From NCBI GenBank assembly GCA_963706955.1, contig CAVPOC010000008.1, forward strand, positions 640,001-704,000: a stretch of 64,000 nucleotides of DNA, read 5' to 3'. Both the position numbers and the translations under genes were made by a program. This document shows, in pieces, positions 1 to 64,000 of the stretch; within the stretch, counting starts at the first letter, position 1; every line of letters starts with the position of its first letter. The notes below the pieces were generated by a model. The model saw nothing but the letters and a program-made list of their open reading frames with translations. It was not told the DNA's origin and searched no databases. Origin of the DNA: an uncultured Verrucomicrobiae bacterium. GTDB taxonomy: Bacteria; Verrucomicrobiota; Verrucomicrobiia; Chthoniobacterales; Terrimicrobiaceae.

Positions 1-155
1 GCCTTTTTGCGAATGACCACGGCATCTTCCTTCGGGATAGTTCCCAAGGTGGCCATCGCCTCGCAGGCCAGAACTTCGATCTCGAGCCAAATCTCCAGCT
101 TGCGCTGTTCGCTCCAAAGCGAGCGCATTTGCGGCAAGGAATAGCGTTCGATCAC
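1..155 (-). CDS. purB: Adenylosuccinate lyase, N-terminal part (runs off the window edge)
   Basis: Manual translation from GTG at 155: MIERYSLPQMRSLWSEQRKLEIWLEIEVLACEAMATLGTIPKEDAVVIRKK, the typical PurB N-terminus. Confidence 0.9.
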   Translation of the reverse strand, partial: MIERYSLPQMRSLWSEQRKLEIWLEIEVLACEAMATLGTIPKEDAVVIRKK

Positions 156-207
156 CGCGCCAGCGTAGACCTCGGGAGGCGGCAAAGGCCAATGAAATTC
201 TCCGCGC

Positions 208-624
208 CTAGGACCTCCAGGAGAACGTCACCGCCTTCTCAATCTCCGGGTGAAGGCTAAGTGCCACTGGGCAATTGAGGGCAGCCTCCTCGAGAGTGGC
301 ACGGGAAGGGAGCGTCTCCGGCAAAGGAATTTCCAAGCTGACTTCAAGTCTTTGAATCCGCCGAGGCGGTTTTGCCGTCATGTGCTTTCGCACGATGGCG
401 CGCGTTCCCGAGAGATCGAGATTAAGCGAACGTTTCGCGGCGACGATCGCCATCGTCGTCAACATGCATACGCCCAGAGAGGTAGCGGCCAGGTCAGTCG
501 GACTGAAGGCTTCTCCCTTTCCCAAATTGTCCGTTGGAGCATCCGTGCAAAGCTCCGCTTGGGAGGGTTGGTGAATGGCGAAACAGTGGAGATCGCCTTC
601 GTATCTAACGGAGATTTCGACCAT
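208..624 (-). CDS. OsmC family protein
   Basis: TDAP..GKGEAFSPTDL...LGVC motif and C-terminal CPVALSL. Confidence 0.9.
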   Translation of the reverse strand: MVEISVRYEGDLHCFAIHQPSQAELCTDAPTDNLGKGEAFSPTDLAATSLGVCMLTTMAIVAAKRSLNLDLSGTRAIVRKHMTAKPPRRIQRLEVSLEIPLPETLPSRATLEEAALNCPVALSLHPEIEKAVTFSWRS

Positions 625-673
625 GCCCGAGCCTATTCCCTCGGGCGATCTTGCAAAGTGGAATTGGTGCGGC

Positions 674-856
674 TCAGGCCGCGACGCGCACGCGCTTTAA
701 GCGTCCGTGATTCTCGAGCAGAACACGTCCACTTTCAAAGAGGTCGACCACGGCGGCAAGAGTTTCGCGACTGTCGCGGGCGCAAGAAGACACAATGCTG
801 ATCAACTCGCCCAATGAATACTGCTTCCCGTTGATTTTACGATATGGATCTTTCAT
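674..856 (-). CDS. Small hypothetical protein (60 aa)
   Basis: ATG at 856 gives MKDPYRKINGKQYSLGELISIVSSCARDSRETLAAVVDLFESGRVLLENHGRLKRVRVAA; protein-like composition and fills the gap between same-strand genes. Confidence 0.6.
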   Translation of the reverse strand: MKDPYRKINGKQYSLGELISIVSSCARDSRETLAAVVDLFESGRVLLENHGRLKRVRVAA

Positions 857-967
857 GGCTATCCGCGAATAACGATGTTGCAGGATTAGACCCAGAAAGC
901 CGTTGTTTTGTTCAATTCTCAGCGAAGATATTGCGGGACTAACCGGGCGCCGCCGGCCCCTCTCCAA

Positions 968-3900
968 CTATTGGACGTGGCTGTATTGGCCGGCCTCCAG
1001 ACGACGCCAGAAGTCACTGGTTGGCTGATCGAGAGGATCCTGCGGTGATCGCAAAATTTTGAGCGTGCGATGAAAGCGCAGCGCATTCAGCGAGCTTTTA
1101 TCGGTAATGAGCATCGGACTCAGGGTCAACGATTCTAGAGGGAGCTTGAGCAAGGTTCGGAGGTTGATCGGATTGAGGCCGGCGAGATCGAGATATTGCA
1201 GCCGACGGCAAGCTCCAAGCGGCGCAAGGTCGGTGACCTGAGTGAACGAGAGATCGAGCTTGTCCAGGAGCGGCATTCCCCAGGCAAAATCTGCGTTCGC
1301 CACTTCCGAGAATGCCAGCGTGAGAGAACGCACGCGGAGGAAGCCTCGCGGATTTTGAGGAAGACGTTCCATCGGAGATTTCGAGAAATCCAGAGAATCC
1401 AGAGGCAGTGAAAAGATCGTCTGCCAATCGATACTCCTCGCTCCGATGACGGCGAGTCCCGAGACATCGATGTTGCGCAACGGGCTCAAGTCGTTCACCT
1501 CTTCGGCGCCCCAGATCAGCACATCGATGCGACCAAGGCGGTCGGTATCAATAAAGACCTGCAGACCGGCTGCATTGCGGCGAATCAAGTCCAGCGCGAC
1601 TTCGTTAGCTGTGAATCTTTGCCGAATCGGACCCGGAGCCTTGTTGGATGCGTGGCGCACGCTCGGCTTGCGATTGAACAATTCAAGAATGCTTCCAGCG
1701 GTTAGATTTTGGGCGACAGAAGACGCCAGCAGAACTTCGGCCCCCCTCAGGTATTTCTCCGAGCCGGCGTTGGCCATGGCCGTCGCCAACTCAAGCGCTT
1801 CGACCGGGCCCTCGATTTCGCTGGGAGTTTGATCGAGATTGACGGCCTGCCGAAAGCTGTCGACCGCCCGCTCAAACTCCATCAGCGCCCAATGCAATCT
1901 CCCCTTCAACATCCAGGCGGCGGACAGGTCGGGCTGGACGACCAATGCACGAGAAACACTGTTTAGCGCATCGGTCAAGCGATCGACAATCCGATCCGGC
2001 GTTCTTTCGAGGTTCCGGAGTTCTTCGGGAGAGAGTTCGGCGTCATAAATCCGAAGGGCTTCACTCAGAGCGCGCTCCGCCTCGGGTGCGGGCTCGGGCG
2101 CTGATTCACTGGAAACGGGTGCGACTGGGAGAGTCGACGTGCTCTCCGCCATCTGGATGTCGGCGATCTGTTGCTCGAGCTCTTCCGCGCGTCGCGCGGC
2201 GGCGCGCTCGACATTTTCGCGCCGCTCCAGCTCGGCTTGCGTTTCCACTAGCGCTTTCTCGCTTTGCGCCTGCGCATCTCTGGCCGCGCTTTGCGCTCGC
2301 TGCATTTCAGCCAAAGCCTGCTCGGCACGCGTCTGCTGCGATCTTGCCTCATCGGCTGCGATCTTCGCTTCCTCTTCCTTTCGATTGGCCGATTCCACCC
2401 GTTGCTCGGCCAGAAGGTATTGATCGTGGGCAGCCTTGAGCCGCGCGTTAAGAAAGTAGATGGAGACCAAGGCGCCCGCGACAATCACGAAAACGGATGC
2501 GCCGATCACTCCGGAGACGAGCTTGTTTCGCACGACAAGCTTTTTCAGCAAATCCACTGGAGAAACCGGCTTGGCGCTGATGAGTTCGCCTCGCCGATAG
2601 TGATCGATGTCCGCGCGCAAAGCAGCGACGCTGCGATAGCGCTCGGCGGGATCATTCCGCAGCGCCATTAAGGTGATGATCTCGAGATCGGGGTGAATCT
2701 GCGGGTTGAAATTGCGAAGCCGCGCGGGTTCGTGCGTCTTCAAGGCTTGCCCGTCATTGACGATATTTCCAGTAGCCTCGAAATGACGGCGTCCCGAGAG
2801 CATCTGATAAAGGATGGTGCCGATGCTGTAGACGTCAGCTCGCTCATCGACATCCTTGCTCGATTCAGCCTGCTCCGGCGCCATGTTTTCGAGTGTGCCG
2901 ACAACATGGCCGGTTAGTGAGAGCGACCGAGAACCCTCACTGCTTTTTAGCTTGGCAAGACCAAAATCAGCCACGAGCGGTTCCCCATCTTCGCGGAGCA
3001 GAATATTCCCCGGCTTTAGATCCCTGTGAAGAACGCCGTGTTCATGAGCAAACTGGACGGCGTCGCACACCTTCAAGACTAGGCTGAGCGTTTGCTCAAT
3101 CGGCAGGATCCGCGTTTCTTTTGGCCGCGGAGGTGGATCCGCTCCGTCAGGATTTGGATCGGACGCTGATCGTGCCGAGCGCACTGATCGGATAAGCTCT
3201 CGCAGGTCGCTCTCTCCGTTAGTGCCACTTGAAGGTTCACCGGGAGTCTTCTCATAGAGCAGGTCAGAAAGCGGAACACCGTCGACGAATTCCATCGCGA
3301 TGTACTGAATGCCATCGAATTCATTCAGTTCGTAGACACGGCAGATGTTGCGATGCGGCAGCCGCGCCATGATCTCCGCCTCACGTCGAAAACGCCTCAG
3401 CTGCCCTTCGGTGACTGTTTGACTGGAGTTGAGGATCTTGATGGCCAGGATGTTCCCGAAGCGATCATTCCCACGCCAGACGGTTCCCATCCCTCCTGTG
3501 CCAATTACCTCGATAAGCTTGTATTTACCAAGCGCCTGAGTCGCTTGAGTAGTAACGACATTGTCTTCACTTAGTTCGAAGGAATCGCTCACCAAAGCCG
3601 GCCGAACCACCCGAAGAACGGGCGTCGGCTGATCCCTCCCCGGAACACGGAACGACCAGAGGTAATCAAAGTACAATTCGGTGCGATCGGGGTCCTCCTG
3701 AACACCACGGCCCACCAGGTAGACAACTTTCCGGAGGTGTTCAGGGACCGGACTGATCTCCGTTTCCGACCAGTCGATGTCACTGGAATCAGGCTCGTGC
3801 TCGCTTTCGGCACGGATGTGCTGCCATCCTTCCGGAAGAGTTCGGAGCATGTGCGTCAAGGTATGCTCGGGAAGGAGTGCTTCTCCCGGGCGCGCCAGAT

Positions 3901-4708
3901 CACACAAGCGGGCGGCGAGATCGAGCGGAGCCCCGATTGCGGTGTAACGCTGCCAGATGGAAGTGCCAAATACACCCACGAGCGCATCGCCCGTCCAAAT
4001 TCCGCAGGAACAAGGCGGCAATTCCTTGCCTTCGCGATACAGCCTCGCGTGAAGCTGAGAAGCTCTATGAATCTGCTCGCAAGCAGCCAAAACTGCCCGC
4101 AAGGGATGATCGGAGTAATAGCGCGGCGCTCCGCTGATTCCAAGAACGGTATCGCGCGCCGTTTCGCCGACGGTGCCGCCAGCGTTGCGCACGGATTCAG
4201 ATGCCTCCTCAACGAATGAATCAATGATCAGCTTCATCTCCATCGGATCGAGGCGGAGAGCGAGCTGCGGCAGTCCGCGAAGTCGCGTGTAGGTGATGCT
4301 AAGATATCTTCGCTCCGGATGGCGAACTGTTCGCAGTTCCTCCTCGCTGAGCAGTTCCAGCGGTGTTCCGCTCGATTCGCGCAATTCGCTCGTGGCGAGG
4401 CCGACGGTTCCAATCTCATCCAAAATGATGTCGAGCGTTCCGCCGCTGGCATATACCTGGGCTTCGAAGATTCTTCCGTCTGCATCCGTGACCAGACGGT
4501 TGCTGGTGCGACCGGATGGGGGACGTGCGAAGCACTCAGGAATCTCGCCACCGCAAAGCCGCGAAACCTCCTCTAGAGATGAGCCCATCAGGTTGCGTTT
4601 CGGCGTCCTCAGATAAGCCGCCAGAGCATCGTTCGCGTAGATGATGACGTCGTCGATCGAAACTCGTGCGATCATCGTGCGCAGCGGAGCGCTCTGAACG
4701 GCTGACAT
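968..4708 (-). CDS. Multidomain membrane Ser/Thr kinase: PAS-like, class III cyclase-like, Hanks kinase, TM helix, coiled coil, TPR-like, LRR
   Basis: Kinase motifs IGTGGMGTV, AIKIL, HRDLKPGN, DFG, APE, DVYSIG; cyclase-like GIWTGDALVG...RYTAIGAPLDLAARL; TM LVSGVIGASVFVIVAGALVSIYFL; LRR LDKLDLSFTQVTDLAPL. Confidence 0.88.
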   Translation of the reverse strand: MSAVQSAPLRTMIARVSIDDVIIYANDALAAYLRTPKRNLMGSSLEEVSRLCGGEIPECFARPPSGRTSNRLVTDADGRIFEAQVYASGGTLDIILDEIGTVGLATSELRESSGTPLELLSEEELRTVRHPERRYLSITYTRLRGLPQLALRLDPMEMKLIIDSFVEEASESVRNAGGTVGETARDTVLGISGAPRYYSDHPLRAVLAACEQIHRASQLHARLYREGKELPPCSCGIWTGDALVGVFGTSIWQRYTAIGAPLDLAARLCDLARPGEALLPEHTLTHMLRTLPEGWQHIRAESEHEPDSSDIDWSETEISPVPEHLRKVVYLVGRGVQEDPDRTELYFDYLWSFRVPGRDQPTPVLRVVRPALVSDSFELSEDNVVTTQATQALGKYKLIEVIGTGGMGTVWRGNDRFGNILAIKILNSSQTVTEGQLRRFRREAEIMARLPHRNICRVYELNEFDGIQYIAMEFVDGVPLSDLLYEKTPGEPSSGTNGESDLRELIRSVRSARSASDPNPDGADPPPRPKETRILPIEQTLSLVLKVCDAVQFAHEHGVLHRDLKPGNILLREDGEPLVADFGLAKLKSSEGSRSLSLTGHVVGTLENMAPEQAESSKDVDERADVYSIGTILYQMLSGRRHFEATGNIVNDGQALKTHEPARLRNFNPQIHPDLEIITLMALRNDPAERYRSVAALRADIDHYRRGELISAKPVSPVDLLKKLVVRNKLVSGVIGASVFVIVAGALVSIYFLNARLKAAHDQYLLAEQRVESANRKEEEAKIAADEARSQQTRAEQALAEMQRAQSAARDAQAQSEKALVETQAELERRENVERAAARRAEELEQQIADIQMAESTSTLPVAPVSSESAPEPAPEAERALSEALRIYDAELSPEELRNLERTPDRIVDRLTDALNSVSRALVVQPDLSAAWMLKGRLHWALMEFERAVDSFRQAVNLDQTPSEIEGPVEALELATAMANAGSEKYLRGAEVLLASSVAQNLTAGSILELFNRKPSVRHASNKAPGPIRQRFTANEVALDLIRRNAAGLQVFIDTDRLGRIDVLIWGAEEVNDLSPLRNIDVSGLAVIGARSIDWQTIFSLPLDSLDFSKSPMERLPQNPRGFLRVRSLTLAFSEVANADFAWGMPLLDKLDLSFTQVTDLAPLGACRRLQYLDLAGLNPINLRTLLKLPLESLTLSPMLITDKSSLNALRFHRTLKILRSPQDPLDQPTSDFWRRLEAGQYSHVQ

Positions 4709-4791
4709 GGGAAAATATCTTGTAACGGCTTTCCCTGGGCTCGCGCAATCCCGTTGAAAATCATACAGGCTTGGAGTAGCAACGAAAGCTC

Positions 4792-6576
4792 GTGTTCATC
4801 TACGCCCGAGCACTTCGTTATTTTCGCCCTTATCTTTGGCCGACGCTTGGAGGCGTGGTTCTCACTTTCGTAGCGATCATTGTCAATTCGCTCAAGCCGT
4901 GGCCCTTCAAGTATATCGTTGATGGAGTGTTGCCATCCGATGCCACGCACGGCACCGAAGAGGCGCGTGCATTCATCAGACATTGGTTCGGCTCTGCTCC
5001 GCTGGAACAGGTCGCCTTTTGGCTCTGCCTTATTCTCGTGATCGTGACCGTGCTCGGCGGCCTGATCACCCTCGTCAGCAATTATCTTTTCATCAGGGTG
5101 GGTCTAAACGCCTTGCTCCGCCTGCGAACGGATCTCTACGCGTGCCTGCAATCTCTACCTCTCAAGTACCACGACTCCCGCCGCAGCTCGGACTCCAGTT
5201 TTCGTGTGGCATACGATTCGCAGAGCATTCAAACGATCTACAATCGAGGTTTTGCCACCATCCTGAGCTCGTTCGTCATGTTAATCTGGACCTTTGCGAT
5301 CATGGTGTGGATGAACTGGCCGTTGGCCTTGACTTCGTTGGCGGTTCTTCCATTTGTGACCTTTGCGATCGGCTACTTTGCGGACCGGGTTCGTCGGCAG
5401 TCTACCACCATCCAGGAACGCGAAAGCGACCTGCTTGCGCTGACCCAGGAAGGCATCAGTCAGATTCGCATGGTGCATGCATTTGCCCGCGAATCCTTTG
5501 AGCTCCGGCAGTTTCGCAAGCGAGCCGCGCGAAGTCTGGAAGCTGGGCTGCGCTTTAATATCACCTCGATCGTGAGCTCGCTCGTGGTTGGCTCCCTGAT
5601 GGCAACGGGCACCGCTCTCATGTACTACGTGGGAGCACGTCAAGTCCTCGCCGGCGCTCTCACCCTTGGAGACTTGACCGTTTTTGCCGCTTACCTTCTC
5701 ATGCTCTATCAGCCGATGGAGCAACTCAGCTACACGGCGTGGGCAATGGAAGGTGCCGCTGCCGGTGCGGCGCGCTGCTTCGAGGTGCTCGACCGGGAGG
5801 ATGACGTTCCAGATGCTCCCCATGCCAAGCCGATTGAAAAGGTTCGTAGCGAGATTTCCTTCCGCGATGTGAGCTTTGGCTACTCGCACGATCGCCTCAT
5901 CTTAAGAGACATCAACTTATCGATCGCCGCCGGGGAAAGCGTTGCCTTCGTTGGCGGAACTGGCGCCGGGAAGAGCACGTTGCTGAGCCTGGTCCCGCGC
6001 TTTTATGACCCTACCTCCGGCGCGGTCCTCATCGATGGCCGCAACTTGCGTGACCTGACGAAAAAGTCGGTTCGCTTGCAGATTGGAATGGTCTTGCAGG
6101 ATACGATCCTCTTCTCAACGACCATCAAGGAAAACATAGCTTACGGCCGGCCCGGGGCGACCGACGAACAGATCATCGAGGCTGCCCAGCGAGCTCAAGC
6201 CTACGATTTTATCATGAACATGCCCCATGGGTTCGCCAGTGCGGTGGGCGAAAGAGGGGGCCATCTGAGCGTGGGTCAACGACAGCGCATCGGGATCGCC
6301 CGAGCTTTTCTCAAGAATGCCCCTATCCTTCTGCTGGATGAACCGACCAGTGCTCTCGATCCTAGTACCGAACACGCGATTATGGAGACCATTGGCGAGC
6401 TCATGCGAGGGCGCACGACTCTCATTATCACCCATCGCCTCGCCACGGTCCATTTACTCGGGCGGATCGTAGTCCTGGAAAATGGAACCGTTGCTGAACA
6501 GGGAACTGGTCCCGAACTCCTCCAAAGGGCAGGTCCCTATGCGCGCCTCTATCAAGCGGCGCAATATTCACGTTAA
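4792..6576 (+). CDS. ABC exporter, fused permease and ATP-binding domains (MsbA-like)
   Basis: N-terminal TM domain; Walker A GGTGAGKST, signature LSVGQRQR, Walker B LLLDE. Confidence 0.93.
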   Translation: MFIYARALRYFRPYLWPTLGGVVLTFVAIIVNSLKPWPFKYIVDGVLPSDATHGTEEARAFIRHWFGSAPLEQVAFWLCLILVIVTVLGGLITLVSNYLFIRVGLNALLRLRTDLYACLQSLPLKYHDSRRSSDSSFRVAYDSQSIQTIYNRGFATILSSFVMLIWTFAIMVWMNWPLALTSLAVLPFVTFAIGYFADRVRRQSTTIQERESDLLALTQEGISQIRMVHAFARESFELRQFRKRAARSLEAGLRFNITSIVSSLVVGSLMATGTALMYYVGARQVLAGALTLGDLTVFAAYLLMLYQPMEQLSYTAWAMEGAAAGAARCFEVLDREDDVPDAPHAKPIEKVRSEISFRDVSFGYSHDRLILRDINLSIAAGESVAFVGGTGAGKSTLLSLVPRFYDPTSGAVLIDGRNLRDLTKKSVRLQIGMVLQDTILFSTTIKENIAYGRPGATDEQIIEAAQRAQAYDFIMNMPHGFASAVGERGGHLSVGQRQRIGIARAFLKNAPILLLDEPTSALDPSTEHAIMETIGELMRGRTTLIITHRLATVHLLGRIVVLENGTVAEQGTGPELLQRAGPYARLYQAAQYSR

Positions 6577-6608
6577 CGGCACGCTCGCTTGGTTAACGGC
6601 ATGGGCTG

Positions 6609-6983
6609 TCAGTCCAACCCCCGATCTTCAAGGTCCTGCTCGTCCCAGCCAAGAACGTGGCCGATTTCGTGAAGCAAAGTGGTTCGCACTTCCGCTCGAA
6701 AGCTGGCGAGGTCACCTTCAGCGATCTCCCAAAGGTTTTCCAGCCAGAGGCGAATGCGAGGGGCCGGAGAGGCTGCGGCGCCGGCCCCCTCCTCAAAGAT
6801 CCCCAAGGTATCAGCCTCAACGCCGGCGGCAATGTCGTCGGCGTCAGGTCGCCGTTCCAGAAAAACTGGAACTCTCTCTAGGATCGCGCGAACATCGCTT
6901 GGAAGTTCCCAGATGGCTGCGTCAACCTCGACTCGCGCCATCTTCAAGAGCGTCGAGTGATTCATCTCCTTCGGCGTTGGCAT
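6609..6983 (-). CDS. Zincin-like metallopeptidase family protein
   Basis: EVRTTLLHEIGHVLG (HExxH), TLGIFEG, RIRLWLENL; start trimmed to ATG 6983 to avoid overlap with zwf. Confidence 0.82.
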   Translation of the reverse strand: MPTPKEMNHSTLLKMARVEVDAAIWELPSDVRAILERVPVFLERRPDADDIAAGVEADTLGIFEEGAGAAASPAPRIRLWLENLWEIAEGDLASFRAEVRTTLLHEIGHVLGWDEQDLEDRGLD

Positions 6984-7011
6984 AAGTCTGGCCTTCGGGT
7001 ATTGATAACCA

Positions 7012-8544
7012 ATGCCAGACACAACTGAAGTCAATCCTCTACGTGAGGGTTTAACCAGCCGCATCATGCCAGATCCCTGTGCCGTGGTGATCTTCGGAGC
7101 AACTGGTGACCTGACTCATCGCAAGCTCGTTCCGGCGCTCTATAATCTCGCAGCCGATGGAGCGCTTCCGCCGACGGTCAGTGTCGTCGGATTCGCTCGC
7201 CGCGATAAGACCGATGAGGTCTTTCGTCGGGAGCTTGAGGAGGCTGCCCGGAAGTTCTCCCGCCAGAAGATCAGCGATGATTTGTGGGCCGTTTTCGCCT
7301 CTTCAATCTTTTACCACCGAAGCGAGTTCGACTCCCTGGAAGGGTATCAATCCCTTGCCAAACGTCTCGACGAATTGGATGGGCAACGGGGAACTCGTGG
7401 AAACCGCCTTTATTATCTCTCTGCCGGACCGGACCAATTTCCGATTATCCTGGAAAATTTGCGTGAGAGCGGACTCAACAAGGCGCGGCAGGGAAGTTGG
7501 ACGCGCGCGATCGTCGAGAAGCCCTTCGGGACCGATCTGCCCAGCGCTCAGCGGCTTAACGAATTGGTTAAAGAAGCCTTTTCGGAAAAAGACACCTTTC
7601 GGATCGATCACTACCTCGGCAAGGAGACCGCGCAGAACATTATGGTTATGCGCTTCGCGAACGCCATCTTCGAGCAGCTTTGGAATGCCCGTTATATCGA
7701 CCACGTGCAGATTACTGCGAGTGAAGGCCTTGGTGTCGAAGGTCGAGCCGGCTATTATGATAAATCGGGAGCCATCCGCGACATGGTCCAAAACCACTTG
7801 CTGCAGCTCCTTTGTCTTACGGCTATGGAGCCGCCCGCCGGGCTCGATGCGGATGCCGTCCGCGACGAGAAGGTCAAGGTGCTGAAGACGCTCCGACCGA
7901 TTCGCGGGCAGGATGTCCGCCAACATGTCGTGCGCGCTCAGTATGGCGCTGGCACTGTGAACGGCAAGCGGGTGCCCGCTTACCGCGACGAACAAAATAT
8001 CAAAATGGATTCCACGACCGAGACGTATGTGGCTCTCCACATCAATGTCGACAATTGGCGATGGGCCGGGGTGCCGTTCTTCGTGCGAGTCGGAAAGCGC
8101 TTGCCCAAGGCCAGCACGGAGATAGCCATCCAATTCAAGTCGGCTCCGGCGGTCCTCTTCAACGTCGATGGCCAGACCATTGATCCCAATGCCCTCGTCA
8201 TCCGCATTCAGCCCGACGAAGGTGTCGCCCTGCGCATGAGCTCCAAGATGCCCGGCTCGAGTCTCCGGATTGAACCGGTCAAGATGGATTTCCACTACGG
8301 GACGAGCTTCGGAAAGGCCACTCCCGAGGCTTACGAGCGGCTCCTGCTCGATGCGATGAGCGGCGATGCGACCCTCTTCGCCCGACGCGACGAGGTCGAG
8401 GAGGCTTGGAAGTTCGTGGACGCTATCAGAGCCGAATGGGAAAAGAACGGCGACGACCTTGCGCTCTACGCATCCGGCACCTGGGGCCCCACCGAAGCCG
8501 ACGACCTTATCAAGCGCTTCGGCGCAACCTGGAGGCGCCTGTGA
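7012..8544 (+). CDS. zwf: Glucose-6-phosphate 1-dehydrogenase
   Basis: GATGDL, EKPFG, RIDHYLGKE, RDMVQNH motifs. Confidence 0.97.
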   Translation: MPDTTEVNPLREGLTSRIMPDPCAVVIFGATGDLTHRKLVPALYNLAADGALPPTVSVVGFARRDKTDEVFRRELEEAARKFSRQKISDDLWAVFASSIFYHRSEFDSLEGYQSLAKRLDELDGQRGTRGNRLYYLSAGPDQFPIILENLRESGLNKARQGSWTRAIVEKPFGTDLPSAQRLNELVKEAFSEKDTFRIDHYLGKETAQNIMVMRFANAIFEQLWNARYIDHVQITASEGLGVEGRAGYYDKSGAIRDMVQNHLLQLLCLTAMEPPAGLDADAVRDEKVKVLKTLRPIRGQDVRQHVVRAQYGAGTVNGKRVPAYRDEQNIKMDSTTETYVALHINVDNWRWAGVPFFVRVGKRLPKASTEIAIQFKSAPAVLFNVDGQTIDPNALVIRIQPDEGVALRMSSKMPGSSLRIEPVKMDFHYGTSFGKATPEAYERLLLDAMSGDATLFARRDEVEEAWKFVDAIRAEWEKNGDDLALYASGTWGPTEADDLIKRFGATWRRL

Positions 8545-9584
8545 ACGCCACAGAACAAGCTACCATCGAAGCTGGCTTCCCCGTGGAGATCGGCAGAATC
8601 GACAAGGAGCTGGGAAAATTATGGGACGAGGTCGGGGATACCAAAACGCGTGCTTCCCTCGTCAATTTGGCCATCTTCACGGAGGATGCCAACTCTGTCG
8701 CTGCTAACACGGAGCTGATTTCAAAGATCGCTAGCCAATACGCCTGTCGGGCGCTCCTCATCTTCGCCAATCCTGCGGCTACTCAGCCAGGGGCCAAGGC
8801 ATGGATCAACGCCCACTGCCATTTGGCGGGCAAAGGCGAACGACAGATTTGCTCAGAGCAGATCACCTTTCAACTCGACGGCGAACTGGTTAGTGCCCTG
8901 CCGAACATCGTCTTCTCTCACCTTGATTCTGACTTGCCGCTCTATTTTTGGTGGCAAGGCGAATTTCGCGAACCTCTCGACAAAAAGCTCTGGGGCTGGG
9001 TGGACCGATTGATTTACGATAGCGCCGAATGGAATACTCCGACGGAGCAGTTTCAGCTGGTCAGAAAAATCCGCTCCCTGACCGAAGTGCGGACGATTTT
9101 GTGTGACTTGAATTGGACCCGGCTGATCGGATCCCGCTTCGCCTTGGCTCAGCTCTTCGATCATTCGTGCGCGCTGGCACGCGTAGGGAAAATCCAAAAG
9201 GTGTCGATTTCTTGCGCCAATCACACCGCCGGTCTTCTTTTGCTCGGTTGGCTGGCTGCTCAACTCGGCTGGAAATTGCAGCCGACAAAGGATTTTTTTA
9301 TTTCCGGCACTGGCAGACGCATCGATTTCGAGATTCAGACAACTGGAGGTCCGATCCTGACCAGATGCGCTTTCGACTGCGAGGATGCCACGCTCGAGAT
9401 CTGGCGCGAACCGAACTCCGAATACTTTCAGGCGCGCGTTGGCTGCGAAGGTATCTCCGATGCGGTGATGCTGGTCCCAGCGGGCAGAAGTGAACCGGCC
9501 GACATTCTCGTGACTGAGCTGAGTCGCGGCGGCAACCACCCTCTTTACAGAAAAAGTCTCGCCGCCATCGATGCCCTCTTCTAG
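8541..9584 (+). CDS. opcA: G6PD assembly protein OpcA
   Basis: GTG overlapping the zwf stop; TRASLVNL, ICSEQITF, DLPLYFWWQG, DRLIYDS, DLNWTRL. Confidence 0.88.
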   Translation: MNATEQATIEAGFPVEIGRIDKELGKLWDEVGDTKTRASLVNLAIFTEDANSVAANTELISKIASQYACRALLIFANPAATQPGAKAWINAHCHLAGKGERQICSEQITFQLDGELVSALPNIVFSHLDSDLPLYFWWQGEFREPLDKKLWGWVDRLIYDSAEWNTPTEQFQLVRKIRSLTEVRTILCDLNWTRLIGSRFALAQLFDHSCALARVGKIQKVSISCANHTAGLLLLGWLAAQLGWKLQPTKDFFISGTGRRIDFEIQTTGGPILTRCAFDCEDATLEIWREPNSEYFQARVGCEGISDAVMLVPAGRSEPADILVTELSRGGNHPLYRKSLAAIDALF

Positions 9585-9616
9585 CCCCGTTATCGCTTCT
9601 GGGCCAGACTGTCGCG

Positions 9617-10408
9617 TTATTCGTCGGGGAAATGGTTAAGAGCTTGCGTCTTTTTCCACCGCAGCGATTTGCTGATTGAGGTCGTGACGTAATCCTTGGC
9701 CGCGAGCACAGCGTCGTAAAGAGATCGACCTCGCGCGAGCCCGGCGGCAATGGCTGCCGAATACGTGCAGCCCGTTCCATGCGTCTTGACGCCGGGAACG
9801 AACGGCGCCGCAAATTCGTCAAGACTCTTCGGGGTCACCAAAACGTCAATGGCGAGCTTGCCGCGCAAATGCCCACCTTTCAGCAGGAATGCACATCCAT
9901 AGAGCTCCGCTAGATACTTTCCGGCGTCCTTTACCTCATCGAGGCTGCGGATATCGCCTTCAGCGAGAATGCGCAGCTCGTCGAGATTAGGAGTTATCAC
10001 CGTAGCCAGTGGAAACAGCTCTTTTCGATAAGCGGTGATCGCCGACTTCTGCAGCAAGGAGTCACCGCTGCTGGCAACCATCACCGGATCCACGACAAGC
10101 TTTGTTCGCTTTCCCGACAACTCGCGAGCTACGATTTTGATGATCGCCGAGGAATAGAGCATTCCGGTTTTGGCCGAGGAAATGGGAAATGCAGAAAAGC
10201 TGAGGGCAATCTGCTCGCCCACCACGTCCGGTCGAACCGTCTGTATAGCCGACACCTTACCCGGAACTTCGGCCACCACACACGTAATGGCAGTTAGCCC
10301 GTAGCAGCCAAGATACGAAAGCGTTTTCAGGTCCGCCTGGGCGCCAGCGCCGGCGCTGTTGTCCGAACCGGCGATCGAGAGAACGACCGGCCTGCTTCGA
10401 GAAGTCAC
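9617..10408 (-). CDS. thiD: Hydroxymethylpyrimidine/phosphomethylpyrimidine kinase
   Basis: IAGSDNSAGAGAQADLK, KTGML, DPVM, TPNLDE, HGTGCT. Confidence 0.95.
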   Translation of the reverse strand: MTSRSRPVVLSIAGSDNSAGAGAQADLKTLSYLGCYGLTAITCVVAEVPGKVSAIQTVRPDVVGEQIALSFSAFPISSAKTGMLYSSAIIKIVARELSGKRTKLVVDPVMVASSGDSLLQKSAITAYRKELFPLATVITPNLDELRILAEGDIRSLDEVKDAGKYLAELYGCAFLLKGGHLRGKLAIDVLVTPKSLDEFAAPFVPGVKTHGTGCTYSAAIAAGLARGRSLYDAVLAAKDYVTTSISKSLRWKKTQALNHFPDE

Positions 10409-10493
10409 GGGAGGCCGATCAGGCGAGCGCTAAGGCTCGAACGGGCTGAACTTCCGCGAGGCATTCTTCCCGATCGAGCATTATGCTATGCCC

Positions 10494-11173
10494 TTACCGT
10501 TCGCGATTGCCGAAAACGATGAACAAGTAATAGACGAGTGTGCCAAGAGAGGCGACGAACGCCGCAACGTAGGTGAGTGCGGCCGCATCGAGCACCTGAT
10601 TACGCCGCCCGCTTCTTCGCCCGGGCGGATGATATCCATCTGTTGCAAGATGATCTTCGCGCGGCGCGAGGCATCAAACTCCACCGGCAAAGTAATCAAC
10701 TGGAACAGTGTCAGCACGAGGTAAACGCCTACGGCCAGCAAAGCCAGTTTCATGAGGCCAAAGAAGAGCCCGCCCAGGAAGATAAAGGGCAACATATTCG
10801 AAGCAAACTGCGTGACGGGAACAATCGCCATGCGAAGTTTCAGTGGCGCATAACCCTTCTGATCCTGGATGGCGTGCCCACACTCGTGCGCGGCGATGCC
10901 CAGCGCAGCAACCGAAGGCGTATTGTAAACATCTGTGGAGAGACACAGCCGTTTGTTCGTCGGATCATAGTGATCGCCAAGCATGTCGTTTATCTCCACC
11001 ACCTCGACATCGCGGATGTTAGCCGCAGCAAGAATATCACGCGCCGCCTGCGCACCGGTCACACCGGAGGTCGCGGCGATTTGCTTCCAGCGGCCAAAGG
11101 CGCTCGATACGCGCATCTGAGCCCACAGCCCAACGAGCAGCGGAACGCCTATTAAGAAAAGCCAAGTCATCAT
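10494..11173 (-). CDS. Neutral zinc metallopeptidase (YugP-like), with a 1-nt frameshift near 10600
   Basis: DHYDP, AAHECGHAIQ, TLPVEFDASRRA; the conserved C-terminus QVLDAAALTYVAAFVASLG...NRER* lies in a shifted frame ending at 10494. Confidence 0.88.
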
Positions 11174-11333
11174 AGTGCTGCAATGTATTACGAACTCTCC
11201 GACAATCAACCCGATCCGGCGTTCAACGAAATCGATCAAGCAACTCTCGTCTGTGATGAATTTTTGTAAGTTGCGGCTCCTTGCACGCAGTTCGCCAGTT
11301 GCTCAGTTCACCGGTCGATTGGGCGAATTTACG

Positions 11334-12455
11334 CTAAAGTTCGAGTTGCTTGGGGAAGTTGCTGATGAGCTTATGACCCCGATCAGTGATTACGACGACG
11401 TCTTCATGCCGAACGCCTCCCACACCCGGCCAATAGATGCCCGGTTCGACCGTAAACACCTGACCGGTTCGAAACGTCGCCGCCGCAAATCGGGGTTCCT
11501 CGTGAATTTCAAGACCAAGCCCGTGACCGGTCCCGTGAAAGAACCCGCTCCAGCGGCCGTCTTTGATGGCCGTCGGATAGCCCCTCTTGGCAAAGAAGGC
11601 TTTCGTTTCCTCATGAATCCTTTCGCCTTTGAGACCTGGCCGGAGCGCCTGCAAGACGCGCTGTTGCCCAACAAGGCAGGTCTCCCAGATGTGTCTCTGC
11701 GCATCACTGGCCCTCCCGCGAACTACCGTGCGCGTGAGGTCCCCAAAATAGCCAGTGCGAGAGTCGCGTGGGAAGATGTCCAGGATGATTAGTTGGTTTG
11801 CCGAGAGAGGACCCCTCCCGCGCTCGTGCGGGTCGCAGGCCATTTCACCACAAGCAACAATCGTATCGCCTCGCGCCTCTCCTCCCGCACGCACTACAGC
11901 GAGTTCCATTTCAATGCGCAGGTCTTCCGCAGACAGGATCCGCCCTCTCCACCGCAGTATGCCGTCTTTCCGAACCTTGGTGCCTCTCAAAACCTCATGA
12001 CCGCGCGCCATACCCGCCTCTGCAATACGAAGAGCCTCTTCGAGAGCCTTCACTTCCTGCGGCGTCTTGAACTGGCGTTGCGGCCAAAAAGTCCCGTCCG
12101 CAGCCTCAAGGCGAATCCGCTCGCCTTGCAAGCTCTGGGCAAGCCCAAGGGGAAAATCCCGCGGCGTCACCACGTGCCTGACGCCGCGGCGCTTCAGGAA
12201 TTCGCCGACTACCTTGGCGAAAGTGGGTTTGTGCTTCTTTCCCCGCTGAAGTTCCTTTTCCAGCTCCGAATAACTGGCGACCTCGTCAACTCGCGCTTCG
12301 CGGCGGCCGCGATCGACCTCGAGATCGCTCAGCAACAAAACGGTTCGTCTTCGCGACTCGAGAAAGACAAATGCATCCGGCGCCCTGAATCGTGTGGCAT
12401 ACAACATGTCAGCCGAAGTCTCGCTGGCAGCGATGATAAGTCGTGCTGGTTTCAC
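11334..12455 (-). CDS. Xaa-Pro aminopeptidase (M24 family)
   Basis: ILDIFP, GDLTRT, FFHGTGHGLGLEIHEEP, TVEPGIY, GVRHEDVV. Confidence 0.93.
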   Translation of the reverse strand: MKPARLIIAASETSADMLYATRFRAPDAFVFLESRRRTVLLLSDLEVDRGRREARVDEVASYSELEKELQRGKKHKPTFAKVVGEFLKRRGVRHVVTPRDFPLGLAQSLQGERIRLEAADGTFWPQRQFKTPQEVKALEEALRIAEAGMARGHEVLRGTKVRKDGILRWRGRILSAEDLRIEMELAVVRAGGEARGDTIVACGEMACDPHERGRGPLSANQLIILDIFPRDSRTGYFGDLTRTVVRGRASDAQRHIWETCLVGQQRVLQALRPGLKGERIHEETKAFFAKRGYPTAIKDGRWSGFFHGTGHGLGLEIHEEPRFAAATFRTGQVFTVEPGIYWPGVGGVRHEDVVVITDRGHKLISNFPKQLEL

Positions 12456-12627
12456 TGAGACTGAGTCTTGCGTAAGCCGGGCTTGCCTGTCTCACATTTT
12501 CTCGGTTTGCGGGTGAGATTTTCTCAAACATTCCGTAAAGCAAGGGGACGCATGGCGCATCGAAGTAAAGGAACCACTCTCGCCTACGAATTCTGCCCGA
12601 GCCGAGAAGCCGGACGCGCGTGTTCGC

Positions 12628-13536
12628 TTGCACCGTTGGACCCGCCTCAGCTCGAAGAAATGGGAAGATGCATGGGCTGAGCGTCTGCGATTTCTGGGAC
12701 CCTCCAAGGTGGTTTTCGTCACCTGGCCCAGCTCCAATGCCCTCAAGATCGAGGCGTACTGCCAACAACGCCAGGCGAGAGAACTCGTCAGCCGATTCGG
12801 CGGACGCGTCACTAAGGTCTCGGAGCATATCTGGACGGGTGACCCTGCACATCCACGCGCTCCATTATCGATCCGCGGAAAGCTGAAAGTCTTTTCAGAT
12901 CGACAACAGTGGCGGCAGTGGAAGCAGAGCCATTCGAGGGTCGCCGGGATCTTTATTCCCGCAGGGATGGCCTTCGGCACCGGCGAGCATGCCACGACGG
13001 CGACCTGCTTACGGCTGCTCGCGGACATTACCGAAGACGTTCCCGCCAACTTCACCGGTCTTGACCTCGGGACGGGCGCGGGAATCCTGGCAATCGCCGC
13101 GAAGGCTCTCGGAGCCGGCAGAGTCGCTGCTGTGGACTTTGATCGTGTCGCCGTCCGCATTGCCAAGCAAAACGCCCTTACCAATGGATTCTCGACGATA
13201 AAGATTTCCCACGCCGACGTCCTAACGCTCACCGTTCGCAGACCTTTCGATATTGTCCTTGCCAACCTCTTCAGCGACGTCTTGGTCCAAGCGGCGTCGC
13301 GTATTGCCCGAGTAACCCGACCTGGCGGGTGGTTGGTTTTCTCCGGTGTCCTCCGCGATCAAGTGCGGCCAGTCGCCGAGGCTTTCCTGGCCGCGGGCTT
13401 CGCAGACCCTCGCATCATCCTCCACGGAAAATGGTGCGCAGGAGTGTGTCAGAGAAAGTCCAGCCATACCTCCACGCCGCGAAGGCGCCGGATCGCACCA
13501 GGCCGGAGGCGGATTGGGAGGATATTCGGCAAATAG
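12628..13536 (+). CDS. prmA: Ribosomal protein L11 methyltransferase
   Basis: GMAFGTGEHATT, LDLGTGAGILAIAA, FDIVLANL, FSGVL; the last ~25 aa look like read-through. Confidence 0.92.
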   Translation: MHRWTRLSSKKWEDAWAERLRFLGPSKVVFVTWPSSNALKIEAYCQQRQARELVSRFGGRVTKVSEHIWTGDPAHPRAPLSIRGKLKVFSDRQQWRQWKQSHSRVAGIFIPAGMAFGTGEHATTATCLRLLADITEDVPANFTGLDLGTGAGILAIAAKALGAGRVAAVDFDRVAVRIAKQNALTNGFSTIKISHADVLTLTVRRPFDIVLANLFSDVLVQAASRIARVTRPGGWLVFSGVLRDQVRPVAEAFLAAGFADPRIILHGKWCAGVCQRKSSHTSTPRRRRIAPGRRRIGRIFGK

Positions 13537-13640
13537 TTCGAATCTGCAGACTGAATCTCGATAACGCCGAATTTCGCGAAATCGTTCTCCGCTATGGTGG
13601 CGAGGAAGCCATCCGACGCGTAGAGTCATTTGAAAAATGA
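13470..13640 (+). pseudogene. 3' remnant of a putative nucleotidyltransferase-like gene
   Basis: LHAAKAPDRTRPEADWEDIRQIVRICRLNLDNAEFREIVLRYGGEEAIRRVESFEK* has no credible own start, begins inside the prmA 3' end, and its TGA overlaps the next ATG (ATGA). Confidence 0.5.
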
Positions 13641-13843
13641 AGACCGATGTCCAAGCCGCCGCTTTTGAGCCGTTTGATCTTCCCGTCTTCGAAGTGCCAG
13701 CCATGGAGCAGCGACCAGCGAATCTCTCGTGGGAAGCGGTTATGAGAGAGACCGAATTGGTTCGGCGGTACTATCTCGACCATTACGACACCCCCGAAAA
13801 GCGCCTTCGCGACAAGAATCCAGAGCCGTTTCGGATGGATTAG
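13637..13843 (+). CDS. Small hypothetical protein (68 aa)
   Basis: ATGA-coupled to the upstream remnant; protein-like sequence MKTDVQAAAFEPFDLPVF...KNPEPFRMD. Confidence 0.65.
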   Translation: MKTDVQAAAFEPFDLPVFEVPAMEQRPANLSWEAVMRETELVRRYYLDHYDTPEKRLRDKNPEPFRMD

Positions 13844-13960
13844 ACTCGCGCGGCCGGCGTGCCAATGCCTTCGACGTAGATCCAATGAAGCTCGACGAAG
13901 ACGGGACGCCGCATCTACAAAGTTCGGCCGCGCTCTCTGCAACCGGCGGCGACTGCTGTC

Positions 13961-13988
13961 TCTCAACTCTTACCTCTCAACCATCAAC
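13961..13988 (+). repeat. Degenerate tandem heptamer repeat, consensus TCTCAAC x4
   Basis: TCTCAAC TCTTACC TCTCAAC CATCAAC. Confidence 0.75.
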
Positions 13989-13999
13989 TCTTTTATAGA

Positions 14000-14029
14000 T
14001 TGACGGCTTCTTCCCCGCGCCAGTAGTTT
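14000..14029 (+). promoter_or_regulatory. Putative sigma70-type promoter of ndk
   Basis: TTGACG-N18-TAGTTT upstream of the ndk start. Confidence 0.45.
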
Positions 14030-14068
14030 TCCCGGTCCGCTCATGACCGGTTACTGCCCTGTCTGGGC

Positions 14069-15232
14069 GTGAAAAGCCGCATGGAGCTCTCTTACGTTAT
14101 CATCACACCCTATTCGATCCGGAAGTCGCGGACAGGCGGAATCTTGTCGCGCATCCTGTCTCGATCGGGTCTAGAGCTGGCGGCGGCCCGGATGTTTGCT
14201 CCTAGTCATGAATTGGTCGACGAGTTTGTCGCAGCGTTGATACCCGAAGGAACCAAGCGACACCAAGCGCAGGAACTCCTCCGCCAATATATCTTGAAGA
14301 ACTTTTCACCCGATACGGAGAGCCTGCGTCAGCGAGTTCTCCTGTTAGTTCTCCGGGGAGAAAACGCGGTCCTGCAAACCCGCGCGATCACCGGTCACAT
14401 CGTCCAGGAGCACCCTCGCGGAGAGACGATCCGCGACACCTACGGTGATTACATCGTGGAAGACGGGCGGCTCGTCTATTTCGAACCGGCAGTGCTCGCC
14501 GCACAAGATTCCGATTCGGCGCGGAAGCACCTGGCAATCTGGGCAAAATATTCCGACTCCGATGGCGGGATTTTGGATGATTGCATTCCCTACCCCGCGG
14601 GTGAAAATGTCGAAAAGACGTTGGTCTTGATCAAACCCGACAATTTTCGCTTTCCGAATGCGCGGTTAGGGGGTGTGGTTGATCTCTTTTCACGTGCAGG
14701 ACTCTCGATCATCGGTTTCAAGGTTCACAACATGAGCGTGGCAGAAGCCGAGGAATTCTACCGGCCGGTGCTGGATGCCATGGTTTCGAAATTGACCGGC
14801 ACCAGCGGAAGACGGGCTCGCGTTGCGCTCGAAGAGGAATTCGGCGTCGCGATGAACGACTCAATAGAACACCAACTTGGCGAACTCATCGGGCCCTTGG
14901 CTGGTCGTAGCTATTGGGAGGGTATCATCCAGTTCATGGCGGGGACCCGTCCCAGTGAATGCTCGCCCGAGCGCCACACCGTCGCTGGAAATCAAAAGTG
15001 CGTCGCCCTCGTGTACCAAGGGGTTGATGCGGTCCTCAAGATTCGCGAAGTCCTCGGACCGACCGATCCGGCGAAAGCGCCTTTTGGGACGATTCGTCGC
15101 GAATTTGGTCAAACCATTATGATCAACGCCGCCCACGCCTCCGACTCGGCAGAAAACGCCAAGCGCGAGATGGACATTATTCGCGTCGCAGAAAACAATC
15201 TTCAACCACTTATCTACGCTCACCTCTCCTAA
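14069..15232 (+). CDS. ndk: Nucleoside diphosphate kinase, tandem two-domain form
   Basis: C-terminal domain EKTLVLIKPD...GPTDPAKA..GTIRREFG...NAAHASDS; NDK-like N-terminal domain (ETIRDTYG); start may be ATG 14081. Confidence 0.88.
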   Translation: MKSRMELSYVIITPYSIRKSRTGGILSRILSRSGLELAAARMFAPSHELVDEFVAALIPEGTKRHQAQELLRQYILKNFSPDTESLRQRVLLLVLRGENAVLQTRAITGHIVQEHPRGETIRDTYGDYIVEDGRLVYFEPAVLAAQDSDSARKHLAIWAKYSDSDGGILDDCIPYPAGENVEKTLVLIKPDNFRFPNARLGGVVDLFSRAGLSIIGFKVHNMSVAEAEEFYRPVLDAMVSKLTGTSGRRARVALEEEFGVAMNDSIEHQLGELIGPLAGRSYWEGIIQFMAGTRPSECSPERHTVAGNQKCVALVYQGVDAVLKIREVLGPTDPAKAPFGTIRREFGQTIMINAAHASDSAENAKREMDIIRVAENNLQPLIYAHLS

Positions 15233-15239
15233 AGAAAAC

Positions 15240-16403
15240 ATGCAACTTGCTACTCGCGTTCAAGAACTAACTCCCTCGCTCACCCTCGCCATCGACAGCA
15301 AAGCCAAAGCGCTCAAGGCCGAAGGCATCGACGTCTGCGGCTTCGGAGCTGGCGAGCCGGACATGGATACTCCAGAGCACATCAAGGCCGCTTGCATCGA
15401 AGCAATTCAAGCGGGCTTCACGAAATACACACCAAGCTCCGGCCTGCCAGAGCTGCGCCAGGCCATCTCGGAAAAGTTTAAGAAGGACAACAATCTCGAC
15501 TATAAGCCGAGCCAGATCATTGTCAGCAATGGTGCCAAGCAGTCGTGCTACAACGCGGTCACCGCAGTGTGCGATCCGGGCGACGAAGTAATCATCCCGG
15601 CACCCTATTGGTTGAGCTATCCGGAGATGGTTCGTCTGGCGGGAGCCGAGCCGGTCATCGTCGAGACGACCGAGCAGAGCGCTTGGAAGCTCACCGCGGA
15701 ACAGTTCGAAAACGCGATGACCCCTAAAACGAAGATGATCCTCATCAATTCGCCGGGCAACCCAACAGGATCGGTCTATACCCGCGAGGAGCTGCGCGCG
15801 ATCTCCGAGGTGGCCGCTGAAGAGGAAATCTATATTCTGTCGGACGAGATCTACGAACGCCTCATCTACGACGGCGCAGAGCATGTCAGCATTGCCTCAC
15901 TTACTCCCGAGGCGCACGATTTGACCATTACGGTGAACGGCTTTAGCAAGGCCTATGCGATGACGGGATGGCGATTGGGCTACTTGGGAGCTCCGGAGGC
16001 GATCGCCAAGGCCATCGATTCGATGCAAAGCCACAGCACCTCGAACCCATGTTCATTTGCTCAAAAGGGCGGAGTGGCTGCTCTCAAAGGCGATCAGCAA
16101 TGCGTCATCGATATGCGCGACGAGTTCGATATCCGCCGCGAATACATGTTCGATCGGCTCAGCAACATTTCCGGCCTGAGTGCTGTGCGCCCGACGGGAG
16201 CCTTCTACATTCTCGTCAACGTGAGCAGCTATGGACTAAAGTCGCAGAACTTTTCCGATCGCCTGCTCAGTAAGGCGAATGTAGCCGTCGTCCCCGGGAT
16301 CGCCTTCGGTGACGACCGGACGATCCGGCTCAGCTACGCCACGAGCCTCGATGTCATTAAGAAGGGGCTCGACCGCCTCGAGGATTTCTGCAAAACGCTT
16401 TGA
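15240..16403 (+). CDS. PLP-dependent aminotransferase class I/II (aspartate aminotransferase-like)
   Basis: GAGEPD, NSPGNPTG, SDEIYE, GFSKAYAMTGWRLGY, IRLSYA. Confidence 0.94.
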   Translation: MQLATRVQELTPSLTLAIDSKAKALKAEGIDVCGFGAGEPDMDTPEHIKAACIEAIQAGFTKYTPSSGLPELRQAISEKFKKDNNLDYKPSQIIVSNGAKQSCYNAVTAVCDPGDEVIIPAPYWLSYPEMVRLAGAEPVIVETTEQSAWKLTAEQFENAMTPKTKMILINSPGNPTGSVYTREELRAISEVAAEEEIYILSDEIYERLIYDGAEHVSIASLTPEAHDLTITVNGFSKAYAMTGWRLGYLGAPEAIAKAIDSMQSHSTSNPCSFAQKGGVAALKGDQQCVIDMRDEFDIRREYMFDRLSNISGLSAVRPTGAFYILVNVSSYGLKSQNFSDRLLSKANVAVVPGIAFGDDRTIRLSYATSLDVIKKGLDRLEDFCKTL

Positions 16404-16411
16404 GGCGTCCT

Positions 16412-16484
16412 TGTAGCGGCGATGTCCTCATCGCCGAAAACTAGTCAAGCGTGACGACACGACGGTGAGGACGCCGTCGCTACA
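16412..16484. repeat. Inverted pair of GTAG-type REP elements
   Basis: TGTAG-CGGCGATG-TCCT-CATCGCCG at 16412-16436 and, on the minus strand, TGTAG-CGACGGCG-TCCT-CACCGTCG at 16460-16484, between convergent genes. Confidence 0.8.
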
Positions 16485-16487
16485 GAA

Positions 16488-16733
16488 TTAGAGAGCTTCG
16501 ACGTTTACGCGACGGCCGTTCCGGTCGAACTTCACACGGCCGTCCACGAGAGCAAAAATGGTGTAATCGCGTCCGAGACCAACGTTACTGCCCGCAAGGA
16601 ATTTGCTGCCCCGCTGCCGTAGAATGATGTTTCCGGCGATCACGGACTCTCCTCCAAACTTTTTCACACCTAGACGCTTGCTTGCGCTGTCCCGTCCATT
16701 CTTGACGCTTCCTTGTCCCTTTTTGTGAGCCAT
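16488..16733 (-). CDS. rpmA: 50S ribosomal protein L27
   Basis: [34 protein letters not shown]. Confidence 0.97.
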
Positions 16734-16742
16734 AAGCCTGAA

Positions 16743-17057
16743 CTAAGCGGTGATGGATTTGATCTTCAGCCGGGTCAGCTGGCGGCGGTGACCAACAGTC
16801 CGATGATAACCTTTGCGGCGCTTGTACTTGAAGGCAATGACCTTTGGCGCCTTGGTCTGCTCGAGAATCTCGACGGTGACTGCAGCGCCCGTCACCAGCG
16901 GAGCACCGATCGATACGGAGTTCCCATTCGACACCAGAAGAACCTCTTCGAATTTGGCATCGGCCCCCGGCTCGAAGGCAAGCTTTTCAACCTCAATGAC
17001 GTCACCTTCCGCGACGCGGTATTGCTTGCCACCGGTTTGTATCACTGCGTATGCCAT
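16743..17057 (-). CDS. rplU: 50S ribosomal protein L21
   Basis: MAYAVIQTGGKQYRV...FKYKRRKGYHRTVGHR; ATG at 17057. Confidence 0.97.
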   Translation of the reverse strand: MAYAVIQTGGKQYRVAEGDVIEVEKLAFEPGADAKFEEVLLVSNGNSVSIGAPLVTGAAVTVEILEQTKAPKVIAFKYKRRKGYHRTVGHRRQLTRLKIKSITA

Positions 17058-17175
17058 GGGTTCGTCTCCTCTGTAGGAACCTGCGAGAATCCCACACCTC
17101 ACCTGCTCCAGCAAGCGAAATTTTTCCCTTGCGCGGGGGTTCGCGAACGGCAACCTTCGGCTCTCTCTCTGCTCT

Positions 17176-17255
17176 GCTCGGGTGGTGAAATGGCAGACAC
17201 GTACGTTTGAGGGGCGTATGCCGAAAGGCATGGGGGTTCAAGTCCCCCCCGAGCA
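17176..17255 (+). tRNA. tRNA-Leu (anticodon GAG), CCA not encoded
   Basis: GCTCGGG acceptor arm, D arm TGGTGAAATGGCAGACAC, anticodon arm TACGT-TTGAGGG-GCGTA, long variable arm, GGGGG-TTCAAGT-CCCCC; the 3' C run is one base short. Confidence 0.93.
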
Positions 17256-17266
17256 CTTGCTGAGGA

Positions 17267-17301
17267 GTTGAGAGCTGAAAGTTGAGTGTTGAGAGGTGAG
17301 G
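17267..17301 (+). repeat. Degenerate tandem heptamer repeat, consensus GTTGAGA x5 (reverse complement of TCTCAAC)
   Basis: GTTGAGA GCTGAAA GTTGAGT GTTGAGA GGTGAGG. Confidence 0.75.
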
Positions 17302-17303
17302 TC

Positions 17304-17741
17304 TCAAACTCGGACCAGCCTCCAGGAAACGGCCAAGGTCTTCTCGTCGAGTGTCATCCATGCCCAGCTGGGCGGGGCACCGCGGCTCGGGCCGCCGAGC
17401 GTCCCCGGGTTGAGGACGCGGGTCAGACCGACGATTTCGTCGCGAGGGATATGCGTGTGGCCGTGGAGGAGGAAATCTGCTCCGCCGATACGCGATGGAG
17501 GGATGTGAATGAGAAGAAAAGTTTTACCGGCCCGTTCGAGGAGCAGTTGGGGCGGCAGATTGAGGCCCCAGTCATTGTTACCGAGTATCCCATAAAAGGG
17601 CCTGCCGAGCGCCTTGAGGGCATCGAGGGTTTGCTGATCGCAATAGTCCCCGAGGTGCCAAATCTCGTCGGCCTTTCTCAATTGGCTTGCCGCCGAGGCA
17701 GGAAACCTATTGTGCGTGTCGGCAACGACGGCGATCAACAT
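17304..17741 (-). CDS. Metallophosphoesterase family protein (YfcE-like)
   Basis: ADTH, HLGD, GNND, HGHTH, NPG motifs. Confidence 0.9.
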   Translation of the reverse strand: MLIAVVADTHNRFPASAASQLRKADEIWHLGDYCDQQTLDALKALGRPFYGILGNNDWGLNLPPQLLLERAGKTFLLIHIPPSRIGGADFLLHGHTHIPRDEIVGLTRVLNPGTLGGPSRGAPPSWAWMTLDEKTLAVSWRLVRV

Positions 17742-17807
17742 AGGCAGTGTTAACTCTTAAGCTTTCGGTGAAATCGCGCGCGGGCGCGTCCGCGTTTGAC
17801 GGGATGG

Positions 17808-17840
17808 CTTAAAACTTACAAACTTAAAACCTAAAACTTT
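17808..17840 (+). repeat. AT-rich heptamer repeat, consensus CTTAAAA x4, directly before the hisC ATG
   Basis: CTTAAAA CTTACAAA CTTAAAA CCTAAAA CTTT then ATG. Confidence 0.75.
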
Positions 17841-18968
17841 ATGTGGAAGACAGCGCACCAGCACATTCTAAAGCTCGTTTCCTATGAGCCTGGCAAGCCC
17901 GTCGAAGAGTTGGCACGCGAAATGGGCTTGCAACCCGAGGAAATCGTCAAGCTGGCCTCCAATGAGAATCCGCTCGGCCCCTCGCCGAAAGCTGTGGCCG
18001 CGATGCGCGACGCCCTCGATCGCGCCCACTTCTATCCCGACGGTGGTGGCTGGGCACTGCGCACCGCCATCGCAGAAAAGCTTGGTCTGACTCGGGAAAA
18101 TGTCGTTCTGGGCAATGGTTCGAATGAAATCATCGAATTCATCGGGCATGCATTTCTGCGGCCTGGCGATGAGGTCATAACCGCGCGTCACGCATTCGCC
18201 GTCTACACGTTGATGGCGCAACTCTTTGGAGCGAAGACAATCGAAGTGCCCGACCCCCGTTTCACCCACGATCTAAAGGCGATGCTCGCCGCCGTGAGCT
18301 GGCGAACTCGCCAGATCTTCATCGCGAATCCCAACAATCCAACGGGAACCATGGTTGATCAACAGGAGATCGATGACTTCATGGCCCGCGTGCCTGAAGA
18401 TGTCCTGGTGGTCTTCGACGAAGCTTATTACGAATTTTTGGACAATCCGCCCGACGTCCTAAAGTTTGTCCGCGATGGGCGCAACGTTGTCGTGATGCGG
18501 ACATTCTCGAAAATTCAAGGACTTGCCGGACTGCGCATCGGCTATGGTCTCGCTGGGAAGGAGATCGCTGACGTTCTGCAGAAGACGCGCCAGCCGTTCA
18601 ATGCCAACAGCATCGCACAAGCCGGGGCTCTCGCAGGCATCCATGATGATGAATACATGCGGAAGACCCGCGAGCTCACGCACCAAGGCCGGGAACTTTT
18701 GCAATCCGGCTTCTCATCGATGGGTCTAGAGTTTGTTCCGAGTGCGGCGAATTTCGTCCTGGTGCGAGTGGGCGACGGCGACAAGGTCTTCGACGCGCTG
18801 CTTCGCCGCGGCTTGATTGTTCGCGCGATGCGCAGTTACAAGCTTCCCGAATGGATTCGTGTTTCTGTGGGAACAATGGATCAGAATCGGCGCTTTCTCG
18901 CTGAGTTGGAACGCTTGAACTCCGAAGGACTGCTGGAAAACCAGACGCATCAGACGGCAGGCGCTTGA
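17841..18968 (+). CDS. hisC: Histidinol-phosphate aminotransferase
   Basis: KLASNENPLG, GNGSNE, NPNNPTG, DEAY, RTFSKIQGLAGLRIGY. Confidence 0.95.
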   Translation: MWKTAHQHILKLVSYEPGKPVEELAREMGLQPEEIVKLASNENPLGPSPKAVAAMRDALDRAHFYPDGGGWALRTAIAEKLGLTRENVVLGNGSNEIIEFIGHAFLRPGDEVITARHAFAVYTLMAQLFGAKTIEVPDPRFTHDLKAMLAAVSWRTRQIFIANPNNPTGTMVDQQEIDDFMARVPEDVLVVFDEAYYEFLDNPPDVLKFVRDGRNVVVMRTFSKIQGLAGLRIGYGLAGKEIADVLQKTRQPFNANSIAQAGALAGIHDDEYMRKTRELTHQGRELLQSGFSSMGLEFVPSAANFVLVRVGDGDKVFDALLRRGLIVRAMRSYKLPEWIRVSVGTMDQNRRFLAELERLNSEGLLENQTHQTAGA

Positions 18969-18969
18969 C

Positions 18970-20316
18970 GTGCTTGCCGAGGATACCATTGCTGCGATAT
19001 CCACGCCGCCTGGCGAAGGCGCCATCGCCGTCATCCGCATTTCGGGCTCGCAGGCCATCGCGATCGCCGAGCAGCTTTTCGCACGAGCCAACTCGGGCCA
19101 CCCGCTTGTCGAGAGAAGGCTGCACTTTGGCTGCTTTCGAGGCCGAGAGGAGAAGCTAGACGAAGGGATGGCTGTCGTTTTCCGCGCGCCCCATAGCTAT
19201 ACCGGGGAGGACATGGCGGAGTTTCACTGCCATGGAGGTGTGCTCGTCGCCTCGCGCCTTCTCGAGGCAGTATTGCGCACCGAAGCTCGCGCGGCTGAAC
19301 CAGGCGAATTCACGCGAAGGGCCTTTCTTAACGGTAAGCTGGACCTGACCCAAGCCGAGGCAGTCATGGACGTCATACGGGCCAGCACTTCGCTGGCTCT
19401 CCGAGCTGCCGAGGAGCAACTCTCTGGACGTCTCGGGCAGGAGGTCGAACAAATTCGTAGCCACCTCCTCAGGACGGTCGCTCACGTCGAGGCTTACATA
19501 GACTTTCCCGACGAGGGGATCGAGCCACACACAGGTGCGAGGTTGCTGGCCGAGATTGGTATCATCCATGGTCGGATCGAACGCCTGCTCGCAACGGCGA
19601 ATGAAGGTCGGATCCTCCGCGAGGGAGTTCGCCTGGTCCTTTGCGGCGAGCCGAATGCCGGAAAGTCAAGCCTCCTCAACCGATTGCTTGGCTTTGATCG
19701 CGCCATCGTGAGTGCCAGTCCGGGGACCACTCGGGATACGATCGAGGAACTCGCCAGCCTGCGAGGTATTCCCTTTCGGATAACCGATACCGCCGGCCTG
19801 AGAGAGACCTCAGACGCCGTCGAGCGCGAGGGCGTGGAACGCGCACGACGAGCCATGGAGTCCGCTGATCTGATCGTGCGGATAGCCGACATCACGCAAA
19901 ACCCGAGACTCGAAGCGAGCCAGGGGGAAAGGGAAATTCTGGCGTTAAACAAGGTCGATCTTCTCGATCCCCAGACAGCCGCGAACCAGCGCCGGCAGAG
20001 CGGACCAGTGGCCATTTCCTGCCGCACCGGCGAGGGAATTGACCATCTCGTAGATTTGATCGTGAGCAAAGCCCGCGGAGATCGCCCTGCTGATGCTCCG
20101 ATGTTGGCCGCAATCAACGCTCGGCATCAGGCGTGCCTGCAACGCGCCCAATCCCGCTTGTCCGAGGCTGCAGAAAAACTCCGGGCCGGCGTTGACCCGG
20201 AACTTATCGCCGTGCCGTTACGAGAAACCCTCGACGCTGTCGGCGAGGTCATCGGTGCGGCGGATGCTGAAGAGATTCTCGGAGAAATCTTTTCCACTTT
20301 CTGCATTGGAAAGTGA
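18970..20316 (+). CDS. mnmE: tRNA modification GTPase MnmE
   Basis: DTIAAISTPPGEG, SYTGED, GEFTRRAFLNGK, GEPNAGKSS, GTTRD, DTAG, NKVD, FCIGK. Confidence 0.97.
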   Translation: MLAEDTIAAISTPPGEGAIAVIRISGSQAIAIAEQLFARANSGHPLVERRLHFGCFRGREEKLDEGMAVVFRAPHSYTGEDMAEFHCHGGVLVASRLLEAVLRTEARAAEPGEFTRRAFLNGKLDLTQAEAVMDVIRASTSLALRAAEEQLSGRLGQEVEQIRSHLLRTVAHVEAYIDFPDEGIEPHTGARLLAEIGIIHGRIERLLATANEGRILREGVRLVLCGEPNAGKSSLLNRLLGFDRAIVSASPGTTRDTIEELASLRGIPFRITDTAGLRETSDAVEREGVERARRAMESADLIVRIADITQNPRLEASQGEREILALNKVDLLDPQTAANQRRQSGPVAISCRTGEGIDHLVDLIVSKARGDRPADAPMLAAINARHQACLQRAQSRLSEAAEKLRAGVDPELIAVPLRETLDAVGEVIGAADAEEILGEIFSTFCIGK

Positions 20317-21341
20317 ACATTTACACACGCATCCTTCGACCGCTTCTCTTCAGCCTCGATGCCGAGCATGCGCACCATTTAGTCCTGCGACAGCTCTCGA
20401 TCTTGCCGCCGCTTCTCGTGCAGACGATCTTTGGCAGGCTCCCGCGCTGTCCGCCCCACCAGCTCTTTGGGGTGACATTTCCGAGACGTGTGGGATTGGC
20501 CGCGGGGATGGACAAGAATGGGATCGCCCTGCGAGGCTGGGAAGCACTTGGCTTCGGGTTTGTTGAGATTGGAACTGTTACTGCCCGCCCTCAGCCCGGC
20601 AATGCACGGCCCCGGCTCTTCCGCTATCCCGAGCAAGCCGCTTTGGTGAACCGGATGGGCTTTAACAATGATGGCGCTGACGTAATCGCCGCCCGCCTGG
20701 ATCGCCTTCGCAAGACGGGCAAGTGGCCGGCGATACCTGTCGGAATCAATCTAGGGAAGTCCAAGGATACCCCGCTCGACGAAGCATCCGCAGACTATTT
20801 GTACAGCTTTCGCGCGCTTCGGGGGTTGGGGGACTATTTCGTGATCAACGTGAGCTCCCCGAATACGCCGGGTCTGCGAGAGTTGCAGGAAACTCATCGC
20901 TTGAGTGATATTGTCCGTAGTCTGCGCAGCGAAGACCCGGACGCTCGCCTGCTCGTCAAGATCGCACCCGACGTCTCTGACCAACAGGCTTTCGAGATTG
21001 CTAAGGTCGCCGAAGACCAGAGGCTGGCTGGTCTGATCGCCACCAACACCACGCTCGATCACTCCGCGCTCCCGAACAATCGTGATCAACAGGGTGGTCT
21101 CAGTGGCGCTCCACTTCGAGCGCGGGCAACTCACCTGCTCCAGATGCTGAGCTCACACAGCTCGCTCCCTCTGATTGCGTCCGGTGGCGTAATGGATGCC
21201 GCTTCAGCCAAGGAGAAGTTTGACGCCGGAGCGCGCCTCGTTCAGATCTATACGGGCCTGGTCTATCGCGGCCCACAATTGATCCGCGAGATAGCCGCCC
21301 TCGAATCCGAATTCTCACCTGCTAACCCTCTTAATGCCTGA
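20313..21341 (+). CDS. pyrD: Quinone-dependent dihydroorotate dehydrogenase
   Basis: GLAAGMDK, NRMGFNN, INVSSPNTPGLR, KIAPD, GGLSG. Confidence 0.96.
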   Translation: MNIYTRILRPLLFSLDAEHAHHLVLRQLSILPPLLVQTIFGRLPRCPPHQLFGVTFPRRVGLAAGMDKNGIALRGWEALGFGFVEIGTVTARPQPGNARPRLFRYPEQAALVNRMGFNNDGADVIAARLDRLRKTGKWPAIPVGINLGKSKDTPLDEASADYLYSFRALRGLGDYFVINVSSPNTPGLRELQETHRLSDIVRSLRSEDPDARLLVKIAPDVSDQQAFEIAKVAEDQRLAGLIATNTTLDHSALPNNRDQQGGLSGAPLRARATHLLQMLSSHSSLPLIASGGVMDAASAKEKFDAGARLVQIYTGLVYRGPQLIREIAALESEFSPANPLNA

Positions 21342-22212
21342 CTGGAAATCGACAACCCTCACCCTCGGCCATTCGCCGGATCCGGATGACGCCTTCATGT
21401 TCTACGCAATGGCGGAAAACAAGATCGACTTGAAGGGCTATCGTTTTAGCCACATCCTCGAAGATATTCAGACGCTCAATGAGCGCGCAACGCGTGGCGA
21501 ACTACATATCACCGCACTCTCGATCCATGCTCTGGCCTACGTTCTGGATCGCTACGCGCTCCTCCCAAGTGGGGCGAGTATGGGCAACGGATACGGTCCC
21601 GTTTTCGTCACGAAGGATTCTCATGGTCTCTCTGAAGGCGCCGACGATCTAACCAAGAAGAACTGGCTTCTCGGCAAAAGAATCGCCGTGCCGGGCCGCA
21701 TGACGAGCGCATTCCTGGCGGCGCAGCTCTTTCTCGGGCAGGATTTCGATTACATCATCGTTCCTTTCGACGAGATCTTTGAAACGGTGCATTCGGGAGA
21801 CGCTGGAGCCGGCCTGATCATCCACGAGGGTCAGCTGACCTACGAGCAAGAAGGCTTCACCGGCGTGCTTGATCTGGGCGAGTGGTGGAAGCGAACGCGC
21901 AACCTGCCCCTTCCCCTCGGAGGCAACGTGATCCGCAAAGACATCCCGCTCGCGGTTCAACGCGAAATTAGCGACATCGTGCGGACCAGCATTCGTTATG
22001 CGTTGGAACATCGCGCATCCGCCGTCACCCACAGCATGGCTCACGCGCGAGGGTTGGATGTCCCGTTGGCGGACCAATTCATCGGCATGTACGTCAACGA
22101 GTTTACAATTGATTACGGAGAAGAGGGCAGGGTTGCCGTCGACCGGTTCTTGAGCGAAGCGGCAGAGCAAAGGCTAATTCCGCAGATCAGTGCGCTGGAA
22201 TTTGTGAGCTAG
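21334..22212 (+). CDS. mqnD: MqnA/MqnD family protein, 1,4-dihydroxy-6-naphthoate synthase-like
   Basis: LGHSPDPDDAFMFY, DIQTLN, GYGP, IIHEGQLTY, DLGEWW, PLPLG, MYVN. Confidence 0.85.
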   Translation: MPDWKSTTLTLGHSPDPDDAFMFYAMAENKIDLKGYRFSHILEDIQTLNERATRGELHITALSIHALAYVLDRYALLPSGASMGNGYGPVFVTKDSHGLSEGADDLTKKNWLLGKRIAVPGRMTSAFLAAQLFLGQDFDYIIVPFDEIFETVHSGDAGAGLIIHEGQLTYEQEGFTGVLDLGEWWKRTRNLPLPLGGNVIRKDIPLAVQREISDIVRTSIRYALEHRASAVTHSMAHARGLDVPLADQFIGMYVNEFTIDYGEEGRVAVDRFLSEAAEQRLIPQISALEFVS

Positions 22213-23956
22213 GCGGCGGATTCTGCCCCGGTTGCTTGGCGACGTTCTCGGCGCTCTTGTCGAGCTTCGTGGCAATCGTCTTACTCTCGGGATTGATCTG
22301 AAGCGCCTTCTGCCAATAGAGAACCGCTTCGGCATTCCTGCCAAGCTTGTCGTAGGCGTCTCCGATGTGCTCAAACACCACAGCGTCGGCTTCGGGAAGC
22401 AACTCGGCCGCACGCAGCAACTCCGTTAATGATTCCTGGAATTTTCCCTGTTTGAAATAAAGCCAGCCCAGACTGTCCACGTAGGCGCCATTGCCCGGAT
22501 CCAACTCGAGAGCGCGTCGGATGAGTTGAGCTGCCTCCTCGAGGTTTTCACTGCGCTCGACCCACATGTAACCGAGGTAGTTGTAAGACCGCGCAGCATT
22601 ATCAGGATCCAGTTCAATTGATTTCCGGAAGAGCTCGCCGGCTTTTACATACTGGCCTGCCTGTTCGGCGGCGGCGCCGTAATCAAAGTAGAAATCGGCA
22701 TTGAGCATGTCCGGTTGGCTATTACCGGCCTCCACGAGTGCCTTTTCGAAGGCTCGCATGGCTTCCTCGTGATGCTTGATCTGGCTGAGAGCAACGGCGT
22801 GATAGTAGGTGAGCAGCCCAGCCTTCGGGAAGCGCTTTCGAGCTTCCTCCAGAGCGGAAGACGCGCCCTCGTATTCCTTTTGCTTGAAGAGCAGATCGAT
22901 CACCTGGAGATGGCGCGGAAGCAGCTGCGGCTCGATGAGAAGAGCTTGCTTGGCGCTGGTCAACGCCTTCTGCTGGCTGCCGATCTTGAGATAGAGCTGC
23001 GTGAGTTGGTCATACGCGGCAATGCTAAGTGGATTGAGCTCGACTAGATCCTCAATGACCTCGATCGCGGCCTGGATCTGGCCGGCTTCAATCAGGCAAC
23101 CTGCAAGCTTCTCACGGATCTGCGGATAAGATGGCCTTAGTTCAACGACCTTTCTGTAAAATGGGAGCGCCTTGCTCGTCTGGCGAGTTAGAACATACAA
23201 GTCGCCAACCTTGCTGAGCACTGCGGGATCCCTTTCCCCAAAAGTGGCCGCCTTTTCCAGAAGGCGGCCGACGCGCTGAAGTTCGGCCTCGGTCAAAGTA
23301 GCTCCCGAGTCACGGAGCACATTGCGGCTGCAGAGTTCGGCCAGCGAGAGCCAGAAGCTGGCATCCTCGCTCTTCGAACGGGTCGCCTTCTCGAGGACCT
23401 GCTCTGCTTTCGCGGTTTGGCCCCCTGACAGATAGACTTCCCAGAGCGCCTCATAGGGAGCGAACGACTTTGGCGCCATTTCGATGGCCGCCTGGGCGTA
23501 TTTGGTAGCCAACTCCGGTTTGTGCAGGTGGCGCAGGTAAGTTGCGCTCAATGCAAGATAGGGAGCCGTTTCCTTCGGCGCCGCCTTGACTGCGTCTTTC
23601 AACACGGAGATTGCCTCGGCTGTCTCTCCGCGGCGAAGGTAGTCATAGGCCACCTTGATAGCTAGGTCGGCGTTGGCGGGATCCAACGCGAGGGCCTTGC
23701 GATAGCTCTCGAGCGCCTTTTCAGGCCCGTCGCTCTCCTCTTCAAAGAGGCCATTGACAAACCAGGCCAGCGCGTCCGCTTTGCGCTGACCCTTACTATC
23801 CAAGGCACGGCTAGTCTGGGCCGCGTCCGTGGGAAGCACATCAGCAACGGCTCCCAGGGCGGCAAAGTCGGCCAGTGCAAAGACGGCACCCGCCAAAAGA
23901 AGGAGGATCTGGCGAGTTCTGCGACCGGCAGCCTCGATTGGTCCCTTCCCGCTCAT
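22187..23956 (-). CDS. Tetratricopeptide repeat protein, probably exported
   Basis: Hydrophobic N-terminus; many TPRs; NYLGY and DSLGWLYF C-terminal repeats. Confidence 0.9.
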   Translation of the reverse strand: MSGKGPIEAAGRRTRQILLLLAGAVFALADFAALGAVADVLPTDAAQTSRALDSKGQRKADALAWFVNGLFEEESDGPEKALESYRKALALDPANADLAIKVAYDYLRRGETAEAISVLKDAVKAAPKETAPYLALSATYLRHLHKPELATKYAQAAIEMAPKSFAPYEALWEVYLSGGQTAKAEQVLEKATRSKSEDASFWLSLAELCSRNVLRDSGATLTEAELQRVGRLLEKAATFGERDPAVLSKVGDLYVLTRQTSKALPFYRKVVELRPSYPQIREKLAGCLIEAGQIQAAIEVIEDLVELNPLSIAAYDQLTQLYLKIGSQQKALTSAKQALLIEPQLLPRHLQVIDLLFKQKEYEGASSALEEARKRFPKAGLLTYYHAVALSQIKHHEEAMRAFEKALVEAGNSQPDMLNADFYFDYGAAAEQAGQYVKAGELFRKSIELDPDNAARSYNYLGYMWVERSENLEEAAQLIRRALELDPGNGAYVDSLGWLYFKQGKFQESLTELLRAAELLPEADAVVFEHIGDAYDKLGRNAEAVLYWQKALQINPESKTIATKLDKSAENVAKQPGQNPPPSSQIPAH

Positions 23957-23972
23957 GCTCGAAGTGTATCTC

Positions 23973-24077
23973 TTACGACTTGTAGCGCAAACGCTTCTTG
24001 TGACGATTTTCGCGCATGCGTTTACGGCGCTTATGCTTCGCGATCTTCGCCTTTCTCTTCTTTTTCAGTGAACCCAT
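23973..24077 (-). CDS. Small basic AURKAIP1/COX24-domain (bS22-like) protein, 34 aa
   Basis: Manual translation MGSLKKKRKAKIAKHKRRKRMRENRHKKRLRYKS*; below the ORF-track cutoff; lies between hisG and the TPR gene on the same strand. Confidence 0.85.
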   Translation of the reverse strand: MGSLKKKRKAKIAKHKRRKRMRENRHKKRLRYKS

Positions 24078-24097
24078 GAACGGTGTGTGAACTCCAA

Positions 24098-24976
24098 CTA
24101 ATAGACGACCTTGTTAAGCGGATACTCGATTATTCCCTCCGCACCCAATGTTTTAAGTTTGGGAATTATCTCCCGGACGATCTTCTCCTCGATGACCGTC
24201 TCGACAGCAACCCACCCAGCCTGGGCCAAGGGTGAAATTGTAGGATTTCGGAGCGCGGGCAATGCCTCAAGCAAATTCTTCAAGTTTGATTCCTGAAGAT
24301 TCATCTTTAGGCCGACCAAGTCCCTGGCATTGATTGCGCCCTTGAGCAGGAGGGTCAGCGTTTCGAGTTTCGCGCGCTTCCAGTTGTCCTCGAAAGCCCG
24401 GTGGTTGACGATAAATACGGGATACGATTCCAAGAGAGTCTCGACAATGCGCAACTTATTGGCCCGCAGAGAAGAACCGGTTTCGGTGATATCGATAATC
24501 GCGTCTACGAGGTCGGGAACTTTGACCTCCGTTGCCCCCCATGAAAACTCTATTTCGACATGGACTCCCGAGCGTTCGAAGAAGCGCCTGGTCAGTCCAA
24601 CTGCTTCGGTGGCTACTCGCTTGCCTTCAAGGTCTTGCACGCTGCGGATCGGCGATTCCTCAGGAACGACCAGCACCCAGCGCGTTGGCCGGGCGCTGGC
24701 TTTGCTGAAGGATAGCTCAGTGATCTCGCGCACGTCTGATTCATTTTCCGCCACCCAATCGCGGCCGGTGATTCCCGCATCGAGATATCCATGTTCGACA
24801 TAGCGACTAATCTCCTGGGCACGCAGCAGCCGGATTTCCAGCTCAGGATCATCGATTGCGGGCCGATAGGAGCGCGTCGATCCCGACACCGAAAAACCAG
24901 CCTTGGCAAACAGGTTGATCGTCGCCTCCATCAGACTTCCCGAAGGAAGACCAAGAGTCAGAATGCGCGAGGTCAT
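24098..24976 (-). CDS. hisG: ATP phosphoribosyltransferase (long form)
   Basis: LGLPSGSL, RAQEI, DAGITGRDW, GATEVK, TETGSSLRANKL, PTISPL. Confidence 0.96.
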   Translation of the reverse strand: MTSRILTLGLPSGSLMEATINLFAKAGFSVSGSTRSYRPAIDDPELEIRLLRAQEISRYVEHGYLDAGITGRDWVAENESDVREITELSFSKASARPTRWVLVVPEESPIRSVQDLEGKRVATEAVGLTRRFFERSGVHVEIEFSWGATEVKVPDLVDAIIDITETGSSLRANKLRIVETLLESYPVFIVNHRAFEDNWKRAKLETLTLLLKGAINARDLVGLKMNLQESNLKNLLEALPALRNPTISPLAQAGWVAVETVIEEKIVREIIPKLKTLGAEGIIEYPLNKVVY

Positions 24977-25031
24977 GCGGAAGGCGGATTAACGGCGAGT
25001 TCCGGTTTTCTCGCAAGGGGAAAAGCTTCTC

Positions 25032-25523
25032 TCATTCTTGCGCACCACCGGAGGTCCCTGCGTGTCGCGCTTGCCGCGCCTGTAAGAACCTAAGGAGCAG
25101 GAAATAGAACAAAGCGGCCGCTGGAGCTGCAAGGAAGAGCGAACCGAGCAGAAGCGGAAACCCGATGTGCAAAAATGTGGTCCACTTCAACATTTCGCTC
25201 ACATGGATGTGGTGCATTTCCATCTTGGGCGGGAAGTGATGCGGATGACTAAGCAGCCAATAACCGAGATCGTACTCGACACGCAGCAGAACCGGCAACA
25301 GCGGTGTGAAGATGTCGTGCAGTGATACAGCAATTACTGCAGCGATCGGATTGCAGCGAAGAAGATAGGCGCCGCCAAGCGAAAGCAGTGTCTTAATTCC
25401 AAAGAGCGGGGTGAAACCGACAAACACTCCAATCGCCACGCCGCCAGCGATCGCATGAGGGGTATCCCGCAACGTGACCAACTTGGATCCGAGATCCTTA
25501 AAATGCTCCATCAAGCTTTTCAC
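25032..25523 (-). CDS. DUF2062 family membrane protein
   Basis: DTPHAIAGGVAIGVFVGFTP motif and hydrophobic segments. Confidence 0.85.
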   Translation of the reverse strand: MKSLMEHFKDLGSKLVTLRDTPHAIAGGVAIGVFVGFTPLFGIKTLLSLGGAYLLRCNPIAAVIAVSLHDIFTPLLPVLLRVEYDLGYWLLSHPHHFPPKMEMHHIHVSEMLKWTTFLHIGFPLLLGSLFLAAPAAALFYFLLLRFLQARQARHAGTSGGAQE

Positions 25524-25561
25524 GCGACAAGCGATAAATGGCGGGTTCGTCGGCTTCCAGA

Positions 25562-25590
25562 TTGAAATTCCGGGAGGCCCGCCATAGTTT
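25562..25590 (+). promoter_or_regulatory. Putative sigma70-type promoter of the OmpA-family gene
   Basis: TTGAAA-N17-TAGTTT, ending 9 nt before the ATG. Confidence 0.5.
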
Positions 25591-25599
25591 GAGACCTCT

Positions 25600-26589
25600 A
25601 TGATCGCCGCTGAGTTTGAGGATGTTCACAGGGATTCGGCATCGAGCTTCTCGCGCTGGCTCATTCCTGCTCTGGTCCTTTCGCTGCTCCTGCATTTCCT
25701 GTTTTGTTTCTGGGCGCGCAATTTTTCCCTGCCCTCGACCGGCCGCGAAGTCTACGAACGGATTGTCCCGCGGACATTCAACCTCGAGCGAGTCGAAATT
25801 GACGCGAAGTTGCTGGCCCCGGAAGAAGGTTCCGAAAAACAGGCTTCGTTGGCGCCGGAAAGCGTCAATTTGCCCGACGAGAAGGCGTCCTTCGAAAAAC
25901 TGATGGCCGACAACAAGGGAGAACCGGCGGCGCCGAAGATCGACCAATCTGTGCTCTCGGAGAAGCCAACGGCTTCTTCAACCACGCTGGAAGAGACCAC
26001 GCAAATGGCCAAGCGGAGCGGCGCCGACAGTATTCTCGAGGATACCCGGGCACTGCAAAAGGCGCTTCTGGCCGAGAAGCCGAGCGCGGCAGGGCGGCCG
26101 ACCGGCAAAGTGCTCGATCCGCAGGCGCTGACCGGTCGTGCCATGGCCAAGACCGGCCCATTGCGTGGCGGCGACACCCCGGGCTTCAGCAACCTGGACG
26201 ATCTTCTCGCCCGCACTGGACCTCTCAGCGCGGAAACCGCGCCGATTCTGATGCCGACCGATTTGCTCTTCGATTACGATCAGGACAGTCTCCGTGTCGA
26301 AGCGTTGGCCAGCTTGGAAAAGCTGGGGACTCTGATCCGACGGAATCCACAAGCCTCCTTCATCATCGAGGGGCATAGCGACTCCTTTGGCTCCGACGTC
26401 TACAACATGGTGCTCAGCCGCCGCCGGGCGGAAACTGTCAAAGCTTGGCTTATCAAGACAATGAATATTCCTCCCCAGCGAATCTCCGCCCGAGGGTTTG
26501 GCAGAACGCGACTCATCGCACCAGCGTCGGGAACCATTGAAGAGCAGCAGATCAATCGACGCGTCGAAATTGTCATCCGGACCAAGTAA
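25600..26589 (+). CDS. OmpA-like domain protein with N-terminal membrane anchor
   Basis: LLFDYD, IEGHSDSFG, NMVLSRRRAETVK, NRRVEI; TM WLIPALVLSLLLHFLFCFW. Confidence 0.9.
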   Translation: MIAAEFEDVHRDSASSFSRWLIPALVLSLLLHFLFCFWARNFSLPSTGREVYERIVPRTFNLERVEIDAKLLAPEEGSEKQASLAPESVNLPDEKASFEKLMADNKGEPAAPKIDQSVLSEKPTASSTTLEETTQMAKRSGADSILEDTRALQKALLAEKPSAAGRPTGKVLDPQALTGRAMAKTGPLRGGDTPGFSNLDDLLARTGPLSAETAPILMPTDLLFDYDQDSLRVEALASLEKLGTLIRRNPQASFIIEGHSDSFGSDVYNMVLSRRRAETVKAWLIKTMNIPPQRISARGFGRTRLIAPASGTIEEQQINRRVEIVIRTK

Positions 26590-26693
26590 ACGTGGATGCT
26601 CCATGCAAAATGCGGATCATCCAGTGGATTTAGGAATTTAGGCAATCGGCTTCAAGAGGTGGGAATGATCTGGCCACACCTCGAGTTGCTTGT

Positions 26694-29432
26694 GTGCCAC
26701 ACCTGATGATTACTCCCAACGAACAGGCCCTCGAGTTGGCCGCACGTGCACTTCGCGAAAAAGCCCTCAAACGCGTCGGCGAAAGCATTGAGATCTTTCG
26801 CGGCTTTCGCAAGGTCGAGGAACATCGACTGCGAATGTGGCACCACGCTGGCGGCGGCGGACGGGAAGTTGCCCGCCAACGCTCGGACTTGGTCGACATA
26901 CTCTTTAAGGAACTCTTCGAAGGCGTGGTCCGTTCCGTGGTTCCAAAAGGCCTCTCCGAACCGCTCGTTATCACGGCATTGGGTGGATACGGCCGCCGGG
27001 AGCTCATTCCCTTCAGTGATATCGATATCATGTTCACGACGGCCAACCCGCAGCCGTCGAGGGAATCGGAGGAAGTTATCCGAAAAACTCTGACGACGCT
27101 CTGGGATATTGGCTACAAGGTCGGCCACTCCACCCGCTCAATCTCGGAGACCATCAAGCTCGCCAATGCGGACATGGTCACGAAAACTTCTCTTCTGGAA
27201 TCGCGCTATCTGAGCGGCGACCGGGATCTCTTTAACGAGTTCAAAGTGAAGTTTGAAAAGGAATGCGTCCGCGGACGAGAAGGAGAATACGTTTCCTGGC
27301 GGCTCTCGAATCGGGCGGAGACACGCGAAAAGTACGGGCGCAGCGTTTTCATGCAGGAGCCCAACGTGAAGAATGGCGTCGGAGGCCTGCGCGACTACCA
27401 CAATCTCCTCTGGATAAGCTACTTTAAGGAGAAGATTAACAGCACTGCCAAGTTGCTCGAGCGACGCTTCCTGCGTGATTCCGAACGTCGCGCACTCGAT
27501 AAAAGCTACGATTTTCTGTTGAGGGTGCGCACCGAGATGCACTATCTGAGCGGCCGCCCTGTCGATACGCTGACCCTTCAGCTTCAGGGACGCGTCGCCG
27601 CCGGGTTTAATTTTCCACAGAAGCATATCCTGCTTCGCGTGGAGGCTTTCATGCGCGAGTACTTCAGCCACGCGCGTAACATCCATCTGGTTACGCAAAC
27701 AGCGATCGAGCGCGTATGCGACGTTCCCGAACGGCCCGCGTTCTTCGGGATTCTTCGCCCGAAACTCGAGAAATTTGACGGATTTGTGGCCCGCAATGGA
27801 AAGCTCTACGAGGAATCGAAGGAAACTTTCGCGGAGGACTCCTACCGATTCATCCGAGCTTTTCATCACGCCCAAGTCCGGCAACTTACTTTCAGCGCCG
27901 AGTTGCGGGACAGCATTCGCCGGCGCTTGCGTCTGGTGAACCGGACATTTCAATATGCCCGCGTTGCCAGAGAGACGTTCCTGGCGATCCTCTCGCGCAA
28001 GGGTGAGGTCGGACGCATCCTTCGCGAAATGCACGACCTCGGCTTTCTCGGACGCTATGTTCCGGAGTTCGGCGCACTCACTTGCCTGGTCCAACACGAA
28101 TTTTACCATCGCTACACAGCGGACGAGCACACTCTGGTGTGCATCGAGAAACTCGACGGTGTCCTTTTTGCCGAGGCCGAGAAGTTCCGTGGCTACCGCG
28201 CCTTGTTTCAAAAACTGGAGGATCCCGCCATCCTGTATCTGGCCCTTCTCCTTCATGACACCGGCAAGGCTGGCAACAAGCGGAACCATGAGGATGCGAG
28301 CGCAGTGCTGGCCCAAAAGGTGGCGCGACGTCTGCAGCTCTCTCCGGAGCGACGCCGCATGCTCATCACGCTGGTCAACTCCCACTACGAGCTTTCCTTC
28401 ACCGCGCAGAAGCGGAATCTCGATGATTCCGCCACCATCGCCGAATTCGGCCGCATCATCGGCAATCGCGCGAACCTCGATGCCTTGATGCTTCTTACTT
28501 TGGCCGATGGCCAAGGTACTAGCGATCAAAATTGGTCCGACTGGAAAGAGGGGCTTGTTTGGATCCTCTACCGACGGATGACGGACTATTTCGAGGGCGG
28601 AAAAATCAGTATGGCGCAGCTCCGGCAAAACCTCGAGGACCTCAGGGAGGCGGTCGTGCGGCGTTTGCCAAAGGATTTCGCTGAAGAAATCGAGGCCCAT
28701 TTCGAACACATGCCCGAGCGATACTTTCAAATGTTCGATTCCGAGCAGATCGCTGGCCACATTCGTCTCTTCCGGACATTTCTAGAAACTCATCTTACGC
28801 GGGAAGATCCGCCCCCCTATGCCCCCGTTTTCAAATGGATCGCCCGACCTGAGCTGGGACACAGCGAAGTGTGGGTTTGCGGATGGAACCGTCCCCGGCT
28901 GCTCGAACGCATTGCTGGTGCGTTCCTCTCCGCCCAAGTGAACATTTTGAGTGCGGATGTTTTCACCCGCGGGGACAATCTCGCTCTCGATATATTCCGC
29001 GTGTGCAGCACCCAGCTGGAGCCCGTGACGAGTGCTCGAGACATTACCCGCGTCGAAACGCGGCTTTGCGACTCACTAGCATTCGAGGACTACGACTTTA
29101 CCCCGCTGTTAAGCAAGAACGTGCTCCTGCGCACCTATCGTATGTCCCAGGAGGCGGAAATCCCCACCAAGATCGTCGTCGACAACACCTCGCACCCGAG
29201 TTTCACCCTGGTGGATGTGCAAACCCCCGACCGGCTCGGGCTCCTCTACGATCTGCTACGCGCTCTCGGCGAGACCGAAGTGAATATCGAGCTCTCGCGC
29301 ATCACCACGGAAATGGACGTTGCCATGGACACTTTTTATGTCACCAATGGCAACGGCAAGATCATAGACGAATCCGCCATTAAGCGCATCCAGCGTCTTT
29401 TGCAGCGCGCGTCGGTGCGCCCGTCGGGCTAA
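26694..29432 (+). CDS. glnD: [protein-PII] uridylyltransferase
   Basis: ALGGYGR..SDIDI, EPNVKNGVGGLRD, HRYTADEH, LLHDTGK, C-terminal ACT domains (DRLGLLYD). Confidence 0.95.
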   Translation: MPHLMITPNEQALELAARALREKALKRVGESIEIFRGFRKVEEHRLRMWHHAGGGGREVARQRSDLVDILFKELFEGVVRSVVPKGLSEPLVITALGGYGRRELIPFSDIDIMFTTANPQPSRESEEVIRKTLTTLWDIGYKVGHSTRSISETIKLANADMVTKTSLLESRYLSGDRDLFNEFKVKFEKECVRGREGEYVSWRLSNRAETREKYGRSVFMQEPNVKNGVGGLRDYHNLLWISYFKEKINSTAKLLERRFLRDSERRALDKSYDFLLRVRTEMHYLSGRPVDTLTLQLQGRVAAGFNFPQKHILLRVEAFMREYFSHARNIHLVTQTAIERVCDVPERPAFFGILRPKLEKFDGFVARNGKLYEESKETFAEDSYRFIRAFHHAQVRQLTFSAELRDSIRRRLRLVNRTFQYARVARETFLAILSRKGEVGRILREMHDLGFLGRYVPEFGALTCLVQHEFYHRYTADEHTLVCIEKLDGVLFAEAEKFRGYRALFQKLEDPAILYLALLLHDTGKAGNKRNHEDASAVLAQKVARRLQLSPERRRMLITLVNSHYELSFTAQKRNLDDSATIAEFGRIIGNRANLDALMLLTLADGQGTSDQNWSDWKEGLVWILYRRMTDYFEGGKISMAQLRQNLEDLREAVVRRLPKDFAEEIEAHFEHMPERYFQMFDSEQIAGHIRLFRTFLETHLTREDPPPYAPVFKWIARPELGHSEVWVCGWNRPRLLERIAGAFLSAQVNILSADVFTRGDNLALDIFRVCSTQLEPVTSARDITRVETRLCDSLAFEDYDFTPLLSKNVLLRTYRMSQEAEIPTKIVVDNTSHPSFTLVDVQTPDRLGLLYDLLRALGETEVNIELSRITTEMDVAMDTFYVTNGNGKIIDESAIKRIQRLLQRASVRPSG

Positions 29433-29438
29433 GGGGAT

Positions 29439-31952
29439 ATGACCTTTCGGTTCGCACGCCTGTTTTGGCGGCAGGTCGTGCGGCAGGCCTGGCGGCATCC
29501 GTTCCTCACGGGCCTGAACGTTCTCGGCATCGCTCTTGGCATTACGGTCTTTTTAGCTGTTCAAATTGCGAATCGAGGAGCGATCGCCAGCTTTGAGGCG
29601 GCCGTCGAACTCACTACCGGGCGCGCCCATCTGGAAGTGCGGGGCGACCTCGATGACGGGCTGGTCCCCGCCGTAGCGGCATTGCCGGAGGTCAAATTCG
29701 CGACGCCTATCGTTGAGGGAATTGTGACCTTTCCAGACACTCCGGGCGAATATCTGCGCATTCTGGGTGTGGACCCATTTACAGGGCGTGAGATCTTCCC
29801 CTTTCAGTTGGATACGGAGGGCAGCCCAACACTCGACTTTGAAAAGTGGATGCGCGATCCAGAGGCACTCGCTGTCCAACCTGGTTTTGCCAAAACCGGC
29901 CGCTTTGAGGTGCTCGCGGGAACCGCGCTGCGAACACTGTATCCGGCCTTCATCATCAAACCCAATGCTTTTGCGCAGACGGATCCACGCGTCGCAGCCA
30001 TGGACATCGGGTGGGCACAGGAACTTTTCGGATCAGCGGGGCGAATCTCTTCGATCCTCCTTCTTCTTAAGGATCCTGCTCAAGTCGAACTTGTCGCGGA
30101 CGCATTGCGCAAGATTTTGCCTGCTGATAGCCGGGTCACCGTCCCGGCAATGCGCAGCCAGGAGATGAAGTCGATGCTCGGGGCCTTTCAGCTCAATATC
30201 ACAGCCATGAGCCTGGTCTCTGTGGTCGTCGGCATGTTTCTCATCTGCAACAGCGTCGGAGTATCAGTCATCCGCCGACGGGTAGAAATTGCCATCTTGC
30301 GAGCAAACGGCGCCACGCGTGGAGAAGTTCGCCGATTGTTTCTCTGCGAAGCAGCACTCGAGGCGGCGATCGGAGTCGCCTTGGGCATATATTTGGCTCC
30401 GCTGCTGGCCGGCTGGATCGCCCAACCGGTGTCACACAGCATCTCTGCGCTCTATGAATTGGTCCGCGTCGAAAACCCTGCGCTGACCCAACGGCAAATT
30501 CTCGAAGCGGTTGGCATCGGCATGTCAGCGGCGCTCATCGCCGCATGGCTTCCCGCGTCCGAAGCGGCAAATTCTGATCCTGCACGCATCCTGCATCCTG
30601 GCGCGGGCATCGAAGTCTTTTCGCCCTTGCGCAAGCGAGGTCTGGTTGCCGCGGTTCTCCTGATTGGGACCGCCTTTGGACTATGCGTTTATTCGCTAAA
30701 AGGCGGCTCGAAATACCTGGGCTTCGCCGCAGCGGGAGCCATCATCGCCGGCTTTTCCCTCCTGGTCCCCTGGCTTGCTCTCGCGGTGGCGCTGTTTTTC
30801 AGGAATCTCGGCACCATCTTTCGGCTTGCGACCGATCATTTCGCTCGCTCGCTCCACCGGAATACGCTGACCATTGCCGCGCTCGCTGCCGCCATCGCGC
30901 TAACCATCAGCGTGACGGTGATGATCGATTCTTTTCGCGGCAGCGTGCAACGATGGATCGATCAGACCCTGACTGCAGACCTTTATATTGCACCAGCCGT
31001 CAATGAAACCGCCGGGACGCTAGCTCTCATGCCCGCTGAAACCGAAGCGTGGGCAACGGATCAGCCCGATGTGCTGGAAGTTGGCACCTTTCGCGAACTT
31101 CCCATTCGCTTTCGTGACGAGGTAACCTCCCTGGCTGTCATCAACGGAAAAGCGCGGGGCAAAGTGGAGTTCCTTGCCGGGCAGGGCGCCGAAGAGGGTT
31201 TTGAATCCGGCGAATGCGTAGCCGTATCGGAGAGTTTCGCAAACCGATTTACGATTCAGCCTACCGGGAAGCTCTCGCTGCCAACGCCAGCGGGTATCAA
31301 AGAATTCACCGTTTGCGGAATTTACAGGGATTTCGCGCGCGATCGGGGGACGATCCTAATGCCCAGAAGTCTTTTTGAACGCTATTGGCAGGAAAAGCAG
31401 GTGCATTCACTCGCGCTGAAGCTGCGGGCGCCGGAACTCGCAAACACCGTTGTCGAGGCATTTCGCGAGCGATTTGGACGGCAGGGTCAGTTCGCCGTTT
31501 ACGATAATGCTGCGCTCCGCCGGCGGGTGTTCGAAATTTTCGACGAGACCTTTGCGGTCACTTCCATACTCCGCGCGATCGCCATCATTGTGGCTGTCGC
31601 CGGGGTGCTCTTTTCACTCAGTGCACTCGTAATCGAACGTGAACGTGAAATCGGAGTCCTGCGCGCGATTGGGGCTTCCCGGGCGCAAGTGCTGGGGATT
31701 TTCCTCACCGAGGCCGCCTTGATCGGCTTCACCTCGGCGCTCAGCGGATTGGCCTCCGGCGGAGCCTTGGCCATGGTTCTTACCTGGATCATAAACAAGG
31801 CCTTCTTCGGCTGGACCATCGAACTGCACTATCCGGCCGAACAACTCCTCACCACGCCACTCTGGATCGTCGGGGTGGCGTTTCTGGCTGCCCTTTTCCC
31901 TGCGTGGCGCGCGGCACGAATCGCTCCCGCTAGTGCCGTCAGGTTCGAATAG
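29439..31952 (+). CDS. FtsX/MacB-like ABC transporter permease (two tandem units)
   Basis: LGIALG, RRVEIAILRANGA, EREREIGVLRAIGAS repeated architecture. Confidence 0.9.
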   Translation: MTFRFARLFWRQVVRQAWRHPFLTGLNVLGIALGITVFLAVQIANRGAIASFEAAVELTTGRAHLEVRGDLDDGLVPAVAALPEVKFATPIVEGIVTFPDTPGEYLRILGVDPFTGREIFPFQLDTEGSPTLDFEKWMRDPEALAVQPGFAKTGRFEVLAGTALRTLYPAFIIKPNAFAQTDPRVAAMDIGWAQELFGSAGRISSILLLLKDPAQVELVADALRKILPADSRVTVPAMRSQEMKSMLGAFQLNITAMSLVSVVVGMFLICNSVGVSVIRRRVEIAILRANGATRGEVRRLFLCEAALEAAIGVALGIYLAPLLAGWIAQPVSHSISALYELVRVENPALTQRQILEAVGIGMSAALIAAWLPASEAANSDPARILHPGAGIEVFSPLRKRGLVAAVLLIGTAFGLCVYSLKGGSKYLGFAAAGAIIAGFSLLVPWLALAVALFFRNLGTIFRLATDHFARSLHRNTLTIAALAAAIALTISVTVMIDSFRGSVQRWIDQTLTADLYIAPAVNETAGTLALMPAETEAWATDQPDVLEVGTFRELPIRFRDEVTSLAVINGKARGKVEFLAGQGAEEGFESGECVAVSESFANRFTIQPTGKLSLPTPAGIKEFTVCGIYRDFARDRGTILMPRSLFERYWQEKQVHSLALKLRAPELANTVVEAFRERFGRQGQFAVYDNAALRRRVFEIFDETFAVTSILRAIAIIVAVAGVLFSLSALVIEREREIGVLRAIGASRAQVLGIFLTEAALIGFTSALSGLASGGALAMVLTWIINKAFFGWTIELHYPAEQLLTTPLWIVGVAFLAALFPAWRAARIAPASAVRFE

Positions 31953-31968
31953 GAAGAAGCGAGCCTGC

Positions 31969-32802
31969 TTATGCGGATGCCGTGCACAACGCCGTCCAAA
32001 GCGTCTCTCCAAACATTGCTTTGACGCGCTGCTCGAGAAGACCCCCCGAAGCGGCCTCCCGGAGCAGGGCAAAAAAGGTCGACCCCGAGCCGGACATCCC
32101 CGCCGCACGGACTTCCGGCTGCCTCAACAGCCAATGCTTCATGGCCGGCAAGAGAATAAATTTTTCAAAGACCGGCCGCTCGAGCGCATTAAAAATCTTG
32201 ATCCAGCCAAGGTCTTGCTCTGCCTCGAGCCCGTCCGGCGCAGGACGTGCAGCCGCCCAAGCCCTGTAGGCCCACGCAGTTTCGACGCCAAATGGAGGCT
32301 TTATCAGGAGAATGTTCAGGCTTTCTGGAACTTCGAGTGGCTCGATGATTTCCCCACGACCACGGCAGGTTGCCGGTCGAGGACGGACAAAAAATGGGAC
32401 ATCGGAACCGATTTTTGCCGCAATCTTCTGCAGGTTTTCAGTCCCAAGTTTCGTCTCAAGCAGTTGATCCAGGGTCGAAAGAACCGCGGCAGCATCGCTG
32501 CTCCCTCCCCCCAACCCCCCTGCAATCGGGATCCGCTTACGAAGATGAATGGTCGCGGCAAATCGCAGCCCTGTCTCCTTTTGGAATTCGTCGGCAGCCG
32601 CTGCCGCGAGATTGCTCCGATCTACGGACAACGCGGGATCATCGCACGTGAGGGTGATAGTATCGCCCGGAAAGATTTCGACGCTGATTTCATCGGAAAG
32701 CGAGACCGGCACAATGATTGTTTCGATCTCGTGAAAACCGTCCGCGCGACGGCCAAGAATGCGCAGTTGCAAGTTGACTTTGGCTGGAGCGCGCACCTTC
32801 AT
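31969..32802 (-). CDS. ispE: 4-diphosphocytidyl-2-C-methyl-D-erythritol kinase
   Basis: APAKVNL, KRIPIAGGLGGGSSDAA, GSDVPFF, MSGSGST. Confidence 0.96.
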   Translation of the reverse strand: MKVRAPAKVNLQLRILGRRADGFHEIETIIVPVSLSDEISVEIFPGDTITLTCDDPALSVDRSNLAAAAADEFQKETGLRFAATIHLRKRIPIAGGLGGGSSDAAAVLSTLDQLLETKLGTENLQKIAAKIGSDVPFFVRPRPATCRGRGEIIEPLEVPESLNILLIKPPFGVETAWAYRAWAAARPAPDGLEAEQDLGWIKIFNALERPVFEKFILLPAMKHWLLRQPEVRAAGMSGSGSTFFALLREAASGGLLEQRVKAMFGETLWTALCTASA

Positions 32803-32822
32803 GGCCGGCGCATCCTCTGAAA

Positions 32823-33542
32823 ATGACCCGCACCGCTAAAGAAAAAATCATCGTCGCGCTGGACGTCCCAAATTTGGCCTCAGCAGTCAGCTTGGTCGAG
32901 GACTTGGGCGAGACGATCACCTGGGTCAAGATCGGGCTGCAACTCTTCACGGCGGAAGGTCCGCCGGTCGTCCAGGCGATGAGGACCCGCGGATTGAAAG
33001 TCTTTCTCGACCTAAAATTTCACGATATTCCGCATACGGCGCTCGAAGCGGTGCGTTCTGCCATCGCGCTTGGCGCCGGCATGGCCACGATCCATCTTTT
33101 CGGCGGAAGCCACATGGTGCGAAGCGCGGTCGAGGCATCCCAAAACTCGCCTCTACTCGTCCTTGGTGTGACCGTGCTTACGAGTATGGACGATGATCAA
33201 CTCAATGAGGTCGGCGTCGGACGAACTACGGACGAGCAAGTGTTGGAACTTGTCGCGCTCGGCCGAAGGTGTGGTCTGCGCGGCGTCGTTTGCAGTCCAT
33301 TGGAGGTCGCAGCCTTGCGAAGCAAGTTTGGCAACTCGCTCACGATCGTCACCCCAGGAGTGCGGCCATCGGATGCTAGCATCGATGACCAGCGACGGGT
33401 GATGACTCCCGCGGATGCTCTGGGCGCAGGCGCGGACTACCTGGTTATTGGACGTCCAATCACGGCAGCAGCCTCGCCGCGCGCCGCGGCGGTGCGCCTC
33501 GCGGACGAAATCAGCGAAACCCTCAGTCGCGGAAATTCTTGA
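32823..33542 (+). CDS. pyrF: Orotidine-5'-phosphate decarboxylase
   Basis: IIVALD, KIG, FLDLKFHDIPHT, VTPGVRP, VIGRPI. Confidence 0.96.
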   Translation: MTRTAKEKIIVALDVPNLASAVSLVEDLGETITWVKIGLQLFTAEGPPVVQAMRTRGLKVFLDLKFHDIPHTALEAVRSAIALGAGMATIHLFGGSHMVRSAVEASQNSPLLVLGVTVLTSMDDDQLNEVGVGRTTDEQVLELVALGRRCGLRGVVCSPLEVAALRSKFGNSLTIVTPGVRPSDASIDDQRRVMTPADALGAGADYLVIGRPITAAASPRAAAVRLADEISETLSRGNS

Positions 33543-34014
33543 AGGCTAGTCCGACATCAAAATTTCCGGCGCGCAAAGCACCAATCACTTTCTGAAGATC
33601 ATCCCGTTTTCCGCCCGTGACACGTATCTGACGATCTTGGAGTGTCGCCTGGACCTTCAGACCGATTGCCTTGATTGCTTTGGTGATTTCCTTTGCCTTG
33701 TCTCCCTCCAAGCCTTGCTTGATAGCCAACTCCTGTCGTGAGTGTCCCAGGGGAGATATCTCAGGCTCTTTCTGCTCGACATTGCGCAGATCAATTCCCC
33801 GCTTGGCGAGCTTGCCGATGATAATCTCGCGCAAACCTTTCAGTCGCGCGCCGTCATCGACCGCCAGGAGGACTGAGCCGGTTTTGGAATCCAGTTCGAT
33901 GGTCGCGGTGACCCCCTTGAAGTCGAACCGCGAACTCAATTCGCGCTGAGCCTGGTCAACTGCGTTCTTGACCTCCATGCGGTCAACCTCGGAAACGACG
34001 TCAAAGGATGGCAT
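33523..34014 (-). CDS. yajQ: YajQ family cyclic di-GMP/nucleotide-binding protein
   Basis: MPSFDVVSEVD, NAVDQA, RFDFKG, KRDDLQ, C-terminal NFRD. Confidence 0.94.
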   Translation of the reverse strand: MPSFDVVSEVDRMEVKNAVDQAQRELSSRFDFKGVTATIELDSKTGSVLLAVDDGARLKGLREIIIGKLAKRGIDLRNVEQKEPEISPLGHSRQELAIKQGLEGDKAKEITKAIKAIGLKVQATLQDRQIRVTGGKRDDLQKVIGALRAGNFDVGLAFKNFRD

Positions 34015-34112
34015 GATCTAAGTCTCTCCAATAAGAACAAGGGGCGCAACGTTTCGCAACCGCGGGTTTCGCAGTCCAGCAGATGTTGAGCGACCAGCGA
34101 GCTGCGAACGGA

Positions 34113-34976
34113 TCAGACGCCGCGAACCTGGGAAAGTCGGAAGAACTGTTCTGCGGTCGCGGTGGTCTGGCGCGCCACCGCCTCGAGGGTGCTCCCACGA
34201 TCTCGGGCAATCTGTTCGGCGACCAGCCGCGTAAATGCCGGCTCGCATCGCTCGCCGCGATGCGGGACCGGAGCTAAATACGGACAATCAGTTTCCACCA
34301 TATAGCGATCCTCTGGAACAGTTACAGCCGTTTCGCGAACAAGCTTGGCGTTCTTAAAGGTGACAACTCCGGTAAACGAAACAAGGTGGCCGAGCGCAAT
34401 GACGTCCATTGCCTGATCGGGACGGTTCCCGAAGCAGTGAAATACACCGCGCAGCCGACCCGTGTAAGGTTCCAAGATCGCCAAGGTGTCGTCCCATGCG
34501 TCGCGCTGATGAATGACAACGTTCAGTCCGAGGGCGACCGCCAAGTCGAGGTGAACGCGAAAAGCCTCTGTTTGCGCCGACTTATAGGCCCCATCCAAAA
34601 CTGCCGCCTCGGCATCCTCGGCGACTCCGGCTTGCAACGCGGCGATGGCCGGTGAGCTTTCCAGTTCCCGGCTGGGCAAATGGTGGTAGTCAAGCCCCGT
34701 CTCGCCGATGGCGGCGACTTTTGGATGCTCGGCAAGAACGCGTAAGGCGGGAAGAAAGTCCTCGACTTCGTTCTGAACGTTCGTCGGATGCACGCCTACA
34801 ACCGCGAAAACATTGGAATACCTTTCCGCCAAGGCGATTGCTCGTTCACTGCTTTCGATTCCAGTTCCAATTGTGATAATCCTGGTCACGCCAGCGGCGG
34901 TGGCATCTGCAACAACTTTGTCAAGGTCATCAGCGAAATCATGGTAGTCCAAGTGAGCGTGGGTATCGATCAACAT
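34113..34976 (-). CDS. tatD: TatD family hydrolase
   Basis: DTHAHL, GVHP, IGETGLDY, IHQR, FHCF, ETDCPYLAP. Confidence 0.93.
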   Translation of the reverse strand: MLIDTHAHLDYHDFADDLDKVVADATAAGVTRIITIGTGIESSERAIALAERYSNVFAVVGVHPTNVQNEVEDFLPALRVLAEHPKVAAIGETGLDYHHLPSRELESSPAIAALQAGVAEDAEAAVLDGAYKSAQTEAFRVHLDLAVALGLNVVIHQRDAWDDTLAILEPYTGRLRGVFHCFGNRPDQAMDVIALGHLVSFTGVVTFKNAKLVRETAVTVPEDRYMVETDCPYLAPVPHRGERCEPAFTRLVAEQIARDRGSTLEAVARQTTATAEQFFRLSQVRGV

Positions 34977-35243
34977 AGATTGTCTTTTCTAATCATCGTG
35001 TGGTGTGTAAGTTCGCAATCGGCACGTGAACCGCGATATAGTTGCTCGGTCGGACCAGATCCTCAAGCTATCGATTGTTAGCGGCGATCTGTCCGAGAGA
35101 ATAATTTCCAAGCTCCAGAGAGACGCACGGAGCGTAATCTCCGTTAAAAGATCGTTTCTGGCATATTTATCGAATTTTGGGCGCCTCAAGGTGGCAGGTG
35201 GCCACCGGTAGAGGGGGCTCAAGAGCAAAACCAACAACACAAA

Positions 35244-35501
35244 ATGAATACAACGAAAACACTCCTTGCGGGCGCAGCTGTTGCCGGTCTGATGACCGGA
35301 TCGATGGCCGTCCGCGCCTTCGCAGCCGGCGAACCAACTCCCGCGGGAGTTTCGCTCCAGACCATGGGGGACAAGGGCGCGCACGCCTGCAAAGGACAAA
35401 ACGCCTGTAAAGGGCAGGGCGGCTGCAAGTCCGGTGACGCGGGCTGTAAGGGCAAGAACACCTGCAAGGGCAAAGGCGGCTGCGCCACCAAGGGCAGCTA
35501 G
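35244..35501 (+). CDS. Secreted Cys-rich RiPP precursor, bufferin-type (six Cys)
   Basis: Signal-like N-terminus ending near RAFA; core CKGQNACKGQGGC...CKGKNTCKGKGGC; immediately upstream of DUF692. Confidence 0.85.
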   Translation: MNTTKTLLAGAAVAGLMTGSMAVRAFAAGEPTPAGVSLQTMGDKGAHACKGQNACKGQGGCKSGDAGCKGKNTCKGKGGCATKGS

Positions 35502-35545
35502 CTGGAAGTCCAAGCTAAGAAGCCTCTGGCGGCTTAGCTAAGCAA

Positions 35546-35589
35546 TCGAAAGGCCGCCGCTTTCGCCCATGAAGGCGGCGGTGCTTCGA
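35546..35589 (+). promoter_or_regulatory. Intergenic stem-loop between the precursor and the MNIO gene
   Basis: GCCGCCGCTTTC-gcccat-GAAGGCGGCGGT 12-bp stem (two G-U pairs) with outer TCGAA/TTCGA pairing; no long U tract. Confidence 0.65.
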
Positions 35590-35604
35590 AACAAATAAGC
35601 AAAG

Positions 35605-36456
35605 ATGCCTGCGAATCCTTTTAACGCTTACACGGACTACGGAATCGGAATCGGTCTGCGCGTGCCGCACTATCGGCATATCCTCGAGAAGAAGCCGGTC
35701 GTCGATTGGTTTGAAATCATCTCGGAGAATTTCATGGTGGATGGTGGCCGTCCCCTTGAAGTGCTCGATTCGATTTTGGAGCAATACCGGGTGGTCCAGC
35801 ATGGAGTGGCGATCTATTTTGGATCGGCGGACAAACTCAACCGCGAGCACCTCAAGAAGCTCAAGCGCCTCGTGCAGCGCACCAATACCCCCTGGCTCTC
35901 CGATCATCTCTGCTGGGGGAGCGTCGACGGTCGCTATACCCACGATCTGCTACCGATGCCTTATACCTTCGCGGCCGCCAAGGTGACCGCGCAAAAGATT
36001 TGTGAGGCGCGCGATTTTCTCGAGGTGCCCATCTGCGTGGAGAACGTGAGCAGCTATGCGGAGTTTCACGCCTCGGAGATGACCGAATGGGAGTTCCTTA
36101 GCGAAGTCGTCGAACTGGCCGATTGCGGAATTCTCCTCGATGTTAATAACATCTACGTCTCCTCCCAGAACCACAACTTCGACCCGTACGATTACCTAAA
36201 TAACATTCCGCACCATCGGGTCGGGCAGATCCACATTGCCGGCCATTCCAAATTCGAAAAATACATTCTCGACACCCACGATCATCCCGTTCTCGATCCG
36301 GTCTGGAAGATGTATGGCCACGCTCTCCAGCGGATCGGTCACACCGCCACCTTGCTCGAATGGGATGACCGCATTCCCTCCTTTGACGAGGTTCACAATG
36401 AAGCGCGCAAAGCCCTCAACTTCCAACAGCAGCATCTCGAAAGCAAAGTTGCGTGA
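35605..36456 (+). CDS. DUF692 multinuclear non-heme iron oxidase (MNIO), BufB-like
   Basis: GIGLR.PH, EIISENF, HGV, SDHLCW, DLLP, ENVSSY, LLDVNNIYV, HIAGH, DTH, LLEWD. Confidence 0.95.
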   Translation: MPANPFNAYTDYGIGIGLRVPHYRHILEKKPVVDWFEIISENFMVDGGRPLEVLDSILEQYRVVQHGVAIYFGSADKLNREHLKKLKRLVQRTNTPWLSDHLCWGSVDGRYTHDLLPMPYTFAAAKVTAQKICEARDFLEVPICVENVSSYAEFHASEMTEWEFLSEVVELADCGILLDVNNIYVSSQNHNFDPYDYLNNIPHHRVGQIHIAGHSKFEKYILDTHDHPVLDPVWKMYGHALQRIGHTATLLEWDDRIPSFDEVHNEARKALNFQQQHLESKVA

Positions 36457-37360
36457 AGTCCGGTCCAGAGCCGATTTGCTCGACTTGCAACGGTCGATGG
36501 CCGGCGCCATCTTTCGGCCTCTTACGCCAGCGTGGCGGATGCAAACCAATCTTCCCGACGGGAACAACCTGCGCGCAGCGGCATCCGAATTCATCAAGCC
36601 CAACGACCGACTGACTTCGTTTGAGCGGCTCGAAATCTACAACCGTCAATATTGGTTCCGCCTGCTCGATTGTCTCTATGAAGATTATCCCGGCCTGCTA
36701 GCGGTGCTTGGGGAAAGACGATTCCTACGGTGCGTCCGGGCTTATCTTGCGCGCTATCCGTCGGATTCTTTCGCCCTGCGCGACCTCGGCTCACGGTTGG
36801 AGCAATTCCTTCGCGACGAACCGCAGTGGAGCGGCCCGCGCCAGGCCCTCGCCCTGGATATGGTGCGCTTTGAATGGGCACAGGTAGTCGCTTTTGACGG
36901 ACCTTCGAAGCCTCCAATCACGACTGATCAAATTCTCGACACGCCAGCCGACAAGTTGCGCCTCGGCCTTCAGCCTTATCTAAGTCTCCTCAAACTCGAC
37001 TATGCCGTCGATGATTTCGTGGTCGCTCTGAAGCAGCGCGCGACGGATGGCTTACGTGGTGAAGCCAGCAATGCTTTCGATTCTGCTCCGAAAGCGGTGC
37101 GGCGCAAACAACGGCTCCGCCTGCCAGGGCGAAGCCGAGTTTTTCTGGCCGTGCATCGCCACGAAAATCGCCTCTACTTCAAGCGCCTTGAAGCCGAAGC
37201 CTTCGCGCTCCTCACTGCATTGAGCCGAGGCGTAACTCTGGCGGATGCGTGTATCGAAGCCATCTCTTCGAGCGGGAAGAGCGAGGTCAATTGGCCTCCC
37301 AAAATTCAAGCCTGGTTTCAGAACTGGGCGGCTCTGGGCTGGCTCTGTCGAGCGAAATGA
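36449..37360 (+). CDS. DUF2063 MNIO partner protein, BufC-like
   Basis: RLEIYNRQYWFRLLDCLYEDYPGL, YLARYPS, DMVRFEWA; TTG start overlapping the DUF692 stop (start uncertain). Confidence 0.88.
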   Translation: MREVRSRADLLDLQRSMAGAIFRPLTPAWRMQTNLPDGNNLRAAASEFIKPNDRLTSFERLEIYNRQYWFRLLDCLYEDYPGLLAVLGERRFLRCVRAYLARYPSDSFALRDLGSRLEQFLRDEPQWSGPRQALALDMVRFEWAQVVAFDGPSKPPITTDQILDTPADKLRLGLQPYLSLLKLDYAVDDFVVALKQRATDGLRGEASNAFDSAPKAVRRKQRLRLPGRSRVFLAVHRHENRLYFKRLEAEAFALLTALSRGVTLADACIEAISSSGKSEVNWPPKIQAWFQNWAALGWLCRAK

Positions 37361-37851
37361 ATAGGTTTGTCAACTCGATCGGCCGCGCCTACGAGAAGTT
37401 CGCGACGGTTGCGAATTACCTGCAAGCGCCCTTGTTGCTGGCCGTGCGCGTATTCTTCTTTTGGCAACTGTTCCTTGCAGGCAAAGGCAAGCTCCTGAAC
37501 ATCGACAAGACGGCCGAGTTTTTTGGCAGTCTTAATATTCCGATGCCTGTCTTTAGCGCCTACCTGGCCGGGGCGACCGAATGCTTCGGTGGCCTGCTGT
37601 TGGTGATTGGGCTTGCCTCGCGCTTGGTGGCGATCCCGGTGGCCTTCACGATGATCGTGGCATACGTGACCGCCGACTACGAGGCGTTCACCAGCATTTT
37701 CAGCGATCCGGACAAATTCGTCGGCGCGGCCCCATTTCCGTTCTTGCTTTCGGCTCTCCTGGTGCTCGCTTTTGGCCCGGGCGCCCTCTCGGTCGACGCG
37801 CTGATCAAGCGGTTCGCGGTTACGAGACGACCCGAGAGGCTCCGATTCTAG
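37357..37851 (+). CDS. DoxX family membrane protein, BufD-like
   Basis: LAVR.FF...GKGK, ECFGGLLL.IGL.SR, GPGALSVD; ATGA overlap with the upstream gene. Confidence 0.92.
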   Translation: MNRFVNSIGRAYEKFATVANYLQAPLLLAVRVFFFWQLFLAGKGKLLNIDKTAEFFGSLNIPMPVFSAYLAGATECFGGLLLVIGLASRLVAIPVAFTMIVAYVTADYEAFTSIFSDPDKFVGAAPFPFLLSALLVLAFGPGALSVDALIKRFAVTRRPERLRF

Positions 37852-37855
37852 CCCG

Positions 37856-39598
37856 ATGTCGCGGATTTTCTCCATTCTTCTCGCTGCCATCTTCCTCTCG
37901 TGGCCAGCGCGAGCAGACGAGACCATCGATTGGCAACCATGGTCCGAGGAGGTTTTTGAGCGGGCGCGCGCGGAGAACCGATTTGTTTTTCTCGATCTCG
38001 GTGCAGTCTGGTGCCACTGGTGCCACGTCATGGAGGATATCACCTACCGCGACCCAGAGGTGATACGGCTCCTTCGCTCGCGCTACATCGCCGTTCGCGT
38101 AGATCAAGATTCTCGTCCGGATCTGTCGAATCGGTATGAGGATTATGGCTGGCCCGCAACAATCGTCTTCGATGCCAATGGCAATGAAATTGTCAAACGC
38201 CAAGGCTACATTCCCCCGGGGCCGATGGCCTCGATGCTTCAGGCAATCATCGATGATCCCACACCGGGACCTTCGGTCGTCCCTGAAGAGAAGCCGATTG
38301 CGGCCAGCACTGCATCATTGGCTCTCGAAACGAGCGGCGCATTGCGAAGCCGTTTGCTGGATGCCTACGATCCGGAAAACCTAGGCTGGGGAACCGTTCA
38401 CAAGTTCCTTGACTGGAACATTATCGAATACTGCATGTCGGTCTCAGCTCGCGAGTCCGATGGAGCCCGCTGGGAGCAGATGGCGCGGGAGACCCTTTCT
38501 GCGCAACGCAACCTCTTCGACCCGGTCTGGGGAGGCGTTTATCAATATTCGACCGATGGGGATTGGAAGCACCCGCACTACGAGAAACTCCTTCAATTTC
38601 AGGCCGAGAATCTTCGTATTTATTCCCTCGCCTACGCGCGCTGGGGCGACCCTCAGTATTTGGACGACGCCCGGCAGATCCGCCGCTACCTGCAGGATTT
38701 TCTGACCAGTCCAGAAGGAGTCTTCTACACCAGCCAGGACGCTGACCTTGTGCAGGGCGAGCACTCAGAAGGATATTTTGCTTTGAGTGACCACGAACGT
38801 CGGCAGCAAGGGATTCCACGAGTCGATACCCATGTTTATTCACGCGAGAACGGATGGGCGATCCAGGCCCTTGCCACTCTCTACGCGGTCACCGGCGAAC
38901 CAGAAACGCTGCGCGATGCAGTGGTCGCGGCAGATTGGATTGTCAAACACCGCTCATTGCCCGGAGGCGGTTTTTCCCACGACGAAGAGGACGTCGCCGG
39001 TCCCTACCTTGGTGACACTCTCTTCATGGGCAACGCCTTGCTGACTCTCTATGCAGTCACCGGCGATCGATTGTGGCTGGAACGTGCCAGATCCGCGGCA
39101 AACTATATCGACGCGCATTTCAAGAGCGATACCGGCTTCTCCACAACTGTCTCGTCGAACTCTCTCGCTCCGACCAGACAACTCGATGAGAACGTCGTCG
39201 TAGCGAGGTTTACCAATCTGTTGAATCAATACACCGGCGATGCCAAGTTTCGGGAAATGGCCGAGCACGCGATGAAATATCTCGTCTCCCAAGGCGAGCT
39301 CAAACGGCGAGGCTATCAAGTGGCCGGCTTGCTCCTTGCCGATCATGAACTTTCCGTAGCTCCCCTGCACATCACCGTCGTGGGAAATAAAGGGGATCCG
39401 GCGGCACGTGTTTTGTTCCTTGCCGCGCTAAAGCAGCCGACCACTTACAAGCGCGTCGAATGGTTTGACGAGGCCGAGGGTCCTCTGCCGCACGCGGATG
39501 TGGAATACCCCCAAATCGGAAGAGCCGCGGCATTTCTCTGCACAGAAAAGAGTTGTTCCGCTCCGATCTTTACGCCGGAAAAATTTAAGGTGAGGTAA
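37856..39598 (+). CDS. Secreted thioredoxin-domain protein (DUF255/YyaL/SSP411-like)
   Basis: Signal peptide ending ARA; IDWQPW, WCHWCHVME, RPDL, GWPAT, GG..QYSTD..W.HPHYEK, FYTSQDAD. Confidence 0.88.
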   Translation: MSRIFSILLAAIFLSWPARADETIDWQPWSEEVFERARAENRFVFLDLGAVWCHWCHVMEDITYRDPEVIRLLRSRYIAVRVDQDSRPDLSNRYEDYGWPATIVFDANGNEIVKRQGYIPPGPMASMLQAIIDDPTPGPSVVPEEKPIAASTASLALETSGALRSRLLDAYDPENLGWGTVHKFLDWNIIEYCMSVSARESDGARWEQMARETLSAQRNLFDPVWGGVYQYSTDGDWKHPHYEKLLQFQAENLRIYSLAYARWGDPQYLDDARQIRRYLQDFLTSPEGVFYTSQDADLVQGEHSEGYFALSDHERRQQGIPRVDTHVYSRENGWAIQALATLYAVTGEPETLRDAVVAADWIVKHRSLPGGGFSHDEEDVAGPYLGDTLFMGNALLTLYAVTGDRLWLERARSAANYIDAHFKSDTGFSTTVSSNSLAPTRQLDENVVVARFTNLLNQYTGDAKFREMAEHAMKYLVSQGELKRRGYQVAGLLLADHELSVAPLHITVVGNKGDPAARVLFLAALKQPTTYKRVEWFDEAEGPLPHADVEYPQIGRAAAFLCTEKSCSAPIFTPEKFKVR

Positions 39599-39628
39599 CT
39601 CTCCCGCCGAGGTCGAGAAAGCGACTCC

Positions 39629-40645
39629 CTACCACTGCACCACCGAACTGGCGTAGGTAAGTCCCCCGCCGAACACAACCATCAGGATGTAATCTCCGAC
39701 CTTGAATCGACCTGTCCGATTGCCTTCGTCCAGCGCAATGGCGACGGCAGCTGCAGAGGTATTGCCGTAACGATCGAGGTTCACCTGAAATTTCGAGAGA
39801 GGAACGTTCAAGCGACCGGCAAGGGCCTCGATGATCCTAAGGTTCGCTTGGTGCGGAATGATGCAGGTGAGATCATCGACGGCAAGACCGCTCTGCTTCA
39901 ACGCACGGTTCGCTGCCGCCAGCATGGAGGTCACGGCCTGCTTGAAGGTTTCGCGGCCGTTCATATGGAGGGTGTTAAGCCGCTGGTCGAAGTTCTCCTT
40001 GGTGACGGGGATGGCGCATCCCCCACCCGGCATATGCAGGATATCGGCGAAGTTTCCGTCGCTGCCCATGAAGGTGGTGATCACGCCGTGCGAGCCCGCG
40101 CGCCAGCGAAGGACGGCTGCGCCCGCCCCATCACCGAAGAGCACGCAAGTATTACGATCGCCCCAATTCACGATCGAGCTCAGCTTATCGGCCCCGATTA
40201 CCAAAACCGTGTTGTAGGTGTGGTTGCTGATGAACTGCTGGGCGACTTCGATTCCGTAAAGAAATCCCGAGCATGCTGCCGAAACGTCGAAGCAGGCGGC
40301 CTTATCGGCTCCAAGCAACCGCTGAACATGGCAGGCCGTCGAGGGAAAGAACGTGTCCGGCGTAACCGTCGCCACAATGATCAGATCGATTTCGGTAGCG
40401 TTCACCCCGGCTTGCTCCATGGCATTGCGCGCGGCAGAAGCTGCCATGTGGCTAGTGTGCTCGCCCTCAGCGGCGACACGCCGCTCTTTGATCCCCGTCC
40501 GGGTGGTGATCCACTCATCGGTTGTCTCGACGATTTTCTCGAGATCAGCGTTGGTGAGGATCCGCGCCGGGACATAGCTGCCGGTCCCAATGATGGAAAC
40601 GGCGCGGCTAGGCTGGCGGGACCGCGTCCGCGGGATTTTCTTCAT
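39629..40645 (-). CDS. fabH: 3-oxoacyl-ACP synthase III
   Basis: GTGSY, WITTRTGIKERR, AACSGF, FGDGAGA, PHQAN, YGNTSAA, FGGG; ATG 40645. Confidence 0.96.
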   Translation of the reverse strand: MKKIPRTRSRQPSRAVSIIGTGSYVPARILTNADLEKIVETTDEWITTRTGIKERRVAAEGEHTSHMAASAARNAMEQAGVNATEIDLIIVATVTPDTFFPSTACHVQRLLGADKAACFDVSAACSGFLYGIEVAQQFISNHTYNTVLVIGADKLSSIVNWGDRNTCVLFGDGAGAAVLRWRAGSHGVITTFMGSDGNFADILHMPGGGCAIPVTKENFDQRLNTLHMNGRETFKQAVTSMLAAANRALKQSGLAVDDLTCIIPHQANLRIIEALAGRLNVPLSKFQVNLDRYGNTSAAAVAIALDEGNRTGRFKVGDYILMVVFGGGLTYASSVVQW

Positions 40646-41640
40646 TGTAGCGCTTGATGGCCTCAACGATGCGGGGATTGATACCCAGTTCGACGAATTC
40701 GCAGGCAACACGCAAGGCATTTTTGATGGCCAGAGCGCTGCTCGCGCCATGCGCGATGATGGCTACCCCGTTGACCCCAACCAGCGGACTTCCACCATAC
40801 GTCTCATAGTTGGTCCGCTTGCGGATCGTCAGGAAGGCATCCTTCGCCAGCATAGCGCCGAGCTTGCGAATCGGGTTGGCCATTAGCTCGCGCTTGAGCC
40901 AGTGAAACACCGCGGAAGCAGTCGCCTCGCACACCTTCAGGGTAACGTTGCCGACAAAGCCGTCGCAGAGGACCACCTCGACGGGGTTCTCGAAGAGATC
41001 GTGCCCCTCGACATTACCTCGGAAGTTCAGCTTGCTTCTCTTCAGCAACTTGAAGATGTCCTTGGTAAACTCGCTTCCTTTGACATCCTCACCTCCGATA
41101 GACATCAGCCCGACGGCGGGATTCGCGAAGCCGAGCACGTATTTGGAAATGACCGTGCCCATGATCGCGTACTGCAGCATATGCTCCGGACGCGCATCGA
41201 CATTAGCGCCGGCATCGATCAGCACGCAGACGTTGTGCTCCGTCGGAAGGTAGGAGGCAATGCCCGGACGCTCGACACCTTCCAAGGTGCGGAGCTTGAT
41301 CGTGGTCCCGGCGACAACCGCGCCGGTGTGCCCCGCACTGACAATGGCATCTGCCTGGCCGCGCTTTACCAGATCAATGGCACGACTGACAGACGAGTCC
41401 TTCTTGCGGCGAATCGCATCCACCGGATGTTCGTTCATCTCGACGACCTGCGTCGTATGAATTATCTCGATCCGAGGATCCTCATAGCTGAGCTCCTGGA
41501 GCTCCCGCTTCACGGCGGCTTGATCGCCGGTCAGAAAAAGCTTTCTGATTTTCGGATACTCTCGCAGAGCCAGTCACCGCGCCGGCGACGGTGTTTCGCG
41601 GGGCATAATCGCCACCCATTGCATCGAGGGCGATTCTCAT
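40608..41640 (-). CDS. plsX: Phosphate acyltransferase PlsX, with a 1-nt frameshift near 41574
   Basis: ATG 41640 gives MRIALDAMGGDYAP; the rest (LALREYPKIRKLFLTGD...KKDSS, SAGHTGA, DAGANVD, CDGFVGN) is in a shifted frame. Confidence 0.93.
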
Positions 41641-41647
41641 GGGAGAA

Positions 41648-41830
41648 TTAACCTGCGTCTACCGTCAGAACCTGGCGACCCTTGTAATAACCACACGCCG
41701 GACAGGCGGTGTGCCCACGCACACTGGCGCCGCACTGCGGGCACTGGGAAAGCTTTGGAGCATGCCAGCGGTTCGCCGCCTTGCGGGTGCGCAAGCGCAT
41801 CTTAGAGGTTTTGCGTTTTGGAACTCCCAT
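41648..41830 (-). CDS. rpmF: 50S ribosomal protein L32
   Basis: [15 protein letters not shown]...[13 protein letters not shown] zinc ribbon. Confidence 0.97.
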
Positions 41831-41842
41831 AAAATCCGTCTA

Positions 41843-42322
41843 TTATTTTTGTCGTTTTTCGGTCTTCAAACCATCCAGAACGCTCCATGGCGCGTTGCCC
41901 GGAGGCTGGGAGGCATCGCCGGGCGGCTGTAAAAAGCGGGCTGGACAGGTCTTCTTTCCCTCCGCATCACAGCGGGGATGAGCTGGAAGAGCAAGATGTA
42001 TATCTTCTCGGACCTCCTCGGTCAAGTCAACCGACTCCCTCCCGTCGAGTTCCTTTTGCAGCGCGAAGGGGTCGACAGACAACCTGGTTTCAAATTCGTC
42101 CAGACAGGCCACGCATCTCAGGCGCAAACATACACTGAGACGACCGGTGGCAAAGAGACCGCCACCGGATAGACCCACGTCTAATTGATACTCTAGGGGC
42201 GAACACGGCTGCGCGCCCACCTCTTCGAGGTCCAAGAAGCCGGCATCCTCGTCGCCCTCGACATGAAGAGTGCCACCCTGTGGAATTTGGCGCAGATGAA
42301 TCTTCATTAACGAACGCTCCAT
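41843..42322 (-). CDS. yceD: YceD/DUF177 family protein
   Basis: CVACL, VDLTEEVREDIHLALP..PRC, PWSVLDGLK; position upstream of rpmF. Confidence 0.88.
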   Translation of the reverse strand: MERSLMKIHLRQIPQGGTLHVEGDEDAGFLDLEEVGAQPCSPLEYQLDVGLSGGGLFATGRLSVCLRLRCVACLDEFETRLSVDPFALQKELDGRESVDLTEEVREDIHLALPAHPRCDAEGKKTCPARFLQPPGDASQPPGNAPWSVLDGLKTEKRQK

Positions 42323-42368
42323 TGAAAAGACGAAGTTTCAACGCGCAAGTTGAGTCCCGACAAGCGTG

Positions 42369-43961
42369 CTAGGGTCCTGCCGAGCGCCATTCCCGCCGCG
42401 GGGCACGTGCCAGTAAGAACTTGCGAAGCCACGCGAGCAGCGCGTGAGCCGGGTGCAAGGCAAAGGCGGTAAAGATCGGATCGAACGGGTAGCGGAATTC
42501 CCATTGAACGGACCCAAATAATGTCGCCAGCAGGCCGAGAAGGGCGATTCCTGTCAACAGCGGAATTCTCAGATCGACTGGCCCGGCCAAGCGTGCCAAC
42601 AACAAGCCGAATGCGCCGAACAAGAACCAGCAATAGTTTGGAATGAGTTTTCGGCTTATGTTGAACAAGGGATCGCCCGGCGCGTTGTAAGGAGGCGTTG
42701 CGGACACCTCCCAAGGCTTCACGTCAGGCTGCCAAGGGAGCCAAGAACCCTGCTTTCTTGTCTCATTGGCGACAAACAAAGGCGTCGAGGGGAGGAGATC
42801 TCCCTCGCTGGGCAAAGCCAAGCCCTTCGCAGTGTAGCGGGCATAGACCTCCTCTCTTTGCCGGGCGAAGGAGCGGCTCAGATCTCGCAAATTGCTGATC
42901 TTGAAAGTCTTCTTATCACGGTAATCAAACACGTTTTCGAGGTGCTCAAGGTAGCGCAAAAGAGAACCTCCTGGATCTCGCCAGATCGATTCCATTCCGG
43001 CCTTTCTCAGCAGATCGAAATCGGAGCCTGGGGCCTCCTTTTGCACCGTATAGATCAGCGAATTGAACATCCGCTGGGTGGAACATCGAAAGAAAATATC
43101 CGAGGTGATTTCGTGCTGCAGGTACACTGGGGTCGAAAGGATCTTTGCCTCAACGAAGTCTGCCAGTTGCCGGGAGGCTGGGCCATTTTCCGGCGAGATC
43201 ACGCGCTCCTGCACGAATAAGCGATAAAAGGGAAGGTGTGCATCGCCGAGCTTGGCGAAACAAAATTCACCATACCTAAAGTAATTGAATGAGCACATCG
43301 CCAGATAAACTGCCGCATAAATAGTCAAAAAAACGCCCGCATTCAGGAACCGACGAGCGAGGGTTACGTTTGCAGGGAGGAACGGAAGAAGGAAACACAA
43401 CAGGAAAGTTTGATTTCCCGGCCGATTGAGAACCAAAAGGGAGGCGAGCACTGCGCTGCCCGCCCACGCCCCAACGCGGCTCGAACCCATGGCGAAGAAA
43501 GTAAAACTAAACCAGAAGCAAAGCAGAACGGTCTGGAGGGTTTCGGAACCTACCGAGTTAAAGGACCAGAACAGCCAAAGGTTTAAGGCCACCAGGACGT
43601 TCAGAGCCCACGCCAAGAGGAGGCTGAACTCGCGCAAGACGGCGAAAACCGCGGTGATGCTTGCCGCGTAGGCAAGGGACAGAATCACCTCAATCCCTCC
43701 CTCCCCGAAGATCTGGAAGCATGTTCCGTAAAAGAGTGGCGTTAGCGGCGTGCGAAAGAGCATCAGCAGCGGAAACTCCGGCTCGAGCGCGAAAAGGTCT
43801 CGAAACCAGAGGAAGTACGTCGTCATGTCCCGTCCGGCCCGCAAGGGAAAGAAAAGCGCGAGGAGCCAGAACCACGCAACCATCACGAGGAAAGAGGCCA
43901 ACAATGGAGAGAACCTTCGCCAAGCCTCTGCGCTCCGAATCGAGGGGCGCGTGCTATTCAC
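42369..43961 (-). CDS. Multi-pass membrane protein, possibly a GT-C fold glycosyltransferase
   Basis: Many hydrophobic segments with a central soluble loop; D...Y, RTPLTPLF, SETL, LNRP pattern. Confidence 0.6.
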   Translation of the reverse strand: MNSTRPSIRSAEAWRRFSPLLASFLVMVAWFWLLALFFPLRAGRDMTTYFLWFRDLFALEPEFPLLMLFRTPLTPLFYGTCFQIFGEGGIEVILSLAYAASITAVFAVLREFSLLLAWALNVLVALNLWLFWSFNSVGSETLQTVLLCFWFSFTFFAMGSSRVGAWAGSAVLASLLVLNRPGNQTFLLCFLLPFLPANVTLARRFLNAGVFLTIYAAVYLAMCSFNYFRYGEFCFAKLGDAHLPFYRLFVQERVISPENGPASRQLADFVEAKILSTPVYLQHEITSDIFFRCSTQRMFNSLIYTVQKEAPGSDFDLLRKAGMESIWRDPGGSLLRYLEHLENVFDYRDKKTFKISNLRDLSRSFARQREEVYARYTAKGLALPSEGDLLPSTPLFVANETRKQGSWLPWQPDVKPWEVSATPPYNAPGDPLFNISRKLIPNYCWFLFGAFGLLLARLAGPVDLRIPLLTGIALLGLLATLFGSVQWEFRYPFDPIFTAFALHPAHALLAWLRKFLLARAPRREWRSAGP

Positions 43962-44467
43962 TCGACCGGGGAGGCGATCTCTCCTTGCGAAAACTTCTCT
44001 TTCAGCCTTTGCGCGACAAGCGCGGGAACAAACGAGGTCACGTCTCCGCCGAGCCGACCCACCTCTTTAACGATCCGGGAGCTGAGAAAGGTATACTCTT
44101 CTTTGGGGGTCAGGAAAATCGTCTCGAGCCGAGGCTGCAAGCTTCGGTTCATTAGAGCCATCTGAAACTCAAACTCAAAATCGGAAACGGCCCGAAGACC
44201 GCGGATGACGACAAATGCATTCTCGGCCACCGCGAAGTCCACCAGCAGCCCATCGAGCTTCTTAACCAGGATGTTCGGCGTATCTTGAAGAGATTCCTCG
44301 ATCATGGAAATACGCTCGTCAGTGCTGAAGAGGGGGCGCTTGGCCTCGTTGTGCGCAACGGCGACGATGAGAGAATCGAAAAGGTGGCACGCACGGTGGA
44401 TAATGTCGATGTGCCCCAGGGTAAGAGGATCGAAGCTCCCCGGATAGATGGCTCGCGTCACTCCCAT
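43958..44467 (-). CDS. coaD: Phosphopantetheine adenylyltransferase
   Basis: [34 protein letters not shown]. Confidence 0.97.
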
Positions 44468-46032
44468 TCGATGGTCGCGGGTGGCTTGCTGGAGACGTCG
44501 AAACAAACGCGGTTGACGCCGCGCACTTCATTGATGATCCGGGTGGAGATGCGCCCGAGCAGATCGTACGGAATTCGCACCCAGTCCGCGGTCATTCCGT
44601 CGAGGCTTTCAACAATGCGAAGGGCAATGGTGTTCTCGTAAGTGCGTTCGTCTCCCATGACACCGACGGATTGGACCGGCAGCAGCACGGCAAAGGACTG
44701 CCAAACCTTGTAGTACCATCCGCTGGCCTTCATCTCTTCGAGAACAATTGCGTCAGCGTCTCTCACGATCCGGAGTTTTTCGGAGGTTATCTCACCAAGG
44801 ATCCTGACGGCAAGGCCGGGGCCAGGGAAAGGCTGGCGATGGACGATTTCTTTTGGCAACCCGAGCTCGAGTCCCACTTCACGCACTTCGTCTTTGAAAA
44901 GCTGCCGCAGAGGCTCGACGAGCCGGAACTTCATGCGTTCGGGGAGACCGCCGACATTGTGATGGCTCTTAATGAGTGCGGCCGGGTTGCCCGAGATCGA
45001 AACACTCTCAATCACGTCGGGATAAAGCGTTCCTTGGGCGAGAAATCGGTATCGCCCCGGTGAGGTCTCCTTTAATTTGCGGGCTTCGGCCTCGAATACC
45101 TTGATGAACTCGTTGCCAATGATCTTGCGCTTTCGTTCCGGATCGACAACCTCCTTCAGCCGGGCCAGGAATCGTCGAGAGGCGTCAACAGTTCTGAGCC
45201 GGATGTGGAAATGCCCGCTAAAAAGCCGCTCGACGGCTTCCGCCTCGCGCGCGCGCAACAGTCCGTTATCCACAAAAATGCAGGTCAATTGATCGCCGAT
45301 GGCCTTATGGACCAGCGCCGCGGCCACCGAAGAGTCCACACCGCCGCTGAGACCCAAGATGACGCGACCTTCACCGACCTCCTCGCGAATCTGGCGGCAA
45401 GAACGCTCAATAAAAGAACCCATCGTCCACTTCGATTTACACCCGCAAATTCGATGAACGAAATTCTCGAGAATCACCTTTCCACGGGGGGTATGCGCGA
45501 CCTCAGGATGAAATTGAAGGCCGTAAATGCGTCGCTGGACGTCTCCGATTGCCGCGTTGGCTGAGTTCTCCGTCCTACCCAAGGCGCGAAAGCCTTTGGG
45601 AAGTTTCGTGATCTTGTCTCCGTGACTATTCCAAACGTCGAGTTCCGCGGGAAGGCCGCAAAAGAGATCGGATCGCCTGTCTACCTGCAGTTTTCCCGGA
45701 CCATACTCACGCTGCGCGGAACGCTCAACATTCCCGCCGAGATCAAAGGCAAGAAGCTGCAGCCCGTAGCAAATCCCGAGAATAGGCACTCCCAATGCGT
45801 AGATATCTTTGTCGAGTAGGGGAGCATTGGGCGCGTAAACGCTCGCCGGACCACCCGAAAGAATAATTCCTTTTGGCGCAGCGTCTCGAATAGTCGAGCA
45901 TCGGGTCCAAAATGGAAGGATCTCGGAATAGACGCGACATTCGCGCACTCGTCGGGCGATCACCTGCGTATATTGCGAGCCAAAATCAAGAATGATGATT
46001 TTGTCCTCGGGTGAGAACGCATGTTCGGACAT
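44458..46032 (-). CDS. guaA: GMP synthase (glutamine-hydrolyzing)
   Basis: [42 protein letters not shown]. Confidence 0.98.
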
Positions 46033-46175
46033 TAAGGGCAGTCTATCGAAAATTAGGGTGAATGATCCTTGGAAAACCCGACTGGCATTCGAAAGGTCAG
46101 GATGACCAGGGGCCCTCTCGCTCGCACATTCTGACTGTGAGAGGCGCCGCGTTCATTTTCGGCGCATTCCGGAGC

Positions 46176-46358
46176 TCATCGGAATTCAGGCCCAAAGGAA
46201 TCGGAGGTGGGATCATTCGGGACGATGCGACCCTTGCCTCTAATCCCGCGTTCGAACGTCTCGCCGACCTCGGAGGCATCCTGCTCGGCGACGGTGCATC
46301 CTGCCAGGGCGACTGCCAAGATGCAGAAAAGAAGAGTCACACATCTCACACCAGTCAT
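46176..46358 (-). CDS. Small putative lipoprotein (60 aa)
   Basis: Hydrophobic N-terminus with lipobox LAGC, then TVAEQDASEVGETFERGIRGKGRIVP. Confidence 0.65.
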   Translation of the reverse strand: MTGVRCVTLLFCILAVALAGCTVAEQDASEVGETFERGIRGKGRIVPNDPTSDSFGPEFR

Positions 46359-46378
46359 AATAAAAAGACCGACCCTTA

Positions 46379-46960
46379 ATGGCAACTCTCATTCCGCCCG
46401 AGGAATTGCTAAGCCTTTATTCCACCGGATGGTTTCCGATGGCGATGGCGGATGGTTCAATTCGTTGCTTTTCTCCCGACCCCCGTGGGATCCTGCCGCT
46501 CGAAGGCTTTCATATACCCCACGGTGCAAGAAAGGCACTGCGCGATCCGGAATGGGCGGTGCTCCAGAATACGAGCTTTGCGCAAGTGGTTCGCGCCTGT
46601 TCGCATCGACGGGAAACCTGGATCGACGAGACCATTGTTCAAAGCTACATCGGCCTCCATCAGGCAGGTCACGCCCACTCGCTCGAGATCTGGCGCCAGG
46701 GAATGCTCGTCGGTGGTCTCTATGGAGTCGTCATTGGCGGCGCCTTTTTCGGTGAGTCTATGTTTCATCATGTTGCCGGTGCTTCGAAAGTGGCTCTTGT
46801 GACATTGGTAGCGCGGCTGAAAGAGGCCGGCTTTCAGCTTCTCGACACTCAATGGACTACCCCGCATCTGGTCCAATTCGGGGCGGTCTCAATTCCGAGA
46901 AGAGAATATCTGCACCGCTTGCAACTCGCGATCCGGGCCACTCCCAAGAGCCTCTGGTAA
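46379..46960 (+). CDS. aat: Leucyl/phenylalanyl-tRNA--protein transferase
   Basis: GWFPM, SPDPRG, TWI, AHSLE, GGLYG, FFGESMF, ASKVAL, LLDTQ. Confidence 0.95.
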   Translation: MATLIPPEELLSLYSTGWFPMAMADGSIRCFSPDPRGILPLEGFHIPHGARKALRDPEWAVLQNTSFAQVVRACSHRRETWIDETIVQSYIGLHQAGHAHSLEIWRQGMLVGGLYGVVIGGAFFGESMFHHVAGASKVALVTLVARLKEAGFQLLDTQWTTPHLVQFGAVSIPRREYLHRLQLAIRATPKSLW

Positions 46961-47094
46961 TCGCCAGCCGGCGAGGGAGATGAGCTCGTCTTTCTCGGGT
47001 GTCACTCGGATTTCCTTTTCATGCTTGCTTGTCGTGAGCATCTGTTGGCGAACTCTTCGAGAAGCTCCAGAGCAACAAACCGGCAGCATTAATC

Positions 47095-48099
47095 ATGAAA
47101 ACGGCCGTCTTCAGCACCAAACCCTACGATGCAAAATTCCTTACCGCGGCAAACGCCAGTGCCGGCCACGAACTTGACTTCTTTGAGGAGAAGCTCAGTC
47201 CCCATACAGCTAAGCTGGCGGAAGGACATGTCGCGGTCTGCGCCTTCGTGAATGACATCCTGAATGCACGCACGCTCGATATCCTCCATCGCCAGAACGT
47301 TCGCTTTGTGGCGCTGCGTTGCGCAGGATTCAATCAGGTCGACGTGCGATATGCTTCCTCCTTGGGACTGAAGATCACCCATGTCCCCGCCTACTCGCCG
47401 TATGCGGTGGCAGAATTCGCCCTCGCGCTCGTTCTCGCGCTGAATCGTCGAATTCACCGTGCGTATAACCGGGTTCGGGACGGCAACTTTTCCATCGATG
47501 GGCTACTCGGGTTCGATCTCCACCAAAAGACCGTTGGTATCGTTGGAACCGGAAAGATTGGGCGAGTGCTCTCAGGCCTTTTTACGGGTTTTGGCGTCAA
47601 CCTCCTCGGCTATGATCTCTATCAAAATCGCGAATTTATTGAACTCGGCGGCAAGTATGTCGATTTGGAGACCTTATTCGCTGAGTCCGACATTATCAGC
47701 CTTCATTGTCCGCTGACGCCGCAAACGTTCCATCTCATCGATGCGGAGAGCGTAGGGAAGATGAAGAAGGGAGTCATGATCATTAATACCAGCCGAGGGG
47801 CGCTCGTGGACGCGAGTGCAGTCATTGAAGGACTAAAATCCGAGCAAATCGGCTACCTCGGTCTCGATGTGTATGAACAGGAAGCCGACCTCTTCTACGA
47901 AAATCTTTCCGAGCGCATCATTCAGGACGACGTGCTCCAGCGCCTGGTTACATTTCCCAATGTCATCGTGACCTCTCATCAAGCCTACTTCACGGATCGA
48001 GCTCTCGAGAATATCTCCAACACCACCGTTGCGAATCTGACCGAATTTGAACGCGGCGACACCCTGGTGAACGAAGTCACCCTCGCGATGCTGCATTGA
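47095..48099 (+). CDS. ldhA: D-2-hydroxyacid dehydrogenase (D-lactate dehydrogenase-like)
   Basis: FVND, LRCAGFN, VPAYSPYAVAE, GTGKIG, SLHCPL, NTSRG, LDVYE, SHQA. Confidence 0.88.
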   Translation: MKTAVFSTKPYDAKFLTAANASAGHELDFFEEKLSPHTAKLAEGHVAVCAFVNDILNARTLDILHRQNVRFVALRCAGFNQVDVRYASSLGLKITHVPAYSPYAVAEFALALVLALNRRIHRAYNRVRDGNFSIDGLLGFDLHQKTVGIVGTGKIGRVLSGLFTGFGVNLLGYDLYQNREFIELGGKYVDLETLFAESDIISLHCPLTPQTFHLIDAESVGKMKKGVMIINTSRGALVDASAVIEGLKSEQIGYLGLDVYEQEADLFYENLSERIIQDDVLQRLVTFPNVIVTSHQAYFTDRALENISNTTVANLTEFERGDTLVNEVTLAMLH

Positions 48100-48207
48100 A
48101 AGGGCCGTGCCACCGGCAAGTCATTTTCGAACAAGCTCCGCTATTCTTCCGCGACGGTTCGGGGGGAGCCTTGCTGTGCCGGTGAAGGGAGCTCGAAGAA
48201 CAAATTT

Positions 48208-48999
48208 ATGAAACACGATCTGCAGAAGGACTTCTCGTATTCGGCGCTTCGCCCCTTTCGGCGGTCATTCATGGATGGGATGCCCATTCTCGCCTACCAT
48301 AAATTGGGCGCTCTCCCGGCGGGTGCAAAGATGAGGAGCCTGTATGTTGGCGACAAGCTGTTCGCCTGGCAAATGCGCGAACTTCATCGCGCCGGCTTTG
48401 CGACCAGATCTTTGGACTCGTGGGACCAGAATTCGCACCCTCACCGCCGACGCGTCATCCTCACCTTTGATGACGGAAGCCTCACCGTCTTCCGCAACGC
48501 TCTGCCCGTGCTCGCGCGCTACGAGATCCGGACCATTCAGTTTCTCGTGACCGACGCAATCGGAGGAACTAATCATTGGGATGTCCGTCGCCGCGGCGAG
48601 GTGCCCGATCCTCTTATGGCCGCGGCTGAGGTCCGGGATTGGCTTTCTGCCGGCCAGGAGATCGGCTCGCACACTCTCAGCCATGTGAATTTGACCGCGA
48701 TTCCGGAGCCGCAAGCCAAGGAAGAGATCAGCGCATCGAAGAAGAAGCTGGAGGATCTTTTCGGAATCGCGATACATCACTTCTGCTATCCGTATGGCAA
48801 ATGGTCGCGCCGAGTAAGAGACCTTGTCGAGGGAGCCGGCTACACGACCGCCGTCACCTACGATTTCGGCGTGAATACCGGAACGCGAGATCCTTTCGCC
48901 CTCCGTAGGATCGGCGCCAAACATCCCTCATGCAGCTTACGTAACCTCGCCGCCTTGCTTCCGATAGGTTTTCCGCTTCAGTTTTTCTGGCAGCGGTAG
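48208..48999 (+). CDS. Polysaccharide deacetylase family protein
   Basis: PILAYH, LTFDDG, IGSHTLSH, FCYPYG; start may be ATG 48271. Confidence 0.9.
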   Translation: MKHDLQKDFSYSALRPFRRSFMDGMPILAYHKLGALPAGAKMRSLYVGDKLFAWQMRELHRAGFATRSLDSWDQNSHPHRRRVILTFDDGSLTVFRNALPVLARYEIRTIQFLVTDAIGGTNHWDVRRRGEVPDPLMAAAEVRDWLSAGQEIGSHTLSHVNLTAIPEPQAKEEISASKKKLEDLFGIAIHHFCYPYGKWSRRVRDLVEGAGYTTAVTYDFGVNTGTRDPFALRRIGAKHPSCSLRNLAALLPIGFPLQFFWQR

Positions 49000-49141
49000 A
49001 GGATGTTAAATCATCATGCCGCCGCGATGATGAATCGAAAAGTTTGGAGGCGCCCCCAACAACTCGTCCAGCTCGGCTACAATCTCTGAAGAAGGAAGCT
49101 CCATACGGGAGTTCGTCTGGCGCATCAACGCGACGCTGGAC

Positions 49142-51910
49142 TCACTTTGCGGCGGAAACTAGCTTCCTCGCCTCAGCCAACGCGTCATTAGTGTTTGCAG
49201 GCTCTCTGCCACCGCCGCGCGCATTGTCCGGACGACCTCCACCCTTCCCTCCGACCAGGGGAGCAATTTGCTGGATAAGTTTTCCGGCCTGAATTTTCGA
49301 GGTAAAATCGGGTGAAACTGCGGCCGCTAAGGAGACGCTACCACGATCACTCGCCGCCAAGACGACGACGCCGCGAAACTCGCTTTTCAACGAATCGACA
49401 ATTGCCTGCAAGGCATCGCCGTCAATCTGGCCCAAGTTGGCAATGATCGTTGGGATGCCATTAATGAGCTCTGTGGTGGCAGCGAGTTCCTTCGCGCGAA
49501 CAGCCGATTCCTTCTGAGAGGCAGCCTTGAGCGCCTTTTCGAGCTCCTTGGAACGCGCGAGCACCGCCTCAAGCTTCTTTTCCAGATCCCCCAATGGGCT
49601 GTTCAGTTTGGCTGCCAGAGCTCTCAAACGCTCGCTTTCCACGGAGGCGGTTTCGAAAGATCGGAGGCCGGCTAAAGCTTCTATTCGGCGCACCCCCGCG
49701 GCGATAGCTGTCTCCGAAACGATACGAAACAACCCGATCTCGCCGGTGGCACGGGTGTGTGTGCCCGCGCAAAGCTCCATCGAGTAGCCGTTCAGTGCCT
49801 TGGGCTCGCCGCCGATTTGAACGACACGGACGGTTTCGCCATACTTGTCTCCAAAAAACTGCATGATGTCGGCTCGCTCCCTGACTCCGGCGTAGGGCAC
49901 CTCCGTCCAGGAGACCCGAGCGTTCTCAAGGATCTTTTCGTTGACGAGTTTCTCGACGTCGCCGATCTGCGCCGGTGTCAGCGGCTGATGGTTGAAATCG
50001 AAGGTCAGCTTGTCCGCTCCCACATAGGACCCTTTTTGCGACGCCTGCTTGCTGACGACTTCGTGCAATGCCCAATGAAGCAGGTGCGTCACGGTGTGAT
50101 GTCGCTGAATTGCCGCGCGACGGACCAAATCCACGGCTACACGCACGGCTTCACCGACCTCGGGAACGCGACCGTCAGCGAGCGCGCTACGATGGATAAA
50201 TACATTGCCCTTCCTCTGCGTATTGGTGATCTGCAGGCGACCGAGCTCCGACCAGTCGGGTCCCGGCACATGGATCAGACCAGTGTCACCCACTTGACCA
50301 CCCATTTCCGCATAACAGGCGGTGCGATCGACGATCAGGTCGAATTCAGCGCTCCTTGCCGTTGGTGCGACCGCCTCGACCACGGCTTCGGTTTCAAAGA
50401 AGTCATAGCCGAGGAACTTCGTCGCTCCGATCTGAAGATTCTCTTCAGAAACCGAAATAACCTCTCTTTTCTGTGCCCGGCGCGCGCGAGCGCGCTGCTC
50501 CTCCATTAGCCTTTCGAAACCGGCAACGTCCACCGACAATCCGCGTTCACGTGCCATCAATTCTGTTAGGTCGAACGGAAAGCCGTAGGTGTCGTAAAGC
50601 TCAAAAGCAATGTGGCCGGCGACGACGTTTTCGGGGACCGATAATCCCGAGGAGGAGCCTTTTGGTGGAGCGGCGACCTTGAGCGCAAGATTGAACTCTT
50701 CAATTCCCCGGTCGAGTGTCTTGTTGAAAGCCTCCTCCTCTTTTTTGAGCACGTCGGCAACGTGCTGTTGTTTGTCGCGAATCTCGGGAAAAACATCGCC
50801 CATTGTCCGGGCAAGAACTGCAACCAGCCTGTAAAAGAATGGCTCCCGAAAACCCAACGTCCGGCCGTAGCGCACCGCGCGCCGGAGGATCCGCCGTAAA
50901 ACATAGTGGCGGTCGGTATTGCCCGGTTCGATGCCATCCGCGATCGCAAAGCCGAGGGTGCGAATGTGATCGGCGATGACACGAAAGGCCACGTCGGTGG
51001 CCTGTTGAGCGTCCAGTTTCGAGAGCTCAGAGGAGTCCGGTAGGGTGCTGCGGTACTTTTTATCGCTCAGGGTTTCGATCTCGTTAAAAATCGGCCGAAA
51101 GATGTCCGTTTCGTAATTGGAGATCGTTACACCAGCGAACTTGGTGAAATTATGCGTGCCCTGGATGATGCTGGTTACCCGCTCGAAACCCATGCCTGTA
51201 TCGACATGCTTCGCCGGCAGCGGCGAAAACGTTCCCTCAGGGTTCGCGTTGAACTGGATGAAGACGAGGTTCCAGATCTCGATGCACTCAGCGACTCCTT
51301 TGTTAACGAGGGTCCCGCGCGTGTCACCATGCGCCGTGAGGTCCATATGAATTTCTGAGCAGGGTCCACATGGTCCCGTGTCTCCCATCATCCAGAAGTT
51401 ATCCTTTTTGTTGCCATCGACGATGTGAACTTCCGGGTCAAGTCCTGCGCTAGCGAAATGCTGTCTCCAGCAATCGTAGGCCTCCTGATCAAAGTCGCTC
51501 GGGTCACTCGGACCAGGCCGGTAGACGGTCGCGTAGAGTCGGTTTGGGGGAAATTTCCAACGTTGGACAATCAGTTCCCACGCCCAGGCGATGGCTTCCT
51601 TCTTGAAGTAGTCGCCAAAGGACCAGTTGCCGAGCATCTCGAAGAACGTGTGATGATAGGTATCGAGCCCAACGTCTTCGAGATCGTTGTGTTTGCCTCC
51701 GGCCCGGATGCACTTCTGAGTGTCTGCGACGCGCCCCGGCACATAGGGACACTTCACCTCGCCAAGAAAGATAGGGACGAACTGGTTCATGCCCGCGTTG
51801 GTAAAAAGCAAATTCGGCGAATCGGGCATCAAGCTCGAGGAGGGCACGATCGTGTGCTGCTTCTCCCGGAAAAATTCGAGAAAGGAGTTACGAATTTCAG
51901 CGCTGGTCAT
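49142..51910 (-). CDS. alaS: Alanine--tRNA ligase
   Basis: FTNAGMNQF, HHTFFEMLGNWSFGDYFK, DTGMG.ER, HTVTHLL, ELCAGTH, GGKGGG. Confidence 0.98.
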   Translation of the reverse strand: MTSAEIRNSFLEFFREKQHTIVPSSSLMPDSPNLLFTNAGMNQFVPIFLGEVKCPYVPGRVADTQKCIRAGGKHNDLEDVGLDTYHHTFFEMLGNWSFGDYFKKEAIAWAWELIVQRWKFPPNRLYATVYRPGPSDPSDFDQEAYDCWRQHFASAGLDPEVHIVDGNKKDNFWMMGDTGPCGPCSEIHMDLTAHGDTRGTLVNKGVAECIEIWNLVFIQFNANPEGTFSPLPAKHVDTGMGFERVTSIIQGTHNFTKFAGVTISNYETDIFRPIFNEIETLSDKKYRSTLPDSSELSKLDAQQATDVAFRVIADHIRTLGFAIADGIEPGNTDRHYVLRRILRRAVRYGRTLGFREPFFYRLVAVLARTMGDVFPEIRDKQQHVADVLKKEEEAFNKTLDRGIEEFNLALKVAAPPKGSSSGLSVPENVVAGHIAFELYDTYGFPFDLTELMARERGLSVDVAGFERLMEEQRARARRAQKREVISVSEENLQIGATKFLGYDFFETEAVVEAVAPTARSAEFDLIVDRTACYAEMGGQVGDTGLIHVPGPDWSELGRLQITNTQRKGNVFIHRSALADGRVPEVGEAVRVAVDLVRRAAIQRHHTVTHLLHWALHEVVSKQASQKGSYVGADKLTFDFNHQPLTPAQIGDVEKLVNEKILENARVSWTEVPYAGVRERADIMQFFGDKYGETVRVVQIGGEPKALNGYSMELCAGTHTRATGEIGLFRIVSETAIAAGVRRIEALAGLRSFETASVESERLRALAAKLNSPLGDLEKKLEAVLARSKELEKALKAASQKESAVRAKELAATTELINGIPTIIANLGQIDGDALQAIVDSLKSEFRGVVVLAASDRGSVSLAAAVSPDFTSKIQAGKLIQQIAPLVGGKGGGRPDNARGGGREPANTNDALAEARKLVSAAK

Positions 51911-51985
51911 GAAAGCCTTTCAGACTGCCTACCTCGGCCGCCGAGTCAAGCGGCGCGCATAGCGGGAGCTGTGGTGGCGGGGTCG

Positions 51986-52017
51986 TTATCCACAGATTAC
52001 ATGGATAGACACAGATT
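51986..52017 (+). repeat. Short degenerate ACACAGATT-type repeat that includes one TTATCCACA 9-mer
   Basis: TTATCCACAGATTACATGGATAGACACAGATT. Confidence 0.5.
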
Positions 52018-52111
52018 GCAGGGCATGAGAAGCGGCTGGTGAGGCCTGACGTTGCTGAAAAAGGTAGGAGCAAGGCTAGCGCTGAGTCCGTTACCGGCCG
52101 ATATTCCCCGC

Positions 52112-52468
52112 ATGAGTACGCTCCAAGAATCCAGATGCACGGCGTGCCGCGCTGATGCTCCGCGAGTCACCGACCAGGAGATCGCCGAACTCAAACCACA
52201 GATTCCGGATTGGCAGATCGTGGAGCGCGATGGAATTCCCCAACTGGAGCGCGTGTTTCGCGTCAACAACTTCGTCGAAGCCCTCGAATTCACGAACAAG
52301 GTGGGAGTGCTCGCGGAGTCGGAAGGACATCATCCTGCTATTCTCACGCAGTGGGGCAGCGTCACGGTTACCTGGTGGACGCATAAGATCCGCGGCTTGC
52401 ACCGCAACGACTTCATCATGGCCTCCAAAACTGATCGGCTCGCGGCCGAGCTGCCCATGAAGAAATAA
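52112..52468 (+). CDS. phhB: Pterin-4-alpha-carbinolamine dehydratase
   Basis: C.AC, LER.F...[33 protein letters not shown] 52112. Confidence 0.92.
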
Positions 52469-52481
52469 TTCGGTTCTCGTT

Positions 52482-53864
52482 CTATCCTGGAGATACCCAT
52501 GCTGTCGGGTCCAGCGGGACTGCGTTCAGGATTGCTTCAGGAACGCTCATCACTTCCGGAGTTTTGTTAATTTGAACAAAGACGCGACCCTTCTCCTGTT
52601 TACCGATGATTAAACTCCCTATTATCTGTTCACCCGCGCGTGCCTCGGGCGTGTTCTCAGAGAGAACTGACAAGAAGGCGATCTCGCATTGAGGCTGCTC
52701 GAGACCGAAAGCCGCTGCCCTTTCATCAGAGATTGCCTGATAAGCCGAAACTTCTGCCGTGGACACAGCATCGGCGAGCGCCTGGACAGCCGCACTGCTC
52801 GCCGGCCGTTTACTCTCTCCATCATTGACAATCCATCCCCCTTCTTCGCGGCGAAGGGAAAACTCCTTGATGGGCGTACGAATTCGAACGGCGTCCACCA
52901 TATCGAGGTTCAGGGGCAGCAAGCGACGATCGCGAAGGGTCTCCGGGCTGACCTGCAGCAGTTGCGCACTTTCCGGTGGCAACCGGTAAACTGAATCCCG
53001 TGCGGTAAATTGTCCGAAAAGAGTTCCGGACCTATCGGTGCCAAGCCGAAGCGTCTGATGACGGTCGCTACCTTCGGCATAGATGGTAATCTCGTCCCGA
53101 CCCTCAACGATCCCATAGGCACCCAAATCCCCAGAGTCATCTGCCACGAACTCGAGGATACGCAGGCCTAAAACCCTTTTGAGAAAACCCTCCACCTTCT
53201 GCTCATCAGCCAATGCATGGAGCGGCCTGGTAATCCGCCAGCCAGAAGCGTCGCGGAAAGCCTCGATTTCACCGCCATTTCGTCGAACGATAACGCGGTC
53301 GACCTGATCGGGTGAGAGATCTGTCAGCCGCCGATCCCGAAATTCAGCGGGATCGCGAAAGGCGAGCTTCAGCAACTCGTCGCTCACTAGAAAGACATCG
53401 CGCGACAGGTCGGTCCGCACATAGAAGCGTTCTTCGCTAGCAGCATCTTTTCCGAGGAAGACGGTCAGTTTTTCTTCGCCGTCAAATTGAATCGTCCGTT
53501 TGGGATTACGCAATCCAAACGCACTCAGATCGCCGCTCGTCTTGAACTCGCGTGCTGCGATCCGGTCAAAATACTTCATCTCGGCGGCCGACTTCAGCAA
53601 TTCCTCTACCATGGCTGCATCGGCCCGATCCTTGGGTTTGGTGCTGAGTTGCCAGCCGTTGCCGGTACGCTTAATGTCAAATTGGTTAACACCGGTCGAT
53701 ATCCGTATTTCGCGCACTTTGGAGGGATCGAGGCTCAGGACGCGGCCCTGGCGCTGCGCCTCCGCTTTCTCGCGCGTGCTGCTCGTCAACGGCTCGTAGA
53801 TGGCCAGGAAGACGATAGCGGCAAGCGCGAAAGCGCACAGCAAGATTGTCCTGACGAGGCTCAT
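52482..53864 (-). CDS. DUF4340 domain protein
   Basis: N-terminal TM; three repeats with FGL..P / RDRRL motifs; follows a GldG-like gene. Confidence 0.85.
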   Translation of the reverse strand: MSLVRTILLCAFALAAIVFLAIYEPLTSSTREKAEAQRQGRVLSLDPSKVREIRISTGVNQFDIKRTGNGWQLSTKPKDRADAAMVEELLKSAAEMKYFDRIAAREFKTSGDLSAFGLRNPKRTIQFDGEEKLTVFLGKDAASEERFYVRTDLSRDVFLVSDELLKLAFRDPAEFRDRRLTDLSPDQVDRVIVRRNGGEIEAFRDASGWRITRPLHALADEQKVEGFLKRVLGLRILEFVADDSGDLGAYGIVEGRDEITIYAEGSDRHQTLRLGTDRSGTLFGQFTARDSVYRLPPESAQLLQVSPETLRDRRLLPLNLDMVDAVRIRTPIKEFSLRREEGGWIVNDGESKRPASSAAVQALADAVSTAEVSAYQAISDERAAAFGLEQPQCEIAFLSVLSENTPEARAGEQIIGSLIIGKQEKGRVFVQINKTPEVMSVPEAILNAVPLDPTAWVSPG

Positions 53865-55339
53865 GCTCGTCGACGCGACCAGACGATCAACCCGGCCAGC
53901 GCCGCCATGGCGGGCATGACGACGATTGTATAGAAAGCAATCGAGCTCAACTCCGCGTCGCTCAAGTGCAATGAGAAGTGCTGCACCGTCTTGGGCACAA
54001 CCCCGGTCAACTGCCCGCGGTCAAGCAGCCAGTTCATCGAACTGAGAAGAAAGTCGAGCCCCTGCTGATTGAGGGCAGCATCCAACACAAACTCGCTGTT
54101 GCCGACCGCCACGAGTTTTGCCGATTCGACTTCCACCCGCTCGTCTTTGACACCGCCGCGGGCGGCGGCGATGGCCACGTAGATCGGCTGCCCGGCGTCC
54201 CTGCCTTCATCATAGCGGACACCCTTCTTCTCATCTGTGACGTAGTCGGTTTCACCCCAAAATTCCTCCCCCGCTTGAATGAGCGGCCAGATCTGGACTC
54301 CGGCGGCCTGCGACTGCGCCGTATCGAAAGTGAGCGACTCCGTGGCTCCTGGCAAAAGGATATTGATGCCTACCATACGCTTGGTGATCGCGTTTTTTGG
54401 CAGAAACCCAGCGGTCACTTCTCGCAGGATTCCCGTAGCGAAAGGCAGCCGGACTGTGCGGAGAACACGGTTCTCCAAGGGGATGACTCCCGCTTGCTTG
54501 AGAATCGAGTTGAGTCGCGGCGTTTGGGCTTTCGGATCGAGTAAAACCAGCAGACGGGCGTTAGCCTTCCAGTAATTTGTCAGGATATTGGCCTCACGCT
54601 CTTCGATGTCGACCTGGGGAGCCACAATCACCACCGCCGCACAATCAGACGGCGCTGCATCCAAGGAGGCGAAGGAAAGCGGGGCCGCGCTGACATTCTG
54701 CCTCTCAATGTAATCTTTAAACACCCCTAGAGGCGTTCCCGCTCCGATGGTCGGCTCGCCGTGGCCTTCGAGAAAATAGACCTTCAATCGGTCTGGACTG
54801 ATGAGCGCAATCATCCCATTGGTCAACGCCTGTTCGCCCTTGAAATCCAGTAAACGGGGCGGCTCGCCAGCCTCAAGCGGACCCAGGTCGAAGTCGGCCA
54901 TCTCCGAGACCGGGACAAACTTAGAACGACCATCGTAGTCCAAGATCACGACATTCTCTGAAGCGCTAAATTTGTACTGCTCCTGAAGCTCGCGCGCTCG
55001 GGAAAGATCGCGAGTCGGATCAACATATTCGACCTCAATTTTGTTCCGGCCGGAAAAGATCAGCTCCTTGAGAAGATTCTGGACGTCGGGAAAGAGCGCC
55101 GTCTCCGGCGAGAGAACCGTCGGCGAGAAAAAGACCGTCACGCGGACAGGCTTCTTCAACTCGCGGAGCACGCGCTTGGTCTGGTCAGAGAGGACGAACT
55201 TTTGCGACCGCGAAAAGTCCGCGCGCGCATAATGATTAAAGCTGAAATAGTTGACCGCCAGCAGGAGCACCAGCATCGCCAGGACTTGCAAACCGACGGT
55301 TAATCGGATCGTCTTGCGCGGAATGCCTAGCTTTTCCAT
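53861..55339 (-). CDS. GldG family ABC transporter auxiliary component
   Basis: DFS......LSDQTKRVL, VEYVDP, GEQALT, VYFLEGHGE, NWL, C-terminal TM ending WSRRR; ATG 55339. Confidence 0.88.
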   Translation of the reverse strand: MEKLGIPRKTIRLTVGLQVLAMLVLLLAVNYFSFNHYARADFSRSQKFVLSDQTKRVLRELKKPVRVTVFFSPTVLSPETALFPDVQNLLKELIFSGRNKIEVEYVDPTRDLSRARELQEQYKFSASENVVILDYDGRSKFVPVSEMADFDLGPLEAGEPPRLLDFKGEQALTNGMIALISPDRLKVYFLEGHGEPTIGAGTPLGVFKDYIERQNVSAAPLSFASLDAAPSDCAAVVIVAPQVDIEEREANILTNYWKANARLLVLLDPKAQTPRLNSILKQAGVIPLENRVLRTVRLPFATGILREVTAGFLPKNAITKRMVGINILLPGATESLTFDTAQSQAAGVQIWPLIQAGEEFWGETDYVTDEKKGVRYDEGRDAGQPIYVAIAAARGGVKDERVEVESAKLVAVGNSEFVLDAALNQQGLDFLLSSMNWLLDRGQLTGVVPKTVQHFSLHLSDAELSSIAFYTIVVMPAMAALAGLIVWSRRRA

Positions 55340-56082
55340 CGACGGTACTGGAAGACATGGAGCGTGAGGAAAAGCGTAAAGCACGTCATGCTCAGGTAGA
55401 AAACGATCGGTCGCGTATCGAAAAGCCCTCGCGAAAACTCGCCCATGTGCTCAATCGTTGAGAAGTAATAAATAGCCTCCCGTAGCGCCGAACTCGCCTT
55501 CAAGAACAGAAACGAGAGAAGACCCAAAAAAAACATCAGGGATATCACCGCAAAAGTTACCGTCGCGGCGACGATCTGATTCTTGGTCATGGCCGATGCC
55601 AGGCATCCGATGGAGAGGTAAAACATTCCCACCAGAAGCAACATTAAGTAGGCGCCAAGATACGCCCCGGCGGATTCCGCAGCGCTTTGGCCCGAGATCC
55701 AGCGAAAGATGGCAAAGTAGAGCAGACTCGGAGCCCATAAGATAAGGTAGAAAAACAGACTGCCCAGAAACTTGGCCAAAACCACCTGTCCATCGCGCAC
55801 GGGCGCGGTCATCAATGTCTCGATCGTTCCAAGCTTATATTCCTCGCTGAACAGTCGCATGGTCAACAGCGGGAAAAGGAGGATGAAGGGAAACCAGAAG
55901 AGGACCGTGTTAAAAAATGCTTCAACCACCGAGGTCTGACTCGGTTCTCGATTCAAGGCGAGAAGACCGGCGTGAAAATTCGCCGCGGTCAGGAGCAAGA
56001 AAAAGAACAACACGATGTAGGCCAAGGGCTGATGGAAGTAGTGGCGAACCTCCCGGCCCAGCAAAGTCAAGAAGCGCTTCAT
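55327..56082 (-). CDS. ABC-2 permease (GldF-like)
   Basis: REV..YF..PLAY, PLLTMRLFSEEYKLGTIETLMTAPV, AKFLG, TKNQIVAA. Confidence 0.92.
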   Translation of the reverse strand: MKRFLTLLGREVRHYFHQPLAYIVLFFFLLLTAANFHAGLLALNREPSQTSVVEAFFNTVLFWFPFILLFPLLTMRLFSEEYKLGTIETLMTAPVRDGQVVLAKFLGSLFFYLILWAPSLLYFAIFRWISGQSAAESAGAYLGAYLMLLLVGMFYLSIGCLASAMTKNQIVAATVTFAVISLMFFLGLLSFLFLKASSALREAIYYFSTIEHMGEFSRGLFDTRPIVFYLSMTCFTLFLTLHVFQYRRWKS

Positions 56083-56213
56083 CTGATTGCCGGCTTGTTT
56101 CTGAGCGTGCTCACTTCCACGGGCGCAACGCGAGCCGAGCCAGTGGCACGGGTGCTTTGAGCGAACACTACTCGGTCATGAGGAGAGAGCATCGGCGTTC
56201 GACTCCCGCTCAT
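56079..56213 (-). other. 44-codon ORF or small insertion bridging the ATPase stop and the permease start
   Basis: Open frame MSGSRTPMLSPHDRVVFAQSTRATGSARVAPVEVSTLRNKPAIR* with ATGA overlaps at both ends. Confidence 0.35.
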
Positions 56214-57142
56214 TCCTGTTCTTCGGCGTGGGTCACCTCGGCAAAGACCTGTTCCAAGGTGGCACTTCGGCGGGTTAACTCACGGACGGGCCAGCCCTCC
56301 TTGACGGCAAACGCATGCACAATTTCGCGGGGATCGCTCTCGACATGAAGCGTAAAGCGCGTCCAATCTCCCAGCTTCTTTTGGACGGCATCTTTCACAC
56401 CGTGCAAGGCCCGCAGCTTGGCGATGGCGTGAGGGTCCTCCGTCCGAGCTTCCAAAATAACTTCCCCCTCCGATCCCACGCGTGAACGCAAATTTTCGGG
56501 AGTATCAAGAACCTCAATGCGGCCCTTGTTAATAATGATGACGCGCGAGCAAGTCATTTCCACCTCCGAAAGGATGTGGGTTGAGAGGAGAATCGTATGA
56601 TGCCGGCGCAGGTTCTTGATGAGCTCACGCACTTGACGGATTTGATTCGGATCCAAACCGATCGTGGGCTCGTCAAGAATCAGGAGCTCCGGTTCGTGGA
56701 TCATCGCGTCCGCCAGGCCAACCCGCTGGCGGAACCCCTTTGACAAGGTGGAAATCATTTTTCGCTCCACCTCGGCCAAACCACAAAGGTCCGACACATC
56801 CGCGAGACGCTCCTTGACTCGACGGCCGGGAACGCCTTTGAGAGCCGCGCGAAATGCGAGATATTCGTTGACCCGCATGTCGTGGGGCAGCGGAACATGC
56901 TCCGGCATGTAGCCGATATGCTCCCGCGCCCGTAGCGACTCTCTAAAGACGTCGCACCCAGCCACTTCAGCGCGTCCCGACGTGGGCGGAAGGTAGCATG
57001 CCAGCATTCGCACTGTCGTGCTCTTGCCCGCGCCATTCGGCCCGAGCATTCCGACAATCTCCCCCTTTTCGACCTCGAAATCGATCGCGTCGACTGCCGT
57101 AACGCTGCCATACCGCTTGGTGAGCCGTTCAACTTTGATCAT
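56210..57142 (-). CDS. ABC transporter ATP-binding protein (GldA-like)
   Basis: GPNGAGKST, LSKGFRQRVGLA, LILDEPT, STHILSEV. Confidence 0.95.
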   Translation of the reverse strand: MIKVERLTKRYGSVTAVDAIDFEVEKGEIVGMLGPNGAGKSTTVRMLACYLPPTSGRAEVAGCDVFRESLRAREHIGYMPEHVPLPHDMRVNEYLAFRAALKGVPGRRVKERLADVSDLCGLAEVERKMISTLSKGFRQRVGLADAMIHEPELLILDEPTIGLDPNQIRQVRELIKNLRRHHTILLSTHILSEVEMTCSRVIIINKGRIEVLDTPENLRSRVGSEGEVILEARTEDPHAIAKLRALHGVKDAVQKKLGDWTRFTLHVESDPREIVHAFAVKEGWPVRELTRRSATLEQVFAEVTHAEEQE

Positions 57143-57338
57143 CTCGGGAGTTGTTCCGTTTAGCGCGAGATCTCTTCGCTTTCAAGTGACACCGTTTCAA
57201 ATCGCCGATGCCACAAGCATTTGCCACCAATCCGACAACACTGCCTGCTTGCGAAAATGCAATTCTTCCCTCACACTGAAACTTCCCTATGAAGCGACCC
57301 ATCGCCGCGATCGAGGGACACTAACCTAGCCATTGCAT

Positions 57339-60087
57339 ATGAGGTACTTTTACCGCCCGGTGGAGCGAGGGACTGATTGACGATAACTATGAACGCTGGC
57401 GCTCCAATCCTCAATCTGTCGATCCCGATTGGGCGGCTTTTTTCGAGGGTTTCGAGCTGGGTTTTGCGAAAAGCGAAGAAAATGGAGAAACTGCGACCGC
57501 AGAGTCCACACCCGGAACGCTGCCCGACAGCAGCCTGCAAACGCGAGTCGAGGCGCTCGTTTATGCCTACCGCACCCTTGGTCACACCATCGCAGATCTC
57601 GATCCCCTTGACCTCCTCAAACGCTCCAACCCTCTCCTGAGTCTCAAGGAGCTCGGTTTTGAGGAAAGGGAGCTCGATTTGGTCGTCTCCTCACGCTTCT
57701 TCAGAGAAGGCAAGAAGATGAAGCTGCGCGAGATGATTCGCGAGCTCGAGGCAAACTACTGCGGCACAGTTGGCGCGGAATTCATGCACATCCAAAACCC
57801 GCGCATGCGCACGTGGGTGCTTTATAAACTGGAAAATCGTGACGCTTCCTTGCGGACCGACGCGGCCGTTCACCGCGATATCCTCCGCAAGCTCTACGAA
57901 GCCGAGACCTTTGAGAATTTCCTCCATACAAAGTACGGCGGAAAGCGCTTCTCCCTTGAAGGCGGTGAAGCCTTGATCCTGGCTCTCGATACGATCGTCC
58001 AGAACTGCGAGCGGCGTGGGATTAGGGAGATCATCATGGGCATGGCGCACCGCGGCCGGCTGAACGTTCTCGCCAATGTCCTCAACAAGCCGCTGGACGT
58101 TATCTTCAATGAGTTCCAGGGAAATTTTGCGCCGGACTCGGTTGGTGGAAACGGCGACGTGAAATATCACCTCGGTTATCGCAATGTTCGGAAGACCGCC
58201 ACCGGATATGAGGTGGAAATCAATCTGGCGGCCAATCCCAGCCATCTTGAAGCCGTCGATCCGGTGGTCGAGGGTAAGGCCCGTGCACGTCAGCGTGTCC
58301 TTGACGATACCGCCTACCGCAAAAAGGTGGTTCCGATTCTCATCCATGGAGACGCGGCTTTTATTGGCCAGGGTGTGGTTGCCGAAACTTTCAACATGTC
58401 GCAGCTCCCGGGCTATTCCACTGGCGGGACCATCCATTTCGTCGTCAATAACCAGATCGGCTTCACGACCCTGCCAGCCGATTCTCGCTCGAGTGAATAT
58501 TGCACGGAGATCGCCAAAATGGTCGATGCGCCGATCTTCCATGTGAACGGTGAAGACCCGATCGCGGTCATGGAGATGTCTAAGATCGCATTGGAATTTC
58601 GCCACGAGTTCGGTCGCGACGTTGTCGTGGACATCTATTGCTACCGGCGCCATGGGCACAACGAGGGCGACGAACCCGCCTTTACCCAGCCTGACCTCTA
58701 CGGCCGGATCAAGAATCATCCGCTGCCCAGCGAAGTCTTTTTGAACCAGATTGCTTCGCTCGCGACGCTTTCCGCCGAGGAAGCTGCGGCCCTCAAAGCG
58801 GAATCGCTTAAGGAGCTGGACGATGCCCTCTCGCAAGTCAAGCTGGCTGCCGCCGAGAAGGCAAAGGCGCATGAATTTGCGGGATCTACCGCTATTTTCC
58901 AGCCACCGTACTCGCACGCGCCGATTACCACTGCGATCACCAAGGAGACTCTCGATACGGTCGCCAAGGCGCTGACCACGGTCCCGGAAGACTTCCGCGT
59001 GCTCCCGAAGATTAAGCGAATCCTGCTCGAGCGCCGCCTGCAAGTCTGGAAGGCAGGCGGCCCCTACAACTGGGCTTTTGGCGAGGCGCTCGCTTTCGGC
59101 TCCCTCTTGCTGGAAGGCACTCCGGTGCGGCTGTCGGGTCAGGATAGCCGCCGCGGCACCTTTAGCCAACGCCACAGCGTCCTGTATGATGAGGACAACC
59201 GGCAACGCTATATTCCTCTGAACCATCTTCGCCCAAATCAGGCTCGCTTTTGCGTCTATAACAGCCCCCTTTCCGAGTACGCGGTACTCGGATTCGATTA
59301 CGGCTATTCGATGGACTTCCCGTCGCAGCTCTACCTTTGGGAGGCTCAGTTCGGCGACTTTGCCAACGGCGCTCAGATCATTATCGATCAATTTATCGCA
59401 CCATCGGAATCGAAGTGGCGCCGCCCAAGTGCGATCACCCTGCTCCTCCCTCACGGCTATGAAGGGCAGGGTCCCGAGCATTCGAGTGCTCGTCTCGAGC
59501 GGTTCCTGCAACTTTGCGCGGAAGAGAACATGCAGGTCTGCTACCCGACCACACCCGCGCAATACTTTCACGTTCTGCGCCGCCAGATGCATCGCAAGTA
59601 CCGAAAGCCGCTGATCCTGATGACTCCAAAGAGCCTGCTCACACACGAGCAAGCCGTCTCTACCGAGTCGGATTTCACCGACTCGCGCTTTTTCGAGATC
59701 CTGACGGATTCCGAGGCCTCCGCAAAGAAAGTTGAGCGTGTGATCTTCTGTTCGGGCAAGGTGTATTACGACCTCGTCAAATATCGGAAGGAAAACAACC
59801 TCACCGATGCGGCCGCGATCATTCGCATCGAGCAGCTCTATCCGCTCTACAAGGAAAAGGTCGCCCGCCTGGTGAAGCCCTTCATCAATGCCAAGAAATT
59901 CATCTGGTGTCAGGAGGAGCCCGAGAACATGGGCGCTTGGACGTTTGTCCTCCCGCAACTGCTAAACCTCTTCCCCGGCTACATCCACTATGCTGGTCGT
60001 CCGGCAAGTGCCAGCCCGGCAACGGGAACCATCCAAGCCCACCAGGCGCAGCAGGCCGCCCTCGTCAAGCAGGCCTTCGAAGTCTAG
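57339..60087 (+). CDS. sucA: 2-oxoglutarate dehydrogenase E1 component, with an apparent indel just after the start codon
   Basis: Frame open from 57343 (GTFTARWSEGLIDDNYERW...WAAFFEGFELG...AYRTLGH); KRFSLEGGE, GMAHRGRLN, HGDAAF.GQG, RLSGQD, LPHGYEGQGPEHSSAR; ATG at 57339 is out of frame by one base. Confidence 0.95.
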
Positions 60088-60105
60088 TAGTCCTCATCCC
60101 CCTTT

Positions 60106-61227
60106 ATGAACGTCGAAGTCAAAGTTCCTACGGTTGGCGAGTCCATCACCTCTGGTATTCTCTCCACGTGGCATAAGAAGGACGGCGAAGCCGTGGCCTC
60201 CGGTGACGTGCTCTTTACGCTGGAGACCGACAAAGTCTCTACCGAGGTAAATGCGCCCGAGTCGGGAATTTTGAGGACCCAAGTCGCTGAAGGAGACGAG
60301 GTCAAAATCGACCAGGTCGTTGCCATAATCGAACCCGGCGGGGCCCCGGCGGAGAAGTCCGCGGAGCCTGCCAAACCTGAGCCTGCGGCCGCAGCACCGC
60401 CAGCGGAAGCTCCGAAAGCTCCCCAAGCCCCACCGCCAACACCCGCGGCGCCGCCGCCAGCGCTTGCGGCTCCAGCTAGGAAAGAAGAAGCACCAGCGGC
60501 CAAACCAAAGATTGCTGCGCCGGATGATCCCCGCACGACGCGGAAGAAGCTGACACCGCTGCGCCGCAAGATCGCCGCCCAGTTGGTGATGGCTCAGCAC
60601 ACGGCTGCCATCCTTACCACCTTCAACGAGTGCGATATGAGCGGAGTCATGGCTCTTCGCAAACAAATGCAGGAGGAGTTTACAAAGAGACACGGAGTCA
60701 AGCTTGGCTTCATGTCTTTCTTCATTAAATCGGTGGTCGACGCACTCAAAGCGGTCCCGGCCATCAATTCGCGGATGGACGGAGACGATCTCGTCCAAAA
60801 CAAATACTACGACATTGGGGTGGCCGTCGGGACCGAGCGAGGGCTGATCGTCCCGGTGCTCCGCAACTGCGATGAGAAGTCTTTTAGCGAGATCGAGGGC
60901 GACTTGGTGGGATTTGCCGTCAAAGCCCGCGAGGGAAAAATCGGCCTCGATGACCTTCAAGGGGGCGTGTTTACCATCTCAAACGGAGGAGTCTACGGAT
61001 CGCTGTTGAGCACTCCGATCTTGAATCCGCCTCAAAGCGGCATCCTCGGCATGCACAAGATCCAGGAGCGCCCCGTCGCGGAGAAAGGCCAGGTTGTCAT
61101 TCGCCCCATGATGTTTTTGGCTCTGAGTTACGATCACCGGGTCGTGGACGGCAAGGAAGCTGTCACCTTCTTGATTCGCGTGAAGGACTGTATCGAGAAT
61201 CCCGCGCGACTCCTGCTCGGCACCTGA
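60106..61227 (+). CDS. sucB: Dihydrolipoyllysine-residue succinyltransferase (E2)
   Basis: Lipoyl motif ETDKV, Ala/Pro linker, [24 protein letters not shown]. Confidence 0.96.
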
Positions 61228-61382
61228 TGCGGGTGCGGAGAGCAAGGTGGTAGAAGCTGGCGCACGTTCGCATCTCGATCGCGTGGAGCCCCAGCCTGCC
61301 GCGCACGATGCTCGCCATTGGTTGCAGTAAATGAATTGGCAAGACTCAGCGCCCGCGATATACCAGCCCGCGTATTGTATTT

Positions 61383-61448
61383 TGCGGTAGCGGTATCCCC
61401 GCCGCCGTGGGATCAAAGTTTTTCGGCCGTGAGGACACGGTCGCCACA
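61383..61448. repeat. Second, more degenerate inverted REP pair of the same family as 16412-16484
   Basis: Minus strand TGTGG-CGACCGTG-TCCT-CACGGCCG (61424-61448); plus strand degenerate TGCGG-TAGCGGTA-TCCC-CGCCGCCG (61383-61407). Confidence 0.65.
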
Positions 61449-61469
61449 AAAAGGGTCTGCTTCTGCAGG

Positions 61470-62774
61470 ATGAAAGTCATTCGTCATTACGATTCGGGTT
61501 ACGCCAAGTTCCTCAAGCAACTGAACCGTCGTCCGATACCCGACGCGGAAGTTAGCAAGACCGTATCTGAAATCCTCCAGGCAGTCGGCCAGGAAGGGGA
61601 TTCAGCGCTGATACGTTTCACCGAAAAGTTCAGCGGACCGCGTTTGAAGACGGCGCAGCTTCGCGTCGACTCCGATGAACTCGCCGCTGCACGCGCGGCT
61701 CTGCCCCGGGAGGTTAGGGAAGCGATCCGTTCGGCCAAGAGAAACGTCCGCGCGTTTGCCCGACGAAGCCTTCGCAAGAGCTGGTTCATGAGGAACAGGC
61801 AAGGCGCGATTGTCGGCGAAAGATTTGACGCGTTTCGCCGGGTTGGAATTTATGTCCCGGGCGGCACCGCCCCGCTAGTTTCGACGGCGGTAATGACCTG
61901 CACACTCGCCCAGGCAGCCGGTGTGCCAGAAATCGTTGCGGCAACACCACCGAGAGCAGACGGATCACTGCAAGACGCCTTGCTGGGCGCTCTCGCCGAA
62001 TGCGGCGCCACCGAAGTTTATCGTGTCGGAGGCGCGCAAGCTATCGCTGCACTTGCCCTCGGCACCGCGACAATCCCCTCGGTGGACAAAATTTTTGGCC
62101 CGGGCAATGCCTTTGTCATCGAAGCCAAACGCCAGGTTTTTGGAACTGTTGGCGTCGACCTTCTCCCTGGCCCAAGCGAAATCCTTATCATCGCTGATGA
62201 ATCTGCCGAGCCGGACTGGATCGCAGCCGACTTGCTCGCCCAGTCTGAGCACGGGAAAGGCAGTATCGCAATCCTCTTGACCGACTCGAGCCGCGTGCTC
62301 GATGCCGTAGCTGCTTCTCTCCGGAGGCAAGTTAATCTCTCGGGACGAAGGAATGAGCTCGGCCTCGCCTTGAGGAATGCGAAGCTTGTTTTGGTTCGCG
62401 AACTGAAAGAGGCTGTAGCCCTCGCCAATGAATTCGCCGCCGAGCATGTAGCCATTGCCACGAAGCGGCCTGGCGAAATTGCTCTGGGACTCACAACCTC
62501 AGGAGCGATTTTCATGGGATCGATGTCGCCGGTTGTCGCAGGAGATTTTCTCGCCGGTCCGAGTCATGAGCTTCCCACGGGGGGTGCTGGAAAAGGCTTT
62601 GCCGGCCTGACTGCCGATCAGTTCCAGCATCGCACCAGCGTAGTCATGTTCGACGAACCTTCACTCCGCGCGTCGTTGCGCACGATCGAAACCTTCAGCA
62701 AAGTCGAAGGACTCGATGCCCACGCACGTTCGGCCTCAATTCGACTCCGCGACGGCCAAGGGAAAGTCCCCTAA
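61470..62774 (+). CDS. hisD: Histidinol dehydrogenase
   Basis: VGIYVPGG, GGAQAIAA, GPGNAFV.EAK, GPSE, QSEH, GPSHELPT; ATG 61470. Confidence 0.95.
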   Translation: MKVIRHYDSGYAKFLKQLNRRPIPDAEVSKTVSEILQAVGQEGDSALIRFTEKFSGPRLKTAQLRVDSDELAAARAALPREVREAIRSAKRNVRAFARRSLRKSWFMRNRQGAIVGERFDAFRRVGIYVPGGTAPLVSTAVMTCTLAQAAGVPEIVAATPPRADGSLQDALLGALAECGATEVYRVGGAQAIAALALGTATIPSVDKIFGPGNAFVIEAKRQVFGTVGVDLLPGPSEILIIADESAEPDWIAADLLAQSEHGKGSIAILLTDSSRVLDAVAASLRRQVNLSGRRNELGLALRNAKLVLVRELKEAVALANEFAAEHVAIATKRPGEIALGLTTSGAIFMGSMSPVVAGDFLAGPSHELPTGGAGKGFAGLTADQFQHRTSVVMFDEPSLRASLRTIETFSKVEGLDAHARSASIRLRDGQGKVP

Positions 62775-62777
62775 ACC

Positions 62778-63614
62778 GTGATCTGGAAACTGAGGCGACA
62801 CTCGTTCGACCTGACTCGGCGAGGGGTCATCATGGGCGTGCTTAACGTCACACCCGATTCGTTTTCCGATGCCGGTAAATTTCTTGAATCGGAAGCCGCC
62901 ATCGCCCACGCCCTGCGCATGGAGTCAGAAGGTGCCGAGATCATCGACATCGGTGGAGAGTCTACGCGGCCGGGAGCCGAGCCAGTCGAAGCCGAAGAGG
63001 AACTTCGGCGGATCATTCCCGTAATCGAAGGTCTCCGGGCGCGCAGCCAGGTGGTCATTTCCATCGACACCTCAAAAGCGGCCGTCGCCGAGGCAGCCAT
63101 CGAGCTCGGCGCCGAAATCATCAATGATGTCACCGCGCTGCGCGGCGACCCACGCATGCCAGTAGTGGCGGCCAAATCCGGCGCCGGAGTCGTTCTGATG
63201 CATATGCAAGGAGAGCCGCGCACGATGCAGGAAAAGCCCGACTACAAGGATGTCACCGCAGAGGTGGCTGAATTCCTTAGACAGCGCGTTTCGGTCGCGA
63301 TAGGCTACGGGATGGCCGCGGAACGGATGGCGATTGATCCAGGGATCGGTTTTGGGAAAACGGCAGAACACAACGCGGCTTTGCTCCGATCGCTGGACCG
63401 AGTCGTTCAAATAGGCCCGCCGGTGCTGATAGGTGTCTCGCGGAAATCGTTCCTTCGCTGGCTCGCGCAGGCGCCCTCCACTACCGAGAGGTTTTGGCCA
63501 GGAATTGCCCTCACCAGCTTTTGCCGAGAGAAAGGCGCACGCCTCTTTCGGGTTCATGATCCCAAGCCTCACCGGGAGGCTCTACGAATGACCGAAGCAA
63601 TTTGCCTGGGCTGA
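62778..63614 (+). CDS. folP: Dihydropteroate synthase
   Basis: MGVLNVTPDSFSD, DIGGESTRPG, SIDT, LMHM, DPGIGFGK, SRKS, RVHD. Confidence 0.97.
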   Translation: MIWKLRRHSFDLTRRGVIMGVLNVTPDSFSDAGKFLESEAAIAHALRMESEGAEIIDIGGESTRPGAEPVEAEEELRRIIPVIEGLRARSQVVISIDTSKAAVAEAAIELGAEIINDVTALRGDPRMPVVAAKSGAGVVLMHMQGEPRTMQEKPDYKDVTAEVAEFLRQRVSVAIGYGMAAERMAIDPGIGFGKTAEHNAALLRSLDRVVQIGPPVLIGVSRKSFLRWLAQAPSTTERFWPGIALTSFCREKGARLFRVHDPKPHREALRMTEAICLG

Positions 63615-63647
63615 GATGCAATTGCTTACATTTTGCGCTAAATTCCA

Positions 63648-63730
63648 AGCAACGACGCCTCACTTCTCCACATTGCCGCTTGCTGATCGCGGAGGTAACC
63701 GCAACGGAGAGGGTGAGGGCTTCGTTGGCT
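63648..63730. repeat. Long imperfect intergenic hairpin (CCTCAC..TCTCC / GGAGAGGGTGAGG type)
   Basis: CAACGACGCCTCACTTCTCC pairs with GGAGAGGGTGAGGGCTTCGTTG. Confidence 0.5.
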
Positions 63731-63769
63731 CGCCGAGAGCTTCGACTATCAACATCGGACCAAATGTGA

Positions 63770-64000
63770 ATGCTTGAAACTATCGGAAAATTTGTCGCGC
63801 AGTATTGGCGGATTCCTGTCGAGATCGGCATTCTCGCAGCCGTCCTCTACTACATCTACATCTATCTGCGCGGCACGCATGGCGCACGCATCCTCATCGG
63901 GCTCGCGCTCCTCTTTCTTACCCTGACCTTTCTTTCTCAGCTCTTCAACCTGGCTGTTATAGGCTGGATTCTGCGCAGCCTCTCCGTCTTTCTTGCCATC
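63770..64000 (+). CDS. cdaA: Diadenylate cyclase CdaA, N-terminal membrane part (runs off the window edge)
   Basis: Manual translation MLETIGKFVAQYWRIPVEIGILAAVLYYIYIYLRGTHGARILIG...LFNLAVIGWIL; typical CdaA TM region with RGT motif, downstream of folP; catalytic domain not visible. Confidence 0.75.
   Translation, partial: MLETIGKFVAQYWRIPVEIGILAAVLYYIYIYLRGTHGARILIGLALLFLTLTFLSQLFNLAVIGWILRSLSVFLAI

Follow-up and report, generated by a model that had tools for sequence, protein, structure and literature searches.

The receptor gene analyzed here lies within a window of 64,000 nucleotides from the genome of a soil bacterium of the Terrimicrobiaceae (Verrucomicrobiota, Chthoniobacterales). 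Its features, including a PAS domain, a class III cyclase-homology domain (CHD), a Hanks-type kinase, and a single membrane (TM) helix, are given in Table 1. The 1246-aa ORF that the initial annotation had described without stating its strand is real, and its start Met is common to the full-length orthologues. The automatic JGI label for the gene is "serine/threonine protein kinase/class 3 adenylate cyclase." Its neighbors are OsmC, a 60-aa ORF, a divergent ABC exporter, and G6PD/OpcA, which look like plain synteny; no CHD gene adjoins the receptor gene, and no ligand, substrate, phosphatase, or FHA partner for the receptor was identified. We found an orthologue in 29 of the 201 Chthoniobacterales genomes sampled, in only part of the order's families, and in none of the 391 genomes sampled elsewhere in the Verrucomicrobiota. 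The matches are mostly one per genome, in open frames of about 1240 to 1350 aa. The gene is a conserved, mostly single-copy orthologue of some Chthoniobacterales families and not a one-off fusion.

Table 1. Features of the receptor gene, with positions in the window
Feature	Residues (aa)	Position	Strand	Basis or remark
Whole gene: PAS-CHD-kinase-TM-stalk-helical repeats-LRR	1246 aa + stop	968..4708	minus	ATG start, one ORF
PAS domain	9-100	4409..4684	minus	AF2 topology, VIA, PAS_4
Helical linker from PAS to CHD	101-130	4319..4408	minus	Helices 102-113 and 122-129
Class III CHD, catalytically degenerate	131-373	3590..4318	minus	phmmer, Foldseek, VIA
Hanks-type RD Ser/Thr kinase	396-700	2609..3523	minus	Pfam Pkinase, all catalytic motifs
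Kinase insert, ~50 aa	486-535	3104..3253	minus	Between Pfam profile positions 94 and 95
Single TM helix	L730-L753	2450..2521	minus	Hydropathy
Heptad-periodic helix (coiled-coil stalk)	757-855	2144..2440	minus	Predicted extracytoplasmic; rich in Ala, Glu, Gln, Arg
Pro/Ser-rich flexible linker	856-874	2087..2143	minus	Low pLDDT, model residues 58-63
Helical-repeat (TPR-like) domain	875-1013	1670..2086	minus	AF2 hairpins, pLDDT >90
LRR solenoid, about 8-9 repeats	1035-1240	989..1606	minus	Foldseek, VIA, strand ladder in model

In the AF2 model, the N-terminal domain has a PAS topology of two strands, four helices, and three strands, with mean pLDDT values of 74 to 93 for 10-residue blocks of aa 11 to 100. 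VIA aligned model residues 9 to 98 with the PAS domain of ThkA (3a0v; Z 11.2, rmsd 1.7, 84 residues), with 3fc7 (Z 11.1) and 5fq1 (Z 10.9) as further matches, and a profile match to the PDB identified 3ewk (E 6e-4). The whole-protein Pfam match is weak (PAS_4, E 0.26); PAS_4 was found in 25 of 27 N-termini of the family, with a best E of 2.4e-6. The helical linker that follows occupies the place of the transducer helix in sensor-regulated cyclases. For the next domain, PF00211 gave no match at E≤1 in the window protein, and the CHD was found by phmmer against the PDB (CyaC 1wc1, E 9e-12, aa 129 to 278), by Foldseek (1wc1, E 1.8e-15), and by VIA (3r5g and 1wc1, Z 20.8 over model residues 129 to 373). 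A cyclase-like domain had been proposed at aa 133 to 290; the match to 1wc1 confirms the domain but not this extent, since the fold matches span model residues 129 to 373 and place its end at about aa 373 and not 290. About 50 CHD residues (roughly 303 to 327 and neighboring loops) are unaligned to solved cyclases.

The catalytic positions of the CHD are R142, E182, D186, T256, D263, and R267, compared to D, K, D, T, N, and R in CyaC, so that three of the six hexad positions (D186, T256, and R267) are retained. Class III cyclases use both Asp residues to bind their two metal ions. When positions were named by alignment to CyaC residues, none of the 38 aligned orthologues had the first metal Asp at position 142 (R in 20, Q in 12, K in 2, M in 2, H in 1, and S in 1), and the Lys position, 182, held E in 21, Q in 13, D in 2, and S in 2. 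The transition-state Asn position, 263, was D in 23 and E in 15, while position 186 was D in 19, E in 12, G in 4, N in 2, and S in 1 and the Arg position, 267, was K in 12, E in 12, R in 11, S in 2, and Q in 1. By these residues, the CHD is catalytically dead across the orthologue group. The putatively dead domain nevertheless stays well conserved, with a mean pairwise identity among orthologues of 64%, compared to 70% for the PAS domain and 78 to 83% for the kinase lobes. The stalk (27%), helical repeats (36%), and LRR (46%) have diverged much further. Dozens of residues are invariant in the PAS domain and CHD.

Modeling of two copies of aa 100 to 375 gave an ipSAE of 0.50 for the CHD homodimer (runs of 0.53, 0.50, and 0.49), with a best of 0.00 from three controls, and so passed a mark that, in calibration, was reached by 20 of 30 solved one-chain pairs and 1 of 23 solved single chains, a pass that may reflect likeness only or recall because many CHD dimers have been solved. 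The runs agreed in at least 75% of contacts, with partner pLDDT values of at least 81. The predicted interface (130 to 133, 146 to 170, 182 to 187, and 241 to 263) is the classical CHD interface, and R142 lies outside its confident residues. We predict that the CHD forms a homodimer of the usual type.

The kinase begins about 22 residues past the CHD and was matched by Pfam Pkinase in two stretches (E 3.8e-40, 138 bits against a cut-off of 31.7). It contains GTGGMG (403 to 408), AIK (422 to 424), HRD (561 to 563), DFG (581 to 583), and APE (610 to 612) motifs, all of which are invariant among the 38 orthologues, and K424, E443, H561-R562-D563, N568, D581-F582-G583, and P611-E612 do not vary across these sequences. 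Judged from this residue complement, the kinase is intact and probably competent, although it may be autoinhibited or non-canonical. The kinase insert is poorly conserved (mean pairwise identity of 43%) except for D501, L505, I506, and R533, and the Pkinase match is split in two in 25 of 30 distant relatives.

The TM segment is the sole place in the protein with 19-aa Kyte-Doolittle windows above 1.6, and the KKLVVRNK flank on its N-terminal side is compatible with an N-in orientation. The stalk has a period-3.5 power of 50.7, compared to a shuffle mean of 9.3, a value reached by 2 of 1000 shuffles; it keeps one register, which would be compatible with a dimer, and aa 801 to 855 form one long helix in the AF2 model. 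The flexible linker beyond it has a mean pairwise identity of 16%. For the LRR solenoid, VIA aligned model residues 236 to 435 (aa 1035 to 1234) with the Roco LRR 5il7_B (Z 17.1, 184 aa, rmsd 2.9), Foldseek matched internalin and Roco LRRs at E of about 1e-5, and Pfam LRR_4 reached 24.9 bits, under its cut-off of 27. The PAS-like N-terminus, intact RD-type Hanks kinase, single TM helix, long coiled coil, and C-terminal LRRs of the initial annotation are all borne out by these data, as is the order of its domains. Its placement of the TPR and LRR parts across the membrane also holds, with hydropathy and flanking charges as the only basis of the predicted topology, in which PAS, CHD, and kinase are inside and the TPR-like domain and LRR are outside. 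The TPR-like segment stands as helical hairpins in the AF2 model but matches TPR families in Pfam below threshold only (TPR_CcmH_CycH, 28.5 bits against 42).

A wider family was also assembled, and the motif HRD[LIVM]KPxN occurs in 96 of its 110 representatives that are 560 aa or longer. Among these 96, a PAS region is present in 88, exactly one TM helix in 84 (a median of 168 aa past HRD), and the exact DKDTNR hexad in 47, while the first Asp is missing in 35. Pkinase matched all of 30 distant representatives and PF00211 matched 27, and at the C-terminus these proteins have LRR, C-type lectin, Sel1, WD40, FG-GAP, or TPR domains; the few organism labels in this larger family are mostly Planctomycetota. 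The family shares a PAS-CHD-kinase-TM chassis and has variable ectodomains, and relatives in other bacteria appear, from their motifs, to have both enzymes working. An 80-row tree puts the window protein in a 27-row set that is degenerate throughout (branch length 0.43, SH-aLRT 100), a putative degenerate branch of the larger receptor family; since the tree was built in quick mode (LG+G4) and rooted at its midpoint, reading the hexad change as loss and not gain rests on parsimony against generic cyclases. It had been suggested that the roles of the two enzymes are inverted here. An active kinase and a degenerate cyclase are upheld at the residue level (invariant kinase motifs, first Asp in 0 of 38), but because many family members keep the canonical hexad, a receptor that has given up one of its two outputs is a better reading than an inversion.

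The protein is probably a dimeric receptor Ser/Thr kinase in which the former cyclase is now a scaffold or regulator. The dead CHD would retain the head-to-tail CHD dimer interface, and the CHD and PAS domain inside, with the coiled-coil stalk outside, would hold two kinase domains side by side. A ligand at the periplasmic LRR/helical-repeat module could then act through the stalk and TM helix on the kinase, which would trans-autophosphorylate its activation loop (conserved S595, S597, and T605) and phosphorylate cytoplasmic substrates. Having lost cAMP synthesis, the PAS-CHD part would serve as a dimerization scaffold and might also provide regulatory input from the cytoplasm. The one-protein system of the initial annotation, in which signals from an outside ligand and from PAS or nucleotide sensing in the cytoplasm would be integrated, is hypothetical. 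Such a receptor would have evolved from a bifunctional cyclase-plus-kinase receptor by loss of the cyclase output.

The dead CHD could instead be an allosteric nucleotide sensor, in which ATP, cAMP, or cGMP would occupy the old active site and gate the adjacent kinase, a reading that we regard as rather unlikely. This arrangement would mirror animal receptor guanylyl cyclases, in which ATP on the pseudokinase gates the cyclase. Consistent with a sensor, D186, T256, and R267 are kept in the window protein, the former active-site segments 182 to 187 and 256 to 263 are within the predicted interface, conservation is much higher in the CHD than in the ectodomain, and nine further CHD-containing frames in the same genome could supply a cyclic nucleotide. 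In addition, 6yii, a cyclase-like Pseudomonas aeruginosa protein annotated in its PDB title as ATP-binding, matches the model by VIA (Z 12.9 over 180 residues, identity of 13%). However, positions 186 and 267 vary among orthologues, which argues against one shared nucleotide pocket. The sensor reading overlaps the dimer-scaffold reading and adds a specific ligand.

Continued catalysis by non-canonical chemistry, in a protein as bifunctional as its canonical relatives, is very improbable: all 38 orthologues lack the first metal Asp, Lys has given way to acidic or amide residues and the transition-state Asn to D or E, PF00211 does not match the window protein at E≤1, and class III chemistry uses both Asp residues for two metal ions. 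These points stand against an intact fold, the presence of the second metal Asp, Thr, and Arg in the window protein, and a precomputed PF00211 match in 24 of the 120 homologues listed. It is well established that one of the two sites may be degenerate in a heterodimeric cyclase (as in mammalian C1/C2 and in soluble guanylyl cyclase, the latter among our fold matches), and the dead CHD might pair with one of the nine other CHD proteins as a non-catalytic partner or inhibitor, so that the receptor would control cAMP synthesis in trans. We consider this improbable. A productive heterodimer takes D/D from one partner and K/T/N/R from the other, and the window CHD, without the first Asp, Lys, and Asn, completes neither half; the homodimer model passes alone, and the adjoining genes include no CHD gene. 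Loss of catalysis and a kinase-TM-sensor layout that, taken alone, is that of an ordinary bacterial receptor kinase (PknB_PASTA_kin, 232.7 bits against a cut-off of 450) would also fit a simple PknB-like receptor kinase with PAS-CHD as an evolutionary remnant without a role of its own, but we give this very little credence, given the identity of 70% and 64% in PAS and CHD, compared to 27 to 46% in the ectodomain, their dozens of invariant residues, and the retention of the module by 88 of the 96 family representatives that have the kinase.

Our literature search found no description of the PAS-CHD-kinase-TM-stalk-repeats-LRR architecture, in agreement with the earlier remark that it was unfamiliar as a characterized system. 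Bacterial receptor kinases of the PknB/PknD type, which have a juxtamembrane segment after the Hanks kinase, are also N-in RD kinases with an activation loop in which a single TM helix leads from the kinase to an extracytoplasmic repeat sensor at the C-terminus. The window protein lacks their PASTA or beta-propeller sensor, has about 395 extra residues (PAS and dead CHD) before the kinase and the kinase insert of about 50 aa, and scores under the family cut-offs, its best NCBIfam matches being PknB_PASTA_kin and PknD (139.2 against 839), in the kinase part only. Animal receptor guanylyl cyclases such as GC-A/NPR1 consist of an ectodomain, TM helix, pseudokinase, coiled coil, and active cyclase and are likewise single-pass dimeric receptors that join a kinase fold to a class III cyclase fold, one of them dead. 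In the window protein, the live and dead partners are swapped, and the N-in orientation, the cyclase before the kinase, and the kinase beside the membrane are the opposite arrangement; it lies outside the animal group, and common origin is not implied.

The PAS-helical linker-CHD part (aa 9 to 373) resembles soluble guanylyl cyclase and sensor-regulated bacterial cyclases. Chains of the former aligned over 340 to 470 columns in the fold search, and VIA aligned the linker and cyclase of the phytochrome-cyclase 6fht_B with model residues 103 to 373 (Z 20.7). Unlike these proteins, the window protein has no H-NOX or chromophore domain, its cyclase is predicted to be dead, and its PAS-CHD part is fused to a kinase and membrane anchor. 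The P. aeruginosa protein 6yii shares the CHD fold, is annotated in its PDB title as nucleotide-binding and not as a cyclase, and has no kinase fusion.

Two other bacterial proteins join a kinase and a cyclase in one chain. The TOMM system kinase/cyclase fusion protein (TIGR03903) is also long and has the order kinase then cyclase, in contrast to cyclase then kinase here; membership in this family was rejected, as only the kinase part matches (aa 534 to 643, 85 bits against a cut-off of 705.75). NIES39_A07100 of Arthrospira platensis, with an architecture that its authors call unique, combines a Ser/Thr kinase, GAF, PAS, and adenylate cyclase and so shares a Hanks kinase, PAS domain, and class III cyclase with the window protein, but in reversed order (kinase first, cyclase last) and with GAF present; the passage that describes it names neither an LRR nor a receptor layout that spans the membrane and speaks of an adenylate cyclase domain, not of a degenerate one (PMC2853384).

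Plant LRR receptor-like kinases likewise link an LRR ectodomain through a single TM helix to a cytoplasmic Ser/Thr kinase and signal by dimerization. They are type I proteins with a signal peptide and an N-terminal LRR outside, whereas the window protein is N-in with a C-terminal LRR, and they lack the PAS-CHD module. The resemblance is convergent; the SOBIR1 ectodomain (6r1h) was among the LRR fold matches.

We found that the window protein, which has no prior characterization, is conserved and belongs to a modular family of receptors. It is encoded by a single long reading frame of 1,246 codons on the minus strand (window 968..4708), with an ATG start and a uniform GC content of 0.55 to 0.60 across the frame; the gene model is sound, since full-length relatives share the start Met, and the single 1246-aa product proposed in the initial annotation stands. 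The kinase domain scores 138.4 bits against Pkinase (cutoff, 31.7; E = 3.8e-40), and its motifs (GTGGMG at 403, K424, E443, HRD at 561 to 563, N568, DFG at 581 to 583, and APE at 610 to 612) are invariant in 38 of 38 aligned orthologues, which bears out the earlier call of an intact RD-type Hanks kinase. The Pkinase match is broken in two by an insert (see table), as it is in 25 of 30 more distant family members, and few residues of the insert and its edge are invariant (D501, L505, I506, R533, P536, and Q539).

Features of the window protein and its gene neighborhood. CHD, class III cyclase-homology domain; residue counts and mean pairwise identities refer to the 38 orthologues.
Feature	Protein residues	Window position	Strand	Basis, residue counts or remarks	Mean pairwise identity
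PAS	9-100			fold match, AF2 topology, weak Pfam match	70%
Helical linker	101-130			helices 102-113 and 122-129, leading into CHD (AF2 model)	
CHD	131-373			phmmer, Foldseek and VIA matches to solved cyclases	64%
First metal Asp	R142			R20, Q12, K2, M2, H1, S1; never Asp	
Substrate Lys	E182			E21, Q13, D2, S2	
Second metal Asp	D186			D19, E12, G4, N2, S1	
Substrate Thr	T256			T23, S14, G1	
Transition-state Asn	D263			D23, E15	
Transition-state Arg	R267			K12, E12, R11, S2, Q1	
Kinase	396-700			Pfam Pkinase PF00069, catalytic motifs	78-83% (lobes)
Kinase insert	486-535	3104-3253	-	~50 residues between Pkinase profile positions 94 and 95	
Transmembrane (TM) segment	L730-L753			sole stretch above hydropathy threshold	
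Stalk					27%
Helical repeats	875-1013				36%
LRR solenoid	1035-1240				46%
60-aa ORF (MKDPYRKING...)		674-856	-	downstream of kinase gene	
OsmC-like gene		208-624	-		
ABC exporter (ABC_membrane + ABC_tran)		4792-6576	+	divergent, 83 bp from kinase start (4709-4791)	
G6PD and OpcA				beyond ABC exporter, upstream side of kinase gene	

The domain that precedes the kinase has the fold of a class III cyclase. It matched CyaC (1wc1) at E = 9e-12 in a phmmer search of the PDB and at E = 1.8e-15 with Foldseek, and in VIA, an all-against-representatives structural search, both 3r5g and 1wc1 aligned with model residues 129 to 373 at Z 20.8 (rmsd, 2.2 to 2.4; 187 to 191 aligned residues). The initial annotation had placed a cyclase-like domain at about residues 133 to 290; these matches confirm the domain but not its end, which was set too early, the last CHD strands lying behind an insertion of about 50 residues that follows position 295. 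In the Pfam scan, the window protein did not match PF00211 at E ≤ 1, and 24 of the 120 homologues listed from a search with its N-terminal region did so. The six catalytic positions of class III enzymes (the hexad D-K-D-T-N-R) were mapped by aligning the window protein to CyaC. At these positions it has R, E, D, T, D, and R, three of which are canonical, and among the orthologues the transition-state Asn is replaced by D or E in 38 of 38. Class III cyclases use a two-metal mechanism, which is not expected here because catalytic positions are replaced. Judged by its residues, then, the window CHD is a homologue of the cyclase fold without a competent cyclase site, and with kinase motifs invariant and the first metal Asp found in 0 of 38 orthologues, the idea of an active kinase joined to a degenerate cyclase holds at the residue level. 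The identities in the table show that the dead CHD is nevertheless under constraint.

At the N terminus, PAS_4 was found at E = 0.26 when the whole protein was scanned and at 18.6 bits, below the cutoff of 23.1 (E = 0.0022), when the N terminus was scanned in isolation; 25 of 27 family N termini scanned singly matched PAS_4 (E ≤ 1), the best at E = 2.4e-6. A profile of the family N termini also found the PAS sensor 3ewk (E = 6e-4). In an AlphaFold2 model of residues 1 to 395 (57-row alignment; mean pLDDT, 83.6), two strands, four helices, and three strands follow in the order of a PAS fold, and VIA returned ten PAS-domain entries at Z 9.6 to 11.2 over model residues 8 to 102. The best was the ThkA PAS domain (3a0v; Z 11.2, rmsd 1.7, 84 residues), and on this fold match and the family PAS_4 matches the PAS-like N terminus first noted is well founded. 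Its invariant residues are R15, N26, Y32, E55, D75, G78, E82, G90, L92, and D93, with C59 varying very little.

On the other side of the kinase, hydropathy agreed with the single TM helix that had been proposed, and positive charge is greater on the N-terminal flank of this segment. It is followed by 100 residues rich in Ala, Glu, Gln, and Arg that keep one unbroken heptad register, with a period-3.5 power of 50.7 compared with a shuffle mean of 9.3 (attained by 2 of 1,000 shuffles). A second AlphaFold2 model (residues 800 to 1246; mean pLDDT, 92.2) contains a long helix, a low-confidence Pro/Ser linker, helical repeats seen as hairpins, and an LRR solenoid. The heptad period and the long helix confirm the long coiled coil of the initial annotation, and its C-terminal LRRs are recovered by fold, with VIA aligning the region to the Roco LRR 5il7_B (Z 17.1, 184 aa) and Foldseek to internalin and Roco LRRs (E of about 1e-5); the Pfam LRR_4 match, at 24.9 bits, is below its cutoff of 27. 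All matches in the fold-search lists for the ectodomain model fell on the LRR part. The helical repeats matched TPR_CcmH_CycH (28.5 bits versus a cutoff of 42) and TPR_16 (19.8 versus 32.7), all sub-threshold, and the description TPR-like is drawn solely from these Pfam matches.

We propose that the protein acts as a dimer, in which the paired CHDs and the PAS domains inside the cell and the coiled-coil stalk outside it would keep the kinases of the two chains together; the gap between CHD and kinase is about 22 residues. When two copies of residues 100 to 375 were modeled together, they formed the classical CHD interface with an ipSAE of 0.50, compared with 0.00 for the best of three controls, a score that may show likeness to solved CHD dimers rather than binding because such dimers are abundant among solved structures. 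Contact agreement between runs was at least 75% and partner pLDDT at least 81, and 20 of 30 proteins solved as one-chain pairs reached the mark used for pairing, as did 1 of 23 single-chain structures. Ligand binding to the LRR and helical-repeat head would rearrange the stalk and TM segment and so alter trans-autophosphorylation of the kinase, for which S595, S597, and T605, conserved in the orthologue alignment, are the proposed residues. The output would presumably be phosphorylation of substrates on the cytoplasmic side. As a helix, the 100-residue stalk would measure an estimated 15 nm or so, which may put the head deep in the periplasm.

Rather than serving to pair the kinases, the dead CHD could be a nucleotide sensor. 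In favor of this, D186, T256, and R267 are retained in the window protein, and one fold match (6yii, Z 12.9) is to an ATP-binding protein that resembles a cyclase; against it, positions 186 and 267 are variable among the orthologues. A broader proposal, which we regard as improbable, is that PAS-cyclase-kinase-TM-ectodomain proteins form an undescribed class of bacterial single-pass receptors, in which swappable extracytoplasmic repeat sensors (LRR, C-type lectin, Sel1, WD40, or FG-GAP) feed both cAMP synthesis and Ser/Thr phosphorylation in one chain, and that in the Chthoniobacterales the cyclase half is a nucleotide-sensing pseudoenzyme, with the kinase gated by ATP or by cyclic nucleotide from the cell's other cyclases. 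If this were true, such a nucleotide-gated kinase with a pseudo-cyclase would be the functional mirror image of the animal receptor guanylyl cyclases.

With respect to known systems, the protein is of the kind of the bacterial receptor Ser/Thr kinases, and its special feature is the retained pseudo-cyclase. Its kinase-TM-sensor half is like that of PknB/PknD-type receptor kinases, although it falls below the PknB/PknD equivalog cutoffs; the model for PknB-type PASTA kinases (NF033483) scores 232.7 bits versus 450, over the kinase region only, and Pfam shows no PASTA domain in the window protein. The PAS-linker-CHD half is laid out as in soluble guanylyl cyclase and the phytochrome-cyclases. 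Animal-type receptor guanylyl cyclases have an N-out ectodomain, a TM segment, a pseudokinase, and an active cyclase; they and the window protein both combine kinase and cyclase folds of which one is dead, but the window protein is reversed in order, orientation, and roles, its kinase being intact and its cyclase dead. In the TOMM kinase/cyclase fusion (TIGR03903; 85 bits versus 705.75, kinase part only), the kinase precedes the cyclase, whereas here the cyclase precedes the kinase. A cyanobacterial kinase-GAF-PAS-cyclase protein, noted as unique in PMC2853384, has on that description a domain order opposite to that of the window protein. We found no description of a PAS-cyclase-kinase-TM receptor in the literature searched, whose scope excluded subscription journals, and the portion of the Galperin census consulted (PMC1183210) does not mention one, nor was one found in the text searched for PMC2447327; within that same body of literature, this agrees with the initial annotation, which knew of no characterized system with the architecture. 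The domain combination is already recognized by automatic annotation, and the automatic JGI name for members is "serine/threonine protein kinase/class 3 adenylate cyclase."

To place this protein in its wider family, we compared residues 1 to 395 with 1.84 billion cluster representatives by exhaustive HMMER search, which gave 23,919 matches at E ≤ 0.001, these being ordinary cyclases, and 112 at E ≤ 1e-30. In a Pfam scan of 30 more distant long representatives, Pkinase lay downstream of the matched region in all 30 and PF00211 was present in 27, while the C termini carried LRRs (often with a C-type lectin domain), Sel1 repeats, WD40 propellers, FG-GAP repeats, or TPRs. Among the representatives listed, 110 were 560 aa or longer, and 96 of the 110 had the motif HRD[LIVM]KPxN; of these 96, the PAS region was covered in 88, exactly one hydrophobic segment was found in 84, a median of 168 residues past HRD, the exact hexad was kept in 47, and the first Asp was absent from 35. 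Four relatives with a canonical hexad (P0149, P0169, P0178, and P0222) have a C-terminal LRR plus C-type lectin domain, and diversity-generating retroelements commonly act on C-type lectin folds. Organism labels from 4 of 20 canonical clusters looked up were three Planctomycetota and one Spirochaetota MAG, and the label from 1 of 10 degenerate clusters looked up was Verrucomicrobiota.

A tree of 80 rows, from the PAS domain to the end of the kinase, was built by a quick LG+G4 method with midpoint rooting and the trait columns included; it kept rows of 890 aa or more that had the strict HRD motif and residues in at least 70 of the 85 PAS columns. The window protein belongs to a set of 27 rows in which every member is degenerate, and the branch of this set has a length of 0.43 and an SH-aLRT of 100. 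Of the remaining 53 rows, 45 are canonical and 8, which are scattered, are degenerate; over the tree, the label requires at least seven changes. By parsimony, catalysis was lost once at the base of the window's clade, a reading that is helped because generic cyclases share the canonical hexad and that stays one of parsimony because the tree is quick, midpoint-rooted, and inclusive of the trait columns.

The most useful new point of this analysis is that canonical and degenerate clades share a single chassis. This amounts to a natural experiment: roughly half of the representative clusters have a canonical hexad, and one clade with good support has a cyclase that is dead yet strongly conserved. 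The comparison could reveal crosstalk between cyclase and kinase in one chain and why a catalysis-free cyclase fold persists. Much less is understood about receptor Ser/Thr kinases in bacteria than about two-component systems, and the pseudoenzyme domains of bacterial signaling proteins are seldom examined. In varying the ectodomain while the cytoplasmic engine stays constant, the family follows a logic like that of plant and animal receptor kinases.

A word-indexed search with residues 1 to 395 found 214 proteins at E ≤ 0.001; among the 120 listed, nearly all are 1,220 to 1,310 aa long, all have kinase Pfam matches, and the named ones are from Terrimicrobiaceae or Verrucomicrobia. The cultured relative Terrimicrobium sacchariphilum is 57% identical over these 395 residues. 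In species-representative genomes, the N-terminal or CHD region was matched in 76 of 80 loci kept, the closest of the 80 being from a Terrimicrobium sp. MAG (96% identity). The titles of the 76 loci are Terrimicrobium, Terrimicrobiaceae, Chthoniobacter, Chthoniobacterales, "Spartobacteria," or generic Verrucomicrobia, except for one "Opitutaceae" and one "Bifidobacteriales" MAG. The latter contig, labeled "uncultured Bifidobacteriales," holds a family member (L075) that matches residues 9 to 725 at 36% identity and is probably mis-binned, since every other N-terminal match is from Verrucomicrobiota. Four loci (L060, L071, L074, and L075) match only from residue 9 to about 756 to 798, so they carry a different ectodomain on the shared cytoplasmic chassis.

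In an even sample of the order Chthoniobacterales, a match at E ≤ 1e-25 was found in 29 of 201 genomes, a count that includes one unpublished genome (G158). These were 17 of 22 genomes of the window's own family plus the window genome, 11 of 25 in five other families, and 0 of 153 in ten families. In an even phylum sample, 4 of 401 genomes matched, all in the window's order, and none of the 391 genomes outside that order did when four candidates were scored per genome. There is mostly one copy per genome, with two matches in G017 and G025 of the order sample. Some MAGs among the species representatives hold two diverged family copies (L038/L059, L062/L065, and L040/L068), whose identities to the window protein are, for example, 48% and 42%.

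We also compared the gene neighborhood across the 80 loci, in which the 60-aa ORF recurs in 30, the ABC exporter in 26, the OsmC-like gene in 24, and G6PD/OpcA in 19. No phosphatase, FHA, or cNMP-binding gene lies next to the kinase gene in the window. In most of its 26 loci, the exporter is directly upstream of and divergent from the kinase gene, and three loci (L060, L067, and L069) have this divergent pair although their kinases are only about 42% identical; the adjacency may be synteny only, and the exporter, OsmC, and G6PD/OpcA were set aside as functional clues on that ground. The 60-aa ORF, with no Pfam family at E ≤ 10, follows the kinase gene on the same strand in 28 of its 30 loci; across the 30 it is 52 to 100% identical and conserved beyond its neighbors. 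This small protein is widespread, occurring in 168 of the 201 genomes of the order sample (a count that includes the unpublished G158 and G173), and we rejected it as a dedicated kinase partner in favor of synteny because it also occurs in families without the kinase (8 of 8 in f5, 22 of 22 in f12, and 21 of 21 in f14).

In the window's own genome (4.16 Mb, 92.5% complete), no paralogue of the ectodomain and no second N-terminal module were found, the gene itself being the sole match to the former and the one full match to the latter. Nine other frames match the CHD only (contigs C2, C3, C5, C8, and C13; E = 5e-12 to 9e-4 versus the window CHD). Pkinase has 19 matches in this genome, and some of the 19 are fragments of a single frame. 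Besides that of the window protein, four of the matched frames are 1,200 to 1,320 aa long. The genome thus has a rich cAMP and Ser/Thr signaling repertoire for 4.2 Mb.

Follow-up and report, generated by a model that had tools for sequence, protein, structure and literature searches.

What might a secreted thioredoxin-containing protein of the DUF255 family do when it is encoded at the end of an operon for a bufferin, a kind of peptide that is among the most widespread RiPPs? The question is raised by a locus at positions 35244-39598 of the 64,000-nt stretch of soil-bacterium DNA analysed here (the window), in which the ORFs for a precursor, an MNIO, a DUF2063 protein, a DoxX protein and a DUF255 protein all lie on the + strand, the single orientation that a first-pass annotation had described. 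The tight spacing that it had reported for the last four genes was likewise found: the MNIO and DUF2063 genes overlap by 8 nt, the DUF2063 and DoxX genes overlap by 4 nt, and 4 nt separate DoxX from DUF255. The precursor and MNIO genes are 103 nt apart, and the gap contains a strong hairpin, a GC-rich stem-loop at 35546..35581 (+ strand) that would be expected to stabilise or attenuate the precursor message; the predicted fold of 35495-35610 has an energy of -48 kcal/mol (z -3.24), matched by 0 of 200 shuffles. Promoter and terminator scans of the locus gave scores at shuffle level, and no alignment was obtained between its upstream region and the one preceding the orphan precursor copy. Contigs from RNA libraries (4 runs, 3 studies) contain fragments nearly identical to parts of the precursor, RRE and DUF255 genes; such contigs, however, cannot show transcription and are uninformative on expression level or co-transcription. 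The locus is flanked by tatD (34113..34976, - strand; TIGR00010 over cut-off) and fabH (39629..40645, - strand; TIGR00747 over cut-off), both outside the system. Its suggested insertion between them is supported by the fabH-tatD separation in five relatives, which is at most 0.3 kb in three, 2 kb in one and 258 kb in one; the GC level is flat across the five-gene cassette, which does not suggest a recent insertion.

The first four genes are the published Buf2 bufferin core of precursor, MNIO, DUF2063 and DoxX, which has already been catalogued (PMC12452194). The MNIO (DUF692; 35605..36456, + strand, 283 aa), the sole MNIO in the genome, matches PF05114 (352 bits, E 2.6e-105) and passes the NF050167 BufB model (344.6 bits against a cut-off of 310), and it falls below the cut-offs of the HvfB (244 against 360), ChrH, ApyH and MbnB models. 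Its DUF2063-RRE partner (BufC / PME-type 1; 36449..37360, + strand, about 303 aa from an inferred TTG start) matches PF09836 (52 bits, E 7.9e-14) and scores 39 bits, under cut-off, with the HvfC model. The BufD-like DoxX membrane protein (37357..37851, + strand, 164 aa) matches PF07681 (72 bits, E 7.2e-20) and has a single cysteine, C76. Together with PF03190 on the fifth protein, these matches account for all four families expected from the first reading, which had called the operon bufferin-type. That reading holds: the BufB model is passed, the only precursor match is BufA2, and the HvfB score, below cut-off, speaks against an oxazolin. The gene order is that of a Buf2 cluster, and we found neither a DUF2282 or EGKCG precursor nor an HvfB-type MNIO, the features of Buf1 and of EGKCG/oxazolin loci; sequence comparisons thus support assignment to the Buf2 (Buf_6/12Cys) type.

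The precursor (35244..35501, + strand, 85 aa) has a predicted Sec signal at residues 1-27, judged from reading of the sequence, followed by a 58-aa core of calculated monoisotopic mass 5452.50 Da with six conserved cysteines at 49, 55, 61, 68, 74 and 80. Set against 55 precursors, their 6-6-7-6-6 spacing is that of a compact six-Cys form, and five of the six are invariant over 46 aligned precursors. The only NCBIfam match, to NF050166 (BufA2), reaches 33.7 bits against a cut-off of 60 and covers the model no further than position 65 of 79; the scores are 36-39 bits for other compact precursors and 64-85 for proteobacterial precursors. We therefore class this precursor as a compact, Buf2-like subtype, not as a BufA2 equivalog in the strict sense, by a cut-off that is itself an imperfect membership test, since a control search with NF050166 in Caulobacter returned no match. 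No Pfam family, DUF2282 included, matched the precursor, and it lacks the EGKCG repeat. The product of the locus is likely a secreted, modified peptide with predicted copper binding; a related MNIO cluster of Microbulbifer is not induced by copper, so a copper role is not guaranteed.

The four-gene core by itself is ordinary, and the new part is its DUF255 companion (37856..39598, + strand, 580 aa). This protein matches PF03190 (99 bits, E 4.3e-28) and consists of a predicted signal peptide, a thioredoxin domain with C53-H-W-C56, an (alpha/alpha)6 barrel and a C-terminal domain with C562-x4-C567, the domain set of the YyaL/SPATA20 family. Its AF2 model (pLDDT 96.5) superimposes on PDB 7TKV with a TM score of 0.81 (Z 42.4, rmsd 2.6, 508 aligned residues). 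The cysteines are retained in 98-99 of 100 homologues. We considered and set aside a c-type cytochrome reading of C53-H-W-C56-H57, because the motif lies inside a thioredoxin fold and cytoplasmic YyaL has it unchanged. The signal peptide is predicted from sequence reading and hydropathy, the N-terminal 11-residue mean being 3.0, compared with -0.4 for the canonical cytoplasmic YyaL that the same genome encodes on contig C2. The canonical form has about 690 aa and no signal peptide, and by sequence the secreted proteins are a subfamily distinct from it.

Across genomes, the link between secreted DUF255 and Buf2 is not a matter of chance. Within the host's order 19 of 151 genomes carry a secreted DUF255 gene, and an MNIO is present in 19/19 carriers compared with 14/132 non-carriers; because the genomes counted include kin and are not independent, Fisher p-values for such co-occurrence overstate it. 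The DUF255 gene adjoins Buf2 genes in 10 of these 19 carriers (in three of the 10, DoxX is gone and DUF255 directly follows the RRE gene), and two genomes from another order have the same five genes arranged identically. Of 80 GTDB loci, 27 spread over 5 phyla lie within 8 kb of Buf2 genes; at least four gene orders are represented, and the tree shows 18 state changes. At none of the Myxococcota (0/5), Bacteroidota (0/2) or Melainabacteria (0/2) loci is DUF255 adjacent to Buf2. When the DUF255 copy is not adjacent (50 genomes), BufB is over cut-off in 40 and a Buf2-like peptide is present in 38 and missing from 12. In two independent samples Buf2 was found in 3/4 carriers against 16/146 other genomes and in 4/7 against 12/143; conversely, 3/19 and 4/16 Buf2-carrying genomes had secreted DUF255. 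Among genomes with cytoplasmic YyaL alone, used as a control, an MNIO occurred in 4/30, and cytoplasmic YyaL lay near a Buf2 cluster in 1/9. The fifth gene, which the first-pass annotation had taken for an extra component, is thus a recurring companion in five phyla, and it is an optional one: many Buf2 genomes lack it, and it often lies elsewhere in the genome. These findings make it very probable that the DUF255 protein has some function in the Buf2 system.

In what way is suggested by links to DsbD and CcdA. Of 150 representatives, six exceed 800 aa, and each of these is fused to DsbD_TM plus thioredoxin; they are distant homologues, at 32-43% identity. A further fusion suspected in G803 proved not to be one. 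Of the DUF255 operons, three include a CcdA gene and a fourth has genes for DsbD_TM and a thioredoxin, so that an exported CxxC thioredoxin with a DsbD/CcdA link is found at subfamily level (six fusions, four neighbouring DsbD_TM genes). The genome studied here encodes DsbD about 290 kb from the locus. The fusions and the operonic CcdA indicate that the DUF255 protein is likely a periplasmic thiol reductase, as predicted from sequence.

Bufferin thiooxazole thiols oxidise readily. A need for a reductase is suggested by bulbicupramide, which was isolated in the disulfide form and, once reduced, bound Cu(I) (PMC12538549), and by fontiphorin, which aggregated, disulfides being suspected (PMC13097082). 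For Buf2 itself a -18 Da form and, in minor amounts, a -20 Da form have been described, and reduction brings both to -16 Da (PMC11626156 and preprint). We therefore favour, with a probability of roughly 45%, a reading in which the DUF255 protein works as a thiol reductase in the periplasm and so keeps the predicted thiooxazole thiols of the Buf2 peptide free for copper. By analogy with Caulobacter Buf2, the MNIO and DUF2063-RRE would very likely oxidise the four inner cysteines (core 28, 34, 41 and 47; -4 Da each), and Sec would export the 58-aa core. CysI and CysVI would form one disulfide, for a net -18 Da, and the thiooxazole thiols would also pair as a labile disulfide, giving the -20 Da form. 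It is this disulfide that the DUF255 protein, its barrel being a candidate holder of the client peptide, might reopen to recycle copper-binding capacity, a step we put forward tentatively; it would then be re-reduced by the DsbD of this genome, and in relatives by fused DsbD or operonic CcdA.

A reductase could also act elsewhere. The protein may be a general periplasmic repair enzyme for copper or oxidative damage, in a shared stress regulon and operon with the bufferin but without acting on the peptide, which we consider unlikely but worth serious weight: 53 of the 80 loci have no Buf2 genes within 8 kb, MsrA (in three operons), thioredoxins and ECF sigma factors are repeatedly found nearby, and the DsbD fusions are compatible with any periplasmic client. 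Against such a role, every precursor next to DUF255 (26/80 loci) is of the Buf2 type, even though Buf1 and EGKCG clusters outnumber those of Buf2 (4072 and 2583 genomes, against 864; PMC12452194 Table 3), and a motif scan of the 80 loci with hand-written patterns gave no convincing Buf1 or EGKCG precursor. At four loci a precursor lies near DUF255 with no MNIO in the flank.

Buf2 also has one structural disulfide, and the DUF255 protein might be dedicated to this CysI-CysVI bond, forming it as an oxidase or correcting it as an isomerase, while DoxX or DsbB passes electrons to quinone. DoxX lies directly upstream in many loci (within 5 kb in 18/80), and this genome encodes DsbB and no DsbA-like protein detectable with PF13462, an absence that rests on the sole DsbA-type family searched in a 92.5% complete genome. 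We nevertheless judge this improbable, as the fusions and neighbours are of the DsbD/CcdA type, suppliers of reductant, and DUF255 is retained where DoxX has been lost.

The barrel could instead be the working part, binding, unloading or further modifying the copper-loaded peptide, possibly in a turnover pathway with a HEXXH peptidase, while the cysteines handle metal. The CxxC domain is missing from two of the six DsbD fusions, and function may therefore reside in the barrel and the C-terminal Cys pair; 91-99 of 100 homologues retain the polar barrel residues D222, Q230, H241, E243, K244, D295, D297, H375, D387, N446 and R451; and the next-nearest folds are AGE-family epimerases and GH76 (Z 26-29). 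Several of these motifs, however, are also found in cytoplasmic YyaL, a protein with no tie to bufferins, and a common fold is no proof of function, making this reading a long shot. The secreted, HEXXH peptidase-like gene accompanies 58/80 DUF255 loci, lies near DUF255 in 15/80 and is encoded elsewhere in this genome. Its label rests on two observations: HExxH and a downstream E are invariant in 15 sequences, and the ESM Atlas neighbours, at 0.98-0.99, carry M1/M61 names; searches of Pfam, NCBIfam and PDB sequences gave no match, and we found no published description of a bufferin link. A wider and more doubtful proposal would join compact Buf2 to a periplasmic maintenance module, with DUF255 reducing thiooxazole disulfides or unloading copper via DsbD/CcdA and the HEXXH protein trimming or turning over the peptide; if true, bufferins would be copper buffers that can be recycled, and the YyaL/SPATA20 family, whose members range from bacteria to mammals, would have a defined client for the first time. 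That the gene is a mere hitch-hiker co-transferred among soil bacteria is very improbable: its carriers are all soil or sediment types and patchily distributed (of 16 family members sampled, G000 alone has the gene), but adjacency occurs upstream, downstream, divergently and convergently in 5 phyla, and co-occurrence holds when the DUF255 and Buf2 genes are far apart.

The claim that the locus is an undescribed variant survives for the fifth gene only, the core being catalogued. We found no description of a link between secreted DUF255 and bufferins in the bufferin/MNIO literature covered, and DUF255 terms were absent among the spreadsheet rows listed for PMC12452194 and from two supplementary files of PMC13097082. 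The papers found on YyaL/SSP411/SPATA20 were mostly mammalian and showed no relevant link to bufferins, and the family was called entirely unstudied in bacteria in 2019 (PMC6822775). Nor did we find a paper on how cells keep bufferin thiooxazole thiols reduced in the periplasm, for which a recurring secreted DUF255 protein with DsbD links is a direct candidate; the locus offers the YyaL/SPATA20 family a concrete substrate test, and would give it a first testable job.

How does the locus compare with known systems? DsbC, DsbG and CcmG are periplasmic reductases fed by DsbD/CcdA, and gene 5 apparently shares with them an exported thioredoxin domain with CxxC and a DsbD-type electron source; its predicted architecture of thioredoxin, barrel and Cys-pair domain differs. 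With YyaL/SSP411/SPATA20 (PF03190; 7TKV, uncharacterised) gene 5 shares the whole-chain fold, the CHWCH motif, the barrel motifs and the C-terminal CxxxxC, but it has a signal peptide where YyaL has a cytoplasmic N-terminal motif, is about 110 aa shorter without the large barrel insertion, and is about 26% identical to the genome's own YyaL; unlike cytoplasmic YyaL, secreted DUF255 is linked to Buf2 and, in some lineages, fused to DsbD. Buf1 (DUF2282), oxazolin HvfABC and the thiooxazole 'captophorins' fontiphorin and bulbicupramide (PMC13097082, PMC12538549) share the MNIO and DUF2063 pair and a signal-peptide precursor, and their Cys-derived rings bind Cu(I), as is predicted here; they differ in that our precursor lacks DUF2282 and the EGKCG repeat and that the HvfB model is below cut-off. 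For this locus the Buf2 hallmarks of four cysteines at -4 Da each, a 305 nm band, one disulfide and copper protection are predictions. Closest is Caulobacter vibrioides buf2ABC (CCNA_03001-02999; PMC11626156, PMC12452194), a three-gene operon that protects against copper without DUF255 (PMC11626156). It has the same Sec-type six-Cys precursor, BufB-type MNIO and DUF2063-RRE, and as there, no sigma or NsrF gene lies among the flanking ORFs examined here. The last cysteine follows the fifth by 6 residues here and by 13 in proteobacterial precursors that pass NF050166 (81-85 bits), and the DoxX gene is a member of the published core; what our locus adds is the secreted DUF255 gene.

All five same-strand genes described in the first-pass annotation are present on the + strand across 35244..39598: an 85-aa precursor ORF (35244-35501), for which a Pfam search found no match, followed by MNIO (35605-36456; PF05114), DUF2063-RRE (36449-37360; PF09836), DoxX (37357-37851; PF07681) and DUF255 (37856-39598; PF03190) ORFs, the four families being those the annotation had named. 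The last four genes are as tightly packed as claimed, with overlaps of 8 nt and 4 nt and then a 4-nt spacing, and a hairpin lies inside the 103-nt gap 3' of the precursor (fold z -3.24). The genes on either side, tatD and fabH, sit next to each other in 3 of 5 relatives; the cassette is therefore an insertion, as had been proposed, and it occupies the same site in one other Verrucomicrobiae genome (L112). The GC content of the operon region is unremarkable, close homologues carry the labels Terrimicrobiaceae and Chthoniobacterales, and the window stretch, at G000:C8:640001-704000, is present in soil and rhizosphere DNA sequencing runs. Elsewhere in the window, a 530-aa probable membrane protein (42369-43961, - strand) had no match in a Pfam search; its gene lies between what we take to be yceD-rpmF-plsX-fabH on one side and a coaD-like gene on the other.

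Consistent with a bufferin-type reading, the MNIO scores over the NCBIfam BufB cut-off and over that of no other MNIO model. The sole NCBIfam match of the precursor is BufA2, at 33.7 bits (under the cut-off of 60). Among 55 precursors from fetched loci there are two main spacing types, plus a few longer forms: a compact 6-6-7-6-6 type, found in the window precursor and in Verrucomicrobiota, Acidobacteriota and Planctomycetota, and a 6-6-7-6-13 type, mostly from Pseudomonadota; the BufA2 model NF050166 was passed by 4/4 scanned precursors of the latter type versus 0/3 compact ones. The mass shift of Buf2 is -18 Da, with a minor form at -20 Da, and its CysI and CysVI stay unmodified, probably joined in a disulfide (PMC11626156 and its preprint); by analogy, the predicted 58-aa core of the window precursor, if modified, would lose 18 Da. 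Compact Buf2 precursors seem common in soil RNA libraries, because contigs from many other organisms align to the Cys-rich part of the window precursor (35380-35490), these contigs giving neither level nor strand. Six-Cys clusters were noted earlier in Antarctic soil metagenomes (PMC8692599). The genome also carries an orphan Buf2-like precursor of 83 aa (G000:C6:287820-288070; L062:1414-1662), 81% identical over 65 residues, with a tRNA-like sequence (read by eye) upstream and a DoxX-like gene nearby on the opposite strand; it would rely on the genome's single MNIO in trans. A second DoxX paralogue (G000:C8:39475-40011; 43% identity to the operon DoxX) stands alone.

In the DUF255 protein, a thioredoxin domain bearing C53-H-W-C56 precedes an (alpha/alpha)6 barrel, and the C-terminal domain carries C562-x4-C567. 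The predicted structure of the protein (pLDDT 96.5) has a whole-chain match in 7TKV, an uncharacterised protein (TM 0.81; Z 42.4, rmsd 2.6, 508 aligned). The four cysteines are each conserved in 98-99 of 100 homologues, picked from 270 fetched proteins for full length and spread and aligned with the query. As judged by eye, most of the N-termini listed for the best 80 GTDB loci have a leader similar to that of the operon protein, which is predicted to be exported.

Among 150 representatives (50% clustering), all 6 proteins longer than 800 aa (P0130, P0191, P0239, P0244, P0257 and P0258) carry the DUF255 module N-terminally, fused to DsbD_TM plus thioredoxin; the C-terminal CxxxxC is kept in 6/6. 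Operon neighbours of DUF255 include CcdA in three cases and, in a fourth, a thioredoxin together with a DsbD_TM gene. DsbD and CcdA supply reductant to the periplasm. In bufferins, thiooxazole thiols form disulfides (-12/-20 Da forms; PMC11626156), oxidised bulbicupramide binds Cu(I) after reduction (PMC12538549), and a disulfide cause is suspected for fontiphorin aggregation (PMC13097082). On the simplest reading, we infer that the DUF255 protein is a reductase that keeps the bufferin peptide, its putative client, in a copper-binding state or returns it to that state, which it would do by reducing thiooxazole disulfides. A wider remit, as a general repair reductase, is a possibility that we consider rather unlikely; MsrA is an operon neighbour in three cases. 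That the protein is an oxidase or isomerase is improbable. The genome has both DsbD and DsbB, and a profile search of it for PF13462 and VKOR gave no match. We give equally little credence to a binding or tailoring role centred on the barrel, the part that alone accounts for the next structural matches (AGE-family epimerases and GH76); the two of six DsbD fusions in which the N-terminal thioredoxin is absent retain the barrel together with CxxxxC.

That DUF255 is a hitch-hiker gene is highly improbable. Secreted DUF255 (50% identity or more) occurs in 19/151 genomes of the order, and MNIO is found in 19/19 of these carriers versus 14/132 other genomes, and in 4/30 of those with cytoplasmic YyaL only. 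The gene adjoins Buf2 genes in 10/19 carriers (all five genes in order in six; no DoxX, with DUF255 right after RRE, in three; a 4-kb insert in one); in the remaining nine it lies elsewhere, in varied contexts. Three of 350 further genomes of the phylum have secreted DUF255, all three with MNIO and two with the identical five-gene order.

Across phyla, MNIO lies within 8 kb of DUF255 in 22, a Buf2-type precursor in 26 and any cluster gene in 27 of the best 80 of 591 GTDB loci, two of which are duplicate genomes of the order survey. By phylum, Buf2 genes are nearby in 8/14 loci of Verrucomicrobiota, 3/13 of Acidobacteriota, 3/7 of Planctomycetota, 12/32 of Pseudomonadota, 1/3 of Bdellovibrionota and 0/11 of all others. 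Gene orders comprise precursor-MNIO-RRE-DoxX-DUF255, DUF255-precursor-MNIO-RRE-DoxX, CcdA-DoxX-DUF255-precursor-precursor-MNIO-RRE and a convergent form, and adjacency changes 18 times on a FastTree tree of 74 ingroup rows, which omits six frameshifted or truncated loci. Of the 53 non-adjacent loci, 50 had their whole genomes searched, with an MNIO match in 46 (40 over the BufB cut-off) and a Buf2-like peptide in 38 (36 at E < 1e-10). In unbiased samples with the centre genome left out, overlap was 3/4 versus 16/146 in the order of G520, with DUF255 and Buf2 on one contig in none, and 4/7 versus 12/143 in the phylum of G507, with one adjacent. The co-occurrence p-values are overstated because related genomes are not independent; the pattern is repeated in three lineages. 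The reverse link, from Buf2 to DUF255, is weak, most Buf2 genomes in these two samples being without secreted DUF255. One Buf2 cluster of nine has a cytoplasmic YyaL and a secreted thioredoxin upstream. Locus L050 (2061-5441; G136:C207) holds a four-Cys Buf2 variant with an upstream secreted thioredoxin-like gene and cytoplasmic YyaL; L082 likewise has a four-Cys precursor. Five alphaproteobacterial clusters (L100, L103, L108, L125 and L139) have tandem Buf2 precursors and a PF02633 creatininase-family gene between the RRE and HEXXH genes, with CcdA upstream in three.

The HEXXH gene encodes a predicted secreted protein of ~300 aa with an invariant HExxH plus a downstream E, for which Pfam and NCBIfam searches gave no match. 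This unannotated metallopeptidase-like family, closely tied to Buf2 clusters, is a candidate for trimming or turnover of the peptide. The gene is near DUF255 in 15 of the best 80 DUF255 loci (for example L065:3212-4111 and L103:13536-14531) and present in 20/151 genomes of the order, including 18/19 DUF255 carriers, one by a 43-residue match only. In this genome it lies outside the window, away from the Buf2 cluster (G000:C3:580680-581600). Among the best 80 metagenome loci retrieved with this protein as query (L144-L223), 58 contain Buf2 cluster genes (33/39 of those of 8 kb or more), usually with the HEXXH gene directly after DoxX, and 10 contain DUF255, one as a distant fragment; many of these loci have the same gene order and probably come from related organisms.

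Literature searches, covering open-access papers and some of their supplements, found no description of a link to bufferin clusters for either DUF255 or the HEXXH peptidase. The HExxH 'adjamnio-III' proteins of PMC12452194 appear, by their description, to be a different group, because they contain 3-4 Cys and are encoded just ahead of MNIO-nitroreductase fusions. The Buf2 core itself is already known: PMC12452194 defines the bufferin core as precursor, MNIO, DUF2063 and DoxX, with further conserved genes present in extremely low proportions, and its main text names neither thioredoxin nor DUF255. Compared with the cytoplasmic YyaL of the same genome (692 aa; ~26% identity), the operon DUF255 protein lacks a large insertion and has a hydrophobic leader in place of the YyaL N-terminal motif.
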